Source of the DNA: Porphyridium purpureum
Lineage: Eukaryota
Length of the DNA stretch: 64,000 nt
Assembly: GCA_008690995.1 (NCBI GenBank)
Contig: VRMN01000001.1
Coordinates: 3,224,001-3,288,000 of the forward strand
Direction of reading: 5' to 3'
The stretch's first letter is position 1; every line of letters begins with the position of its first letter. Shown one piece after another: positions 1 through 64,000 of this stretch. Both the position numbers and the translations under genes were made by a program. Under the pieces are notes generated by a model. The model saw only the letters and a program-made list of their open reading frames with translations, ran no database searches and was not told where the DNA came from.

Positions 1-1939
1 GTGTCAATGTTGCCCCATTCCCAGCTACTGCGCCACCGACAGGCCGCGTCCCCGTCGACGTAAGCATCGCCGCGTTTACAACGGCAACACCGCCACGCAC
101 AAAAAATGTGTCGACAAAAGGGTACAGCACGGTGGAAATCGAGTTCATATCATTGTGCAATGCGCAAGCCACGTGAATGTCGACCGCCAGCTCCATGCAC
201 GCACGCACTGTATCGACGACGCCATACTCGCCCAGGAGCTCGCAGAGCCGACTTTGCATCAATTTTTGCGCATTCTTGCCGCCATCCACGGCGCCACTGC
301 GTACAATGGCCGCGCGGATTCTATCCACGAGCCGAATGCGGCTGAAAATCAAAACCGAGGAATTGGTCAGTACTCCAAAGTCGTACGCGCCGGTACGTCC
401 AACGGTTGACCACAGTTGTGAATCCACGGTACCAGATCCATGCGGGCCAACATGACTATTTCTACTGTCGCTTCCATGCAGCGATTCAGCGGCCCAAACC
501 TTCAAGCCGGCAGTTCCGTCTTCAAGGGCTGCCATTTCCCGATCAACCACGAGCTCGGTGAGCTGCATGCTGCCAGCATACCCCGAAAAAGGTGCGTGTG
601 CAAGCCCGCTGAATCCAAACAACGCATTTGGCATACTTGAAGGACGCTTCTCGCATAGCATGGCAACGAGCAAATCAGAGCCGCGTGGCGATACACCGCC
701 ACCGCCGTTGCCGCTACTGCTGCTGCTACAGACAAGAAGCGCGGCACTGTGTGACCAAACGGCAAAGCGAACAGAACCCGCGGTCGCCGAAACTGCATGG
801 GGTGGGTGACGCCATCCGAAAATGCGCATCGACGGGCGGTTGCGAGAAAGCGAGACATAGAAACGCTCACCGAGTGACGAGATCACCACAAGGCTGATAC
901 TGGATGATACCTGCTGTGACACGCCAAATATCGCAATAAATGCACGTGGCATGGCCGGGGCGAGCCGCCTGACTTCGTCATGCACCCGAATCACCGCAAT
1001 TTGGCTGAAGGGAGGCTGCGCGTTTGTATCGTCGCCAGTCCCTTGTGCCGCTCGAGACGATGCGGCTGATGAAGCGGCTGTGAAGAGATGTTGAGGTGTT
1101 GTTGTGTGTGTCACCAGTGTGTAAGCACGCACTACGCCCATTTCTGACAGTGAATAGAGCACGCCGCGATGGTCATCGACCGTAAGGTCAACGATGGAGT
1201 CACGCTCCCATACGTACGAACGCAATGACATGGGTACAAAGCTGGACGAGTAGCTCAGCGAACGGTTAACAAGCTGGTGTGGCGCCGGTCCAAATTGCTG
1301 CCTCATTGCCGCAACGATTCCGCTTTTCACCCGCCCTACGCCTCGCGCGGCAGCATCGCTTGGCCCGCCGCGGGTCCGTGGGTACACTAGCTCGTACACA
1401 CATCCATCGCGCCCGGCAAAGAAGAGGCGACCTCCTGCGGTGTGAAGGATCTTGAGCATGGCGACTGCACCGGTTTGTACAACCAACGCGCTCCTACGAA
1501 TTGCTAGCTCACCAGACTCTGGGTCTTCAGTTACAATAAGCACCGAAATATCGAGCAGCGTGGCCACGACTAGGGCCACGGCGCTGCGCTTGGAGGCACC
1601 GGCACCGTCAACGTAGACATAAAGGGGGCTGGATGCTTTCAGTTGGAAGGAATATACACTGACGATGGTGGACGAAAAAGCTGGGCAAGCCGTGAAGTCA
1701 GTGTCACTGCCAAGATAATTCCATAGGTACAGGCGTTCGTCCACAGCAAACCACGCGCGGTGCAGCAGCGCACAAAAGCCTAGGAAACACTTTCGCTGGA
1801 CACTGCCGTACTGTTCCACCAATGCCTGCGGCATGTCCACGCGACGCACAAGCTCCAGTTCCGCGTCCCAGCCGTCCGATCTCGCACCAGCACCCTGCGC
1901 AAGCTCGGCGTCGTGCCTGAGCTCACGCGACTCGTGCAT
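1..1939 (-). CDS. NUP155: Nucleoporin Nup155/Nup170, N-terminal part; continues beyond the left edge of the window
   Basis: Manual translation of the minus strand gives ELVRRVDMPQALVEQYGSVQRKCFLGFCALLHRAWFAVDERLYLWNY and GRLFFAGRDGCVYELVY, matching Nup155 beta-propeller motifs (human RRVPLPPELVEQF..ISRAWLTIDSDIFMWNY, GRIFLAGKDGCLYEVAY). Its absence from the ORF track is consistent with no stop before position 1. First in-frame ATG is at 1939; the true start may be 2051 (see findings). Confidence 0.9.
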   Translation of the reverse strand, partial: MHESRELRHDAELAQGAGARSDGWDAELELVRRVDMPQALVEQYGSVQRKCFLGFCALLHRAWFAVDERLYLWNYLGSDTDFTACPAFSSTIVSVYSFQLKASSPLYVYVDGAGASKRSAVALVVATLLDISVLIVTEDPESGELAIRRSALVVQTGAVAMLKILHTAGGRLFFAGRDGCVYELVYPRTRGGPSDAAARGVGRVKSGIVAAMRQQFGPAPHQLVNRSLSYSSSFVPMSLRSYVWERDSIVDLTVDDHRGVLYSLSEMGVVRAYTLVTHTTTPQHLFTAASSAASSRAAQGTGDDTNAQPPFSQIAVIRVHDEVRRLAPAMPRAFIAIFGVSQQVSSSISLVVISSLGERFYVSLSRNRPSMRIFGWRHPPHAVSATAGSVRFAVWSHSAALLVCSSSSSGNGGGGVSPRGSDLLVAMLCEKRPSSMPNALFGFSGLAHAPFSGYAGSMQLTELVVDREMAALEDGTAGLKVWAAESLHGSDSRNSHVGPHGSGTVDSQLWSTVGRTGAYDFGVLTNSSVLIFSRIRLVDRIRAAIVRSGAVDGGKNAQKLMQSRLCELLGEYGVVDTVRACMELAVDIHVACALHNDMNSISTVLYPFVDTFFVRGGVAVVNAAMLTSTGTRPVGGAVAGNGATLT

Positions 1940-4105
1940 GAGCTCCCAGCCGGCCAGCGGCGTGCTGCCCGGCGCGTCCCCCGCGCGACGCCAGCAAAGC
2001 GCCGAGCCGCTGGGCGACGTGCACCAGGGCCCCGTCTGATGTCGATGCCATCGCGTAACCGTCCGGCCCAGCTCTTGGTTTATCTGCCGCGCGGCTACGG
2101 TCTCGACACGACCACGCGTGCGCGTCCGCAGGCCAAGTTGTCGCGCCGCGCATTTCAAACGCGCGCGCGCGCGCGATCAAAAACTGTACTCAGAGGTACA
2201 GCTCGCGTTTGTGCGGGTCCATCACGGACGGGACGCGAGCCATGCTCGCTTGGCCTCGTTCATCTGGTGCGTCTTGAACCTCGAGCAACGCTCTTGCTGC
2301 GTTCATCGCATCAAACAAATACGCCGACGAGGCGTGTACCTGGGGCGTACGGTTGTCTGCGGTTTGGCACCCACGCAAATCGCGAGATCCCAGCCGGAAT
2401 GTTAGAGCCAGCCATACAACAGCTGCCGCGCTCTGTCCCCTCAGCGCCAGCAGCAGAAGCTCATAGCTACAGTCGCGTCGCCGGTACATCCTGGAGGTGA
2501 GTATTTTTAATTCTTGCTGAAACTTTATCAAAAAAAAATTCCTGAAAAAGAATGGTCAACGGACGACGGACATTATCTATGACCAGACCAACAGCCGGAC
2601 GCAAGAGAAAAGCGAACAGCGCCTCATGGTGCGTACATCGGCATGAGACGGAGAAAGTTTACACAAGAGGATTCGGGCAAATGAGCCTGCGTCGCTCCAG
2701 ACCTCCCTGTCCCGTGATGCAAATCATATAGACTTCACTACAGAGCTCGTTCCAGCCAGACCCCTGAGGCACCCCAATAGCGCACTCCACACCCACATAA
2801 GCGGAGCTGACGTCTGTGCACATGATGGACCCGAAACGCTTGCAAATTGTCCGCATGCGGTTTGCCGGGTCCGGGCGCAAACGATGCATGTTGCACGCTG
2901 CGAATGGATGTGCATCATGAGCGCTCGGTGCGCGCATATTACCCGGGACCTATAGCGGAGTATGCAAAGCCTTCTTTACGCACACATTCAAACCAAACAT
3001 GCACCGGAAATTCGCTGACGTGAAGCATGGATACCCATTCACACTTCTGCCACTTGCAGAGAAGGAACCAAAGGACCACGCAAAGTTGTACGCCAGGTCA
3101 TTCGTTTGGCAGCTACAGCTATCCACGCATGCGAGAGCGTGTAGCTCATCCAACGAGCCATGGCTTACTCCCGAAACGGAACTGTCACGCCGGCTCGCTT
3201 TCCGTCCGCGTCAATGAAGCTACCGCCCTTCGGATCGACGACCGCCACTGCTAGAGTCACGTTTCGAGGCTATGCCATGATGAACTGCAATTTATCCTCG
3301 CCCAGAGCTTTGTCAAATGCCGTCACACACGACTCAAACTGGCAGTGACGTGTGCATCACAATGCAGTCGTTTCCGGCGCAGTCCGACGATCATGGGGCC
3401 GGCTACTCATTTCCGGCTCTGGTGCCGACTCGTTGATCCTACCTTCCCGCAGCACATGCGCCGCGACGAGGTTTCCACAACCCGGCGGCTCTGGCCGAAC
3501 CTTTTGGTGCTTCGGAACCGGCTTGGCGGTCTGCATCCGTTTTTCTCCGCTCATGCCTTTGAGAAACATTGGCGATGAAGATACTGTGCACTAGCGCTTG
3601 GGAGGATCACCAGCGTCTGGAAAGAGTGAGCCGAATGGAATGCATGAACAAACCCCATCTTGGCACCCATGACATGTCTCGCTGAGAGGTGTTGTGGCCC
3701 CTGGTCGACCGCCAGACCGCCACGTTGAGCGGACACGAGAATGCAATCGTCACCGGCTGCGACAGCATCCGCGCACGCATGCGCATGAAAATGACGAACC
3801 ACGGCGTCGGTCGATTATTCGCCGGATATCACGGCTCTTCGACCGTGCCACGTTAGAACCTGCGCGTGCGCAAACCAACTGCCCCGCTCCTGGCGCGCCG
3901 ATGCCAAGCGCACGTGCCAGAATCAATGACAATCGCCAGTGTGCGGGAGTTGGACGAGGCCAGGACTTGCTCTCGGCTTCACGCACATCGAACCCAGCAA
4001 GGCCAAACCCCCAGAGGTACAGCTCTGTGTGCAGACTTTGGGCCTTTGCGGTGGAGATTGATCGCGTTCGACCGTGCGCGAACACGGTGGGGAGAGCGTT
4101 GCGGT

Positions 4106-4141
4106 AGCAGCAGCAGCAGCAGCGGCGGCGGCGGCGGCGGC
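4106..4141 (+). repeat. (AGC)n(GGC)n trinucleotide microsatellite directly before the ATG at 4142
   Basis: agcagcagcagcagcagcggcggcggcggcggcggc read directly. Confidence 0.85.
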
Positions 4142-6619
4142 ATGGCAGATGGTGCGAGTACTGTTGATTGGGACGGCCATATGAATATTGGTCAGCATGC
4201 TCTCGATGATGCGTCGCTGAAGTCGGCACACACGGCTCTCGAGAACGATGTTGTCCGCGCGTCGCGCCGCGACCATATCTCTGCCGCCGGACATGGCCAT
4301 GGCTATTTGCCGCATCTGGATGGCCTGCGCGCGCTCGCGCTGAGCGGCGTGCTAATGTTTCACTTTGGGCGCAGCGGATTCGGCGCAGGTGGGTTTATCG
4401 GCGTCGACATGTTTTTCGTCTTGTCGGGCTTTCTCGTCACGCGCAACATTCTGGACGATATTCTGCAGGACACCTTTTCGTTCCGCACCTTTTATCAGAG
4501 GAGATTTTGGCGGCTTTACCCGAGCTCGCTCTGTACAAGCGTTTGCGTGCTTGCTGCATCCATATACTTGCTTTCCGGCAATTTACTGAAAAGCTCGCTT
4601 CGATCAGTAGCTGCCAGCATGATATCGTTGTCGAATGTGCTTTTTTACTCAGAGGCCGGATATTGGGACACCGGGGCAGAGCTGAAGCCCCTTTTGCATA
4701 CGTGGTCCCTTTCGATTGAGGAACAGTTTTACTTCCTGTGGCCAGCCATGTTGACCCTGGTGGCGCGTGCTCCATTTCTCATAAATGTTCCACCAGCACG
4801 TAGGCTGTACGCTTGGGGTAGTATTTTTGGATTCTGCGCCGTGCTAGCATTTGCGTGGGCATGGCAATACGAAAGCGTCGATGCGTCCGGCGCCTTCTTT
4901 TTGCTTCCTGCCCGTGTGTATCAGTTTGCCCTTGGCGCCGGCCTGCTCGGTCTTTCAGAGCAATTGCAAAATCATAACGGACTACTCGTCGATATCGCGA
5001 GTATCTGTTCTGTGGCGACGTGCGTGGCGTCATTTTTCTATCTTGGACACGACACCGGGAATGGTTTCGAGTCCTCATCGCCCATCGCACAGCTCTTTTC
5101 AGGAATCAAGGCGCTTCCCACGCTGCTCGGAACCGCGCTGCTGATTTTGTTTCCGAGCTCCATTGTATGTCGGCTAGTCTTGTGCAATAGCTTCATGGCT
5201 CATGTTGGACGTGTTTCATACACTCTGTATCTCGTGCACTGGCCCATCCGCGTTTTCTTGGGCTTTGTGGCCACCACTATGCCCTTCGCACATGGCTGGC
5301 TGGACCACTGGTCGATCATGCTTGCACTCACAGCGGTCACGGGCATGGCGCAGTATATCCTTGTGGAAAAGCGCCTGAGGACACGCGAAGCTGTTCCATA
5401 CAAGTTCTGGCTTGGGATCGGATTCACTATGTGGTCCGCTTTCGCGGTGGTTCTCTGGGTGCTTTTTGTTGGTGATGTTTCGAGTGACCATCATGCAGGT
5501 GGTGTGCACACGCCGACACAGACGGGTATCAATAGCACGGTGTATGATGCACTGATTGCTCTGGAGCGCCCTGATGGAAGTAAGGAGTACATTCCCCGTG
5601 CATTTGTGAATGTGACGCGCCTTGCGTATCGTCAGTATCCAAACGGTCAGTTGACAGACGCTTTTCCACCTCCGAGATGGATGAATGATATGAATAATGA
5701 TACGGAGTGGGATATTGTTGCGAAGCTTATCGAGCGCGCATCACCAGTGCCCCTGAGACAACGGCTTTCGCCCAGGGACACTCTTATTCTGCTTCGAAAC
5801 TGGGGTTACATTTTCTTAACGAATGATATGCATTTTTGGTGGTGCGAAAAAAGCGGTATTGCAGCTGACATTTCAATTGGGGGCCTTTATCCGTGCGTGC
5901 TAGGAGACGCGTCCAAGGCACCGAGCGCGGTCATTATTGGTGACAGTGAAGTGTTTGCGCTCAAACCCGCACTTTCATTTGTCGGCAAGGAGCTGGGCGT
6001 GTCGATATGGTCGGTTAACAATGTGGCTTGCGTGATGGCCTTTGAGAGCCAGAAAGACATCCATACACCGGAATCGTACGACCCCAATCAGCCTTTGGAA
6101 AAGCAAGCTTGCAAGTTGCAAACTATCGCGGCACGAAAAGTCGTGGAATCGTTGCCGCGTGGAACCGTAGTTTTCTTGGACTTCCTGTCCAACGCCTGGG
6201 TACAATACTATCGGCAGGGCACGATCATGTATGCATCGGAGATTAATTATCTACGCAGCCTCGGTCTGCGAATTGTATTTATTGGCACCTTACCGTGGAA
6301 AAGAGGACCGGGTAGGTGCTTGCCAAACTTGAAGCCGCCTCGAACCGATTGCATCGAGCCCACAGGCCAGGAGTTCTACGATGACTATAAAGTCACGCGC
6401 GACTTCATCGAAAATGTCCTGAATCTGACATATGTGGACCTGGCCGATCCGTTTCGTGTGCACCCGGGGTCGGATGAAAATAATTTCACGTGGGCGGTGG
6501 ACGGATTTCCATTGCTCTTTGACGATAGACACGTGAACATAGCCGGCTCTCTGTACGCTTCGAATGTGATTGCCGACATGTACCGAGAGCATTTGCTCGG
6601 GCACGGAGCGAAAGAATAG
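4142..6619 (+). CDS. Acyltransferase-3 (OafA/OatA-like) membrane O-acyltransferase with C-terminal SGNH domain
   Basis: Motifs YLPHLDGLRALA, GFIGVDMFFVLSGFLVT, FYQRRFWRLYP and HTWSLSIEEQFY, many transmembrane segments, then SGNH motifs IIGDS and DDRH. First ATG in the frame is at 4142 (the ORF track starts at a GTG, 3866). Confidence 0.92.
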   Translation: MADGASTVDWDGHMNIGQHALDDASLKSAHTALENDVVRASRRDHISAAGHGHGYLPHLDGLRALALSGVLMFHFGRSGFGAGGFIGVDMFFVLSGFLVTRNILDDILQDTFSFRTFYQRRFWRLYPSSLCTSVCVLAASIYLLSGNLLKSSLRSVAASMISLSNVLFYSEAGYWDTGAELKPLLHTWSLSIEEQFYFLWPAMLTLVARAPFLINVPPARRLYAWGSIFGFCAVLAFAWAWQYESVDASGAFFLLPARVYQFALGAGLLGLSEQLQNHNGLLVDIASICSVATCVASFFYLGHDTGNGFESSSPIAQLFSGIKALPTLLGTALLILFPSSIVCRLVLCNSFMAHVGRVSYTLYLVHWPIRVFLGFVATTMPFAHGWLDHWSIMLALTAVTGMAQYILVEKRLRTREAVPYKFWLGIGFTMWSAFAVVLWVLFVGDVSSDHHAGGVHTPTQTGINSTVYDALIALERPDGSKEYIPRAFVNVTRLAYRQYPNGQLTDAFPPPRWMNDMNNDTEWDIVAKLIERASPVPLRQRLSPRDTLILLRNWGYIFLTNDMHFWWCEKSGIAADISIGGLYPCVLGDASKAPSAVIIGDSEVFALKPALSFVGKELGVSIWSVNNVACVMAFESQKDIHTPESYDPNQPLEKQACKLQTIAARKVVESLPRGTVVFLDFLSNAWVQYYRQGTIMYASEINYLRSLGLRIVFIGTLPWKRGPGRCLPNLKPPRTDCIEPTGQEFYDDYKVTRDFIENVLNLTYVDLADPFRVHPGSDENNFTWAVDGFPLLFDDRHVNIAGSLYASNVIADMYREHLLGHGAKE

Positions 6620-7023
6620 TCTCGCTGAGCCTGGACACCGCAGCGCGAGCCCTCAAGACAACATCCTCGTCAGCAACAAGGCAGACCAGGGAGAGTAGAG
6701 TTGCGCTGGAAATCACTTTCGTCAACGTGCGATTGCCACAAAATGTGAGAGCGTGGACAGCGTGAGAACGACATTCTGAAGCGTAACGGCATTCTTGCAA
6801 GAGTACATAGCTACACAAGAAGACACCAGGCAACTAGATTTCGTCAATGCTCAATCAACACCTTGGAGCCGCGATGTATCCAAGACGCTTTACGCGTCGC
6901 TTTTCTTTTTACATTCGGGGCCCTAATCATACTATGCCTCCCGTCGCGACATGTTCACTGTGGGGCATTCAAACGGTATCCCGATAAATCATGACGTCAA
7001 ACTCCGTAAGAGCGATCGTCGTG

Positions 7024-8670
7024 TCAATCCTGGACCAACGGTGAGTACCGCGATGTCTTCAGAAAATTTTCCATGCACTTATCGTGGTCTGGAAATACAA
7101 CATTCGGGCACAAGTCCCTCTTGAACGATTTTGGCACGCGGTGCACGTGTGTGCCGAGCTCAAAGTATGCATGCATGGCCCATGCGCGATGCATAATGGT
7201 GTGTGCTTGGAGCACGACTTGCATACCGTTCGCACGAATACTGTCGATATATTTCGCGTTTTCCGGGTTGGTCACAAATGCAATCATCTCGCCCGGCGAG
7301 ATCGAATCGTAGGCGAGAAAGTGCGTCCCATTGATGATTCCGTGACCAGCGAGCAGATCGACGGTGTCGCTGTTGGGCATTGCCAACACGCCCACGGCCA
7401 TCGCTTCGTAAATCTTGGACACCAAGAAGAAGGTATCCCTCGTGTCAGCCAGCATGGCCACATAAGGCCGAATGGACTCTGCAAACTGCATGGCGGTGGT
7501 CGATGTGTAGTTTCCAATGTACCCTGGGTGGTCGATGCGCACGACAACGCCTAATTGGCGTAGGTTTGTATGCAACCAATCGCGGAGCGGGTATTCGTCG
7601 TTGATCCGTCCCGGCAGCGATGCGGCGCGCATCGCATACTTATTGAAGGTGTAGTAATGCAAATACTCTGGGGCAGCTGCATGCGGGATCCACACGAGCT
7701 CGACCGAATTCGGACTCGGAGGACTGGGAAGCGTCGCCAAATAGTCCCACAGGCGGTACACGTATGGCCCCATGTACACGTCAAATGCGTCGAAGAAATC
7801 CTTGATCATGCGGGGGCTCATATATAGCTTGAACGTATGCAGGTCATCATTGAATAAGGCAAGCTTGGTTCCTGGGTGCGCGCGTTTGTACTCATACGCG
7901 TGGACAAGCGCATGCTTGTGCTGCACAATGGGCACACATACCACCAGCACATCGGGGACGCCAAAGGTGCGATTAAAAAGCGCATCGTCCATGAACTGCA
8001 CTCGTGTCGCGAACTTCCACCCATATGCATTCTTGAGTCCATCGAACAAATAGTAGTAGCTACGAAGGATCTGCGTGGCTGGGAGATCACGCGGATTCGT
8101 CGTGTCGAGGCACTCGATACCTACAATGTTTTTCCTGCGCGGAAGTTGATCCGGCTGGATATTGAGCGACGCAAAGATGCGAGCCAGTTGCGCGCCATCC
8201 ATCTCATGAAGATCCCGCGGAACACGCCACTGAAAGTAGAGCGGATGTTCCGTCGCATTCTGTGTTTGCGTCTGTGTCTGCGGCGGAGCCGCAGTCGCCG
8301 GTGCTCCTGATGCCGTCGGTTGGGTACTGTTTGGTAGGACGTTTTTCTCTCCTGATCCTGGTCCTGGTCCATTGATCGCGGCAGCAAACGTGTTCGGAAC
8401 GACGTGCTGAGCAGAGTAGGTTTTTTCTTGCGCAGACGAAAACAGAAAAGCCAGGCTTGTCTGCATTTTCCTCAGGGCCCGCGCGTTGACTTGCTCCTCG
8501 CCGACGGAGAACGCGAGCACCCCCACGCACAGAACGAGCGCGCACACAAATGCAAGCAGCACGACCGATGCGGGCGTCCCGCCGCGCCGAGCATTTTGTT
8601 CAGTCGCCGTCGCAGGAAGCTGCTCGGCTCCTGCCCGAAGCGTTCGGAACGGCTTCCGCTCTGTCGTCAT
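7024..8670 (-). CDS. Type II membrane glycosyltransferase, GT-B fold (Glyco_trans_1_2/CgeB-YkvP-like C-terminus)
   Basis: Short N-terminal tail, one TM helix (VVLLAFVCALVLCVGVLAF), Thr/Pro/Gln stem, then SKIYEAMAVGVL, GTHFLAYD and IRANGMQVVLQAHTIMHRA. ATG at 8670. Confidence 0.75.
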   Translation of the reverse strand: MTTERKPFRTLRAGAEQLPATATEQNARRGGTPASVVLLAFVCALVLCVGVLAFSVGEEQVNARALRKMQTSLAFLFSSAQEKTYSAQHVVPNTFAAAINGPGPGSGEKNVLPNSTQPTASGAPATAAPPQTQTQTQNATEHPLYFQWRVPRDLHEMDGAQLARIFASLNIQPDQLPRRKNIVGIECLDTTNPRDLPATQILRSYYYLFDGLKNAYGWKFATRVQFMDDALFNRTFGVPDVLVVCVPIVQHKHALVHAYEYKRAHPGTKLALFNDDLHTFKLYMSPRMIKDFFDAFDVYMGPYVYRLWDYLATLPSPPSPNSVELVWIPHAAAPEYLHYYTFNKYAMRAASLPGRINDEYPLRDWLHTNLRQLGVVVRIDHPGYIGNYTSTTAMQFAESIRPYVAMLADTRDTFFLVSKIYEAMAVGVLAMPNSDTVDLLAGHGIINGTHFLAYDSISPGEMIAFVTNPENAKYIDSIRANGMQVVLQAHTIMHRAWAMHAYFELGTHVHRVPKSFKRDLCPNVVFPDHDKCMENFLKTSRYSPLVQD

Positions 8671-10005
8671 CGTTCCAGCGGCGGCGGCGGCGGGAGCTCC
8701 GAAGCACACCACACCTCAACTCACGGCCGTGCCACCTCACCACAAGCGGACACGTTGAGCGCCTCGCAGTGAAAGAGTCAAACTGTACCTCGTGAGATCG
8801 AGCGGCGTACAAGGTACACTTCGGCGGCTCGAAGCAGCGTGCAGCTGGCAGGAAATTGGAGGAACACCGCGGGCGCTCGGTGCGACTGCGTCCGCACGCA
8901 TCCCGCATCGGCGGGTTGTTTGTGCGCCTCACGCTTGCAACTGCGAGCCATTTTTTTGGGGCTACGTTATCCTTTAGCGCCGTTCTGTTGATGGGTGACT
9001 AGTTCGTGATATACTACAGCATTCAACGCGCACCGTCCTTGCCTCACTTTGTGTGAAAGGTGAAGTGGTTGTACGTTTTTCTGCCGGCCTTGTTGATTGC
9101 CGCCGGGAGCGAGGTGGGAACTGAAGCAGTTTACACGTGTCTGCTACTTTTCATTCCGACTCACAGCTGGCCACTCACATCATCCCATCGGCACATTGAT
9201 TCCGTGTGTCCACCGCATGTAATAGTGAAGAGCCAACGTCCTTTGGGTAGTCAGAGCGTTTCACAGAGCGGATTAAGTGGTGGAGATCGGGCGCGTTTGA
9301 TGGAAGGTGAATGAGATCGATCGTGGGGTAACGGCGAAAATAAAGCACGATGAACGGAGAGGAAAGAAATCGAGTAACCTGATGACCCGAGCTCTCGTTT
9401 TCGCGCGACGTTGTCTGTTTGCACAGTCGGGGAAGTGGTAGGGACGTGGAGCGCTGACAAAGAGGAGGAATGGACTCAACTACCAACCAATCCTCATGAA
9501 AATCCTCGGCGCCGATGAACGAACCATCCGTTGAATTTATTGTAACAAATACGCACGTGCGCTCCCCTGCCAGCCACCGACTTTTGCTTAATTTCACGCA
9601 TATCGCGTCATTTCCGCGCGTCGAAACGTTCAACGCACAGAATGTTGCGACTTTGAGGGAGCGTCACTTGCGCGTTCGGTTTTTGCGTGCAACTTCCTCT
9701 CGTTTGATGCTGGCTTGCTCGCTGGCGGGTGGGCGGGTGGACAAGTTCTCTCCACCATGCGAAGGTGCGCTGGAGATGTAAGTTTACTACGTTTGGTGGC
9801 ATGAACATCCCCTTTTTTTCCTTTCTGTTTTCATCCTGGGTTACTCTGCAAGCGGAGCACCACAACTTCGCCGGAATCCCGCATCCAGTCGCTGCGGTCA
9901 CTTCTACAAAGAACAAGCGTTTCCGCGTCTCTCCGTCGTCTACAAACACAAGCATCATGCCGGCATTTCCACGTGGTCAACCCACGCAACACTGTTGCCT
10001 ACTTA

Positions 10006-11493
10006 ATGGACGCGCGCGTAGCCTGGTTGACAGGGAGCCTGGCGAAACAGCAGGCACGGATGGCAAGCCGGAAGCGCTACTGGGTTCACAGGCGCACGCG
10101 CGATTGTATGAACCAGCAAGGCCCCTCCTCGTGCTGGAGGACAGAGAAGTCGGACAGAGCCAGGCAGGAACAGGACGGTGCTAAACCTTTCCCGGAAAAA
10201 AGTGGGCGCTCGCGTGCACACGTTGAGCCGCACGACGTCCACTCTGAACTGGCAAGCATGGCTGTATATTACCCGGCCCTCTTGGCAGCAACATCAAACC
10301 AGCCCCACCTTCACCCGGATATGACCGGCTGGGCTCGTTGGCCTCAACCAACGACAGGTGGACTCGATAGCGTTGACATTTCTCCGGAAGTCAACTCTTG
10401 GCGTCTGACGAAGGATTCAAGGGGGAGCGCAAAACTACCATCAGCTGCGATCACGGAATCAGCGGAGAGGTTACCGGGCGTCGCTGAAATTCTTTCCACC
10501 AGCGAGGATGTGATTTTCGTGGAGAGTGGCTCTAGTCAGGGCACCGCCTTTTGGCACCAAGCGGCCAGCTGGAGCCCATCGGCAGCTGTGCGCAAGTCGT
10601 CCTATTTTGGTGCTGACCGCTCGTTGCATGAACAGGTACGCACGGAGCAAGGTTTGAGTTCGAAGGAGAGGGCGCTACCAGCGCCTCTTCAGCACGTAGG
10701 GTCAGCGCCTGCTGCGCAACCCTACTCGGAACGACGGCGGAATCCAGTCCCTCTGAAACCAGAGGAAGGGGCCCCAGGTCCCGGGGTATTATCAGACAGC
10801 CTGCCTTTGGGTTCCAGCCATCATCGTCAGCCACGTGGGCTTGCTTCCGCATCGCAGTCAGTGGGAAATCGTGAACCTTTGATTGTGCAGCTCCAGGAAC
10901 TACGGCACCAAGCACAGCCGTTGGTGCAAGAGTTCCAAAAATCCGACTCCCATTCGGGACTTGGTCAAAGCATGCATGGCATCCTCGAGGGCTTCGGTAG
11001 ATCCGGTTTGAATCCAGAAAGACCCTCTCCACAACAGACAAGTACCGGCAACAGCGGCTCTGCGGAGGCGGGCGCAGCTAGTCGGTCACTCCTTGGCAGA
11101 CGCCAATATTCACGGCGGCAGTATTGGACACCGGAAGAGGACGAGCTGCTCCGTACGCTCGTCGCCTCTTTGGGACCGACTGATTGGCCCAGCTTGTCCG
11201 CCAAGATGCCTGGTCGCTCGAGCAAGCAGTGTCGCGAGCGCTGGCTCAATCATTTGCAGCCATCTGCACACAAGAGCGCGTGGACAGCAGAGGAGGATGC
11301 ACTCATTGCGCAGCTGCACAGCCAGCACGGCAACAAGTGGCGATTAATTGCGCAATATGTGCCCGGGCGGTCTGACAATGATATCAAGAACAGGTTTCAC
11401 GTGACGCTGCGCCGCCTGAAGAAGGAGCAGCGAGGAGAGTTTTCAGACCTGGATAGCGCGTTCATGGCCGAAAAGCGATCATCGTTTCAGTAA
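10006..11493 (+). CDS. R2R3-MYB transcription factor, copy 1 (start uncertain: ATG 10006 or 10258)
   Basis: Two MYB repeats: WTPEEDELLRTLV..W..GRSSKQCRERWLNHL and WTAEEDALIAQLHSQHGNKWRLIA..GRSDNDIKNRF. Confidence 0.93.
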   Translation: MDARVAWLTGSLAKQQARMASRKRYWVHRRTRDCMNQQGPSSCWRTEKSDRARQEQDGAKPFPEKSGRSRAHVEPHDVHSELASMAVYYPALLAATSNQPHLHPDMTGWARWPQPTTGGLDSVDISPEVNSWRLTKDSRGSAKLPSAAITESAERLPGVAEILSTSEDVIFVESGSSQGTAFWHQAASWSPSAAVRKSSYFGADRSLHEQVRTEQGLSSKERALPAPLQHVGSAPAAQPYSERRRNPVPLKPEEGAPGPGVLSDSLPLGSSHHRQPRGLASASQSVGNREPLIVQLQELRHQAQPLVQEFQKSDSHSGLGQSMHGILEGFGRSGLNPERPSPQQTSTGNSGSAEAGAASRSLLGRRQYSRRQYWTPEEDELLRTLVASLGPTDWPSLSAKMPGRSSKQCRERWLNHLQPSAHKSAWTAEEDALIAQLHSQHGNKWRLIAQYVPGRSDNDIKNRFHVTLRRLKKEQRGEFSDLDSAFMAEKRSSFQ

Positions 11494-13170
11494 ATACATG
11501 TACATCAGATGGAATGTGGAAGTCGGCTACATGTTTCCGACTTGGGTGTGCTTTTGTCTAGATTCGCGTGCCGCGATGAACCACGTCGCCCGTGCGCTCC
11601 AGTCCCTGGTTTACTTCGTCTCAACAGCCTGCACAGGACAGGTTTGTGTCTTGCGCAGCTCGCGACGAGCCCGTCGTCACAGGCAACATCCGATATTCCT
11701 GGAAGGAGCAGGAGGCACGCCGTCACAACACCAGTAGACGATGACACAAGCAGCGAGTGCAACCCTGCATCGCACATGAATGAGTAACACCACCTTTTCA
11801 TCCATTCTCTGGGGTTCTGGCCACGCGACCAGGCTGCTTTCACGGCTGCGAGTCATGTGTGCGGAGGCGTTGCTCCGATGTAAACCGCGAGACATGTTGA
11901 GTCATTCTTGCCACCATGCTCGATACCCGTGCGTGGACAGAAAAGCGGAAGGGAGCGCGCACGGCCTGTAAGCTCGTTGCCTGTGTTTGCGAGGATTCTG
12001 GGCGGTTGCGAATGTCTGGCCGTTAAGCAACTGCACAGCTTGATCGCGTGCTCGCTCGCTTAGTGGGTGCACGAACATCATTGCATGTTGCGCGACGCCA
12101 CACCGATCCTCGAAACGTGCGGCAAACGCATTTGTTCATGCATTTGCTGTGCCTGGTCGATCCAACGAGCACGACACAGTCACAAAGCTCGAAGACTTCA
12201 AGAGTCAGAATCAGAACCTTTGATTTTCGCGGGAATCCTCTTGTTGTTGTGCGCAACTAGATAGTTGGGCGATGACCCTCAAAAGGGTGAGCGCAAAGGA
12301 ATGGTGTTTGCATCTGTTCATCGATACACCCCCCATCGTGCATTTGCGTCGGTGGGTGCAAACACACACACAAAAAGCGAACCTAAAAATAACCTTTAAA
12401 AACGCGCATGCCATCTTTTTATTGGATTGTGGTTTTGTGCGCGACGCGTGTAACAAAGATGCCATTGCGCGGATGGTGTGGTGGCATGTCACACGATTGC
12501 AACGCCGTTTTGACCACCCGCTGGCGCCAAGCGGTTGAGCGTGTCGGTAAGGTCGGGTGAGCGGGTGGGTGAGCACTAAGGGAATGAGCGTTGCCAGGAA
12601 TGAGCGAGGAATGGTCCCAAATGAGAACAAGCTCGATCACGGCTCGATCTGAGGGGAGCGACGCGAGAGATTCGAACCGCGGTTGGGTCCCCCTTCCCCC
12701 ATTCTCGTCACGTGTGCGCGTGCGGGTTTCCGTTGTTGCGCTGAAGGGGCTTTTCACCACACACAGATCCTCCTGACGTGTCATGTCCTTTGCGTGGTCT
12801 TCGAGTGTGCGAATGGACGACAGGGTGAATGGGTTTGGGGGGAGTGGCGAATTGGTGGAGCATGCCGCTTCCAAAGCCGCGAGAATTCTTTGGCCTGGAC
12901 GATGACCGCGACTGAAGGAACCACATGGCGGCAGTACAACAGGCAGTGGGTGAGCGGGGTAGCGCATGTATAAGGTGCACGCCGCCGGGAGCAACATGCG
13001 CATAAGAGGACGCGGCAACCGACAGCGTCGCGCAGGGGAAAAGGATCTGTAGCCAAAGCGAGACCCCGTCTAGACTGCAAGTACAAAGAGAAGCTCAGCG
13101 AGCTGGAAAAGTTCCATTTATCACAGGAGCGCGTGACAACACCGCAGGCGGCAAGAACAGAGCGAGCGAC

Positions 13171-14451
13171 ATGTCTGTCGTTGGAGCAATTATGGATATA
13201 CATCGTTTTGAAGGCCCGCATCGATTTACCAATGCCAGTGAACAGGCGCAGCTGATGTCCACACCGCCACTGGTGAATGCGCGTTTGCCGTTAGAGGGCA
13301 CGTACATGGGGAGGGATAGTGCAAGCGCGTCACCGTGGTTCCACGCGGAGTGCCGTGGGCGTGTCGAAAGTGACTTTCCGCCTTCCGCCAGTCCGCAGCC
13401 ATGGTCAAAGTCCATGCTTGGAAGTTCAGTGTCACTGGTATCCGAGCCGTCTGAGCGACGGGAGAAGTTGCCGAGCATCGCTGAACTGCTGGTTGAAGGC
13501 GAGCACGTCAAGTCTGGGCTCCACGACTTTGACGGCAGCTCCGCACTTTTGCGGAACTCGTTCAAATCTGCTGACGCGCGCACGCAGTCATCACGAGCAA
13601 GTCGCAATGCACACGGGCTGCCGCACATGGAGCCCGTGTTGGCTACGACTGATCATTCGCGGCCCGTGCTCACACAACGAGCGGGTAGAGTACCCGTTAT
13701 TCGGGCTTCGACAGACGTGGCTGGGCACTTGGTTCTTCAGCGACGACAGGAATACGTTCCTGCTGTGCATGACCCTATCCTCAGCCCCCTACAGACATTT
13801 GGGCTTTACAGGCAGTCATTCGCGGCCGCGAATCATGGGCATGCGAGTTCTCCGGTACCACAGATGCAGGGACGTCAGGAACAGTACAGACAACATCCAA
13901 CACCGCCAGGACGTCAGCCATCGATGCATGGAGGCTTAGGATCGAACGTTACGCCTATCCAGCCACCTACCACGTCCGGCACGGCTTCGAGCAGATCGCC
14001 TCGTCACCAGGCAAGTTCTGAGAACAGCAGCTCCTGGGAGGCTGGTAAAGCACATCAGGCGTCCCATGCACGACGCCCTTACTCACGACGGCAATACTGG
14101 ACGCCGGAAGAGGACGAGATGCTGCGTGTGCTTGTGGATTCAATGGGACCGGCTGATTGGCCCAATTTGTCCGCGAAAATGTCGGGCCGTACCAGCAAGC
14201 AGTGCCGCGAGCGCTGGTTAAACCACTTGCAGCCATCTACACACAAAAGCGCGTGGACAGCAGGGGAGGACGCACTGCTTGCGATAATGCACAGTCAACA
14301 CGGCAACAAATGGCGACTAATCTCGCAGCACATGCCAGGGCGGTCTGATAATGATATCAAGAATAGGTTCCATGTGACTCTACGTCGTCTGCACAGGCTG
14401 CAGCGAGCCGAAGTCTTAGACACAGAAAGCGCTTTTACGGCCGGAAACTGA
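13171..14451 (+). CDS. R2R3-MYB transcription factor, copy 2 (tandem paralogue)
   Basis: WTPEEDEMLRVLV..GRTSKQCRERWLNHL..WTAGEDALL..GRSDNDIKNRF; DNA-binding domain very similar to copy 1. Confidence 0.93.
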   Translation: MSVVGAIMDIHRFEGPHRFTNASEQAQLMSTPPLVNARLPLEGTYMGRDSASASPWFHAECRGRVESDFPPSASPQPWSKSMLGSSVSLVSEPSERREKLPSIAELLVEGEHVKSGLHDFDGSSALLRNSFKSADARTQSSRASRNAHGLPHMEPVLATTDHSRPVLTQRAGRVPVIRASTDVAGHLVLQRRQEYVPAVHDPILSPLQTFGLYRQSFAAANHGHASSPVPQMQGRQEQYRQHPTPPGRQPSMHGGLGSNVTPIQPPTTSGTASSRSPRHQASSENSSSWEAGKAHQASHARRPYSRRQYWTPEEDEMLRVLVDSMGPADWPNLSAKMSGRTSKQCRERWLNHLQPSTHKSAWTAGEDALLAIMHSQHGNKWRLISQHMPGRSDNDIKNRFHVTLRRLHRLQRAEVLDTESAFTAGN

Positions 14452-15208
14452 TCGTCGTCTCAGTAAATAGATGTACAGCAGATGAACGAGACCGTCCATT
14501 AGTTTGCCCACTCGGATCAAGTGCGACTTGGGAAAGGAACAGAGCCAGTTACAACGCCTTACAAGGCCTCTACCTGAACGCCCTCAACTTTGCTTTGATG
14601 TTTGTGCTTCGATGGGCCCTCCCTCTGTCCGCGTCGATTTACGGTGTACGGATATCTTACCCCAGGAAAGCACATCTGCTTTATTTTGGATTCCTTGAAA
14701 TGGTCGGGATATTTACACGAAGCAACACGCAGCGAAAAAGTTAGCACCACCAACTTTTCGCACCCCAAAGCAGCGCGCGCATGCCCTGATAGAAGACTCC
14801 GCGCACGCCGATCAAAATTCTTGAATACTTCTAACACACCTGACGACATGAGGAAAGCGTCGCGTGCAACGTGAGACCTCAAACAACGGAGCCACGGTAG
14901 ACAGAAACCGCCCCGAGCGCGCTCACCTGCGAAAAATAACAGTGCTCTTCAAGATATTGCGGGCAGCAGCGCACGGAACAGAATCTGCCGATTCGAAAGA
15001 CAAAGCACGCCAAACGCAAATATGTCCGAGCTCTCTCAGAATGCCGCCGTCGATATAAATATATTGATCAGACTCCTGCAAATGCCTTGCCCACTGGAAG
15101 ACAGCAAACCGGAGGGGAAAACATTTCCTAAATCCTATCCAGCTCTCAACCCCACGCAGCTTGGCCATGACGCAGCCAAAGAAGTGGCCGTGTCCAACGA
15201 AAACAGAC

Positions 15209-16324
15209 TTACGCATTGCGCTCAAGACCCCTCAATATGCCATTCACATGTAACAAGCCAACCACGGCGACAACAACGACTGTTGTCTGTTCATCGCCTG
15301 CATTCTTCCGCCTCAATTCGACCGCTTCACGAATTGAGTTCTGTAGCACTTCATCTCTGCGCAGAACAATCTCCTCGAAGAAACGGATTGTGCATGCGAG
15401 GAGCACAAGAAAGCTGAACAAAGACATACCATCCGCTAGCCATTCCGGAATGTTTAAATTCGCCAAGTCTCCAGAAACACCAGAAGGCGCCTGACCGCCT
15501 GCGCTTGCCAGTGCTACCAGAGCATTCTGTTCGGCTGCTTCCAGGAGAGAGTTGAAAATGGCTAGTGTAAGGGACGAGATAAGAAAGGCGGGTGCAAGCA
15601 GGCCAACTAGATCCTTCAAATAAGCACCGCTTAAAAGAACGCGCCACACATTCACGCCATTCGGCGGAGCACGTGCAAAAAGTGTTGCCAAGACTCGACG
15701 CGCAACCTGACTGGACGTTCGTAGCAATGAGCGCGGACGAAGTGACTCGTACAGATTACGAATCGTCGCGGACGCCGGAGCGTCACCACAGACAAGTGGA
15801 ATTCCCTGCAGCTCCGCTTCCTCTGAAGCCACAAGAAATTCACTACCGGGCCTGGCACCGAGGCGCGCCTGCAGGGTGTAAATTGACGTCAGCCCGACAG
15901 CAAGAGCCGCTGGACCCGTTCCCCCATACTTGTCGCGCAGCTTTGCCAGTCGCTCATCCCATGGACGATCGTCGCGGTGGGGCGACTTGGATTCTTCTTC
16001 GGCCTTCCGCTTCATCATCTGGACGAGCCGGTCCTGACACAGCTCCACGAGCACACACGAAGGACGCGACGCGCGAATCATGTTTCGAACATCGCTGGCG
16101 GACGTCGCGGAGCCATGGATCGTCCCCACAATATAGACGTCGAGCTTTCTCTGCTCGTCGTGGAAGCGAGCGACCGCAGGAGACTGATACGGCTGGTGCT
16201 CCAGAGGCGGTTCGGCAGCGTCTGCCACTTGGTGCTTCATGCATACCCCGCGGTGCCAGCACGGTTCGCGGAGCGCAGGACGCGGACGCCGCAGCAGAGG
16301 ATGAACTACCACGAACGAAGCCAT
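15209..16324 (-). CDS. TraB/PrgY/GumN-family protein, probably plastid-targeted
   Basis: VYIVGTIH, VLVELCQDR, PGSEF..A, LVCGD, RDEVL and VVAVVGLLHVNGI are TraB hallmarks. The N-terminus MASFVV resembles a red-algal transit peptide. Confidence 0.85.
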   Translation of the reverse strand: MASFVVVHPLLRRPRPALREPCWHRGVCMKHQVADAAEPPLEHQPYQSPAVARFHDEQRKLDVYIVGTIHGSATSASDVRNMIRASRPSCVLVELCQDRLVQMMKRKAEEESKSPHRDDRPWDERLAKLRDKYGGTGPAALAVGLTSIYTLQARLGARPGSEFLVASEEAELQGIPLVCGDAPASATIRNLYESLRPRSLLRTSSQVARRVLATLFARAPPNGVNVWRVLLSGAYLKDLVGLLAPAFLISSLTLAIFNSLLEAAEQNALVALASAGGQAPSGVSGDLANLNIPEWLADGMSLFSFLVLLACTIRFFEEIVLRRDEVLQNSIREAVELRRKNAGDEQTTVVVVAVVGLLHVNGILRGLERNA

Positions 16325-16694
16325 CTTTCCAGTCACGGCCAAGCCGGCAGATCACCAACGGGCCAAAACGACGAGTTTTACGGAAAAAGACCTTCGCGAG
16401 CTATCGGGACAGCTCTCTGTTTTGAGGTTGACCGATCTTCGTAAATACAGCGGGGGTGTGCCTGACAAAGAGAGTACGAAAACGACGATCCACACAAACT
16501 GCCTAAGAAAGCGCCCGTGTATTTAGATTTATCATTCTATAAATCTCGCAGGACCACAAGACGAGCCTGCCTAGAGGTCTCGTCCATTCGGGATCTCCGC
16601 ACGTGCGCGCTTGCGCTCCCGAGCAGAAGCGCCAACATGACCATAAATAGAACGTGCAAGAGCACGCTCTTCTTGGACATTAAACTCGCTCAGC

Positions 16695-17585
16695 CTAAGA
16701 CACGGCCGCAACACGCTCGGACGGCTTTGAAGAGGTCGACAAGGAAGTTGCAGGAGAGGTTGCCGGCGAAGCGTTGGGACGCTTGTGGCGCGGCACGTAC
16801 CGGCGGTCCTGGTACTCGTCGAGCCACGTTTTCTTCACAAGATCTGGTGTATAATTGCACTTCAAGTACGCGTGCACATGCAATCGGTTCCTGGGTTGGG
16901 CGTGGGGCTCCACGGGCTCGGCAGAAACCGGGCTTTCAGCGCCGTCATCCACATCCACAGGGATTACCTTGCGCGTGTAGTTCACGCCAATGTTCTCGAG
17001 CTCGTCCAGCTTGGCGAGCTCTCCGTCGTCCACAATATACACTTCGCCTTTAACTTTCTGGCCTTTTCCCTGCATGTTCAGCAGGTACGGCGAAAACCAA
17101 GGCCCGCCAACAACAAGAGGGTACTGCTGCACCGTCCGGAACTCGCCCACAAACATGGCATTGCTAAGCAGGTGCGAGTTTGGAAACGAACGCTTCAGCG
17201 TTCCATAGACAAACACCAGGTGCCACGATCCGCTCGCCTGGTTCAGGCAACGAACGAGTTCATTCATCAATTCAGAGGTGCCGTCCGCGTGCAAGATGCC
17301 GGTAGCCATTGTTGACGGATGAGCAACCTTCGCCACGCCGACCGCAGCGCTTGCAACGGAGTGACCATTGACGTCCGCCGGTTTCTTCTTCGTGTCCGTA
17401 TGCATCTGGGCCGCGCACGATAGCGACACCGAGCCGAGCGGACGCTGGTGGAGATGCGCACCCACGTACTGCCCCGTGGCAGACGTGCGACCTCCCGCTC
17501 CGCACGGAGCCGAGCGCGGGCTCGCTCTTCCGGTCGAGGCGAGGACCGCGCCGACGTGTACTACCGGTGCCGCTCCAGAAATCAT
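16695..17585 (-). CDS. Gamma-glutamylcyclotransferase (GGACT/AIG2-like)
   Basis: VFVYGTLKRSFPN, KVKGEVYIVD and LDELE..YTR motifs. First ATG at 17585. Confidence 0.9.
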   Translation of the reverse strand: MISGAAPVVHVGAVLASTGRASPRSAPCGAGGRTSATGQYVGAHLHQRPLGSVSLSCAAQMHTDTKKKPADVNGHSVASAAVGVAKVAHPSTMATGILHADGTSELMNELVRCLNQASGSWHLVFVYGTLKRSFPNSHLLSNAMFVGEFRTVQQYPLVVGGPWFSPYLLNMQGKGQKVKGEVYIVDDGELAKLDELENIGVNYTRKVIPVDVDDGAESPVSAEPVEPHAQPRNRLHVHAYLKCNYTPDLVKKTWLDEYQDRRYVPRHKRPNASPATSPATSLSTSSKPSERVAAVS

Positions 17586-18203
17586 TCTTTGGCACGAAAA
17601 ACCCTGAACCCGATTCTCAAGCAGGAAACTAAAAGCCCAACGCACACCACGTGCGATACTCAACACCGTCTCAAGAAAGCGTGCGAGCCGTGATCTTTCC
17701 GCGTTTCCGGAATGAGTCGTTCCTCTTGATAAGCATCTAATACTTCAGCAACCTATTGCGCGTTGCTGCTCATCCCACGCCGGACCGTGTGCGCCTCTCT
17801 CCACTTCACCTAACCCGCGCTGTCCGATATCTAGACCATCCAGACGAATCGTCGTCCTTACTCCCACCCGCCTGTTCCCCTGTTTGTAGTACGCTCCGCT
17901 ACTTAACCCACCGAGCCTTTTAATAGCTGTTGCGGCTGCCGCTGCCACCCGTCTGCTTTTTCTATCAAAACAGCCCTGCGCAATCACAAACACGCACGCT
18001 CACCACCAGACGCTCGCGCGCTCTTCCCGCCCAGCCTTTTCTTGTTAATTCAGGAAAACGAGGTGTACACTAAGACTTGATGGGGGTACAGCCGTTAATA
18101 CAAAAAACCCGCCGAGTGATTCACCACGTCAGCGCGTATTCCCTCGAACGCACTGTACCGTGTCGCTCCTCCCACACGTCGCAGATTCTACTCAACATAC
18201 AAC

Positions 18204-18211
18204 TATATAAA
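18204..18211 (+). promoter_or_regulatory. TATA box of the permuted tRNA gene
   Basis: TATATAAA about 30 nt upstream of the leader needed for the BHB (18239 onward), followed by CAA motifs at about 18231-18237. Confidence 0.7.
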
Positions 18212-18249
18212 CGCTATTTTTTCCCTTCCACAAACAAATTTCACGGAGG

Positions 18250-18355
18250 AACGGTCGGCCGCAGTTCGATCCTTGCAGAAGGGGAGTTTCTGCGTATGGG
18301 CATAGAATCGTTTGATTACGCCCGTATGGCTTAGTGGTAGAGTTACCGTTTCGTA
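18250..18355 (+). tRNA. trnT-CGU: Circularly permuted tRNA-Thr(CGU): 3' half 18250-18302 (with T-loop intron 18271-18288), spacer 18303-18319, 5' half 18320-18355
   Basis: Reassembled 71-nt cloverleaf: GCCCGTA TG GCTT AGTGGTA GAGT T ACCGT TTCGTA|A ACGGT CGGC CGCAG TTCGAT|T CTGCG TATGGGC A. Acceptor stem 7 bp (one G-U), anticodon stem 5/5, T stem 5/5. G1-C72, C2-G71 and A73 fit tRNA-Thr. Confidence 0.92.
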
Positions 18356-18366
18356 CCTGAGAACTC

Positions 18367-18371
18367 TTTTT
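18367..18371 (+). terminator. RNA polymerase III terminator (T5)
   Basis: TTTTT 12 nt after the end of the 5' half, just beyond the BHB-forming trailer. Confidence 0.75.
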
Positions 18372-19851
18372 GCCGGTTGGAAAACATCACTGATCATGTC
18401 TCAATAATTCGCGAGACGATCTCCAACATGGCTCCGTAGCGACAAGCAAAATTGCATGCAGCGCAACTCGCTCCGTACAATGTGCTACGTTTCGCGGGCC
18501 GCGGCCTAACACTACAAAACTCAGTTTGTCTCTCACAGTCTGCGCGCGGGCGCTGCGATGCGACTGCAGATATGGTCTGCGACCGCGCACTGGGGGCGAA
18601 TTCAGCTAGGCCACGCGAGCTCAGCGCATATTCAAAATTTCGGTCCCCCCCAAGGCCAAGCTGTCACATGTCTTCAGGCCCATTCAGAATTGATTCTTGG
18701 TAGGGCCTGCTTGTGCAGTGTTTACTAGGTGGGCGTTGCGCATTTTGGACCAGCGGCATAAACAGGCGCAACCCGCGCGCACTGTCGAAAGAAAGAAAGA
18801 TGATGCTCGGAAGCCTTGTGTTCCTCGTGGCCAACCGCGGTCCGCGCTGTTAAATGAATGTTTCTTGCTCTCGTCTGCAAGGACCCTAGATCCTTGAAGC
18901 CTCGTCATGACCCCGCTGGCTGTTGCTGAGAAGAGCATACACACAGAATGCGAAAGCAAGGAATACTGAGCATCTGCTTGTCGTGTGTGCTCATTCCGCT
19001 ACCAAAGCAGTGGATGGCGATAAATGCTTTTGGACACACTGCAGCACGCCTGTTCGGAAGAGTAAGAGCCATGAGGGTGCGAAATGGACACAAAAAGTCG
19101 ACCATGGCATCGAGGAACCTTTCAGAAACCCCAAGCATGTTCGTTTACCTCCCGATTTGCCCCACTACTGACAGTCGGCATTAGTGTCCTGCCCCGCTGA
19201 TCTACCGAATTTGCATCTGCGCCGCCCATTCCATAGCGCGCGTGTCCTGACAGAGTCTGCGCATCTCGCCCAACTCTCTCTCGGCAGCCGCACAGCACGC
19301 GCCACAAGCCCGGCTTGGCCACTCGCACAGCGACTCCTGCTTGTTGCCATACCCGTCGCGCGCGATGAAGCGCGTCGTGCTTGTTCTTCCAGCTGACATC
19401 CGGATACGCTAGAAGCCTGTCGATGTTCGCATACGCCTTATACTGGTCCATACGCATGGCGCTCTGATTCCGTGAAGCTCCATGCCACGCACGCGGCGGT
19501 CACACCGACTCCATAAGTACACCGACCGGCACTGAACACCCATCTAGTAAACCACGAGCGTTTCACGAGACAAACACGGTGCGATTTAGCGTGCTGCTTC
19601 GTTTTGGTGCCGCGTCTGGCTCGAGACGCCGAACGTGCGACGCGTCGGTTTGCCAGCGGCTGCAAGCGGTGATGGCAGACGGAGACGCACATGTAAAAAG
19701 CGCATTCGCAGCTGCTTAAAGCAGCCATGGACGCAGCGTCTGCAGCCGCGCGTGGCAGTTCGGCTCTCCAAGTACATCGGCACGCGGTGAGAGCGACGCG
19801 CAGAAAGACCGGACAAGCGGCACAAATCCTGCAGCGGCACAGGCGGCAAGC

Positions 19852-20466
19852 ATGCAGTGCTTGCGCGGGTTCTACCGCATTCTGACGCTCGAAGCTCCGC
19901 CGTCAAATGAGCCTCGAGGACGCAACGGCCCACCGGGTTCTCCGAGCCCGCCGCCCACTGTGGGGTTTTTGGTGCTGAGTACAGGCGAGCAGACAAAAGA
20001 GTTCGCAAGGACATACAAGCACTTGTTCGTGTATCCGAGCCTGTGGGGCCCGGAAGCAATCGAGCTCGACGCATGTATGCCCGCGTGCATCTACCCGAAT
20101 CATGTACTGCGAAGCGCCCAGGCCCACGCGCGAGCGCAAAGCGAGATTCCCACAAAATGCGTGATATGCATGGAGGACTTTCACGACCGCGACATTGTGC
20201 GTTCGATGCCATGTCACTGGTCCCATATCTTTCACTCGCTCTGCGTCGCGTCTTGGGTCTCTGCGTACGATAAGAGCTGTCCAGTCTGTCGGATAGACTT
20301 GCGCAGATTCAAGTATCCGCCGCCGCCGCCGCCGCCGCCGCATCTTGAGCAAGACGCACCAAGGCCTCGTGGGAATCATCGTCCGAAAGGGGAAGAAAAC
20401 ACTGCAGCCACGGGCGCCGGCCACTACTGCTTTCTCGATATTGACAGCGCGAGACACAAGGACTGA
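19852..20466 (+). CDS. RING-H2 zinc finger protein (probable E3 ubiquitin ligase)
   Basis: CVIC..PCHWSHIFHSLC..W..CPVCR followed by poly-Pro. Confidence 0.85.
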   Translation: MQCLRGFYRILTLEAPPSNEPRGRNGPPGSPSPPPTVGFLVLSTGEQTKEFARTYKHLFVYPSLWGPEAIELDACMPACIYPNHVLRSAQAHARAQSEIPTKCVICMEDFHDRDIVRSMPCHWSHIFHSLCVASWVSAYDKSCPVCRIDLRRFKYPPPPPPPPHLEQDAPRPRGNHRPKGEENTAATGAGHYCFLDIDSARHKD

Positions 20467-20518
20467 ACAAACGTGCCATCAAATATTCATCGACAGGAAA
20501 GCAATGTATAGCATGAAA

Positions 20519-21190
20519 TCATGCAGAACTGGCGGCAGCTCGCCACACGTCCAGATCGTCAGGAGTGTCCACATCCGGTAACATTTCCAGGAGCATGACC
20601 TTTAGTGCCATGGCGCGCGCCTTTTCCATCGTGGCACAAAAAACCGTGCTTGTGCTCCACTGAATTCCTTCAAACACGTTTCTATGCAGCTCTTGCATGC
20701 CTAGTAAATAGTAGCCGCCGTCCTTTGCGGGCCCAATCACGAGGTCGGCTTGCTCGCTCTCGAGCGCATGAAATGCGGCAGAGATATGTTTTTCCGCGCA
20801 CAGACCAGGCGCATCGGTGCCCACTACAAGAACGTGCGTCTGGTGAAGGTCATTGAATGCCTTCCGAAACGACGTCGCCATTTTTGCCCCGAGGTCTACT
20901 CCCGGACCAGAGCGCTGCGCCCCGAACATAACCGCGCGGCCGGAATGGAAGAACGGTCGCAGCCACGTGTCAAACCACTCGTGCGCGTGGTCGGCATCCG
21001 CACTGGCGTACTCAATCATTACCGTGATCCGCGGATTGCACCGATCGACGCGGCGAATGCAGTGCTCTGCCATCTGCCTGCTAGTTTCCGCAGCGCCATC
21101 CGCGCCCAGCGCCGGGATTAGTCGCGTCTTGGCAAAGCCAGGTTTGGGCTGTTTGACATACACAATCACACACGCCCTGCTTGTCGCCAT
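20519..21190 (-). CDS. DUF2064/TIGR04282-family transferase (annotated in bacteria as arsenosugar-biosynthesis glycosyltransferase; CofC-like fold)
   Basis: KQPKPGFAKTRLIPALG, DLGAKM, VVGTDAP, VIGPAKDGGYYLLGM, FEGIQWST and DVDTPDDL. Confidence 0.88.
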   Translation of the reverse strand: MATSRACVIVYVKQPKPGFAKTRLIPALGADGAAETSRQMAEHCIRRVDRCNPRITVMIEYASADADHAHEWFDTWLRPFFHSGRAVMFGAQRSGPGVDLGAKMATSFRKAFNDLHQTHVLVVGTDAPGLCAEKHISAAFHALESEQADLVIGPAKDGGYYLLGMQELHRNVFEGIQWSTSTVFCATMEKARAMALKVMLLEMLPDVDTPDDLDVWRAAASSA

Positions 21191-22102
21191 GGATGATGTG
21201 CTGCTGCAAGAGTCGTAGTTTCCCTTTCAGACGACAATAATAACTCCTGCTGCATGAGGCAGCGGGTAAGAGGGAGGGCGCGAGAGCATGGCGAACGAAT
21301 GATGAAGCCGTGCATTTACAGAGCAGACCGCGGTCGAAGAAGGTCCCAACGCTGAAATGGATGCGGATTGAGAAGTGTAACTGGCCACCTAGAGGAATAG
21401 CAGGGTCGTGAAGTTCACGAGGCACTTCGTGAGCATTTTCCGATGACTTGGCATACGCAGCACGTCTACAGGCGGATCAGAGCATACATTTGGCTCGCGG
21501 CGGCCTCGCAAAAAGATTGGGCAATTTTGAGACCGCCTTGATACATGCCAAGTGATTGTATTTTCAAGGCGTACGTGATTCGGTAGACTTTCGGCGCCTA
21601 CGACAGGGCAAGAACGCTGATCCACGGCGACCCAGTCGGAAGCCCTGGTGACGTGACTGACCCGAAGCGTCTCATCCTAGGAGGACGGAGCAGCCAAAGG
21701 CCAAGCACGGGAGCTTTTCCCATCGCGATGGCGCAGTTGAGTGCGCATCGAGAACCTGTACAACTGTGCACGGAGAGTGAAGTACATCTATTCACAGAAT
21801 GGCATAAGAAATGTGATAATCCCGCGAACAGCCTTGAGAGAACAGGAAACGTTTCTCATGCGAGAGCCAAAGTCCAGCATTGAAATTTAAGAGCCGGCGG
21901 GTGGGATGCGCACGATTGTGCCGTCTCATTTTCATCAACTGCCCAGATGACACGGATGATACATGCACATCTACTCGCGAAAGAAAGGGTGTTCTGATCA
22001 ATCTGCGAAACCTACGCTCGCCCTCAAGGTGCATGCCTTCAAGCCAGATTTCGATGACCAGGCCAACAAAGCCTGTACGACCCGCACCAAAGCAACTGCA
22101 AG

Positions 22103-24055
22103 TCAGCGCAATACGCCCTGCAAGAGCGCATGGTGTAGCAGCTCGATATCCTCTCGATTCAGCACCTGATGACGATTATTAAATTCTTCTCCTTGTGCCA
22201 ACGATGTTCGTGGCATCGAGCCACAGCGCACCAACACAGTAGCCCGGTATCTCTCTCCTTCTTCACCACTGTGCATCAATAAGCCCAGCTCATTCAGGCG
22301 CGCCGCGAGATGTCCGCGTAATTCTGCGTCAAACAGGAACGCAGGATTTTTGCATGGGCAGTGCCGCATAATTTGCGCGCATGCCTGCATCAAAAGCACT
22401 CCCAACGCACTATCGAGACGCTTTCCTGTGTCCTCATGCGGAGCCGATGGAACGGCGCTCCACAAAGCAGCAAAGAAGTCACGTATAGCGTCCACATCAG
22501 CATCGATCATACACGCATCGCTTCTCAATGACGCCAGGCGCTGGACGAGTGCGAAGAGAACATGTGAGATGCATTCTGGGTTGGCGAGGACCAGGTGCAT
22601 AGCCATGCCAACCGCGCGTTGCATCGTCGACTCGCGCAAGACAAATCGTGCAACGCAAACCATGCCCTCATAGCATGCATTGCTCGCATTTCTGGAGGTA
22701 GATACCTTTCCTCGCGTGGACCCGAGTAGCTCCTTGCAAGCAGAGCACGGTACGTCTCGGTCAGGTGATCTTGAAGTCAGTAGCGAGCACAAATGCTCCA
22801 GAAATCGCTGTTCCGCTGCCTGTTGGCCGGCGCGAGCAAGTCGTATGGTGTCCTTGATAAGCGCCACACCAAATTCTTTCTCTTTGTCTGACATACACAA
22901 AGTAAACGACAGGACCGCATCCATGGATGACGCCCGGCACAATTCCGACGCGTGCATATTTTCCAAGGCAGACTGCAAAAGATATCCGAACACGTATAGA
23001 GCCTCGTAGAGTGATGCGCTTGAGCAGCCGTAATAGAAGAGAGGTGTCACTAATCGCACGGCACGCGTCAGGTCTTCACAAACCCGTGAAGCACCACCTC
23101 CGGTCCTAAGCGCATGCATCATACAGAGCGGATGATCGAGAGCGTCTAGAATGCATCGCAAAGCATCTGGATAAAGACAAGACACTATTTGGCGTTCCAT
23201 GATGGCGTCAGGGCCACTCGGGCCCACAACCGAGCCTTGAAGCTCGAGAAGCAAGAGCGCCAGAGCCCAGCTCGCGCTCGGCTCACAAGGCTGGACATAT
23301 ATGCTTGAAAGGGAATCGCAAAATGAGAGCCTGCCAGCATCGTCTTTGCATGAAGTAAAGGCGACCGACAAGACGCACCGTGTACCCGAGCATGCCAACT
23401 TGATCATAAAGTCTTGTTGGTCTGGTGGCAACTCAGATACGGTTTCCACGAGTAGTCTGCGCAGCACCAGGACCACGGAAATCATCATATGATGCGTAAA
23501 ACTTCCCAGGCGATACCTCCCGCTTGCCACGGAGCGCATTGCCAGACTCCACATGCGCGCCACGGCCTCTGTCCAGACCAGTTGCTGCCGAAGGATACGG
23601 ATATGCTTTACGGTATCAAGTTCAACTAGCTGGCAAAATGCAGCTGTCAACGAGTGCATGTTGTGTGCTGACACCTGCATCATGCAAGCAAGAAGACCGG
23701 TGTGGCTTTCACCTCCAGACGGGTTCACAAGTTCGGCAAACGAGACAAGCGCCTTCCACGTCGACCCCACCAGCGCGACATGCAACTCATTGCTACAATC
23801 ACGCCACTTCGCGGCAGTAACCACCTCACACAGACTCGCACAGGCGGCCGCGTCCAATGGCGGCTGTGGCTGTGATATACAGCTGAGCGCCTCGGCCAAA
23901 AGCTGTCGAGCCAGTTTGGCGTGCGCCTTATCGAGCCGCTCCGAGTGTTCCAGTAGCCGCGCGCCGCACTGCAGCGATGCGCGCCATGGTCGCTGGTCAA
24001 GCTTGGTGCCCACCAACTCTGTCAACGTCTCCAGCAAACATGCGTCCCCTTCCAT
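22103..24055 (-). CDS. Uncharacterised 650-aa Leu/Ala/Cys-rich helical (ARM/HEAT-like) protein
   Basis: Long ATG-started ORF with helical-repeat composition; no firm family motif. Confidence 0.75.
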   Translation of the reverse strand: MEGDACLLETLTELVGTKLDQRPWRASLQCGARLLEHSERLDKAHAKLARQLLAEALSCISQPQPPLDAAACASLCEVVTAAKWRDCSNELHVALVGSTWKALVSFAELVNPSGGESHTGLLACMMQVSAHNMHSLTAAFCQLVELDTVKHIRILRQQLVWTEAVARMWSLAMRSVASGRYRLGSFTHHMMISVVLVLRRLLVETVSELPPDQQDFMIKLACSGTRCVLSVAFTSCKDDAGRLSFCDSLSSIYVQPCEPSASWALALLLLELQGSVVGPSGPDAIMERQIVSCLYPDALRCILDALDHPLCMMHALRTGGGASRVCEDLTRAVRLVTPLFYYGCSSASLYEALYVFGYLLQSALENMHASELCRASSMDAVLSFTLCMSDKEKEFGVALIKDTIRLARAGQQAAEQRFLEHLCSLLTSRSPDRDVPCSACKELLGSTRGKVSTSRNASNACYEGMVCVARFVLRESTMQRAVGMAMHLVLANPECISHVLFALVQRLASLRSDACMIDADVDAIRDFFAALWSAVPSAPHEDTGKRLDSALGVLLMQACAQIMRHCPCKNPAFLFDAELRGHLAARLNELGLLMHSGEEGERYRATVLVRCGSMPRTSLAQGEEFNNRHQVLNREDIELLHHALLQGVLR

Positions 24056-24261
24056 CGTTCGCCTCAGTTCCCATCGTAGCAGCAGCGGCGTGCGAAATGC
24101 TCGACTTTTCGCACGTGTTTCGTTGTTTAATTTTCTTCAAGAAAGTGACATTGGCACGTCAAGATGTGTATCGGTTGTCCCGTTCTGGGCACGAGGGGAT
24201 GGATGCTTTGTGACAGAGAGAAGATTACAGCACGCTGAATCAAAAGCCAACCTGTCTACCT

Positions 24262-27200
24262 CTACTCGTTCTCCAACGGGTTGAAAGATGCCTTGGAGAA
24301 CTTGACGCCGCCGTGCACCGCGCGCCGGGTCTCCGACGCTGCTCGCCGCTTCTCCTTCTTGTGCTGCAGCTTGGACCGTTTACGCCGAGCCGCGAGCTCG
24401 GGATGCGCTGCAGCTTCTACTGCGCGCCGTCGTTTGCGCTCGCGACGATGAGCTTCCGCGCGTCGTTGCTCTGCTGCGTAGAGACCGAAAAAGTCTGGCA
24501 CTGAATCTTGCATCCATTCTTGCATCATCCGTGCCACGTGCACCATGGCCGTCTGCGCCGCGGGCGGAGCTGTGGAGGACGCTTCGCCAGTAACAACGGT
24601 GCCACCATTTCCCATCACTTCTCTCTCTGCGGCGTCGTGCTCGTGCGTGCAGTAGTATACTGCGCGCGCCAACACTGAATGAAAAGGAGCCAAGACGCTG
24701 GCATCCAACCACGTACACACGGTCAGCAAGCATCGCATCGCTACGGCGCGGCGCATAAAGGCAGACTCTTTCGCCGTGCCAACCCGACAAGCGATACCGG
24801 CGAGTCGATTGATCAGCCAGCGCAGGGCGACATTCACGCACGAGATCCCAGATTCATTTTCAAAGTCGCCAGCGTCGTCGACGTCCCAGGTCTCGTCAGT
24901 GCGCGACTGTCCATTCTCGTTTGCAAGCCCCGCGGGGCGACCCACACTAGGGTCTGCCGTTACCAAAACAGCAATTAACCCCAACGCTTCAACCACACTC
25001 TCTGCATAGCTTTCCTCCTCCCTTCCTTCTAGAAGCTCTACCAGGTTGCAGAGGGACTTCAACAGCTCCCGAATGCAACCTGGGTGGGCACTCAAATATC
25101 GAGCGTCACGTAAGTAGTCACAGCTCGGCAAAACGCCTGACGAACGCACAAAGGTGGCCAAATGAGCATGCAAAAGTCGGCACCGCACCGACTGAGCCTT
25201 TGAGGGCCACAGGTGCGCGTCGCGCGCCTCAGCGAGATACGCCCACAAATCTACGAGCTCAGTATCGTCGTACCACGTCAGACCGGAATTTTCTGTTTCA
25301 CAAATGGCATGAACGGCATCCAAAGCAGCTTGAAGTAAAGGCCACGACACGCTGCGATCCTTTTTCTGTACTTTTAAAGCAGCCAGGGCGAGCGAGAGTA
25401 GGACGCGCTGGGTTTTCCTGCCTAAAGGGCGCTTCGAATGCACCGCATCCCCCGCCAAGTATCGCGTCACGCTTGCAGCGACCAGTTTCAAATTTTCAGA
25501 TCTTCCTCCCCACCATGTCCGCGTCATTTGCTGCATGACTTCAAAAACACGGTCGGACACCTTCACGGCAAGTCTTACCAAGACGTTTCCGGACGTTGTA
25601 CGGACAATCTCGTCTTCATCCGAGGTGAGCGCAGAAGCAAGAGGCAAGAACAGGTACTCGCCTTCTTGGTCTAGTAATGCTGCGGGGAAATTCCGGATCA
25701 TCCCATCCAGTAATGTAAGCGCCGACATGCGGCCTTCTGCGTACGCGAACTCTAGCTGTTTCACAATAAACGCAAAATGGTACCGAACTTTACCCTCGCT
25801 GAGCGGGTAATGCAAAAGAAATTGCAACAAGATGTCATTCGCACTAACACGCATCGCCACATTCTGTGATGACACAGAGCGCTTCAGCAGCATATCCGCA
25901 ATGTCGTACACAAGAGGCAACATTATCACGCGAGATACAATGCCTTTGAAGAGTGCCATTGCGGCCTGGACCGCTTCACGCGAGAAAGACCCACCGCTGC
26001 CTGAAAGGATTTCGTGCACGATCGCCAGGAGCGCTTTGACGCGAGAGTTCTGAACCGCGCCAGAGGTGTCTGTGAACAGAACTCCACCAAAACGAAGGCA
26101 GGCTACATGCAATGTGAGGAGGTCGCCACTACCTGCCGTCTGGCCTGAAGCAACGCTGGTCTGAGACAAAATTAGAATAAGCGACTCGGCAAATGCATCT
26201 GCAAGCTTATCTTTCCCTCGAACGCGCGGCGCCTTGAGAAGACGACTAGATACACGCAGAGCCTCCAGCGTAAGCTCATCGTGTCGAGATTTCAGAGCAG
26301 GTAGCACGAGCTCGAGAAACGGATCCAGCAAAGTCAATGAAGCCTCCCCAGTTGCAGCAGGGGTTTCTGCATTATCATAAGATCCTGTTTTCTGCTGATT
26401 CTGCGCCTTGCTGCTATCGTGCGATTTGATCACTTCTTTGGCCAGGAACGCGTTCAGCAGCTGAAGCGCAAACAAGACAACAAGAAATTCGTTTCCGTAC
26501 TTGTTTTGGACAACGCTACCGTTCTCGTGCTCTTCTCCGCGCAGCGCCGCAGGCGTGTACTTTAGGAGGAGCGTGTGAACAAAGCGAATGGCATCGTTCT
26601 CACAAACGCTCTTATTCGCCGCGATCCCAACAACAAGACGTCTCATGAGTTCCATCAGCCTGCGTCTTTCCTTTGTGCTCGCCACACGCTCGGCGAGCTC
26701 TGCTAGTGGCCTCAGCAGGCCCGCCACTGACTCCGCAAAATCAATCTGGCGCGCAAGGCACTCTATTACGTCAGACATTTTCTTAAGTGCAGATTCTTTC
26801 GCGCTCTTCCGTGCAAAAGCCTCGTCAAATGCATCATCATCAAGTGTTTCTAGATGCCCAATCACGCACTTCAAACACGAATCTACGGCACCATCCACCA
26901 AAAGCTGCGAATGCTCTCCGCCGTCCTTCTGCTTGTCAGCGGCGGCGGCCACGACGCCTTTTAAAATATAAGCATGACACTCCAGCGACCGATAGCGGCG
27001 GAACCCTTCGCGTGGAATTTGTTCAAAGATTTGATCCATGACGAAACCGAAATACCGGGAGCCAAGCTGCAAACAAACACGCAACACGGCCTGTTTGGCA
27101 GCCTCACACGTACGGATGTCGCCTGAGTGGAGTCCATTCATCAGTTGGGCGGCCAGTACAGGTACTACCAAATCCCGCTGATGCTCAGTTATCTGTGTAC

Positions 27201-30200
27201 AGAGACGCGCCGCAGCCGCGGCAAATGCCGGCTGGAAATGATCTGCTGTTCGCTGGCTTTTGGATTGTGCAAAGATTTTTGAGACCAGCGTGGGAATGCA
27301 TCGGTTCGCCAAAAATTCGTCTACTTTGTCTGTGGACCCAGACTCGCTCTCAGTCTCTTTGCCGCCGACTTCATCTTCATTTGCAGTCTCGGATTCCCGC
27401 TTGAATCCATTCGCGACAGCGACCAAAAGCTGATTGTAGACGAATACAGAGCGATGGTCATGGGCATGATTCAAGTGCGAGGTTTCCTCTGCCGCCCTGC
27501 GCTGGCTCTCACACATCCGAAGAGCCATCACAAACACACGCCGAAACTGTGTCCACGACAGGTACTGCACAATATTCTGCACCATATCCATGCAAGCGCT
27601 GAATACATCCTCTGCGCCTGCGGTTTGTACCTGTCCTTGTCCCTGCCGCAACACACGGGCATAACTGGCGGCATAGCTGTGAGCAAACGGAAGGAGAAAA
27701 ACGTGCACGAGGCTCCGCTGCGCAGCTGCTCTGCTTTCAGATTCTGCGGAGGGGTCCATGGCCGCCAAGCACACAGGCACGCGGCGCAAGGCTCGAGCGC
27801 GGCGATGAACTTGGATGTGCGCCACGTTCAAAAAGAAATCTGCTTCTGGCTCGTCAACACGCGTCAGCGGACGGAGCAGGTCGGCGGCGCGCGATAATCC
27901 CGGTACACTCTCCAGCACGCAAAACCGGAGAATACGAGCGATTTCGCCGCACGCCGTCGGCGACCCGACGCGCGAGATAAGAGCCCCGCGTAGCATCACG
28001 ATCAGCTCGTTCAATGAACGCGCACTGCCACTGCTAGTAGCGGCCAGGCAATCAGCATAGTGCTCAAGGAACCGCGCGGCGCTACCGCGGCTAGCCAGGT
28101 CACCGTCCAAAACGCAGCGGAGCGCAGTTTGCGCGACAACCTTCAAGGAAGCCAACGAGAGCCATGGGCCAATCAGACCGGCCAACACTGTGCCCTGAAC
28201 AGGGATTTGGTTTAGAGATTGATCCTCAACGAAAACGGGGGTCACAGATGTCTCCTTTTCTTGCTGCAACAGCTCCGGCATCCGCTGCTGTCGCTGTCGA
28301 AACTCTTGAAGGCAATGACTGAGTTCAGAAAAAAGCTCGACACTGGCGCCGTCACTTTCAAATACACATTTGTACAGGGCCTCCGTGATGACGAGAGAAG
28401 CCTTTTTGGTCGCGGCATTGGGCTCGTCTAACTGGGATACCATCATGAGCACCTCCATAATTCCATTTCGCAACTCGAAGTCTTCAGAGACGGCCTTGAA
28501 TGCGAACAAGGGTACCAGAACGTCATACAATGAAACCAGAGCCGAACAAGCATCCTCTGACAGTTCGCCTTTGCGATCCTCGGTACACGTTGCCACTTTG
28601 CGGCCTTTCAGCATCAGCGAGCATGCGAGCAAGCTCTGAACAACCAAGGCACGCACTTTGGTGTTCGATTCGCCTTTCCATCCGCCAAGCGCGTGGCGGC
28701 TGTTCACCGCATCGTCATCTCCGCCCGTGCAATAGAATCGCACTATCTCACATAAATGTTGGAACGGCTCCAGGGAAAACTGCGCGGCAAGAAACGCGAA
28801 TTCATGATTCCAAATCCTCAAAACATGCAAAAGAGTCGGACTCGCCTGGACAAATGCTCGCTTTGAGTGGGAGTGCACGGCTTGCTTGCAAAAAATCCGA
28901 ACACGACTATGCACAAAATGCGTCATAGCGTGTAACAAGTCGGCATTTTCCTGATTATGCTCCTGAACGCGCAGCGCATGATCCTGCGCAAGTGCGTCTA
29001 GTATACGCAAAACAGGATCCATTAATGCGTCGGAAAACTGCTGCTCTTCATCTCCAGTGTACAGATATAGTGCTTTCACAAGTAAGCCCATCATATCACC
29101 CGTGTCGCAGAAGAAAAGCCTGCGCATTGCCAGATTGGGACTGCTTGCAACTGCTGAAATTACACAAAGCAAGGCAGGAGCCGCCGCTCCGCTAATTTGA
29201 ATGACGTCAAAAGGTGCGCGCATGCTGTATAGCACCGGTTTTACCAAGTGCTCGATCCCGATCGGCCGAAGTTCAACCGCCTCCACGAGTCGCCGTGCTG
29301 CCTGAGATCGCACTTCTTTGATGAGCTTGCTCGTCGATGACTCCGACGTCAATGCGGAGATCAACACTTGTCCAACTATCTCGACACAATGCTGCCAATG
29401 ATGAAGTGACAACTGCATTCCCAGTCGCCCAATCACACCTTCTAGTGCGTTCAATATACCTAGTTGCACTCTATAATTCGGGAGAGCGTTTGTCGTGCCG
29501 CAATCCGGGCGTACAAGCGGCTCCAGAATCAGCTCGATCAGCGTGTGAAGCCCGGATTCTGGCAAACAGGACCCGAAAAATGTGAAGCAAAGCATCCGCC
29601 GCGCCTTTTGCTCATGCCCACTCCCACTACCGCCACCATGCTTACTGCCGCCACCCTGCATTTTCCCGAACAAAAGCCGAATGACCGTATGCATCCATAA
29701 ATCATCGAGCTCTGCGCGCGCCTGCTCTTCCGATTTTCTTGCAATGAGAAGGGTAAGTTCTTCTCGGAATGTGTCGTCATCAGCGAGTCGAAGCAATGAT
29801 TCCTTGTCCTGCTCGAGTGACCTAGACCGGCTGCGGAATAGGCACTTGAGCGCCGCAAGCTGCACCTTGTCGTTCGGGATGCTCAGCCCTTCAAGTAGTG
29901 CTTGCCGCGCCACTGCTTCAAGTCTACCATTGAATGCGATTGAGCGCAGGCCGCCTAACTGCTGCCCCAGCCCAAAGAGTTCGGCCAAGAGAACGTCGGC
30001 TCCTTTTCCCCGCAGCATGAGTCGCTGGGGTGGAAGCAAAATATTGCTTTTGTCTGTCTCGGCGATTGCGCTTGTCTCTGCGCGGGATGCAGCGCTTCTC
30101 ACGCCCATCTGACAGGCTTTGAGGATCAAGTCTGACCAAACAAATTCAATGTTGCGCTTGGCAAAGTCAAGAAGCTCTTTGTTCAAAGCTTTTCCGACCT

Positions 30201-33174
30201 GCGTTAAGAATGTAGTAGCATCGCTACAATTTCGCCACGTTAGGTCATTCCTGGGCCCTGCAGAAAGTTCAACTTCATTCTCGCCGCTTGGATCATCGTC
30301 CTCCTTGTCATCGAGCGCCAACATCTTGCCAGAAAGACCCGTCTCCAGGTTCAAAGGATGGAACATTATGTGCTCCGACTTCTGAGCGGTGCCTGCGTCG
30401 TTCCCATCTTCTTCTCCGCTGTCAACGGGGCCACCGTGAAACCTGGAGTGCTCAATTTGTTGCCACGAATCGGAGACACATTTTTTAAGCATTTGGGATA
30501 GCTGCGCATCGTGACTTGATACGTCTACAAGTACTGCGTACAAAGCTCCCGCGAGTGGCCACAAGATCGAGAACTTGCTCCTCAGAACACGCAATGTGAA
30601 GCATGCAAGAGCGCGATAGATGTCCTCAGGCCCTGTCTCTTCCTGGTCACTACCAGGCAAGTCACTTGAATCGTTGCTGAAGCTCTCTACCCAGGGCGAG
30701 AAGTTGCGCTGCTTGCAGAGCATCGTGAGGCGCTGAAGGATGAATCGAGCGCGATCCATCTCGAGCACCGTTTCCATTTTGCAAGTCCATAACTCTAAGC
30801 ACAGCGTAAACACACAATCTGCGCTCGCGGCTGGCTCTGCCCGTCTCTGATCGCGATGCGCCGAAATCCAATGCGATTCTACTCGTGATAAAAGCTTGCA
30901 CCCAAGCAAAACAACTTGTGGGGTTTCTGAGCTAAGCGCTGGACAAGCAAGAGTCTTGATCAGGAAGGACCTGCGAGCCTTTGACGCAAGGTAAGTGTCG
31001 CTAAATACGACATTTGCTGCCTGCAGAAGGGCGGCGCAACACACATTTGAACGTAATGAGGACAGCAATGGTTCCAAATACTTGGAGATCGAATCCGCTT
31101 CTCCCTGCTTCTGTGTCACAAGTGCCTGCAAGGCACATGAGTACAACTCCGGCGATTCATCAATTGAGACCGACCCATGCACAAGCTGCTCCAGAAGCGC
31201 AACCACATTTGAGGTCTCAGTGAACTGTACAATCTGAAGGAGGCTCAGACACTTTGCCAGCGTTCTGCCGTCAGAACTGCCATGATCCAGATGCTGTTTC
31301 AGGCATTTACACACGCCATTCTCCAAGAGGGATAGCCACGGACTCGCGTCGTAGGACACAGACGACACCGAAAAAATGTTAGTTCTGTCAGTTGGATTCG
31401 TTTCAAGATCTGCGCATTTCTTGACGTATTGAAGAATGCTGTCCAAAACCTCAAAAAGAGACATGCGAGGAGCATTCGGCAGAACGATTGTGTGACTAGA
31501 ACCTGTCGCCTTTCCTTTCCCTTTGGCACGCCTTGCGCTTTTCACACTGCCGATTTCAGCGTGATCGCTGGAATTCTCCAGCTGATCGCAGCAAAGTTGC
31601 ACGAACAGCTCCTCGTAGGCATCAAAACCAGCACACGGCAGAAAAGATAGCAAACGAATGAGCCGTATGGGCAATTCTGCGTGATCACGACGCTCACAAA
31701 TATCGCGGAGCGACGCCAAGCTCTCAAGAACCAAAGAATTTTCCAGATTGTTCCAAAAATCCTGAAGAATCATCACAATTACAAGCACAGCCTCCTGAAC
31801 CACTACTGAGAGGGTCGCCTCTTCCTCTTGCTTTGTAAGCTCCGTGCCGTTCTGTCCTTCTTGCTTCACGATATCAAGTGCTATTCTGAATAAGGATTCG
31901 GCGTGCTCGAGCTCGAGGCGAAAGCGGCTTCGTTCCGTTGTCTGTCTATGCTTCTCCAAAGATATTTTACGCATCACACGCATCACGAAGAACGCTGCTC
32001 TTGTTGCTTTCCCGGAAGCAGGAGATGCATGATTGAGCAGAAATTCAAAAAGCTGGTTTTGGGCTCCGGGAGCTATCGAAGACGATCCGGATTTCAGTTT
32101 CACAAGTGCACCAGTGAGCAAAGCAATCGGGTCACTAGTGAGTTGTAACTCGAAAATAGCCAGGATCACCGCCTTGAAACAAGAGTGTACGAGCTCGCTT
32201 CCACTAGGACCCCGCACGGCTTCTGCAACGGTGGATTGGGCAGTATCATGTGCTTGATCCAATACAGCGCCATCCAAGCCTCGTCTCGTACGACTCTCTT
32301 CGTTTTCGTCTTCATTGTCATATTCAATTAACCGTGGTGAGACCGAGCTAGTCATCCAGCTCAAAAACTGCCGCACGGCATCACGCCTCGAACTCACTTT
32401 TCTTATAATCAATGCACCCACACTTTCAGCCCACATACTTCGTATCCGCGGGTGCGCGCGTTGAATCAACTCGGCACTTGTCAAGAAGAAGACGTAGAAA
32501 GGATCTTGCTCATGATTGCGCAACTCTTTCGTGGCTGTCGCCCGGACGGTTTCGTCCTCTGCGTGCAGGCGCTTGAACATCATTTTGACCAGCCGTGCCC
32601 AGCACAGAAAGCATGGTTTCAGCACGAGATCTGGATCCCAGAAGTGCGGCTGACTCTTGCCATTGCATCCAATGAGAGCGCAGAGCGCAAAGACGATCTG
32701 CGGGAAGGACTGGGCGAGCAACTCTTGCCCGACGTCGCGCTGCAGCGCAACAATGAGTTCGCAAAGCGGGGAGAACATGCCCGCTTCACGAGCGACTTGA
32801 TCTGAATGAACGCCGGCCTTGGCAATGCGCTGCTCCAGAGCGCGCATTTCGTCCAAAAGCAACTGCAAAATCTGTTTGGAGTGAAAATAAACAGTCTGCA
32901 GCGAGATACAGAGCGGTTTGAGTTGTCCGACAAGGTCTGCGAATGCCGGGTGCAGCTCCATCAAAGACTGCGACTGCACACATTCGGAAAGAAAGCTCCA
33001 CGAGGTATCTGCCTGCTCGCCGGGCGGCTGCGGGAGCGCCGCGGCGCCGCTGCGCACCCGCGCATTCGCGAGTCGAGTCTTGAGCGGCTCGAAGCGCAGC
33101 CGCGGCGCTGCGCGACCATCGTCTCCTCGCTCGCGGCCATCTGGAACCAGCGCCTTCTTCCGCACGCCCGCCAT
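24262..33174 (-). CDS. UTP20: U3 snoRNP / SSU processome component UTP20 (HEAT repeats), single exon of about 2970 aa
   Basis: N-terminal RLRFEPLKTRL, DFFLNVAHIQVHRRARALRR, QFLLHYPL..QLEFAYAEGRMSAL, and a basic C-terminus with P..AARRK. ATG at 33174. Confidence 0.93.
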   Translation of the reverse strand: MAGVRKKALVPDGRERGDDGRAAPRLRFEPLKTRLANARVRSGAAALPQPPGEQADTSWSFLSECVQSQSLMELHPAFADLVGQLKPLCISLQTVYFHSKQILQLLLDEMRALEQRIAKAGVHSDQVAREAGMFSPLCELIVALQRDVGQELLAQSFPQIVFALCALIGCNGKSQPHFWDPDLVLKPCFLCWARLVKMMFKRLHAEDETVRATATKELRNHEQDPFYVFFLTSAELIQRAHPRIRSMWAESVGALIIRKVSSRRDAVRQFLSWMTSSVSPRLIEYDNEDENEESRTRRGLDGAVLDQAHDTAQSTVAEAVRGPSGSELVHSCFKAVILAIFELQLTSDPIALLTGALVKLKSGSSSIAPGAQNQLFEFLLNHASPASGKATRAAFFVMRVMRKISLEKHRQTTERSRFRLELEHAESLFRIALDIVKQEGQNGTELTKQEEEATLSVVVQEAVLVIVMILQDFWNNLENSLVLESLASLRDICERRDHAELPIRLIRLLSFLPCAGFDAYEELFVQLCCDQLENSSDHAEIGSVKSARRAKGKGKATGSSHTIVLPNAPRMSLFEVLDSILQYVKKCADLETNPTDRTNIFSVSSVSYDASPWLSLLENGVCKCLKQHLDHGSSDGRTLAKCLSLLQIVQFTETSNVVALLEQLVHGSVSIDESPELYSCALQALVTQKQGEADSISKYLEPLLSSLRSNVCCAALLQAANVVFSDTYLASKARRSFLIKTLACPALSSETPQVVLLGCKLLSRVESHWISAHRDQRRAEPAASADCVFTLCLELWTCKMETVLEMDRARFILQRLTMLCKQRNFSPWVESFSNDSSDLPGSDQEETGPEDIYRALACFTLRVLRSKFSILWPLAGALYAVLVDVSSHDAQLSQMLKKCVSDSWQQIEHSRFHGGPVDSGEEDGNDAGTAQKSEHIMFHPLNLETGLSGKMLALDDKEDDDPSGENEVELSAGPRNDLTWRNCSDATTFLTQVGKALNKELLDFAKRNIEFVWSDLILKACQMGVRSAASRAETSAIAETDKSNILLPPQRLMLRGKGADVLLAELFGLGQQLGGLRSIAFNGRLEAVARQALLEGLSIPNDKVQLAALKCLFRSRSRSLEQDKESLLRLADDDTFREELTLLIARKSEEQARAELDDLWMHTVIRLLFGKMQGGGSKHGGGSGSGHEQKARRMLCFTFFGSCLPESGLHTLIELILEPLVRPDCGTTNALPNYRVQLGILNALEGVIGRLGMQLSLHHWQHCVEIVGQVLISALTSESSTSKLIKEVRSQAARRLVEAVELRPIGIEHLVKPVLYSMRAPFDVIQISGAAAPALLCVISAVASSPNLAMRRLFFCDTGDMMGLLVKALYLYTGDEEQQFSDALMDPVLRILDALAQDHALRVQEHNQENADLLHAMTHFVHSRVRIFCKQAVHSHSKRAFVQASPTLLHVLRIWNHEFAFLAAQFSLEPFQHLCEIVRFYCTGGDDDAVNSRHALGGWKGESNTKVRALVVQSLLACSLMLKGRKVATCTEDRKGELSEDACSALVSLYDVLVPLFAFKAVSEDFELRNGIMEVLMMVSQLDEPNAATKKASLVITEALYKCVFESDGASVELFSELSHCLQEFRQRQQRMPELLQQEKETSVTPVFVEDQSLNQIPVQGTVLAGLIGPWLSLASLKVVAQTALRCVLDGDLASRGSAARFLEHYADCLAATSSGSARSLNELIVMLRGALISRVGSPTACGEIARILRFCVLESVPGLSRAADLLRPLTRVDEPEADFFLNVAHIQVHRRARALRRVPVCLAAMDPSAESESRAAAQRSLVHVFLLPFAHSYAASYARVLRQGQGQVQTAGAEDVFSACMDMVQNIVQYLSWTQFRRVFVMALRMCESQRRAAEETSHLNHAHDHRSVFVYNQLLVAVANGFKRESETANEDEVGGKETESESGSTDKVDEFLANRCIPTLVSKIFAQSKSQRTADHFQPAFAAAAARLCTQITEHQRDLVVPVLAAQLMNGLHSGDIRTCEAAKQAVLRVCLQLGSRYFGFVMDQIFEQIPREGFRRYRSLECHAYILKGVVAAAADKQKDGGEHSQLLVDGAVDSCLKCVIGHLETLDDDAFDEAFARKSAKESALKKMSDVIECLARQIDFAESVAGLLRPLAELAERVASTKERRRLMELMRRLVVGIAANKSVCENDAIRFVHTLLLKYTPAALRGEEHENGSVVQNKYGNEFLVVLFALQLLNAFLAKEVIKSHDSSKAQNQQKTGSYDNAETPAATGEASLTLLDPFLELVLPALKSRHDELTLEALRVSSRLLKAPRVRGKDKLADAFAESLILILSQTSVASGQTAGSGDLLTLHVACLRFGGVLFTDTSGAVQNSRVKALLAIVHEILSGSGGSFSREAVQAAMALFKGIVSRVIMLPLVYDIADMLLKRSVSSQNVAMRVSANDILLQFLLHYPLSEGKVRYHFAFIVKQLEFAYAEGRMSALTLLDGMIRNFPAALLDQEGEYLFLPLASALTSDEDEIVRTTSGNVLVRLAVKVSDRVFEVMQQMTRTWWGGRSENLKLVAASVTRYLAGDAVHSKRPLGRKTQRVLLSLALAALKVQKKDRSVSWPLLQAALDAVHAICETENSGLTWYDDTELVDLWAYLAEARDAHLWPSKAQSVRCRLLHAHLATFVRSSGVLPSCDYLRDARYLSAHPGCIRELLKSLCNLVELLEGREEESYAESVVEALGLIAVLVTADPSVGRPAGLANENGQSRTDETWDVDDAGDFENESGISCVNVALRWLINRLAGIACRVGTAKESAFMRRAVAMRCLLTVCTWLDASVLAPFHSVLARAVYYCTHEHDAAEREVMGNGGTVVTGEASSTAPPAAQTAMVHVARMMQEWMQDSVPDFFGLYAAEQRRAEAHRRERKRRRAVEAAAHPELAARRKRSKLQHKKEKRRAASETRRAVHGGVKFSKASFNPLENE

Positions 33175-33822
33175 ACTTACCGTCTCCCCTTCTCTCCCTC
33201 TGACTAGACCACGCCAGTCGCCGGCGATGGAGCGCGAGCAATGTAAGCAAGTTACCCTAATCGCCCGCAACTGTACCTTTTGCCTTCAGCCCGATTTCTT
33301 CGGTGGGGAATCCCGCCGCGCCGAAACCGGGAACCGCCAACCGCAAAACCAGTTGAGCGCGACAGAGCCAGACCAAGCCAGTATCCTTTCAAGCCCGCAT
33401 GCAAACTCTGTACCGACGACAGCCACAACGGCCAGGCTCCGCGCCGAGCTTCGCGCGCGGTTCTACTTTCCTCCTTACCCGCGAACAATCTGTTTCACGC
33501 CTCCGGTAAAGTTACGGACCATCACGGCACAAGATTCGTATCGGTTACCGGGATTTCGTTACCGGTTACCGGCTAGCGGTTACTGGTTAACGGGTTGGCC
33601 ATCAACCGATACGGCGCACCTTCTTCATAGGCAAAGCTCACTGAGCGAAGTACCTCGCCAGGTTTCTTGAGGGATTCGTTTATCATGTTTCGACGCTGTT
33701 TCATGATATTCTGAGCAACAGCGAAAGGCATCAAGACGTCGGAACATGGCAGAGGAGAACAGGGGATAGACAGAAAGGGCGTACGGGGGAGGAGAGGTCA
33801 GGGCTTGCGGGGAACGTGGAGG

Positions 33823-34521
33823 ATGTCAGACGCGTTGATTACGGCTCTGACCGAGCTCGACCTGCAAAGAGTCGAGGCGGTAATCAGAGGGAATCCGGAC
33901 TCGGTAAATGGTGAGATTAGGTTTCGCAACATGACGCCGCTCCACTGCGCCGCATGGCTGGATTTTCCACAAGCAGTGAAACTGCTTCTCAGCCATGGCG
34001 CAGACCCGCATAAAAAGACGCAGGGTGAGATGACCCCCCTGCACTATGCGGTCTCGGCGAACGACCCCAGTTCCACCTTGATGCTCTTGGAGGCAGGAGC
34101 AGGCGTTGACGCAGAGAGCTCGTCCAAGCTGACTCCGCTGCATGCTGCCGCGGCAAACGGGCGTAAAGATAATGTCATAATACTTTTAGAGCGCGGCGCA
34201 GATTTGCGACGGGCGGAGGAACTCCGCAAGAAAACTGCGTTGCATTTTGCTGTTGAGCACAACCACCCGGATGTTGTGGATGTCCTCCTTGAACGTATGG
34301 CGCAGTCACGAGTCGGGGATGTGAACGCTGTCGACGTGGACGACTGGACGCCTTTGCATCTGGCTTCGCGGTTCAATCTCACGGAAATCGCTAGGAAGCT
34401 TGTTGAAGCTGGCGCTGAGGCTGACATCATGAACAAGGCCGGGGAGACGGCGCTGGATGTCGCTTCTTTCTACACCAACACGGAGATGTTTGTGTACCTT
34501 TTTCTCTCCATCCTGGGGTAA
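33823..34521 (+). CDS. Ankyrin repeat protein
   Basis: Repeated TPLHCAA, TPLHYAV, TPLHAAA, TALHFAV, TPLHLAS and TALDVA motifs. Confidence 0.93.
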   Translation: MSDALITALTELDLQRVEAVIRGNPDSVNGEIRFRNMTPLHCAAWLDFPQAVKLLLSHGADPHKKTQGEMTPLHYAVSANDPSSTLMLLEAGAGVDAESSSKLTPLHAAAANGRKDNVIILLERGADLRRAEELRKKTALHFAVEHNHPDVVDVLLERMAQSRVGDVNAVDVDDWTPLHLASRFNLTEIARKLVEAGAEADIMNKAGETALDVASFYTNTEMFVYLFLSILG

Positions 34522-35353
34522 TCCACGTCGCCATAAAGTGCACAATCCAATACCAAAGATGTGATAAAGGAACGACGCTTTCTTGCCCGCTGCGTGTCGT
34601 GGCTTTCATGCACGTGGATTTGCCTTTCGCATTCATCACACTTTGGGCGGGTTCTTCGGTGATTAGGTGTGCTGTTTTGCAATAACATTGCCAGTCTTTG
34701 CTCTGGCCTTCAGCCGTGCCGGGATAGAACTTCCACCTAGGCTTCTACGCTTCGGTGACTGCAAGCGCATGTCCATATGATGAGGTCACTGGGGTTCGCG
34801 GAACTCCATGGCGATGTCTCAACACGCTCTGGCGAGCGGGGGCTGTGTGAAGCAACGTACCAAGTAGCCGCGGGGTCGCGGAGCCGGAAAAGACAGGTGC
34901 CTCGTGTAAGATTCGGTGGTCACACGCTCTGCGTCGAGCTTCATGCACGGGTTGTCCCCTGCAACCCGGCTTGTGTGCAGTTGTTGCCATGTGACGTCCG
35001 CAAGCACGCATGCGCGTTCAACACTCACTCCCGAGTCGGCGTCTCGGTTTCATATGAACCGTTAACTGTTAAACCGTTCTGCCGCTTCGTGTACAGCTCT
35101 ATATTGCGCGAAAGGTGTCTAACTGTACCTCATCCCCTGTTTTTGTACGCCTGCGCGCGCGCGTTTCATGTTTCAATTGCCGAGGCCAGTTTACTATGTG
35201 TGCTTCATAAATGGGTCCAGTTTACTAGAGAGAAGGTGAGAGGAAAGCGATGGGATGAAACGGACGTGAAGGTCGTGAAGGGGAAGAGAGGGGAAGGGTG
35301 GCTGGATCCGCGTGGAATGGTTGGGGGTGCAGAAGGTTGCGTGAAAGGTGAGC

Positions 35354-37567
35354 ATGTCGACTAGCAGGCGATCGAAGGGCCGGCGCGGTGGAACGGCGTC
35401 GGCGACTCCCGCGGCGGACGCCGCGCCGCACGTGCCAGGGGGGGATCGGCACGACGACAGCGCGGACGACGCGGAGAACATGAACAGCTGGGCGCGGCGA
35501 AGCATGCACAACACGCCCGCGCGCAAGGGCGCGCAGCATGGAGCGCGGGATCTGATGATGAGCGACGATGAGCACGCTGATGCGCGAGGCGGAACAAACC
35601 CAGGCGACGCGGCTGGCTCCTTGTCCGCCCAGCGCGACTCGATCATGGCGCGGCTCAGGCATGAGATCAGCAACGCATTGTCGCCGCGTAGGACGCGCTC
35701 GAAAAGCGCTGCTGCGACGCCACTGCAGCAAGCCGTAGAACGGCTTCCAAATCACATGGGTGAAGGCGCCGCGTCGCCGGGAGCCGACGACCTGCTGTTT
35801 TCTCCGCGCTCGCCGCACCGGAGGGAAAGCGGGCGCTTTGCGGCTCTGCTCTCTCCGCGTCCAGCGACAGGAGTACCCTATGTGGTGCCCGTATGGGCGC
35901 TTCTCCTTGTCGGGCTGGTGGCCGCCGTCCTCTTCTTCTACTTATTTCTGCCGTACGCTCGGTCAAAGGTGCCGCCCGAGTTTGCCCATGCTGCCAAGCA
36001 AACTGCACAGAAGCCGTTTGTGCTCGCCGAACAAGCTGCGTCCCGGTCTGTGGCGCGGGTGCAAGCATGGTCTGCTAGCGCTAGTCGCAAAACTCGGAAC
36101 ATAATGAAGGCACAATTCACCAAATTGGAGCCGTTACATCAGTGGGTCAGCGCCAAGAGCAGTGCGCTTCTTGCGCGCTTAGGCATGGACGAGGCTAGCC
36201 TCGCTGAATGGGCTCGGGAACGCGCCATTGTGAATGCAGTGAAAGCAAAGCAGCGCGAGGCGCGTGCGCAGTTGAGGCTGAGGGAAACGGCCGCGAACAA
36301 GGCCCGTTATGCTGCGAAGCACGCGGAACGCGAAAAGCGTAAACAAATGGAACTTTCCAAACGCACGGAGCGCAAGGAAAAGAGCCGTGCAAGACGGGCT
36401 GAATTTTACCGGCAGGCAAAGGTGACCATGGACATCATGGTCGAGCGAGCAGAGCAACGGCTCGCCCGACTACGTCCATCGCTGCCCCGTCCATCTCTGG
36501 GATCCATGTCGCAATCTCTCAAACAAAAAGCCCGGGCCGTGACCCTTCCGCGACTGCAGTCACCGCTGCCTTGGCTTCGCTCCCAGAGCGCAAAGCTGTC
36601 GAGCAATGTACGAATGTTCGCAGTCCGTATGGCAAACTCGGCAAATGCCCGAGCTGTTGCATTTTTCCGCTTTCCGATGGATTTGATTGTGCAGATGCAG
36701 GATTCGCTGTACGAGCGACTTTCCGACCTTTTCATAGCGTTGTACGAGGGCTCGTTTGGCCGCGCGGGGGAAACATTGCGCGCGAAGCGCAAGAGTTTTG
36801 TGTTCGATGACTTGAAATTCAGCGAGTTTGAAAATCGCGTGCGCGAATTGGTTGAGAGGGAAGCGCGCAACGCCGTGGCGAGTGAGTACAAGGTGTACGC
36901 TGATCAGCAGGATGCGGTTAGCAGACTGGCCTCAGCGCGCCGCATTCGGGATTTTGAAAATGTCGCCGAACGCGTGCTGGAGCGATTCTCTGCAGACAAG
37001 GGTACGAGGCCAGACTATGCGCTCTTGTCGGCGGGGGCTTATGTGCTGAGCTCAGAGCCATCGCGTGCCACACAGCTTGCCGATTTTGCAAGAAATCGGC
37101 TGAACACATTCATCCAAAACAGTGGCTACCGAGTGCCAGTCCCGAAAGCGCCCAGCACAGCGCTGCAACCAGACACAAGTCCAGGAAACTGCTGGGCGTT
37201 TGTGGGTGCGCAGGCAACCCTCAAGATTCACTTGGCGCGACCTGTCGTCGTCGATGAGGTCACCATCGATCATGCGGCATACCATTCTACCTTTTCGGTA
37301 TCCTCGGCACCGAAGCACTTTCAAGTGGTAATTCTGCTTTTAGATGGTACGCGTCTTTTCGGTGGCGACTTTGAGTTTCACGCGGGTCCGTTCTTTTCGT
37401 CGACGCAACATTTCAGCATCAAAGGCAGCACCGCCAAAGATGCGGGCCCGCCTGGTGTGCAGCAGGCAGCGCGTGCCGTTGAGCTCAAGGTGCTTTCCAA
37501 TCATGGGAATGAAGCGTATACGTGCCTTTATCGGTTCCGTGTACACGGTAGAGAGGTGACCTTTTGA
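35354..37567 (+). CDS. SUN-domain (Sad1/UNC-84) nuclear envelope protein
   Basis: SPR-rich nucleoplasmic N-terminus, a TM helix, coiled coil, and C-terminal PDYALLSAGA, PGNCWAF, VTIDH, SSAPKHF and NHGNEAYTCLYRFRVHG. Confidence 0.93.
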   Translation: MSTSRRSKGRRGGTASATPAADAAPHVPGGDRHDDSADDAENMNSWARRSMHNTPARKGAQHGARDLMMSDDEHADARGGTNPGDAAGSLSAQRDSIMARLRHEISNALSPRRTRSKSAAATPLQQAVERLPNHMGEGAASPGADDLLFSPRSPHRRESGRFAALLSPRPATGVPYVVPVWALLLVGLVAAVLFFYLFLPYARSKVPPEFAHAAKQTAQKPFVLAEQAASRSVARVQAWSASASRKTRNIMKAQFTKLEPLHQWVSAKSSALLARLGMDEASLAEWARERAIVNAVKAKQREARAQLRLRETAANKARYAAKHAEREKRKQMELSKRTERKEKSRARRAEFYRQAKVTMDIMVERAEQRLARLRPSLPRPSLGSMSQSLKQKARAVTLPRLQSPLPWLRSQSAKLSSNVRMFAVRMANSANARAVAFFRFPMDLIVQMQDSLYERLSDLFIALYEGSFGRAGETLRAKRKSFVFDDLKFSEFENRVRELVEREARNAVASEYKVYADQQDAVSRLASARRIRDFENVAERVLERFSADKGTRPDYALLSAGAYVLSSEPSRATQLADFARNRLNTFIQNSGYRVPVPKAPSTALQPDTSPGNCWAFVGAQATLKIHLARPVVVDEVTIDHAAYHSTFSVSSAPKHFQVVILLLDGTRLFGGDFEFHAGPFFSSTQHFSIKGSTAKDAGPPGVQQAARAVELKVLSNHGNEAYTCLYRFRVHGREVTF

Positions 37568-37662
37568 AAGTGTATGTACTCAGTGTTTTTCGTATGTCTC
37601 ATGATTTTATTCTCGCAACGTAAGGTCCTCAGATATCCCTCCGGTTATCTCTTGGAAATGTT

Positions 37663-37878
37663 TTACTTATCCGGATTGATAGCGTCCGACGCCGTCTTCT
37701 GCGCGTTCTTCGCTTTCTCAGAGACGCTGTTTGCGGCGTCTCCAACGTTGGCCTGCGCGGCATCCTTCGAGGCCTCGGCTGCGTCCTTTGCGTCCTGCTT
37801 TGCCTTCTCGGCCTTCTCTTCCGGTGTGCGCTCCACCAGGCCCACGGCCACTCCTGCGTTATGCAATGCGTCCTGCAT
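37663..37878 (-). CDS. Small hydrophilic LEA-like (group 3-like) protein, 71 aa
   Basis: Ala/Lys/Asp/Glu-rich amphipathic repeats (KAEKAKQDAKDAAEASKDAAQ), good ATG context (ttcaacATG) and an upstream TATA box. Confidence 0.7.
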   Translation of the reverse strand: MQDALHNAGVAVGLVERTPEEKAEKAKQDAKDAAEASKDAAQANVGDAANSVSEKAKNAQKTASDAINPDK

Positions 37879-38022
37879 GTTGAATCTCGTGTCCGTCGAC
37901 CTATTTCACTTCTCCGCTGATCTCCTTTGCTCAAGTGGGTGAGAGGGTAAGAGTCGTTGCTAAGATTGTGTAGTCGGGTAACTATTCCATGACGCTTTCT
38001 TGTTTCGTCTGCTGGTCCATCC

Positions 38023-38030
38023 TTTATATA
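38023..38030 (-). promoter_or_regulatory. TATA box for the LEA-like gene
   Basis: CTATATAAAGG on the minus strand about 150 nt upstream of the ATG at 37878. Confidence 0.55.
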
Positions 38031-38342
38031 GGGCGTGAGCTTGAAGGCAAGTGATTCCAGAATGGAACTGAGCCGGGGCACATGCCAGGCAGGCGCGAGC
38101 GCTCCGACTTGGCGCTCCACCTGGAAACCTACCAAAGCCGAAAATCGGTCGACCGAACGATCCAAAAATCTGGGTACACTTCCGCAGTACCTCGAGCCTT
38201 GTCAACGCAGGCACCGGGGCACGCGGGGTGCACTGGGCATTGCGTGTGAGGCGATGGTATGGTCAAAGGTGGTAGACAACATGGCGGCAGCTCGCCTAGA
38301 GGCAAGTCGGGCGGGTCGGCGCGAGCGGGCGCGCGGCTGCCA

Positions 38343-39083
38343 ATGCCGACGGTGACCTCGCAAGCGGCGCGCCGCGGCGGGTATGACAGCAGTGATGTGG
38401 ATGATTACACCAACGCCAAGCTGCGAACCGCCGCAGCAAAGCAGCTGCATCGGGCGCCCGCGGCACATGTCTTGGCAGATGTGAAGTCGTATGATCACTC
38501 GTACGAAGAGCTCGCAGACTTTCGGACGCACGGAAGGCGCTTCTGGAGGGTGTTTGTGCGCCGCATTGTCGTGCTGATCGCGCTCATGGTTGCGCAGTCC
38601 GCGTCTTCAATCATTCTGGACGCATACGCCCCGATGCTGAAGGAGCACTTTCTGGTGACCCTTTTCTTGACCATGATTGTGGGCGCCGGTGGGAACGCCG
38701 GAAATCAGTCGACTGTGATGACCGTGCGTGGGCTAGCGGTTGGAAAAATTCACAAGGTGAATAGATACAAAGTAATGCTGCGTGAAATCGCGCTCGGTGG
38801 CTTGATTGGCCTTGTGTTGGCCGCCGTGAGCTTCATTCGCGTCTACCTTTTCCATCGCTCCTTTGTTGCATCGCTTGCGATCAGCCTGGCTTGCTTCCTC
38901 GTGGTCGGGAGCGCGACCTTTTTCGGCACGCTTCTTCCGTTGGCGCTAGCCGCCATGAAGCTCGACCCGGCGCATGGTGGGCCTGCCATTCAGGTGACCA
39001 TGGATATCTTTGGAGTGTTTATCACGTGCGCTTGTAGCGCTGGCTTTTTCCGGATGGCCGGAGCTGCCATAGCAGAAAAATAA
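38343..39083 (+). CDS. MgtE-family divalent cation transporter (membrane domain only, no CBS domains)
   Basis: GAGGNAGNQST..VRGLA and DPAHGGPAIQVTMDIFG, five TM segments. ATG at 38343. Confidence 0.9.
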   Translation: MPTVTSQAARRGGYDSSDVDDYTNAKLRTAAAKQLHRAPAAHVLADVKSYDHSYEELADFRTHGRRFWRVFVRRIVVLIALMVAQSASSIILDAYAPMLKEHFLVTLFLTMIVGAGGNAGNQSTVMTVRGLAVGKIHKVNRYKVMLREIALGGLIGLVLAAVSFIRVYLFHRSFVASLAISLACFLVVGSATFFGTLLPLALAAMKLDPAHGGPAIQVTMDIFGVFITCACSAGFFRMAGAAIAEK

Positions 39084-40499
39084 GGTTTCAATTGTAGATT
39101 CTTTTACAGGATGTCCTGACGGGCCAGAGACCTAAACTTTTGAACGCCATATGTTTGGGTTTGTACAGAGAACGCAAGCTTATACGTGTCAATTTTTAAG
39201 ACGATGGTGGAATGTTTTCTTCAAAGAGCTGGTTTGGGGCAGATGATCGGATCACGTGGCAGAAAACTTACGGACTGCTTGACATTTGACTTATCGGCAC
39301 CAGCCTGGTTTCGATCTCGGTGCACTCGGTGCAAAGCCGAACCTTAGAGCTTTTGGTCCTTTGCATGGGACGCCCGACTCGGCTTGCTGCGGACAAAAGG
39401 TGGACGTCATTCAAATTTGAGTTCTTGAAGGAGCCCGGCGAATCATCTGACTCGGTCGCGACAAGCCGTTGCCCATGCACATCATCTACCAAGAGCTGCT
39501 CTGTTTCTCGGGGATCATGGCCTGAATGATTGAGTTGCACCGCGTTTTGATTGTCGGCACAGGGCGGCTGCGAGATCGGGCTCATTCGCTCTTCCTCGCA
39601 CGACTGCAGCGGCGAGTGAGGCCTCGTGCGTTTCCTCGATGCGATGTCATGTGTTTCATCATCGAGGTTGACCTCTTGCCTTGCCGTATCCGAGTTTAAC
39701 ATTCTAATGGTGCAAGAAGCAGCTCGAGCAGCGCCGGCAGACCGGTCGATTGAATGACAGGTAAGGTTTTGAAGAACCTGTCTATGATTCTGTGGCAACA
39801 AAGTAGGCGGGAATGCGAAGCGCTTTATATGAATGTATGCGACCGTCGAAGCTAACGGACGAGCCAAGCCTCACGCATCGTCAGTTCATGAGCCCTTGCT
39901 TGCGATCATCTTGAGCTTGGTTGGAAGCGCTCGTTTTCGGCTTGCGGGCTCACAGCGCAAATCCAGCACAGCACGCCCGCGCGGTCCTTTGCAGGCGCGT
40001 CGGATTCACCATGACAAAGGGATCATGCTCGGACTGCTCTGTAATTCCATAAATAGTGAAGGACTGTGCCGCCGCCGAGCGGCTCGGGGTGGTTTGTGGT
40101 CCAGCGAGCGCGTGCAATTAAAGGCAGTGGTAACCCCGGTGTAGCAGAACGAGATGCTTTATTGTGATTTCGGTTTTCCCTTTCCCCACACCATCATCAT
40201 TATTCTCGCGCAAATCGAAAATCGGTTGTGAGGGTTACAACACGTGCGTAACCCTGATACCTTCTGAATCGTGCTTCGGCCATGTGGCAAACATACCTCG
40301 CGGCATCGGCGTCGCAATGTCAAGCTTGCTGTTGGACGTGCTCGCCGTGCGCGCCGCTCGTGCGCATATTTAGTGATGACATAAGATGTCGCGCAGAGGG
40401 TCATGGCAAGCAGGCGCGGATCGATGGGCATGCTGCCTTTGGCCATGCGACGAAAGCGCGCCAGCCGGGCGTACGTCGGGATGATCATACCTGTGCACC

Positions 40500-41700
40500 A
40501 AGCGATACACTGCACTTCGAAAAGTTGAGTCCGCCTGACAATTACCGTATGCAGTAGAAGAATCAAGCCCCTGCGGGAGCATGATTGTGCGGTAAATTTC
40601 TCGTAGCGCTCCAGGTTTCGACTGTGCTCCGGTTTCCCCGCCGCAGACGAGCATGATGGATACCTCTTTCACGCATCGCAAGGTCTCGGGCCTCGCCCCA
40701 AGTCAACGCCGACATCGAGTGTATCGCACGTGCAGGCACGCCCCGGTGGATCTCCCTCGTTTGCACGAAGGATGCTGACGCCTTGCGCCTTGTCACCGGC
40801 GAGCTCACATGGCTCGCGCGCGGCGCGCGTATAATGCTTACGCGCATACGCAAACACCTTGGCCAGGTTTTTGGCTGGTAGCGCGGCGACCACACAATCA
40901 GATTCACGCTTGGCAGACACGCCGTCGCGTGGTGCGACGCCGATGAACTCCTATCACTAAGGCACAGGGTAGTCCATAGCGATAAAGGAAAAGAAGCCTC
41001 GCGCCGTGCCGGCGCGCGGAAACTGAGTGGTCTGGGTACTAATGCATGGCATGCCGGAAATTACCTGAACCCGGATGATGGAGTGCTCCGACAAGACGAT
41101 ACATAGCGTACGCGCAAAGACAGACACTCCTGAAACAGACAGCCCGCGCGCGATTTGTGCAGGGCGCCGCGTTCCATCTATCCCACCACCATCCCTGCCT
41201 CAACGTCTGCACTGAGTGTCGAAACCACATCGACCAACAATCCGCGTTCAAAGAGAAAGTCGTGCACGCACATAAGAATATCAGAAGCCCCATGATTCGT
41301 CTTTTCTGAGGGAATCGGGCTTTGGCCATAACCTGGTTTCAGCAATGCGATAACGACACTTGTGGGGTGGCAACTTGGTGACCATCGCATCGCAGACTAA
41401 ATTCTGTCTGTGTCTCGACAGGTTTTGACGTTGACCAGTTGCTTGCGAGACATCTATAAATGGTTTGATGGATGACAAGTGAAAGCCGATGTAAAAATGT
41501 TTGTCCCACGTCGTCCTACATGGTAAGAGTGATGAGTTGCTGTCTTCAGCGTGGGCACCTTGGGGTCCTTTCCTTCAACGCATGAAGAGAATCGATGGTA
41601 GAGAAGCAGCGATGCTCTTTCAATTCTGGAAAGAGCACCCTTGACTGCCTTTAAACCCCCTGGCCGTGAAGAGACGGACCCGAACGCAGGGTCATTGTTC
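40500..41700 (-). pseudogene. Possible decayed alpha/beta-hydrolase gene; boundaries approximate
   Basis: Fragments in different frames: LLLYHRFSSC (HG-motif-like, about 41580-41612), VIALLKPGYGQS (DxPGYGxS-like, about 41319-41355), and LTWGEARDL further downstream, interrupted by stops. Confidence 0.3.
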
Positions 41701-42153
41701 AACCCGTGAGGTCATTTTGACCGCGCACACAAAACAGGCAGGCAAGACCCGGGTCGAGAGTGACGCAAGGCTTCCCGAATTTTGTCCTGTTCTGTCTGTG
41801 TCCTTCCGAATGGCGGCTCTGAGCGCCGTATGAAGCAGTGGCTCTCGGCACCGGGTGGTGCCATGATCGGCGCTGCCACTCGAAATCTGCAATCACGCAT
41901 AGCCTACACGTGGGCACCGCACGATAGCGGCCTGCTGGACTCGGCTTCACTTCACCGTCGCTCATTTTTGCGGTGACGCGGTGCCTCGGACTTACGGCCA
42001 GTCTTGTCAGCAAAGGCACGCAACGAGTGGACCGGCTGCGCGTTCCTGTTGACGACCCGACCGACTTGCCACCACCTGCACTCGAAGAAGCAGAAGCGTT
42101 CCCGGGTGTACAGCGAGGCGTACAGCGATGAGTCCAGTGCGGTCGATCCATGT

Positions 42154-42683
42154 TCAGCTGTCGCTGCGTGGGGGCGAAGCGCGCGCAGCAGGAGGTTGCG
42201 CAGGCCCGCCCGGCAACGTCGGGTTGATGGATTGCTGGGGGCTAGACTGCGGCGGCTGATCTGGACTCTGCTGCATCAGCTGCTGGAGCTGCTTCTTTTG
42301 TTGCTGCTGCTTGAGGCGGTGCGCCGCAAGAAGCTCCTTGCGCTTAATGGCGGCCTGCATCCGCATGTCCGCTCGCATGCCCCGGAAATTGATCCAGAAG
42401 AGCATGATGACGGGCGGAACCTGCCATCCCCATCCATGCACACCACATACACAAAGAGAGAAAGCAGCACAGGAACATGTCAGTCAAAGCCGTCTTTGCA
42501 AAACAACCACACGCATTGCTGCGCGAGAATCAACAGCGCGGCGCGCGTTCCCACACCTTTGTTGCTGGCGCAGAGCCGCGCAGGTGGCGAAAATCACAGA
42601 GCACCAAAAAAGGCGCAAAGACAAAGGACACGTACATATAGTCCCGCTGGTGAAAAGAGGAAAATGTCTGTCAACCACCCCAT
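42154..42683 (-). CDS. Two-exon small membrane protein, 104 aa; exons 42683-42636 and 42420-42154
   Basis: ATG in caccATGG context, donor GTACGT at 42635, branch CTGAC at about 42483-42479, pyrimidine tract, CAG acceptor ending at 42421. The phase-0 join gives MGWLTDIFLFSPAGLY|VPPVIMLFWINFRGMRADMRMQAAIKRKELL..polyQ/P. Confidence 0.75.
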
Positions 42684-42852
42684 GGTGATACCGACGACGG
42701 TAGTGTCCTGCGCGCGCCACCTCTGCTCGCTCGTTCTCTTTGCCTTTTCCGCCTTTTCCTCGCCTTGATGGTTGCCACCACGCGTCCAAGCCCAAGCGCC
42801 ACACGCGCGAAGGTTGACGCGCAAAGTTCTATCAAAACGCGCGCATTTTAGT

Positions 42853-45800
42853 ATGACCGCTGGCGGGGAGCCGCGTAGAGTGGCCAGAGCGTTTGAACGT
42901 GTGCGTGCGGGGGGAGTACATGGCGGCGGTTCGATGCCTGTGGCTCCGTGCGGAATGAAGCAGGAGGGCGATGGGGAAGGGTGCAGTGGCGCTAGGGACT
43001 CTCACGCTCGCGGTCGAGCGCAAGGCGAAGATGCAGCAGCGCTCACGAAGAGTCCCGCGGCAGAAGAAGAGGCGGAAACGGACGCAGACGTGATTGGGCG
43101 TGACGACTCGGCCAAGGGGAACGGGACGCCAGGTGATGATGCACACGGCGTTGCTGCTCCCGCGCACGCGTCGCACGAAGGGACGTGCTCGCAGGCGAAG
43201 GGGGATTGGTCTACGACGGGAATGGAGCAAGGAGATCAAGTTGGGCAGGCAGAAGAGCGAGAAGCTGCGCCAAACGGGCTGGTGGAGCACGAGGGAGATG
43301 GACAGCATCAATCAGAAGCCATGGTGAGTGTGCGAAAGAACGTGCGCGTGTTGAAGGCTCTCGATGATTTGCAGGCGATTTGGCGTGAGGATTCGGGTGC
43401 CCTCGTGCGTGTACGCGCCATGCAGCAGCTGCACGAGCGGTGGCCTCCCGCCACAGGGGACGCCAGAGTGGACGCTCTCCTGGATGTCATTCGACAGGAC
43501 GAGCTGGTCCCTGAGGGAGCATCGATACACTTGTCGGAATCTCGTACTGAGGCGGCATCAGTCAGCGCGCTTACATACAGGCGTCTCCAAATCCAACCAC
43601 ATGACTTGGATTCGTCTGCTTTACTGCGACTCCGTGCCCAGCTGCAAGTCATGAAAAGTCTTGCTCGTCATGTGCCCGTTTCTTCCGAACTCATGCACAT
43701 GTCCTCCGGACAGGGCTCGACAGCCGCAGTCCAACTGCAGAGGAATTCCGCGCGTTTGCTAGCATCGCCAAAGCCGATGCACACAGATCGGACAGCTTCT
43801 CACCTAGCCAGTCCAGGATTAGTAACCAAAATGTCCAAATTTGGCGAACTGCAGAGGAAGCTGCGAGCAGAAATGATAGGTGAGATGAGTGCTCTGCTAG
43901 GATGCGCGAACCCGGAGCCGATAGTGGACGCTCTGGACGCCCAGGCGTATCGGAAACCGGGCCGCGTACAATTGGATGTGACGAGCACGCATATGTCGCG
44001 ACAGTTGCAGGACAGTGGTCAGAGACACAAGCAGGAGCAAAACGAGCGGCGGAAGCAGCGGCACTTGGTGTACTTGTCTGCGCTGATGCAGCACCGCGAC
44101 GCTTTCAGCGAGCACTTTGCGGCAATCGACACGTCTCGGAAGAAGCTAAGCCGCGAAGTAGAAAAGTTCCAACGAAGCCGGCTGCGCGATGAGGAGCGGC
44201 GGAAAAGAAAGGAAATGCAGGAGCGTCTCAAGGCGCTGCGCGAGAACGACGAGGACCAGTACATGAAACTCCTTGAAAACACAAAGAATGAGCGCCTGCT
44301 AACCCTGATCCGCAAGACAGACGAGTACCTCGCCCAGATTGGAGCGCAGGTTGCGCTTCAGAAGCAAGTGGTAGAGGAAATTGACGCACGCGAGCGCGAG
44401 CTAATCAGTGATGCGACGATGGCTGGAAATCGAAGCGAAGCTTTTGTGGCTCATTTCGATGAAAATAATAGGACAGCATCAGTACCAGCACCATCTCCAG
44501 GCGAAGGAAAGACGGCGCTTGAGCAACTCGCACAGATGCGGAAGGAGCAAAGTGATCAACTGAATCATGTAGGAGAAGCTGCCTCCGACGCGGTCGCGGG
44601 TGTGCGGAAGCGGCGTGACTTCTACAAGCATCTCACCCACACAATCAAAGAGGAAGTGACCCAGCCAAATCTACTGGTGGGTGGCACGCTCAAGCCGTAC
44701 CAGCTAGATGGGCTCGCATGGTTGGTGTCCTTGTACAACAATGGTCTGAATGGAATTCTCGCAGACGAAATGGGCTTGGGCAAAACAATTCAGACCCTGT
44801 CCTTAATTTCGTACCTGGTTGAGAAAAAGAATGTGCGTGGTCCGTACTTGGTGATCGTGCCGCTGGCGACGATGAGCAACTGGGTGCGTGAGTGCGAGTT
44901 GTGGGTGCCGAGTCTGCATGTGGTCGTTTATCATGGTGACCCGGCCACCCGTAAGCAAATTGTCACGCACGAGATCCAGCCGGGCCGATTCAACATCTTA
45001 CTCACGACGTACGAGTATGTCGTGCGCGACAAGCATGTGCTCGGGGCAAAGCAGCTACAGTGGAAGTACATAATCATCGATGAAGGCCATCGCATGAAGA
45101 ATTCGGACTGCAAGTTGGCACTGACGTTGGGCTCAAAGTACAAGTCGCGTAATCGCATTCTACTGACGGGTACACCGCTGCAGAACAACCTGTCTGAGCT
45201 GTGGGCGCTGCTGAACTTTCTCTTACCCACAATCTTTAACAGCGCGGAGTCGTTTGAGCAATGGTTTTCGGCACCCTTTCAGGCATCGCAGTTGGGCGAG
45301 GCCACCGAGCTCAACGAGGAGGAGCAGCTTTTGGTTATCAACCGCTTGCATCAGATTTTGAGCCCATTCTTGCTGCGCCGTCTCAAAAAAGACGTCGAAT
45401 CGCAGCTTCCGGACAAAGTGGAACACGTCATCCGGTGTGAGCTGTCGGCGTGGCAGAAGGTTTTGTATCGCCAAGTGCAGAAAAAGGTCGCCGTGGCTTC
45501 TGGTGAAGGTGGCGGTGTACGCAGTTTCAACAACATGGTGATGCAGCTGAAGAAGATATGTAACCATCCGTACCTATTTTATGAGTACGACGATCTTTCG
45601 CTGCTGCGGCCAGACCTACTCATTCGTGCGAGCGGTAAGTTTGTCCTTCTGTGCTCAATCCTTGCAAAGCTTCGTGCGACGAACCATCGCACCCTTATTT
45701 TCTCGCAGATGACCACAACCTTGGATTGGCTTGAAGTACTTTTGCGGCAGCAGGGCATTGCGTTTCTTCGGATGGATGGGACCACCAAGGCGGAAGACCG

Positions 45801-46773
45801 GCAGGATATGATTGAATGGTTTAACGCGCCGGATTCCCCGTTTTTCTGTTTCATTTTGTCCACGCGTGCCGGCGGACTGGGCCTTAATTTGCAGACGGCG
45901 GACACGGTGATTATTTATGACAGCGACTGGAATCCGATGATGGATTTGCAGGCGCAGGATCGTGTTCACCGGATCGGACAGACCGAAGAAGTCCGCGTGT
46001 TCCGGCTGTGCTGTGCGGGTACAATCGAGGAGCATATCTTGGACCAAGCACAGCGCAAACTCCGCATGGACGCCCAGATCATCCAGGCGGGGAAGTTCAA
46101 TAATAAGGCTTCCGACGCTGAACGCCGAGACGCTTTGAAGAGTCTGCTGAAAGACCACCAGAACGTGGACGAGGAAAAGCTTGATGTGAGCACAGAGACC
46201 GAAATGAACGAGTGGCTTGCGAGGCGTGAAGACGAGTACGATCTATTTTGTGAAATGGACGCTGTGCGTGCCGAAAAGGACGCAGTGAGTGGCTTTGGTC
46301 TACTGACGGATGAAGGTGAGCTTCCAGAGTGGGTCTTAGCACCTGAGAGGGAGGAAGCAAGATTGGAGTTTGAACGACAAGAATATGGGCCGCCTGTAGC
46401 AGAACCTCTGGGCCGTGGTGCGCGCAGGCAGAGCTTGCCCAATATACGATATGATCACGATCTCAAGAATGATGACGACCTCCTGATGGATGTAGAAGGG
46501 GCTGGAACGAGTTTATCATTGCAAAAACGAGGACGCAAGCGCAAGGCTATGGCGCTGGTTGCCGACGAGGAGGACGGGTTCGACGGAGAGAGCTATACGA
46601 GACGCGAACCGGGCGATGCCGCCAGCAGCGGGACGCCTATGCGTGCCTCATCGAGGCCAAGCAGCGCGTCGCTGGCCGCTACAGAGTTCTACTACGATGA
46701 AGGTCCCGATGCACATCCACAGGGTAGTACAGATGCCAATGCTAGGTCGGACCTGGAGGGGCATAAGATGTGA
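42853..46773 (+). CDS. SWI2/SNF2 (BRM/SNF2/STH1 subfamily) chromatin-remodelling ATPase without bromodomain
   Basis: QLQ (LRAQLQVMKSLAR), HSA (ERLKALRENDEDQY), GILADEMGLGKT, DEGH, LTGTPLQN, STRAGGLGLNLQ, QAQDRVHRIGQ, SnAC-like ELPEWV. Start uncertain (ATG 42853 or slightly downstream). Confidence 0.95.
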   Translation: MTAGGEPRRVARAFERVRAGGVHGGGSMPVAPCGMKQEGDGEGCSGARDSHARGRAQGEDAAALTKSPAAEEEAETDADVIGRDDSAKGNGTPGDDAHGVAAPAHASHEGTCSQAKGDWSTTGMEQGDQVGQAEEREAAPNGLVEHEGDGQHQSEAMVSVRKNVRVLKALDDLQAIWREDSGALVRVRAMQQLHERWPPATGDARVDALLDVIRQDELVPEGASIHLSESRTEAASVSALTYRRLQIQPHDLDSSALLRLRAQLQVMKSLARHVPVSSELMHMSSGQGSTAAVQLQRNSARLLASPKPMHTDRTASHLASPGLVTKMSKFGELQRKLRAEMIGEMSALLGCANPEPIVDALDAQAYRKPGRVQLDVTSTHMSRQLQDSGQRHKQEQNERRKQRHLVYLSALMQHRDAFSEHFAAIDTSRKKLSREVEKFQRSRLRDEERRKRKEMQERLKALRENDEDQYMKLLENTKNERLLTLIRKTDEYLAQIGAQVALQKQVVEEIDARERELISDATMAGNRSEAFVAHFDENNRTASVPAPSPGEGKTALEQLAQMRKEQSDQLNHVGEAASDAVAGVRKRRDFYKHLTHTIKEEVTQPNLLVGGTLKPYQLDGLAWLVSLYNNGLNGILADEMGLGKTIQTLSLISYLVEKKNVRGPYLVIVPLATMSNWVRECELWVPSLHVVVYHGDPATRKQIVTHEIQPGRFNILLTTYEYVVRDKHVLGAKQLQWKYIIIDEGHRMKNSDCKLALTLGSKYKSRNRILLTGTPLQNNLSELWALLNFLLPTIFNSAESFEQWFSAPFQASQLGEATELNEEEQLLVINRLHQILSPFLLRRLKKDVESQLPDKVEHVIRCELSAWQKVLYRQVQKKVAVASGEGGGVRSFNNMVMQLKKICNHPYLFYEYDDLSLLRPDLLIRASGKFVLLCSILAKLRATNHRTLIFSQMTTTLDWLEVLLRQQGIAFLRMDGTTKAEDRQDMIEWFNAPDSPFFCFILSTRAGGLGLNLQTADTVIIYDSDWNPMMDLQAQDRVHRIGQTEEVRVFRLCCAGTIEEHILDQAQRKLRMDAQIIQAGKFNNKASDAERRDALKSLLKDHQNVDEEKLDVSTETEMNEWLARREDEYDLFCEMDAVRAEKDAVSGFGLLTDEGELPEWVLAPEREEARLEFERQEYGPPVAEPLGRGARRQSLPNIRYDHDLKNDDDLLMDVEGAGTSLSLQKRGRKRKAMALVADEEDGFDGESYTRREPGDAASSGTPMRASSRPSSASLAATEFYYDEGPDAHPQGSTDANARSDLEGHKM

Positions 46774-46924
46774 ACCCTCGTTAATTCATGACTTTCGACG
46801 CTAAATGTGGAATAGAGCGCATGAAGATTTCTAGTGGTAGGGCAGCACGTGCTCGGCCACGGTGGTTGGTTCTCGCCCTCCTGATCAGCATCTAATCCAT
46901 GGTGACCAGCTCTATGCACCCTGC

Positions 46925-49333
46925 TCAGAAATCAATTGAGTCCAAGTCGAGGGATGCAGCGTGAGATTCGATGAATTCGCGTCGCGGCGCGACTTCGTCA
47001 CCCATTAGCAGCCTGAACAGCGCATCGGCGGCCGCTGCGTCGTCGACGGTGACTTGCTTCATGCGGCGGGAATCCGGGTTCATGGTGGTATCCCAGAGCT
47101 GCTGTGGCATCATCTCACCAAGTCCCTTGAAGCGCTGCACCGTCACGGTGGCTGGGTTAGCCTGCTTGTCTAGGTACGCTCGCAGCTCCGCCTCGTCAAA
47201 CAGAAAAGTTCCGCCGCCGGACTTACTGCCGCTCTTGCGCGTCACCTTGTACAGAGGTGGGCAGGCGATGTAAATGAAACCGTTTTCCAGAAGGGCGCGC
47301 TGGTAGCGGAAGAAAAACGTAAGGAGTAAAGTGCGAATGTGAGCACCGTCCACGTCTGCATCGCTCAAAATTACAATGCGATGGTAGCGCAGTTGGCTGA
47401 CGTCAAACGCTTCACCTCGAATGCCTAGACCAAGCGCAGAAATGAGCGCCTGAATCTCCGTGTTCCGGTAGATCCGGCCGTCTTCGGCCTTTTCAATGTT
47501 CAAAATTTTGCCTCGAAGTGGCAAAATGGCCTGGAAGAAGCGGTCCCGACCTTGTTTGGCGCTTCCACCCGCGCTGTCGCCTTCAACAATAAAAATTTCG
47601 GCTTCGGCCGGCTCGCGCGAAGAGCAATCTGCAAGTTTGCCCGGTAATGTGGACGATTCAAGCACGGTCTTCCGGCGCACCAGCTCTCGCGCATTGCGAG
47701 CGGCCTGCGCGGCGTCGAAGGCGTTCATGGCCTTTTCGTATACCTTGAAGAGCACCTGAGGCGACAACTCTACAAAATCCGCAAAACAGGTGCTCGTCAC
47801 CTTTTCTACAATCGAGCGCACCTCTGGATTGCCCAATTTGGTTTTCGTTTGCCCTTCAAATTCTGGGTCGGGCACCTTCACCGAAACCACCGCGGTCAAC
47901 CCTTCGCGGATGAATTCCCCACTCAGATTTGCCTGCTTTTCCTTGAGCTTGCCTAGCTTGCGAGCCATCGAGTTGAATGTGCGTGTTAAAGAAGTCTTGA
48001 ATCCGTCAATGTGAGTTCCTCCATCCACGGTCCGGATGTTGTTCGCAAAGCCAAGTACCAAGTCCGTGTAAGAATCTGCGCTCCATTGCAGCGTCATTTC
48101 AACCTGCACGTCATTCACTGTCTCGTTCATGTAGATCACTTCTTCGTGCAGTGCAGTCTTATTGCGGCACAAGTACGCACTGTATTCGCGAATCCCGCCT
48201 TCATACATGAAGATTTCTGTACGGGGCAGCTTTCCAGCCACCCCTGAGTCTGCGCGATTGGGGCGCGACTGCTCGGCAGGAGTTTCGTCATCGCCCTCAA
48301 GCGGTTCAGAGGCATTCGCGTTTGATATGTTTCCAGGCTTACGTTCATCTTTCAGCGTAATGCTGAGGCCGCCATTCAAGAATGCGAGCTGCCGGAGTCG
48401 CTCAGCGAGCATGTCAAAGTCGAATTCAGTGACTGACGTAAAAATCTTTGGGTCTGGTAAAAAGGTGACTTGAGTCCCGCAGCGCATAGGCGCATCGGAC
48501 TGAAAGTTCGACCCAGAGCCCGAGTCGAGGTCTGCTGGCAAGGCGGTCACCACGAGTTGCGATGTCGGCTTCCCGTAGGCAAACTCCATGGAGTACTCCA
48601 TGTTTTGCCGCCACACCGACACCTTCACGTAAGAGCTGAGTGCGTTGACCACACTGATGCCTACGCCATGTAATCCACCCGAGACCTTGTACCCTCCTTG
48701 CCCAAATTTTCCTCCCGCGTGCAGCACAGTCATAACTGTCTCGAGTGCCGACTTGCCCGTGCGTTGGTGCACATCAACGGGAATCCCGCGCCCATTGTCA
48801 CGTACCGTCACCGCACCATTTTCGCACAAAATCACAGAAACTTCGGTACAAAAGCCGGCTAGCGCTTCGTCCACCGCATTGTCCACTACCTCGTACACCA
48901 TGTGATGCAGGCCGCGCGATCCGGTGCTTCCGATGTACATGCCCGGTCGCTTTCGGACAGGCTCCAAACCTTCCAAGACCGTGATCATTTCCGCGCCGTA
49001 ACTCACATCCACTTTTGCTGCATTCGAATTCTTTGGCATTGCGCTGCCGTTCTGCTTCGTGGTACGGGCGTCGCCAGCCGCCATTCGCGGAATTGCGGCA
49101 GCCGGTGCGTCTGGCACTGGCTCAGCGGCAGTTTGCATGACCGTTGAACGTCTGACACGGCTACATGAAACGCCGCACTGCAAGAAAGACAAGGCTGTAT
49201 GTGTGCGGCCATCCACGCGGCGATTGGTGCGAAACAAGCGTTTCGGCGCGCTCATGTGGCGCGCCATTTCTCGCAGGGACTCGCTTCTCTCCACTCCATT
49301 ACCGCGGCACCCAGCACCCACTCCAACAAACAT
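46925..49333 (-). CDS. gyrB: DNA gyrase subunit B, organelle-targeted
   Basis: LEGLEPVRKRPGMYIG, GGLHGVG, EGDSAGG, PLRGKILN, DADVDG and QRFKGLGEM; N-terminal transit peptide starting MFVGVG. Confidence 0.97.
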   Translation of the reverse strand: MFVGVGAGCRGNGVERSESLREMARHMSAPKRLFRTNRRVDGRTHTALSFLQCGVSCSRVRRSTVMQTAAEPVPDAPAAAIPRMAAGDARTTKQNGSAMPKNSNAAKVDVSYGAEMITVLEGLEPVRKRPGMYIGSTGSRGLHHMVYEVVDNAVDEALAGFCTEVSVILCENGAVTVRDNGRGIPVDVHQRTGKSALETVMTVLHAGGKFGQGGYKVSGGLHGVGISVVNALSSYVKVSVWRQNMEYSMEFAYGKPTSQLVVTALPADLDSGSGSNFQSDAPMRCGTQVTFLPDPKIFTSVTEFDFDMLAERLRQLAFLNGGLSITLKDERKPGNISNANASEPLEGDDETPAEQSRPNRADSGVAGKLPRTEIFMYEGGIREYSAYLCRNKTALHEEVIYMNETVNDVQVEMTLQWSADSYTDLVLGFANNIRTVDGGTHIDGFKTSLTRTFNSMARKLGKLKEKQANLSGEFIREGLTAVVSVKVPDPEFEGQTKTKLGNPEVRSIVEKVTSTCFADFVELSPQVLFKVYEKAMNAFDAAQAARNARELVRRKTVLESSTLPGKLADCSSREPAEAEIFIVEGDSAGGSAKQGRDRFFQAILPLRGKILNIEKAEDGRIYRNTEIQALISALGLGIRGEAFDVSQLRYHRIVILSDADVDGAHIRTLLLTFFFRYQRALLENGFIYIACPPLYKVTRKSGSKSGGGTFLFDEAELRAYLDKQANPATVTVQRFKGLGEMMPQQLWDTTMNPDSRRMKQVTVDDAAAADALFRLLMGDEVAPRREFIESHAASLDLDSIDF

Positions 49334-49623
49334 GCTGCCGCGACACGACGCGCTCCTGCTGCGCTTTTTTCCCTTGGACCCACCAACCCAATCACAACCA
49401 GCCCAACTCTGCTGACGACACCACGCGACTCGTCCTTTCACGCCCACGCGCGCCGCCCTTTTTGCACCGGCATAACGGTTCCTCCGTAAACGGTCTAATG
49501 GCTAAACAGTTTATCCCGTTTAATGGTTTAACGGCTTAATGGCGTGCGGTGGTTTTCGGCGTGCGCGCGAGAAGCGGGTGAGGTGTGTGTACGAGAGAGG
49601 AAGGATGCAGAGGGACAGAGTAG

Positions 49624-50976
49624 ATGGCGAGCTTCAGAAAGCCATGTGTGGTCGTGGGAGGCGGCGTGGCTGGCTTAACGTCTGCGCTGGCACTGCGGCG
49701 CGCCGGGTTCGGCGTGCGTGTGCTGGAAAGCGACGACTCGTTCAATGTGCGCCGCATGGGAGTGCCGATCTGGGGCGGCGCGTTGCACGTGCTTGACCGG
49801 CTCGGGCTAGGCGCGGAGATTCGCAAGCGCGCTGTGCCCATAACTCAGTGCGAGATCGCGTCGCTGACTAAAACGCTCAGTGTCAAGCAGAGGCTGTCGA
49901 AAGTGGTCGCGCGCTTCACGTTAGAAGAATATTCCCAGGGCAGCGCAGCCGACGCGTACGTCCTGGACCGTGCCGAACTACAGCAGATTTTGATGGATGC
50001 GCTGCCGTCTGGCACAGTGTGGCGCAACACGCGATTTGGCGGTATAGTTCGAGCGCCTGTGGGTGCGCCTGCGCAATCTCTGCAGCAGCTGCTGACCGTG
50101 CAGGTGCTGCTCAAGAATGTTCGCGAGCCCTTGCGCGTGGAGACGCCGTTGCTCGTGGGTGCGGACGGTAAGCGCTCGCTGGTGCGCGGACATATGGGCG
50201 TTGCGTCGACCTCGCAGATGCGGTATGCCGGATTCACGCAGTGGCAGGGCATGGTGGATCTCACGCGGCTCATTTTGGAGAATAGGATGACGCGCCAGCA
50301 GTGCTTGGAAACGTTCGAGTCGACGACAGCGCGCGAGATCTGGGGACAAGGCGGCCGCTTCGGTTACATGATGATGTGGCCGGGTATGCTTTACTGGTAC
50401 TGCACATGCAATGCACAAAGCAATGAAGTATTTCTGCGCCCGTTCAAGCCCAAACTGCTCGAGCGCTTCCGCGACTGGCCGCAAGAATGTATTGAGCTCA
50501 TCCAAGCATGCGACGAAGCGACTATTTTTCGCAACAATGCGTACAATTGGGCCAGCAGCGACTTACTGTCCCTGAGAGGTGAGCGCGAGATGATGCGCAT
50601 GCCAACTTTTCGCGGCCGCGCGGTGCTCGTTGGCAACGCCGGATACTCGTTCACGTACAATATGCACCAGCAAACCTGCCTTGCCATGGAGGACGCGTTT
50701 GCTCTCGCGCAGCTTCTCTCACAGTATGGACTCAAAGATAATATCGCGCTGCGTATCTACTCAGAAGATCGCATCATGCGGACGCGCGCGCATGGCCGGA
50801 GCGCGGCGCGGCTCGTCGGCATCGCGCGCTGGGAGTATCCCTTTTTGCTGCGTCTCCGTGACCGCATTCTCGACAAAGTGTCATCCCACGCACGGCTCCG
50901 AAAGTATCTTTCGCTGATTGGGTTTTTTGAAGCTGGGGACCTTCCGATCTCGCCGATATCACGGGAGGGTAAATGA
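49624..50976 (+). CDS. Group A FAD-dependent monooxygenase-like protein with degenerate GD motif
   Basis: VVGGGVAGL, DRAELQQIL and LVGADG are present; the third motif reads VLVGNAGYSFTYNMHQQTCLAMEDA. Confidence 0.88.
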   Translation: MASFRKPCVVVGGGVAGLTSALALRRAGFGVRVLESDDSFNVRRMGVPIWGGALHVLDRLGLGAEIRKRAVPITQCEIASLTKTLSVKQRLSKVVARFTLEEYSQGSAADAYVLDRAELQQILMDALPSGTVWRNTRFGGIVRAPVGAPAQSLQQLLTVQVLLKNVREPLRVETPLLVGADGKRSLVRGHMGVASTSQMRYAGFTQWQGMVDLTRLILENRMTRQQCLETFESTTAREIWGQGGRFGYMMMWPGMLYWYCTCNAQSNEVFLRPFKPKLLERFRDWPQECIELIQACDEATIFRNNAYNWASSDLLSLRGEREMMRMPTFRGRAVLVGNAGYSFTYNMHQQTCLAMEDAFALAQLLSQYGLKDNIALRIYSEDRIMRTRAHGRSAARLVGIARWEYPFLLRLRDRILDKVSSHARLRKYLSLIGFFEAGDLPISPISREGK

Positions 50977-51437
50977 GAAGCGCGCGGAAAAGTGTGAGCG
51001 TCGAAGCTCGTCTCGCGCAGTATCCCGCTGAATTCGCTCGTGACATCAGTGTCAGCTGGTCGCTATGATACTGTGCGCATCCAGCGCTAGATGTCGAGTG
51101 GCTTGGACCCTTCCGTGCACGTTCTTTCCTCGAGCGAATTCAGCGGACGCTTTGCCGTGGCAGATCTGTGCCTTCGAAAGCATGGGCTTCGGTAAGGTGG
51201 AAAGGCACCGAAACGCAAGACACGATTTCAAAAACAAAAAGAACAAACCAGGTGGACATAGAGCATATTCTAGCGATAGGTTGTGACTAACTTTGAAACT
51301 AAACTGTAAAATCATCAGCTCATGCCCCAGCCTGCTTCTGCAGGACTTTCTGAATGACTGTGTATACATAATTCTTCTTCATTGTGTTGTGCGTTTGAGC
51401 TCCATCAATGCATCAATGCACCAATCTTTACATAATT

Positions 51438-52928
51438 CTACTTACTGGCAACGGCATCTGCTTCCTGCTTCTTCGCTTCCGCGGCGGCGACCTCCGACGG
51501 GCTTGGCGGATCAACCCACACGCCGTCCTCTTTCAAGAGCTTGACAAGCTCCTCAACGCCGTTTAACTCATTGACAGTGCGCACCTCACTTCGGCCGCGA
51601 TACAACGAGATCTTCCCCGGGGTTTTACCGACGTATCCGTAATCCGCGTCCGCCATCTCACCGGGCCCATTGACGATGCATCCCATCACGGCAATACTGA
51701 GGGATGGCATGTGCTTTGTCGCTTCACGTACCTCATGCAGTACGGTCTCAAGATTAAACAGCGTTCGGCCGCACGACGGGCATGCGACGTACTCAACCAT
51801 GGTGCGACGCAAGCCAAGGCCTTGTAGGATGCCGTAGCACACCGGAATCTCCTTGATGGGATCCTCGGTCAGCGACACGCGGATCGTGTCGCCCAGCCCG
51901 TCGGCCAGGAGCGTTCCGATACCCAGTGTGGACTTGATACGACCGTACTCGCCATCGCCCGCCTCGGTCACGCCCAGGTGGAGTGGGTAATCGTAGCCGA
52001 GCGCGTCCATGCGCGCCGCCAACATACGATACGCCGCAAGCATCACTGGCACTTTGCTTGCCTTCATCGAGATCACGAGGTTGTGAAAATTCAGCTCGCG
52101 GCACACGTCAATGACCTCAATGGCCGACTCGACCATACCCTCCGGCGTGTCTCCGTACGTGAAGAGCATGCGCTCTGATAGCGAGCCGTGGTTCACACCG
52201 ATGCGCATCGCCTTGTTCTGGTCACGAAGCGACACGACCAGGGGTTCGAGCTGTGTCTTGAGCTTTTGCTTGGCCACGTCAAAGTCTTCTTTCGTGTACT
52301 CGACGCGGTTCGGGTCCGGTTTCTCAAACACATACAATCCCGGATTAATGCGCACTTTCTCAATGTGCTTGGCCACCTCGAGCGCAATCTTCATGCCGTT
52401 GTGGTGCACGTCCGCTACCAGGGGAACGTCCTTGTACTCTTCGCGCAAACGGTCCTTGATGTACCCGAGCGCAAACGCGTGGGCCATGCTGGGCACCGTG
52501 ACGCGCACAATCTCACAGCCCGCCTCGTGCAGCGCGCGGATAGAGCGAACCGATCCGTCAATGTCGAGCGTATCCTCATTGATCATACTCTGCACGACCA
52601 CGGGGCTTGTGCCGCCGATAAACACGTCGCCGACCTGCACCGCGCGCGTGGCGCGTCGCTGGATCGCGCCGGTCATCTTCATCATTTCACGCACGCCCGC
52701 CTGATCCTTCAATGCCGACTTATCCTTCATCAACGCGGCCGCGGCCTCCTTATCCTTCACCGCCCACTCGGCGCCGGTCTGCGGGCGCGCAGGCCCATCG
52801 TGCATCACCAGCTGCGCTCCTCGCGCACAGCTCACGCGAGGCCCGCGTCCCGCGCGCCGCACACACACACCCCCATCCTTCTTGCCCACACCGGACGCTG
52901 TTCCTACCACCACAAAGCCCAGAACCAT
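51438..52928 (-). CDS. ispG: (E)-4-hydroxy-3-methylbut-2-enyl-diphosphate synthase, two-domain cyanobacterial type, with plastid transit peptide
   Basis: [53 protein letters not shown] and [14 protein letters not shown] at 52928. Confidence 0.97.
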
Positions 52929-52947
52929 TCTTACCCCAATCCCCAAT

Positions 52948-53011
52948 CCTCTCCCTCTCTCTCCCCTTCACTCTCTTTCTCTCCCTCTCTCCCTCTCTCC
53001 CTCTCCCTCCC
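52948..53011. repeat. Imperfect (CT)n / GA-rich microsatellite directly upstream of ispG
   Basis: cctctccctctctctccccttcactctctttctctccctctctccctctctccctctccctccc read directly. Confidence 0.85.
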
Positions 53012-53318
53012 TATCGTTTACTCTCTCCAACCATCACGTCTTCTTCTTCTCCACCCGCACACGGCCAATCTGCGGTTCGACCACTGACATACAAAAGACG
53101 CAGGGACAGAGGTACACTTCCGATGATTCTGTATGAACGCGCGTTATTTTAATAAGGGGCGTCAATGCCGCGAACTGTACTTGCAGCGTGCAGTCGACTT
53201 CATCTTGTGGCAGGAGAAAATGCGCTTCGTCACCGCAGCATTGACGCGCGTGTGTGGGTGTGTGTGCCGCGCATGGACAGGACGGCGGGATGACGTGACG
53301 GCGTCGAGTTACACATTT

Positions 53319-54419
53319 TCAGGAGCCGTGCGGCGAATCGTCGTGTCGCGCTTTCTTGCGTGCTGGCGACGAGTCGCGGCGCGCAGTACTGCTGTCATCA
53401 CCGGCCTCGCTCCCAGTCGAGTGGCCGCTGTTCGCGCCGGAATCCGCGCGTCGGCTCTGCGTTGTGTTGGGCCTTGCGTGTGATGCAACTTGTGCGGCCT
53501 CTGAACTTGCGGCCCTTGCGCCCACATTGCCCAGATGTAGCCCCGCGTCTCCCCACATTTGGCTGAGCGTTTCAACCTCGCGCTGGGCGATGGCGTGGAT
53601 GCGGTGCTGCAAGGCGCGCATACCACACACAATCACCCACGATTTCGCCGCATTGTTCTCTTGCAAAGCGAGCTGGTGTCTAGCTTCCTCTGAGTCTTCC
53701 GCTTCTGCGTAAGATGTGCCCCCCGTAATCGACATGTCTTTCGAATGGAGCTGACCGCCAAGCTCAAGGCGCTTCATAAAGAAGAGGGCCTTTCGAGGGA
53801 GCATGCTCTCCGGTGCGCTCACGAAAAGGCCCACGAGCAGCGGCGTGACTGGATACATGTGTTCCTGTGCACCTTTAATCACTTTGGTACGGCTGCGAAA
53901 CCGTATCGCAAACCGTGGAGAAATGGGACAGGACGTAAAATCAAGCAGAGCCACCAAATCAAAATTGAGCGCGCAGCGAGAACCATTTGGACGCAGAATG
54001 GCCCCACAGAGCAGGACATGTAACGCCAGCTCGGATGCCGGCGTTCCTAGTTCACGACTCAGGTCCATGCCTTCGGGGAGCCGCGCCCATACTGTGTATT
54101 GGTGATAATATCCAAATCTGTCGATGACCACATTGTCACTCCATAGAATGCGAGGATCGTTCTGGGCGACCGCGACCTCGAGCGGCCTGTAAATGGATGC
54201 CATGGCGTCCCGAACGAGATCCACGTCGTCCTCGTACAGCAGATTCGTTCTGTCCGTGACCCCAGCTTCATGTCCGAACTGTTCCGCAAGCTCGGGATGC
54301 ACACTCTCGACATACTCCTTCAATGATCCGAGCCCGAGCGAACGCACATCTGTTCCTCGAATCTCAGTCATACACGGCGGCGCGCACTCGCATGCCCACG
54401 CACTCGGACACGAAGACAT
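53319..54419 (-). CDS. Uncharacterised protein, 366 aa; possibly the 3' part of a longer disrupted ORF
   Basis: Long ORF with globular composition. The same frame continues upstream beyond a TGA at 54429-54431. Confidence 0.6.
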   Translation of the reverse strand: MSSCPSAWACECAPPCMTEIRGTDVRSLGLGSLKEYVESVHPELAEQFGHEAGVTDRTNLLYEDDVDLVRDAMASIYRPLEVAVAQNDPRILWSDNVVIDRFGYYHQYTVWARLPEGMDLSRELGTPASELALHVLLCGAILRPNGSRCALNFDLVALLDFTSCPISPRFAIRFRSRTKVIKGAQEHMYPVTPLLVGLFVSAPESMLPRKALFFMKRLELGGQLHSKDMSITGGTSYAEAEDSEEARHQLALQENNAAKSWVIVCGMRALQHRIHAIAQREVETLSQMWGDAGLHLGNVGARAASSEAAQVASHARPNTTQSRRADSGANSGHSTGSEAGDDSSTARRDSSPARKKARHDDSPHGS

Positions 54420-56188
54420 TTTGCGCGTTCACCCTGCCTTCATCCATCGCGTCGTGGTCGTCTGTGGTCCGGACGAATACGTCAACTTATATTCCACGCG
54501 CATGAAGATTCCGTGCGAAAGGGAAACACGGTTCCTTACAGATACCCGGAGAAGGTCTGCAGCCGTCGACATGCGCGTTTCACCCATAATGTCCCCGAGA
54601 CTTTTTACGTGCGGTTGACGTGATTTGATTGTAGTTTCTATCAAATCAAGCTGTTTTACTATACATTCAATTGCCGAACCGATACACCTCAGCGTCGGTG
54701 CTGTGGAAGCGGTTCATCGACACCCGTTCATTCTATGACGGTCGTTGAGCACGGCGAGTGGAGAAGAGCGCTCTACAAGTCATGGCGATACTCTCGATTC
54801 TAGAGTTTCATCGAGATGAAGATGAGTAGAGCGTAAACTCTTTGTGCGCTCCGGAAGTTTTCGCTTCAGGAAAGACCGCGCTGGTGCGGAACACTTGCCA
54901 TGCGCTGTCTGTTGCCGAAGCCCCAGTTTCGGTAACGTTGCCATGATGTCACCTTTTGGTTTTCAAGGCGGCATGTCTCCCTTTCTTCGTCTGCATATTT
55001 CTATGTTGTCTCACATCTCGCATTTGGTTGTACACGCTCGAGACCTCAAGCTCGTCCTCTGAGGGCTGGAGTAGCGTCTCGGTCTGCTGCTTCGCCTCGT
55101 GCACAGTCTGCTTGAGCGTTGCATTCCCGCATGCTTCTGCCAATTCCTTCAGTCCAGCGTCTCTTGAGTTTTAGAGATTATTTATTGTTTTGTTTACCCG
55201 TTGCTTCACTCAGCTTTTATTCAAGGCATGCTAATCGCGTGCTCCTATTCCATTCGTATCTGCATGGTGTTTCAATTTCACCACGCTGCCTTTCCCAGAA
55301 TTTTCTCTTGATGTGCCTCAGTTTTGCTGGCGAAGAAACTGACGGTAATTTCGCTGGGACTTTTGAGCGACGAGCCAGTTTGTTGTCCGACCTTGATACA
55401 GAAAGAGGAAGGCGCGTAGTGGCGTGGAATAGGCATGATCGTGTGGTAAGGATCACTGAGGAAGTTACTAACGTAGCCGAGCCTTACCTTTTTCCCGTTC
55501 ACATGGGCGCCTGCGCATCGACTATGCAGGTAGACGAGGAGAAAACAGGTGCTGCTGGGCAGCCGATCTCGCCCATGAGTGAGCCGTTGGCAGGAATTTC
55601 GCCGGGAGAAGCCTGTGATTCCGCGCCGCCGTTGTCACGGAAAGCTTCGTCCGCGGGAGCGGCTAGGTCACGCCCTGTGCGCTTACGAAACGAAGACGGC
55701 GTGAAGTTCTGAGTTTTGCGTTTACCACAACATGATATCGTGCCTGCATCTGGCTGCCGCCTCACGTCGCATTGCAGACGAGGCCAGCGATGGGGATTTG
55801 TATTTCTCTGGCTTGTCCACTTTCACATGGTGCGAGACGCTGCTCGATTCGAACGAGTTCAGCTCGGAGGTACAGCGTATTCACACCAGAAAAATGACGA
55901 CGTGCGAGCTTTCTATGATAAATTGATGACTGGCTTGGGCGCAGCGTGAATGATGGCTTTGCAAACAACATGAACTTGATAAACCCAGCTCACGCCGCAC
56001 ATAAAAGATCGGTGTGAGCCGCGCTCGCAGCAGTGGTGCGCCTCGATTTCTCACGAGACGTCATGAACCCAGCCGCGTCACTAGTCATCTGCGTGTCGAG
56101 GATCGCTGGCGAGTTGTAGACCTCTTTCTTGCGAGGAAGATTCGAAGTGTGGACAGGCACTCGCTGCGGCCCGACGCGCTCGGCAACC

Positions 56189-57520
56189 ATGGCGAAACGA
56201 ATGCTGGTCGTCGAGCAAGCCGAGCTGCACCTAGAAAATTTGCCGTTGCCGCTGTACTCCCTGACAGTGTCGCCGCTGGCGGGACTCGTGTGCCGGGTCC
56301 AGATGGGGGCGCATGTGTCAGGCTCGGTGAATGGCGCAGAGGATTCAGCTAGTGACCTGGACAAGAACGAAAAGTCGCCCGGTGAGGATGAGGGAGGAAG
56401 CGCTGATGATCTTGCTTGTGTGCTTGCTTTGAGCGGCCGGGATATTGTGGAAACCACCGCTGACAGACCGTCCAGCGTGAGTGGTATCGAACTTCATGTG
56501 ACCGAGCCGACGCGCCGCACGGCCATGCCCAAGTGGAATGAGACGTTTGAGGTGGTGCGCGAATGGCAAGACCGGATCCCGGTGTTTGTGGCTCTCGCCT
56601 GTGCGATTTTGACCCGAAGTCTGCCAAGATTTGTCGAAATATGCACAATGCAAGTGACAGTGGGTGACTTGGTCGCTGCAGCGGCCACTCGTAAGCCGTT
56701 CCAGCTCCCAAACAACGTGGGGTCATTGAGGGTCTTCATCGTTGATGACTTCGTCTCTGCACAGGCTTCGACAGACTTGGGTCAACTGGTGCTGGGTAGA
56801 CGAAACCGATACTGGATTTGTTACAACCACGTGGTGAAACGCGGTATTGTGCAGGTCTATCGCACCTTCCGTGTCGAGCTGAACTCGAAAAACGTCATGG
56901 AAACGTTTGGAAGCACGCGACAACATTGGAATACAGAATACGAAGCCGCGCAACGCATTTATAGCAAGACGCCAGAAGGTTTGCTGGCACGGAGCATGCT
57001 GCGGACAGCGCACCTCCGCTATTACAACCAGTCGCGCGTGCGTACCGAAATTGGGTCGTTTGGCGACGGCGCTCAAATCTTTTCGGTTGTTGCTGAGCAC
57101 ACCATGTACACCTACGTGATAACTGACTCGCAACGACCGGACGATGCACGCATCAAAATCGGGACTAGTCGCCATGCCGAAGGCGAATTCTTTCTGGTCT
57201 TTTCCGAAACAGGCGCCTCGTTCATGCAGGACATGCGCTCCAAGCACGCGCCCCATGCAAACGCGCAAGAGCAGGTCGTGTACAGCGGTGAAGTCTTTTT
57301 CATGCGCTGCGGAGAGGATGAGCACGGCAAGTTGCGAATGGTTTTTGACAATAACTCGGGAACATTCGCTCCGGACGCCGGCTTGTTGCCCAAGCTTCGG
57401 CTTTTGCTTGAGAAGACCTTTTGCGGCGGGTCTAGTCAGCGCGGACTTGTAGAATTCGTGACGCTTGACCGCCAATCCGAGCAACTCCTGGAACTCAAGA
57501 AGCAGGCTGGGATCTTATGA
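56189..57520 (+). CDS. Protein with a divergent C2-like N-terminal domain and a conserved-looking uncharacterised C-terminal domain
   Basis: RRTAMPKWNETFEV is C2-like. The C-terminus has SKHAPHAN..VYSGEVF..VFDNNSGTFAPD. Confidence 0.7.
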   Translation: MAKRMLVVEQAELHLENLPLPLYSLTVSPLAGLVCRVQMGAHVSGSVNGAEDSASDLDKNEKSPGEDEGGSADDLACVLALSGRDIVETTADRPSSVSGIELHVTEPTRRTAMPKWNETFEVVREWQDRIPVFVALACAILTRSLPRFVEICTMQVTVGDLVAAAATRKPFQLPNNVGSLRVFIVDDFVSAQASTDLGQLVLGRRNRYWICYNHVVKRGIVQVYRTFRVELNSKNVMETFGSTRQHWNTEYEAAQRIYSKTPEGLLARSMLRTAHLRYYNQSRVRTEIGSFGDGAQIFSVVAEHTMYTYVITDSQRPDDARIKIGTSRHAEGEFFLVFSETGASFMQDMRSKHAPHANAQEQVVYSGEVFFMRCGEDEHGKLRMVFDNNSGTFAPDAGLLPKLRLLLEKTFCGGSSQRGLVEFVTLDRQSEQLLELKKQAGIL

Positions 57521-58223
57521 TTGTCACTGGCATGGAATACGTCGGCGAGCATAGTCACCGGAAAAGGCCGCACGTTCTTCTTGTCACTGACCAGTCAAGT
57601 CACACACACGTACGTTCCGGGTGGCTCGAATTTTGATTGTTCAATAGCTTCCTCCCTCACAAGTTCTTTTTTCTCTGAACTAGAATCTACGCGCTGCGCT
57701 GTTTGTTGGGAAGCAGAGTCCTCACCGACAATGATAGTATCATGATGGCTGTCGTCGTTGCGCAGAGGCGCCGCTTCGTCCGGTCCGCGAGAAACCCTGC
57801 CCAGTTTCCGAGGGAATGACATTAGATTGCGCACTGAAACTAGAATGACCACTCGATTGATGTCTTGCCCTCCTATTAGCCACGCTTGTTGAGAAGGCAA
57901 GAGTTTCGGACGCCCACCCGAAGACCGCCAAAAGCGAGCGCAAAGCCAGCGCAAAGCGAGCCTGCGCTGTGTGTCTCGGTGTCCCGAGCGGAGCTGGGAG
58001 CGCGGCCACCTTGGCTTGGCATGCGACTGTACCGCCTGCTGAACATGTAACGGCAAGACCTGCCACTGTACCTCGGCCTGACCCGCACACACTTTCCAGT
58101 AAACCGGGCTGCTTTGATATGAAATGGCACGTGTCAGTCAGAACGAGCGTGTGGCATAGGAAAGACGAGGCGAGACGGGCAGCCAAGTGCGCGACAGCAG
58201 CGTGGTTGGGTAGGGGTAGGTGG

Positions 58224-58225
<2 letters not shown>

Positions 58226-58250
<25 letters not shown>
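58226..58250. repeat. (TG)n(AG)n microsatellite upstream of the PH-kinase
   Basis: gtgtgtgagagagagagagagagga read directly. Confidence 0.85.
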
Positions 58251-58256
<6 letters not shown>

Positions 58257-58436
58257 GCGACGTGCGGCGGTGGTTCGTGGTCTATGCAGTGCGTGCGCGA
58301 GCGAGCAAGCAAGCGCCTCGGCTGGAAAGCGGCGGAGTGCCTGGCACCGCACGGCGTGCGCGGGTTCTTGCGTCGGTCGATTTGGACGTGCCGGTGAGTG
58401 CCTGGTTATCGCGCGCGCGCGCACCGGGCCGGGGAA

Positions 58437-59744
58437 ATGGATTTGAAGGCGCTGTCGAGGAGCCGGACAATCCGGCTTGGACAGCGAACAAATCTGGAAG
58501 TGAAGAAGGAGGGCTACTTAAACAAGCGCGGCCAGCGATTGTCGATGATCAAGCACCGGAGGTACTTTCGCTTGGACGGAACGCATCTCACCAATTTCAA
58601 GGATGCGGCGGACACGACGCCATCGTGGGACTACAGCTTGCTCAAGTGCTCAGTCGAGCCGGGCGAGAACAAGACGGACCTCGTGATCCGCTTACCCAAT
58701 CGCGTGCTCGAGCTCTCAGCCGAAAACGAGGCAGACGCGCGCGAGTGGATTGACAAGTTTACCAAGGCGAGCAACATGTACATTGAAAACTTTTACGAAT
58801 TCGGCGAGATTCTCGGCAAAGGACAGTTTGGCGTCGTCATGGGGGCGACAGACATAGAAACTAGGGAGCGCGTGGCGATCAAGGTGCTGAAGAAGAAACA
58901 CATGGACGAAGAGGATTACAAGTATCTGAAGCGCGAAATCGATATTGTGACCAAAGTGAATCACCCGAGCGTGGTCATCACGCGTGAGGTGTTTGAGACT
59001 GAAGAGCAAATCATGATCGTCATGGAGTACTTGGGTGGTGGCATGCTGTACGATATCATCGCTGATCGCGGCACGCTCACCGAGCAGGAGGCTAGCTACG
59101 TCATGTTGGAGATTCTTGAGGGTGTTGAGTACTTGCACAGCCTTGGAATTGTGCATCGCGACCTGAAGCCTGAGAACATGCTGTGTGTGCGGCGCGCGAT
59201 GTGGCCGTGGCGTGTCAAGCTGTGTGACTTTGGGCTGGCAAATTTTGTGGAGGAACGCACTTCTCTCATGCAAACACAAGTAGGTACGCCGTACTTTGCG
59301 GCGCCAGAGGTAGTCAAAGGTCTCCAATATGACTCCTCGGTGGACCTATGGTCGTGCGGTGTGATTTTATATACACTGTTGTCCGGTATGTTTCCGTTTG
59401 ACGACCAGGAGAACCAGGCCAACATTTTTAAGCTCATTGTGAAGGCACAGGTCAAATTTCCGGATGCGCAGTGGAGCGATATCTCAACTGAAGCCAAAGA
59501 CCTCGTGTTTAAGCTCCTACAAAAAGACCCGACGAAGCGGTTGTCTGCCACCTCGGCGAAGCAGCACCCGTGGATTGTGTCGGGTGGTCCAAAGACAAAG
59601 AGTATTATCCGAAACGATATGAGCATGGTGCATATGTCCATGCGTAACTTCAAGGAGGCAGCGAAGGAACGGCCAGAACTGCTACGTCCACAGGCATCCG
59701 AGCTTGTCGAATCAGAATCGACAGCTAATGTAGGTGCCTTGTAA
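58437..59744 (+). CDS. PH domain plus CAMK-group Ser/Thr protein kinase
   Basis: PH domain: KEGYLNKRG..RRYFRL..LSAENEADAREWI. Kinase: LGKGQFG, VAIK, HRDLKPEN, DFG, GTPYFAAPE, DLWSCG. Confidence 0.95.
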   Translation: MDLKALSRSRTIRLGQRTNLEVKKEGYLNKRGQRLSMIKHRRYFRLDGTHLTNFKDAADTTPSWDYSLLKCSVEPGENKTDLVIRLPNRVLELSAENEADAREWIDKFTKASNMYIENFYEFGEILGKGQFGVVMGATDIETRERVAIKVLKKKHMDEEDYKYLKREIDIVTKVNHPSVVITREVFETEEQIMIVMEYLGGGMLYDIIADRGTLTEQEASYVMLEILEGVEYLHSLGIVHRDLKPENMLCVRRAMWPWRVKLCDFGLANFVEERTSLMQTQVGTPYFAAPEVVKGLQYDSSVDLWSCGVILYTLLSGMFPFDDQENQANIFKLIVKAQVKFPDAQWSDISTEAKDLVFKLLQKDPTKRLSATSAKQHPWIVSGGPKTKSIIRNDMSMVHMSMRNFKEAAKERPELLRPQASELVESESTANVGAL

Positions 59745-60064
59745 GGAGTCACGCAGTCAGACGTTTTCGCTCTTTTGATTAACATAAAAGTTGACTTCCA
59801 CGCCGCGGAAGGGCGCAAGTAAATTGCTATCTACGTAAATGTCCATACATACTTCGTGCGCCTGCCACGGGCCGGAACCTTGACCAGTACCACATAAAGT
59901 GTCTGTCCCGGTAGTTGCCGACTTTCTGGCTTGCATAATAGGTGAGATCAACTGACTGCCACGGAAAAGAATGAAAAGCTATCGAGCCAATCAGACATGC
60001 GCGCCATCCTCATGTAGCGCAGCAGCAAAAGGGTTGGTGCTCAGGTCGCCGACCACGCCCGTCG

Positions 60065-61264
60065 TCACGGCAACTTCAGGCTTGGATACAAATGGATCTC
60101 GCCGGGCCCATACGCCATGATGCGGTTGACACAAAAGCCCTCGGGCACGACGAGCGGTGCCCTTTGAACTGAAGATACGCGTTCTGGAAGTCCCAAGGTG
60201 GCATGGCTCGTACCGTCCAACGCGGCTTCCTCAACGACAACAGAAAGCTGTGTGTGCCCACGCATGTCCTCGCTGCCTTGAAAATGGGATGTCAAGGCGT
60301 CCGGAAAGAGATCTTTTTCTCGCGTGGCGTATTGGCCGTCTGTATTGAACACTATTCCTCCCGTACGAGCAACGACACTCGATTCATGTATCTGCATTCC
60401 GCAGCTAACTATCAAATGCACATCCACCGGTACTTGCGACGCGGTATGCGAGCATCGCACCTGGCGCAACCGACCGCGTTTGTGATCTAGACACACTTCG
60501 ACGGCAAAACAGATGCGCTCAATGGTGAAAATGGATCTGCAGTCAGCACCCGAGACCTTAATTTCTCCATTCGACAGATTAATCGGAGGATACGCCACTG
60601 AAAGATCAGAGCATACGCGAGGTGCAAAGACAATTGCTCTCACATTGTTGGCGCTACAGTGTAGCTTATCCACGGCGAGACCTTTTGGGAACTCGACTGA
60701 GTTTTGCTTGTAGATGAAGACACGGTTGCGCACCATGTACAAGGACCGCTGCCGCGCCGACTCTGAGGCGTTCTGAAGCATGCTGAATAAAACTTCGCGC
60801 GCCTCTGTATCCGCTGAGTTGTCGTATGCACGCATCAGAAATGACATGTGCTCGCGCTGCTGGGCCTTGTAGGACGTCTCACGCGCCTGCGCAAGCGCAT
60901 CGCTATCCAGAATGGTGCCGCACACGAACAGCCAGTGCAGAAACTTGGGCGCTGAGGCAAGCTGTATCACCAAGCTCTGCAAATGGCCGAACCAGTTCTC
61001 GTCCGACGAGTCCATCGCGCCGAGCGGCGTGCGAAAGAAAAACTCTGGTACCACGAAAATATACATGCAGTCCGGTTCCTCCTGCCCCACCATCGTGTCA
61101 CGTGCCTGGTGCACCGCCGCGCTGAACAACGCAAAGCGGTCGTCGATAGCTTGTTCTGGGTTGGAAGTCCATTCGTCTCTGTCAAACGCTTCTGATTCAT
61201 CTCCCACCGGAGGTGTTGTCGAGACGACGTACCCGATACAACGCACGCGGCTATACCGCGCCAT
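60065..61264 (-). CDS. Uncharacterised carbon-nitrogen hydrolase (nitrilase-fold) protein
   Basis: Putative E-K-C triad: IFVVPEFFFR, VDKLHCS and FAVEVCLDH. ATG at 61264. Confidence 0.65.
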   Translation of the reverse strand: MARYSRVRCIGYVVSTTPPVGDESEAFDRDEWTSNPEQAIDDRFALFSAAVHQARDTMVGQEEPDCMYIFVVPEFFFRTPLGAMDSSDENWFGHLQSLVIQLASAPKFLHWLFVCGTILDSDALAQARETSYKAQQREHMSFLMRAYDNSADTEAREVLFSMLQNASESARQRSLYMVRNRVFIYKQNSVEFPKGLAVDKLHCSANNVRAIVFAPRVCSDLSVAYPPINLSNGEIKVSGADCRSIFTIERICFAVEVCLDHKRGRLRQVRCSHTASQVPVDVHLIVSCGMQIHESSVVARTGGIVFNTDGQYATREKDLFPDALTSHFQGSEDMRGHTQLSVVVEEAALDGTSHATLGLPERVSSVQRAPLVVPEGFCVNRIMAYGPGEIHLYPSLKLP

Positions 61265-61799
61265 TTCCGACACCACGCCCCACCTCGTTCTCCACGCAGA
61301 ACTGAAGATGCCAGCCCTGTGCCGTGCTCTTTGTCATGACTGTGTGCGCATGCGTGCGCTCGCATGCACAGCCAGACAGATATCCACGCTCGCGCCTCAG
61401 ACTTTCGTTCGTGAACGTTGGCCTTCAACGTGTAGGAAATTTTTTGTCCTAACGTCGCGTGAACACCGGTCAAGGTGAACAGATTCTCTTGTCGAACGTG
61501 GCCCCGGGTCGGCCTGACGGCGAAACACGCGCCGCAAACATGCTGAGCTGTGCGTGGATCATTCACAGCCCGGCATCTGTATGCGTGCAGATTGGTGTGG
61601 ATATTGGTTCACCCACGCGTCGGTGTGCGTTCGACGCCTTCCTTGCCGGTAAAGGATGCAAAGGAAAGGCCCGGTCGAAGCTCTGCCTGGAGCCAAAGCA
61701 TCAGTGCAATGTCAACGAATGTGGAAGGCCCGGAGACAGAGCGAAACTCTGGGGATTAGAAAACAGGCAGCAGGATAAACTGCTGTGTGGAACACTCAG

Positions 61800-64000
61800 T
61801 GGGGCTGGTTGAATGTTTTGGTCGCCTCATGGAACTCTGCTGACACGGCGGAAATGTGAGCTTTTCGTCGCCGCTCTGACGATACACGAAGATTTTGCAG
61901 ACTCGTGCTCACTGGTGTGCGGAGTATGCAATCATGCTCGATCAGGAGCGTGAGATGAATGACCTCCAAAGACGTCCTTCCTGAGGTATCCGAATCGGGC
62001 GCCGCTAGCGACTGGTGGAATCGACGCAAACGCAAGCCAGCAAATATTTTTCCATGCGAAAAGCAGGGCTTGGCATGAAATGCAAGGCCATGAGGTATTG
62101 TGACCAGGTGGCACGGCAGCTCTACTGTTTGTTGAACGAGATTCGCGCGTGCCCTTTGGACGTGAATGAAGATCGTAGATCAAGCTTCAGAACGCGCCTC
62201 TGGGCGTTTCACTCACACAGCAGGACGGTGTAGGTGCTTAGAAGCGGAGCTTGTGTGGCCGGGTATCAAGATGTGCAAGAGAGGGAGACCGTGCTAAGCA
62301 AAAAGGCATGGGGTGGAGGGGGCTTGAGCGCATGCATCACATGCGGCCACGTGCTTAGTTTGCTTTCTGAGAGGGCTCTGCAAGCAGAACCGAACCGTTC
62401 AATGGATCAAGTGAGAAAGAGTCACATTATTCGCTCCTTGACAGAAGAGTCATTTGATTGGAAAAGAGTCACATCAAGGTTGATCGTTTCGCCTCTGGTT
62501 TTGTACCACTGGCTGTTGTCCCAACCAGGAAACCCGTCAATACAGAGAAAAGAAGACTTGTCTTTAAATGTGCGACCGTTTACAGAAGGGTATTTCGCTT
62601 CCAGGCAGGCAGCAGACATTGAGCATCTGACAATGAGAAGCTCTGCATGAGGAACCTAGATTTGAGTGTCAGGACCTAAACAACAGCACGCCGAGTCCGT
62701 CCCAGCTGCAGAACTTCCATTCGGTTCTCGAAACCATCCTTAAAGTCGAAATGGTGAGAGAGCTTGGAGACGAAATGGATACCAAAGATTCTGAGCACGC
62801 CACGCCGCATCACGCCATGACACAAACCGGCCGGAGTGATGCAGTGTCTCGAAGATCCCGCCGTCCGATTGATTTCCTCGGCTAGTGTTCCCAATGTTTT
62901 GTAGAGAAAGAAGCAGGTGCGCTACATCAGCTTGTTCATCAGCATGTCGGGCATCATCTCCTGTCTCTTGAAAAATGTGCAGGGCAGTCTGTGGTCTCGG
63001 CTACCTTGTGCGGCTTTGGGGCATCATTAGAGATGGCTCAAAGCACGTCCCTGACGCTGGAGTCTCGCGGACAACAAAGCAAAGCTTGCATGACGATCAG
63101 AGACAGTTTGCACTCGGTGCACGAAATCGGAATTTTGGTTGACAGTAAAGATGAGAGACACATGCGTTTAAGTGTTCCCAACGGCTATTGGTAGGATGCT
63201 GGAGGACGCAAATGCGGAACAGTGCCGCTGGCAGCTGCAAGCTCACCCGATGACCATGACAAGTGTCATCCGGCGAGACCGAATCGAATCCATCGGAGGC
63301 GGCTTGAGCAGCTATCGATCGCCGGCTGCTCACGAATGATGCAGCAGTCCTCGCGCGCTTCTTACACTGTCATCCAGGCCAACATGTGTAAGGATGAACC
63401 CCTTTTTCGCAAGAGTTTATGCAAAGCACCTCATTTAAGTAGAGCGCGCATAGGGTTTTGTTTGCCTGTGGCTTTTCTGATAACGCAACAGAACGCTCCG
63501 GGCAGGACTCGGTCTGACACAAACGCGCCATGTCGCGCGATTCACAACGCTTTCGCGACCACGTATTCGCCGCGATCATGATGCCTCCAGCGCAGTGCTC
63601 GGTTCGCTGCGTTGTGCGTGCTCGTCGGCTTGATGCATTGTCGTATAAGGTGCGTGAAGTCGCGTGCGTTGAAGAGTGGTTACCGAACAAATGCCAGACG
63701 ATTGCCAGACGTGCGGAAGGCAAGCGGGCAAGACGCAGAGAATGATGTCCTTTCGGCCACGAGAAGTGACCGCGACATTTGAAATAATGGACTTTGGTTC
63801 TGACGATCTAGGCGCACTGTTGCTGTCGGCTGCGTCAAACAGCAAAGTACTTTCATGCGCAGAAGACACCTCAAGACGACCAGACAGAGCCAGTTCGGAT
63901 TCGAGTTTGCCTCCTTCATATGAAAGCACCGTTGAAATGTCTTTCGGACAGCAGCGCGAACTTGCGCGCACAAGGGTATGCTTTACTTCTCTTGAAGCCA
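61800..64000 (-). pseudogene. Probable decayed coding region of unknown family; boundaries approximate
   Basis: A chain of short minus-strand ORFs with protein-like composition (63576-63971, 62676-62894, 62422-62619, 61796-62035) separated by stops and frame changes. Confidence 0.3.

Follow-up and report, generated by a model that had tools for sequence, protein, structure and literature searches.

The 64-kb window, by which we mean the whole stretch of DNA analyzed, is eukaryotic, densely packed with genes, and poor in introns, and it includes Myb, UTP20, SUN, SNF2, and GcpE genes. Between a gamma-glutamyl cyclotransferase gene (16695–17585, minus strand) and a RING gene (19852–20466, plus strand) lies a locus, 18204–18371, that is, as predicted from its sequence, a type II circularly permuted nuclear tRNA-Thr(CGU) gene that also contains an intron (Table 1). 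An earlier note on this DNA had proposed a permuted gene of this identity, with the 3' half upstream of the 5' half. All of the coordinates and pairings that it gave are present in the sequence, and the upstream TATA box and downstream T5 run that it described are both there.

Table 1 Predicted features of the permuted tRNA-Thr(CGU) gene, in window coordinates
Feature	Position	Strand	Remarks
TATA box, likely RNA polymerase III promoter element	18204–18211	+	Promoter role proposed from C. merolae (PMC3978253, excerpt)
Pyrimidine-rich stretch including a T6 run	T6 run 18217–18222; upstream of the predicted start	+	
Predicted 5' leader	18232–18249	+	Outer-helix strand 18239–43, central-helix strand 18244–47, bulge bases 18248–49
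3' half, exon 1 (positions 38–59)	18250–18270	+	Anticodon stem 3' strand, 4-nt variable loop, T-stem 5' strand, T-loop to 59
18-nt T-loop insert, likely protein-spliced intron	18271–18288	+	At 59/60; folds into a 4-bp hairpin and a bulge-helix motif of the relaxed type
3' half, exon 2 (positions 60–73)	18289–18302	+	T-stem 3' strand, acceptor 3' strand, discriminator A73
17-nt intervening sequence (spacer), closes the acceptor stem	18303–18319	+	4-bp hairpin, 18306–09 with 18314–17
5' half (positions 1–37)	18320–18355	+	D arm with A box; anticodon CGT 18352–54
Trailer	18356–18366	+	Contains outer-helix strand 18358–62
T5 run, likely polymerase III terminator	18367–18371	+	

The TATATAA of this gene is the sole plus-strand copy in the window; two copies lie on the minus strand. 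Transcription would start near 18232, the first A of a CAA located 28 nt past the start of the TATA box, and no run of four or more T residues occurs between 18232 and 18366. With a TATA box upstream, a T-run downstream, and no signal between the halves, the locus is by sequence a single transcription unit. The B-box consensus is uninterrupted in the DNA at 18264–18272. The acceptor stem pairs 18320–26 with 18295–301 (7/7 pairs, one G·U) and the anticodon stem pairs 18345–49 with 18251–55 (5/5 pairs); the 3' strand of the latter starts one base past 18250, which fits a junction at 37/38. CCA is not encoded at the end of the 3' half. The length of the spacer falls inside the 1–74 nt range known for type II intervening sequences, and the pairs of its hairpin have probabilities of 0.82–0.97.

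Other features of the window were recorded as well. The shorter TATATA occurs at 38025–30 and 59368–73, where it precedes or falls within protein-coding sequence, and at 7821, which by coordinates is inside the ORF 7024–8670. An Ala/Lys-rich ORF of about 70 aa at 37663–37877 (minus strand) has a clear TATA box (38023–38030) and no Pfam match; we take it to resemble LEA-type stress proteins. Tandem genes at 10006–11493 and 13171–14451 each carry two Myb repeats near the C-terminus. At 3926–6619 an Acyltransferase-3 domain is fused to an SGNH domain, presumably an architecture mainly of bacterial O-acetyltransferases. The gene at 20519–21190 (minus strand) encodes a DUF2064/TIGR04282-family glycosyltransferase whose named homologues are mostly bacterial (35–40% identity), with one match from Gracilaria; it is possibly a transferred gene.

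The window was searched with an isotype-free scanner for type II permutation, which looks for a 5' half that follows its own acceptor strand, T arm, and anticodon strand, and which allows a T-arm insert of 0 or 8–40 nt and at most one mismatch per stem. On both strands of the window it found one locus, with a spacer of 17, an insert of 18, and 21 of 21 stem pairs. When dinucleotide shuffles were searched in the same way (n = 400, both strands), eight gave a match, each 2–4 pairs short, and none of the 400 equalled the gene. A profile of 112 ordinary tRNA-Thr genes aligned 18320–18355 with model positions 1–36 (E = 1.2e-4) and stopped there, at A37; the interrupted 3' half was not detected, and the next-best match in the window had an E-value of 1. 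ARAGORN and Rfam gave no matches on the unrearranged window, an outcome in keeping with a split gene and one that the earlier note had foreseen for standard scanners. When the halves were swapped and the 18-nt insert was removed, ARAGORN called a 71-nt tRNA-Thr(cgt). Scanner, profile, and ARAGORN together support the permuted tRNA-Thr(CGU) reading first proposed. The rejoined form with the insert kept gave no call. Among deletion variants, ARAGORN called 113 of 1026, mostly those removing 16–20 nt around the T-loop. Neither the scanner nor the Thr profile revealed further hidden tRNA genes in the window.

The rejoined tRNA has G1-C72, C2-G71, and A73, which we take to be Thr identity elements; T26 opposite C44, and T32, are presumably atypical for a eukaryotic tRNA-Thr. 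When compared with the invariant consensus bases listed in PMC3978253 (excerpt), it retains T8, A14, G15-C48, G18G19, T33, G53-C61, T54T55C56, and A58. The mature cloverleaf is not the lowest-energy fold (−21.7 vs. a minimum of −25.2 kcal/mol). No diverged relative was found that could supply covariation. Viral contigs contained no exact 23-base match. When metagenome contigs were scanned for permuted tRNA-Thr with degenerate criteria, at least 119 loci were returned; among the matches listed, 112 were ordinary genes whose 3' half was contiguous, six had their own acceptor strand downstream (three of these with an insert in the anticodon loop), one (L101) had none, and no permuted tRNA-Thr was present. 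In L101, positions 373–408 form a tRNA-Thr(CGT) 5' half, and the 120 bases that follow contain no acceptor strand to match it; an element that integrated into the gene has likely left this half as a scar. At the metagenome loci L012, L055, and L079, the anticodon of a tRNA-Thr(TGT) gene is followed by an insert of some 20 nt, probably an ordinary 37/38 intron in each case.

The earlier note placed the 3' half, A38 to A73, correctly at 18250–18302, and left unstated that this stretch is 53 nt rather than 35, with 18 extra bases in the T-loop. The presence of this insert means that a second splicing event would be needed. Its removal would yield the 71-mer of the earlier note and restores a 7-nt T-loop, and the registers 58/59, 59/60, and 60/61 all keep T54–A58. 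Removal at 58/59 (18270–18287) and at 59/60 leads to the same product, and removal at 60/61 to a different one. In the 59/60 register the modelled fold has an intact T stem, an exact 3-nt bulge on the 3' side, and 3 of 4 central pairs (with a G-G mismatch), at −9.2 kcal/mol; this geometry favors a cut at 59/60. A motif of strict geometry is found in a different register, at −4.0 kcal/mol, and cutting there would excise 20 nt and shorten the T-loop to 5 nt. As a separate matter, the proposal that the insert arose from the tRNA 3' end as a degenerate copy was rejected, because 30% of shuffles scored equally.

At the 37/38 junction, positions 32–35 (18350–53) pair with 18244–47 to form a central helix (4/4 pairs, one G·U), and 18358–62 pair with 18239–43 to form an outer helix (5/5 pairs, one G·U). 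The 3' site lies within a 3-nt bulge, 18248–50; the 5'-splice side has a bulge of 4 nt rather than 3. The register of this terminal motif is the one required for a cut at 37/38. In 200,000 random draws from the window, a central helix was obtained in 3.5% and a central helix together with a 5-bp outer helix in 0.06%. U32 faces an A three bases ahead of the junction, a placement that by the position rule we take to be that of the anticodon-intron pair of eukaryotes. That pair is named in PMC4090602 (excerpt).

Folding with ViennaRNA gave a competing duplex, which extends the anticodon stem, an energy of −14.4 kcal/mol vs. −8.3 kcal/mol for the terminal motif, and the pairs of the central helix had a probability of 0.00. 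The precursor was no more stable than its shuffles (z = −1.17). The candidate bulge-helix-bulge that the earlier note described at 37/38 has the right register, 4-bp helix, and 3'-site bulge, a combination improbable by chance, but its 5'-side bulge has 4 nt and it is not the lowest-energy fold. The terminal motif is of the relaxed type. In Cyanidioschyzon merolae relaxed motifs are normal, and the 37/38 motif is the weakest and is processed last (PMC3728597, excerpt).

Several properties of the window point to its host. Its GC content is 55.4% and its GC3 is 0.62; the genome of Porphyridium purpureum has 22 Mb, a GC content of 0.559, and a GC3 of 0.648 (PMC10496412, excerpt). Of 14 window proteins that were looked up, nine are present in NCBI, UniRef, and EukProt. 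Porphyridium aerugineum supplies the best named homologue of the GcpE protein (76%). A quick maximum-likelihood tree with 59 rows (55 best matches, the query, and three named cyanobacteria) joined the window protein and that of P. aerugineum as sisters (SH-aLRT 96), away from Cyanidiococcus, Cyanidium, Galdieria, Rhodosorus, and Gracilariopsis. The DNA is not that of P. aerugineum itself; a Porphyridium host is very probable, and P. purpureum is the likely species. C. merolae resembles the window in GC content, but its Thr(CGT) gene has a longer spacer (31 nt) and no intron. The tree agrees with the view, put forward from the sequence at the outset, that the DNA is from a red alga outside the Cyanidiales. 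A GGACT tree left the placement of the window unresolved, and searches with the window proteins found no close genomic relative.

For P. purpureum, tRNAscan-SE 2.0.9 listed 30 genes, none of them for Thr and two undetermined (supplements of PMC10496412, excerpt). By our own tally of that list, Asn, Asp, Cys, His, and Trp are also missing, and several of the predictions are unusually long (PMC10496412, Table S4d, excerpt). The same source gives tRNAscan counts for Thr(CGT) of 0 in C. merolae and Cyanidiococcus, 2 each in Galdieria, Chondrus, Gracilaria, and Gracilariopsis, and 8 in Porphyra; some of the genes counted may be organellar or come from contaminants. Among Thr codons in 21 ORFs of the window, ACG is used most often (225 of 606) and, because no Thr gene is listed, a hidden gene is needed. 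A second Thr(CGU) gene, with only an intron, may exist elsewhere in the genome, which probably conceals many further disrupted tRNA genes.

The order of the halves was examined in independent sequence data by comparing reads and contigs from 8 of 24 runs, none of them marked as source; five runs from five studies span the gene. The contigs of runs X4, X5, X7, and X16, from four studies, span both halves with zero differences in 18246–18375. They extend over 18146–18627 (X4), from 18236 (X5), from 18246 (X7), and over 18245–18597 (X16), and their differences are confined to 18376 and 18384, outside the gene. The X9 contig also spans the gene and has two differences, one at 18384 and the other not placed. 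The X17 contig covers 18281–18431 without a difference, and the X15 contig begins at 18377. The permuted order is genomic and is not an assembly error, a possibility that the earlier note had allowed for. There were 10 variable sites in 1351 nt, and the strains are too alike to show selection.

The starts of four contigs cluster at 18232 (X9) and at the X5, X16, and X7 positions given above; X4 continues upstream. This clustering fits a transcript boundary at the predicted start, a weak hint because the contigs are strandless, the run types were guessed, and the end of a convergent polyadenylated transcript lies nearby (18377). In the RNA run X24, 25 raw reads fell on the stretch, from about 18330; none covered 18055–18302, and no joints were seen. 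The small-RNA supplements of PMC4981961 (nine files) contained no matches for five exon motifs; an insert motif had eight matches, and the two among the matches listed were unrelated.

Two of the contigs carry loose homopolymers at their ends. The X15 contig has 20 loose T residues before 18377, a sign of a polyadenylated minus-strand transcript whose end lies 6 nt beyond the tRNA terminator. Pfam gave no match to any of nine short ORFs in 18387–19902, and this transcript, convergent on the tRNA gene, may therefore be non-coding or represent a long 3' UTR. The X9 contig (4478 nt), which begins at the predicted start, has 18 loose A residues ahead of it on the plus strand, and these may be a library artefact.

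We consider it highly probable that the locus is a permuted, insert-bearing nuclear tRNA-Thr(CGU) gene, likely of P. purpureum, that likely yields a working tRNA by the Cyanidioschyzon route. Transcription, every processing step, and their order are proposed by analogy, with the order of maturation modelled on C. merolae, in which a TATA box and a T-run likewise flank the permuted genes (PMC3978253, excerpt). RNA polymerase III, directed by the TATA box, would transcribe the gene from about 18232. The T-loop intron would be removed first; leader and trailer would then be cut at the 37/38 motif and A37 joined to A38, producing an 88-nt ring. RNase P would cut before G1 and tRNase Z after A73, with release of the 17-nt spacer. 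After addition of CCA, the resulting 71-nt tRNA would read ACG.

The intact state of all 21 stem pairs and of the invariant bases, together with the TATA box, the T-run, and the correctly registered terminal motif, argues against a non-functional relic, in which an intron-containing tRNA-Thr was duplicated in tandem and lost its outer halves, and in which ACG is read by a tRNA-Thr(CGU) from another hidden gene or by wobble of a tRNA-Thr(UGU). Permuted genes are proposed to originate by duplication and loss (PMC3978253, excerpt), but no remnant of an outer half was found in the leader, spacer, or trailer (shuffle p 0.06–0.93); of eight mononucleotide-shuffle tests, those on the 100 nt that precede the TATA box returned 0.01 and 0.03, which was not counted as a remnant. 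Such a relic would be consistent with the relaxed splice motifs, which are not the lowest-energy fold, with the absence of the exon motifs from the small-RNA supplements, and with the 25 X24 reads, none of which lies over the 3' half. The tRNAscan list of P. purpureum, however, holds no Thr gene, and we regard a relic as unlikely.

A functional gene might instead mature differently, either by trimming of the ends first, to give a nicked tRNA whose two pieces are ligated at 37/38 with no ring stage, or by cutting of the insert at 60/61 or in the strict 20-nt register. The intact acceptor stem bears a stable hairpin formed by the spacer, and end-processing enzymes might act early; but RNase P and tRNase Z need a folded T arm, so that the T-loop intron must leave first, and rings have been detected for permuted tRNAs of red and green algae (PMC3978253, excerpt). 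Two registers do compete in the T arm, but the 59/60 fold is stabler than the strict 20-nt fold (−9.2 vs. −4.0 kcal/mol). We judge these other routes to be very unlikely. An assembly artefact or a chance arrangement can be dismissed, given the contigs from five runs, each of a different study, in which both halves are spanned in the permuted order, and given the outcome of the shuffle test.

The preferred reading, a functional permuted gene processed by way of a ring, has known relatives. C. merolae has a type II permuted tRNA-Thr(CGT) (Soma et al. 2007, per Table 1 of PMC3978253, excerpt) that is like the present gene in its anticodon, 37/38 junction, order of halves, upstream TATA-like element, downstream T-run, and lack of an encoded CCA. 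By the description in that table, the C. merolae gene, which belongs to another red-algal class, has a spacer of 31 nt and no intron, whereas the gene described here has a spacer of 17 nt and an 18-nt T-loop insert. The tRNA-Gly(CCC) gene of C. merolae, like the present gene, combines type II permutation with a T-loop intron, a relaxed motif, and two sequential splicings, and its T-loop intron is removed first (Soma et al. 2013, PMC3728597, excerpt). Its intron is at 55/56 and has 13 nt, and its spacer has 7 nt, compared with 58/59 or 59/60, 18 nt, and 17 nt here; the isotypes also differ.

Chondrus crispus, also a red alga outside the Cyanidiales, has tRNA introns in the T-loop (58/59) and D-loop (20/21), and splicing of its tRNA-Trp was confirmed by RT-PCR (PlantRNA 2.0, 10.1101/2021.12.21.473619). 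Its T-loop intron position is the same as, or adjacent to, the one found here, but it is stated to be without permuted genes (PMC13578239, excerpt). Permuted tRNAs are also known from Ostreococcus, Micromonas, the Bigelowiella nucleomorph, and Thermofilum pendens (PMC3978253, excerpt), and from Auxenochlorella (PMC12633428, excerpt), which the list of hosts in the earlier note lacked. In all of these the gene order is as here, with those of the green lineage mostly type II. Thermofilum is type IV with an encoded CCA, and the 2014 table has no Thr isotype among the non-red permuted tRNAs (PMC3978253, excerpt).

No prior report of permuted tRNAs in Porphyridium was found in the openly searchable literature; the gene may already be annotated in a subscription journal, a tRNA database, or a bioRxiv supplement. 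In the available excerpt of a 2026 review, C. merolae is the sole red alga named as having permuted tRNAs, Porphyridium is unmentioned, and the choice between ancestry and convergence of permuted tRNAs is called unresolved (PMC13578239); PMC13353863 contains no more than a citation (excerpt). The architecture and mechanism are already known, and what appears to be new is the red-algal lineage, outside Cyanidioschyzon.

The permuted gene offers a reason for the failure of tRNAscan-SE to find a Thr gene in P. purpureum. It also predicts more hidden tRNA genes, in which case analyses of tRNA counts in this species (such as PMC10496412) rest on an incomplete set. As a mesophilic red alga with a Chondrus-like T-loop intron, the host provides a second red lineage for comparing ancestry with convergence. 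Because this tRNA is permuted in C. merolae too, and at an identical junction, shared ancestry is testable. The agreement in anticodon and junction is suggestive but weak, since 5 of 42 C. merolae anticodons are type II, or about 12% by chance (PMC3978253, excerpt). It is possible, although we hold it tentatively and with some doubt, that the 37/38 permutation of Thr(CGU) here and in C. merolae represents one inherited event that predates the split of the Cyanidiophyceae from other red algae and was later undone in Galdieria and in the seaweeds; in that case an entire set of permuted, multiply interrupted tRNA genes would lie hidden in Porphyridium. If this is true, permutation would be the ancestral red-algal state and not an oddity of extremophiles.

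Follow-up and report, generated by a model that had tools for sequence, protein, structure and literature searches.

Can a locus in which the two halves of a tRNA stand in reverse order, and in which the T-loop carries 18 extra nucleotides, be a working gene, and how would its RNA be matured? The question is raised by positions 18250-18355 of the stretch of DNA analysed here ("the window"), 64,000 nucleotides of contig VRMN01000001.1 from the red alga Porphyridium purpureum. This locus is, with high probability, a circularly permuted nuclear tRNA-Thr(CGU) gene, broken at 37/38 (type II) and carrying a putative intron at 59/60 in the T-loop. Features lie on the forward (+) strand unless stated otherwise.

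Layout and recognition of the permuted gene

The 3' half comes first. Its exon 1 (18250-18270, positions 38-59, with A38 at 18250) contains the 3' strand of the anticodon stem, a 4-nt variable loop, the 5' strand of the T-stem and the letters TTCGAT. The 18-nt insert (18271-18288), likely an intron at 59/60, has to be removed before ARAGORN calls a tRNA; it is followed by exon 2 (18289-18302, positions 60-73), with the 3' strands of the T-stem and acceptor stem and the discriminator A73 at 18302. A 17-nt intervening sequence with a small internal hairpin (18303-18319) closes the acceptor stem, and the 5' half (18320-18355, positions 1-37) extends from G1 at 18320 to A37 at 18355, with the anticodon CGT at 18352-18354. 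In folding of the precursor, the acceptor pairs around the spacer have a probability of 0.96-1.0. A 3' half upstream of the 5' half, with an acceptor-closing spacer between them, is the arrangement of type II permutation.

Signals for transcription flank the halves and are absent between them, again as in type II genes. Upstream lies a TATA box, TATATAAA (18204-18211), likely an RNA polymerase III promoter and the only + strand match to TATATA[AT] in the window (the - strand has three); downstream, a T5 run (18367-18371) is likely the polymerase III terminator. Two CAA motifs (18231-18237) likely mark the region of the transcription start. In plant tRNA genes, initiation takes place at the A of the CAA motif. 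CAA has been described as the plant tRNA start motif (bioRxiv 10.1101/2021.12.21.473619), and an upstream TATA-like box is reported for C. merolae tRNA genes (PMC3728597, PMC3978253). Diverging from the same palindromic TATA, the - strand at 18100-18185 has a 7-bp hairpin with a loop that starts with TTCGA, and then a T6 run. This hairpin is not a tRNA; its folding z-score is -0.82, and it has no Rfam match.

The native window yields no tRNA by ARAGORN and no Rfam match at this locus. When the halves were joined (18355 to 18250) and the insert was removed, ARAGORN with default settings called a tRNA-Thr(CGT) in which all four stems pair and which measures 71 nt, A73 included; when the halves were joined and the insert was kept, default settings gave no call and the -ps90 option gave only a mis-paired "possible pseudogene". 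Removal of the insert thus restores a canonical cloverleaf (one gene versus none with default settings), which is the property of a non-canonical intron. A relaxed ARAGORN scan of the window returned 81 calls, which we regard as noise, and folding z-scores were not significant (-1.26 and -1.38). A generic layout scan of both strands (T-arm with an insert of 0-60 nt, acceptor hairpin, D-arm) matched the window once, at 18250-18355, so that the window has no second permuted tRNA of the same layout; the same scan had no match on either strand of 200 Markov controls of 64 kb each with the same dinucleotide make-up. We also considered a tRNA-Tyr(GUA) and rejected it: a 9-nt loop would be required, U33 is absent, and the G1-C72 pair is unfit for a eukaryotic tRNA-Tyr, whose identity rule it breaks.

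Structure of the two junctions

The preliminary description had the T-stem (18260-18264 paired with 18290-18294) enclosing TTCGAT, the 18 nt and a T, and had a 7-nt loop, TTCGATT, restored by deleting 18271-18288; the sequence agrees with both statements. The junction was then examined in nine registers under the BHB rule that the cut falls after the second base in each 3-nt bulge. It follows from this rule that an intron at n/n+1 requires base n-6 to pair with n+2, which for the T-stem gives n = 59, a site equivalent to 37/38 of the anticodon arm. Of the nine registers, 59/60 alone has all five outer pairs together with 3/4 central and 3/4 inner ones. Its central pairs are U-G, U-A and C-G, and in the fourth place G57 faces a G. 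With three of four central pairs, the strict hBHBh' motif (a 4-bp central helix and two 3-nt bulges) is not formed; a relaxed motif (hBH/BHL or weaker) is, with an intact outer helix, a 3-nt 3' bulge, a 3-bp central helix and an inner hairpin.

That the insert "folds as" a relaxed BHB, as previously claimed, is right in so far as the geometry is possible, and overstated in that it is not the predicted fold. The central-helix pairs have a folding probability of about 0.02, the minimum-energy fold (-11.7 kcal/mol) lacks the central helix, and a competing hairpin between the insert and the 3' strand of the T-stem has a probability of about 0.6 in the full precursor. The BHB as first drawn has an energy of -6.0 kcal/mol, and the best BHB-like structure, with a CCUU/AAGG inner hairpin, -9.2 kcal/mol. 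The CUU/AAG inner hairpin proposed earlier leaves G18282 unpaired and has to be redrawn for the strict geometry, which is C18272-G18282 followed by U-G and U-A. Three central pairs alone occur in 23-31% of random inserts. When the exon context is fixed, 2.7% of shuffled inserts and 1.4% of window 18-mers reach at least three central plus at least four inner pairs, by a criterion set post hoc with the insert already seen. Given the weak BHB and these chance rates, the fold backs an intron modestly. Judged from the sequence, 18271-18288 is likely a true intron spliced at 59/60. A spliceosomal intron was rejected, the 18-nt insert being without GT-AG ends.

The 37/38 junction is framed by a leader strand (18239-18249), with its outer helix at 18239-18243, its central helix at 18244-18247 and a GG bulge preceding A38, and by a trailer (18356-18366), of which 18358-18362 pairs with the leader and closes the BHB. 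All four central pairs are available, and the outer helix has 5/5 pairs with a one-base shift, which makes the 5' bulge 4 nt instead of 3 nt. The outer-helix pairs have probabilities of 0.8-0.99, and the central helix is absent from the predicted minimum-energy fold. A BHB-like motif built by leader and trailer at 37/38 is a further feature of type II genes.

The start of the insert (18271-18280) resembles the start of the trailer (18356-18363), with eight matches and two gaps over 10 versus 8 bases; in a single post-hoc test, 0.3% of window 10-mers scored as high. Both junctions also pair against one exon word, TTCG. Because the insert begins like the 37/38 trailer, the sequence hints that the T-loop intron may be a copy of an old anticodon intron (transposition), or else the likeness is due to chance; we regard this as a lead. 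Copying of anticodon introns has been reported for Thermoproteales (PMC4090602). If the copy reading is true, the locus would be a eukaryotic case of tRNA intron transposition.

Transcripts, rival explanations and maturation

Neither a spliced nor a circular joint was found in eight of 24 listed RNA runs, seven of the eight of which are contig sets and one a raw-read set without depth over 18224-18304 (X24: 19 reads on an 801-base stretch, none of them across that interval). Three contigs span the insert and retain it (X1, X6, X15), two start within it (X3, X17) and two stop short of it (X5, X18). Since seven of the eight runs are contig sets and the raw reads miss the 3' half, the missing joints are no evidence against splicing. 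Six short exon motifs were absent from the supplement (nine files) of a miRNA study on P. purpureum (PMC4981961). The libraries are ill-suited to tRNA.

Contigs from three runs in three studies end at 18232, 18232 and 18236, on the CAA motifs and 28-32 bases below the TATA box. This is a weak hint of the start of a sense precursor, as RNA starts are not readable from contigs. Two of these contigs, from two studies (X1, X6), have 18-20 extra A ahead of 18232 on the + strand, and the third (X15) starts at 18236 with two clipped letters. The extra A could be due to start-site slippage on CAAAT (non-templated 5' oligo(A)), to a template switch of reverse transcriptase onto poly(A), or to an A-tract of the strain. 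At the other side of the gene, contig X5 ends in T20 at 18377, apparently the poly(A) tail of a minus-strand RNA that runs towards the tRNA gene and ends just beyond its terminator; the longer contigs may therefore be antisense read-through. The minus-strand RNA is well covered from 18377 to at least 19300 and convergent with the tRNA gene. Its region has short open reading frames only (the longest fully inside encodes 111 aa, 19122-19457), and the RNA could be non-coding or represent a long 3' UTR. The loose end of X5 beyond 17866, 21 letters that begin like a box D/C-type motif (TGATGA), is probably a chimera or adapter.

Could the locus be a decayed permuted tRNA pseudogene, its 18 nt an inactivating insertion that is never excised, with another tRNA-Thr reading ACG? 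We consider this improbable. The weak BHB would suit such a pseudogene, and ACG decoding by wobble is possible, as Thr(UGU) can read this codon, but four stems, the invariant bases, the TATA box and the terminator are all intact, and the published P. purpureum list contains no conventional tRNA-Thr. Insertions in the D- and T-arms mark pseudogenes in most eukaryotic tRNA genes (PMC4090602), and every contig that spans the insert retains it, although such contigs are explicable by the convergent minus-strand RNA or by precursor. Strain differences speak in the same direction as the intact stems: none is listed in 18232-18375 versus 14 sites in 18376-18700 (up to two more per contig were counted without being listed), a contrast that falls short of significance in each run (P(0) 0.31 and 0.23), the insert alone giving no power. 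We rejected a pooled conservation test (P 0.004-0.014) for its bias, since the run with the greatest divergence covers only part of the gene.

Two further explanations accept a functional tRNA. A real intron cut at other sites is quite unlikely. A 58/59 junction yields the same mature product as 59/60, as the preliminary description had held and the ARAGORN test bore out; it retains 3/4 central pairs, and T-loop introns of Chondrus are reported at 58/59 (bioRxiv 10.1101/2021.12.21.473619), but here its outer helix is broken (3/5 pairs, non-contiguous). An alternative overlooked earlier is a cut at 60/61, which gives a different product with C60 and an ARAGORN-valid loop, TTCGATC; with 1/4 central and 2/5 outer pairs, this register fails the BHB geometry, and 59/60 leaves the T-stem whole. 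It is hardly credible that the insert is simply tolerated, the tRNA working with a T-loop of 25 nt once the join at 37/38, and no other, is made. The T-stem does form around the insert in the isolated arm (probability 0.8-1.0), but the enlarged loop would break the elbow of T-loop and D-loop, which RNase P, tRNase Z and the ribosome require. Moreover, Pus4 of C. merolae leaves U55 unmodified while a T-arm intron is present (PMC9602550), and comparable inserts are excised in C. merolae (PMC3728597) and Chondrus (bioRxiv 10.1101/2021.12.21.473619).

For a permuted Thr(CGU) precursor with a 59/60 intron, the order and steps of processing can probably be read from C. merolae by analogy. Polymerase III would be recruited by the TATA box, because the A and B boxes inside the gene stand in reverse order and the insert interrupts the B box; the transcript would be about 140 nt long. 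Removal of the T-loop intron would probably come first, the T-stem and the 7-nt loop mimicking the anticodon-stem geometry at 37/38. Leader and trailer would next be cut at the 37/38 BHB, with ligation of A37 to A38 giving a circle, and RNase P and tRNase Z would then open the 17-nt acceptor loop before addition of CCA. In C. merolae, the circular intermediate of tRNA-Gly(CCC) is already without its T-loop intron and the 37/38 motif is cut last in a comparison of three tRNAs (PMC3728597); opening of the circle by RNase P and tRNase Z precedes CCA addition (PMC3978253). The modelled energy gain is -5.1 kcal/mol for the T-loop motif and -3.4 kcal/mol for the 37/38 motif, and the larger gain of the former agrees with T-loop-first under Soma's rule. 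The earlier proposal of two splicing events plus end processing, with cleavage directed by local BHB-like structure, thus finds support by analogy in the tRNA-Gly(CCC) precedent.

The same cannot be said of the archaeal-like endonuclease that the preliminary description took to be implied. C. merolae does the same job with eukaryotic homologs of Sen2, Sen34 and Sen54, the set reported in PMC3728597 with no recognisable Sen15, which by analogy argues against an archaeal-type enzyme in this alga. The cutter would be the host tRNA-splicing endonuclease reading a relaxed BHB, probably of the eukaryotic Sen2/Sen34/Sen54 type with relaxed position control. BHB substrates can be cleaved by eukaryotic endonucleases (PMC10485636, PMC4090602). 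The heterotetramer of yeast and human is described as removing pre-tRNA introns at 37/38 only (PMC10485636), so that a different reading mode would be needed for the T-loop cut; according to the same source, a two-subunit endonuclease is possible in many non-Amorphea eukaryotes. The locus therefore offers a second substrate and host for a question raised in reviews, namely which eukaryotic endonuclease architecture cuts outside 37/38 (PMC10485636).

Relation to other red-algal tRNA genes and genomic setting

Is such a gene needed? The tRNAscan-SE list for P. purpureum in Table S4d of PMC10496412 has 30 rows, two of them undetermined, and none for Thr, Asn, Asp, Cys, His or Trp. In 19 open reading frames of the window, ACG is the commonest Thr codon (214/580). 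A list without tRNA-Thr, together with this usage of ACG, means that a hidden tRNA-Thr is needed in P. purpureum, as in C. merolae, and the gap favours a working gene at this locus. Many entries of the same list have lengths of 100-220 nt or carry a pseudogene flag (PMC10496412 Table S4d), which suggests many further non-canonical introns. The permuted Thr(CGU) gene would account for some of what the list lacks, and further hidden genes are to be expected from it; we find it fairly likely that Porphyridium, as a second lineage of red algae, has a hidden tRNA set in the style of C. merolae.

The combination of a permuted gene with a T-loop intron has been known since 2013, and the only earlier report of it within the literature searched is tRNA-Gly of C. 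merolae. The two tRNA-Gly(CCC) genes of that alga are permuted at 37/38 and have a T-loop intron, with proof by RT-PCR (PMC3728597, PMC3978253 Table 1). Like them, the present locus is permuted at 37/38 (type II) and has a weak BHB, a short intron within the part of the 3' half that encodes the T-loop, a TATA box upstream and a T-run downstream. It differs in the site and length of the intron (59/60 and 18 nt here; 55/56 and 13 nt with a "no h" motif there), in the spacer (17 nt versus 7 nt), and in isotype and host, Thr in Porphyridium versus Gly in the thermoacidophilic Cyanidiophyceae (C. merolae). Processing is proven for the C. merolae genes and deduced for ours. C. merolae is known to splice weak motifs, "no H" included, one of them at +1.15 kcal/mol (PMC3728597). 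Its Thr(CGT) gene has the same anticodon and is also permuted at 37/38, without an intron and with a spacer of 31 nt, as compared by table entry (PMC3978253 Table 1).

Other systems share single features. Chondrus crispus has nuclear T-loop introns at essentially the same site (58/59 versus 59/60), and splicing of the one in tRNA-Trp is proven; the Chondrus numbering is one base off, both registers being equivalent in product here, and its tRNA genes with T-loop introns are not permuted (bioRxiv 10.1101/2021.12.21.473619). A 2026 review (PMC13578239), in the available part of its text, gives Chondrus as having no permuted tRNA genes and leaves Porphyridium unmentioned. Archaeal non-canonical introns also use 59/60 for BHB-directed cleavage (PMC3978253, PMC4090602), where the enzymes are symmetric EndA types. 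Type IV permuted tRNAs are cut at 59/60 as well (Ala, Arg and Lys in C. merolae; iMet and Tyr in Thermofilum pendens; PMC3978253); in those genes 59/60 is the permutation junction, whereas here it is the site of a putative internal intron. None of the permuted genes in Table 1 of PMC3978253 has a 59/60 intron.

In the literature searched, which was scant on subscription journals, neither permuted tRNAs nor tRNAs with T-loop introns were described from Porphyridium, and permuted red-algal tRNAs were reported from C. merolae only. What is new is thus the lineage, the isotype (Thr) and the 59/60 intron site, and the layout of a permuted gene with a T-loop intron would not be peculiar to the hot-spring Cyanidiophyceae. 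A metagenome pattern scan for an orthologue of the insert-bearing gene gave none: all 24 matches were attributable to chance, and none was in a tRNA context.

With permutation of Thr(CGU) at 37/38 common to both algae, it can be tested concretely whether the layout is ancient or arose repeatedly. The two genes may be one that goes back to the red-algal ancestor and has since been un-permuted or replaced on several occasions, which we regard as rather doubtful; the T-loop intron would then have been acquired afterwards, perhaps as a copy of the former anticodon intron. Ordinary Thr(CGT) genes of 72-74 nt are present in Galdieria, Chondrus, Gracilaria and Gracilariopsis (PMC10496412); with such genes in four other red algae, independent permutation is no less likely than common descent.

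The genes that neighbour the locus are intron-poor and eukaryotic, for example Myb, UTP20, SNF2 and IspG. Among the matches listed, the best named one for the window IspG is from Porphyridium aerugineum (76% identity), followed by other red algae. The 120 matches listed, many of them without a name, include no separate protein named as P. purpureum, while the proteins of the window are themselves present in NCBI and eukprot. In a tree of 16 IspG proteins, the window protein falls within red algae (support 100/100) and is nearest to P. aerugineum by path, a pairing that lacks support of its own. Two Myb-domain genes stand in tandem (10006-11493 and 13171-14451, + strand). The window also contains three genes of bacterial type: an acyltransferase-3/SGNH fusion (3926-6619, + strand), a DUF2064/CofC-like gene (20519-21190, - strand) and DNA gyrase B (46925-49333, - strand).
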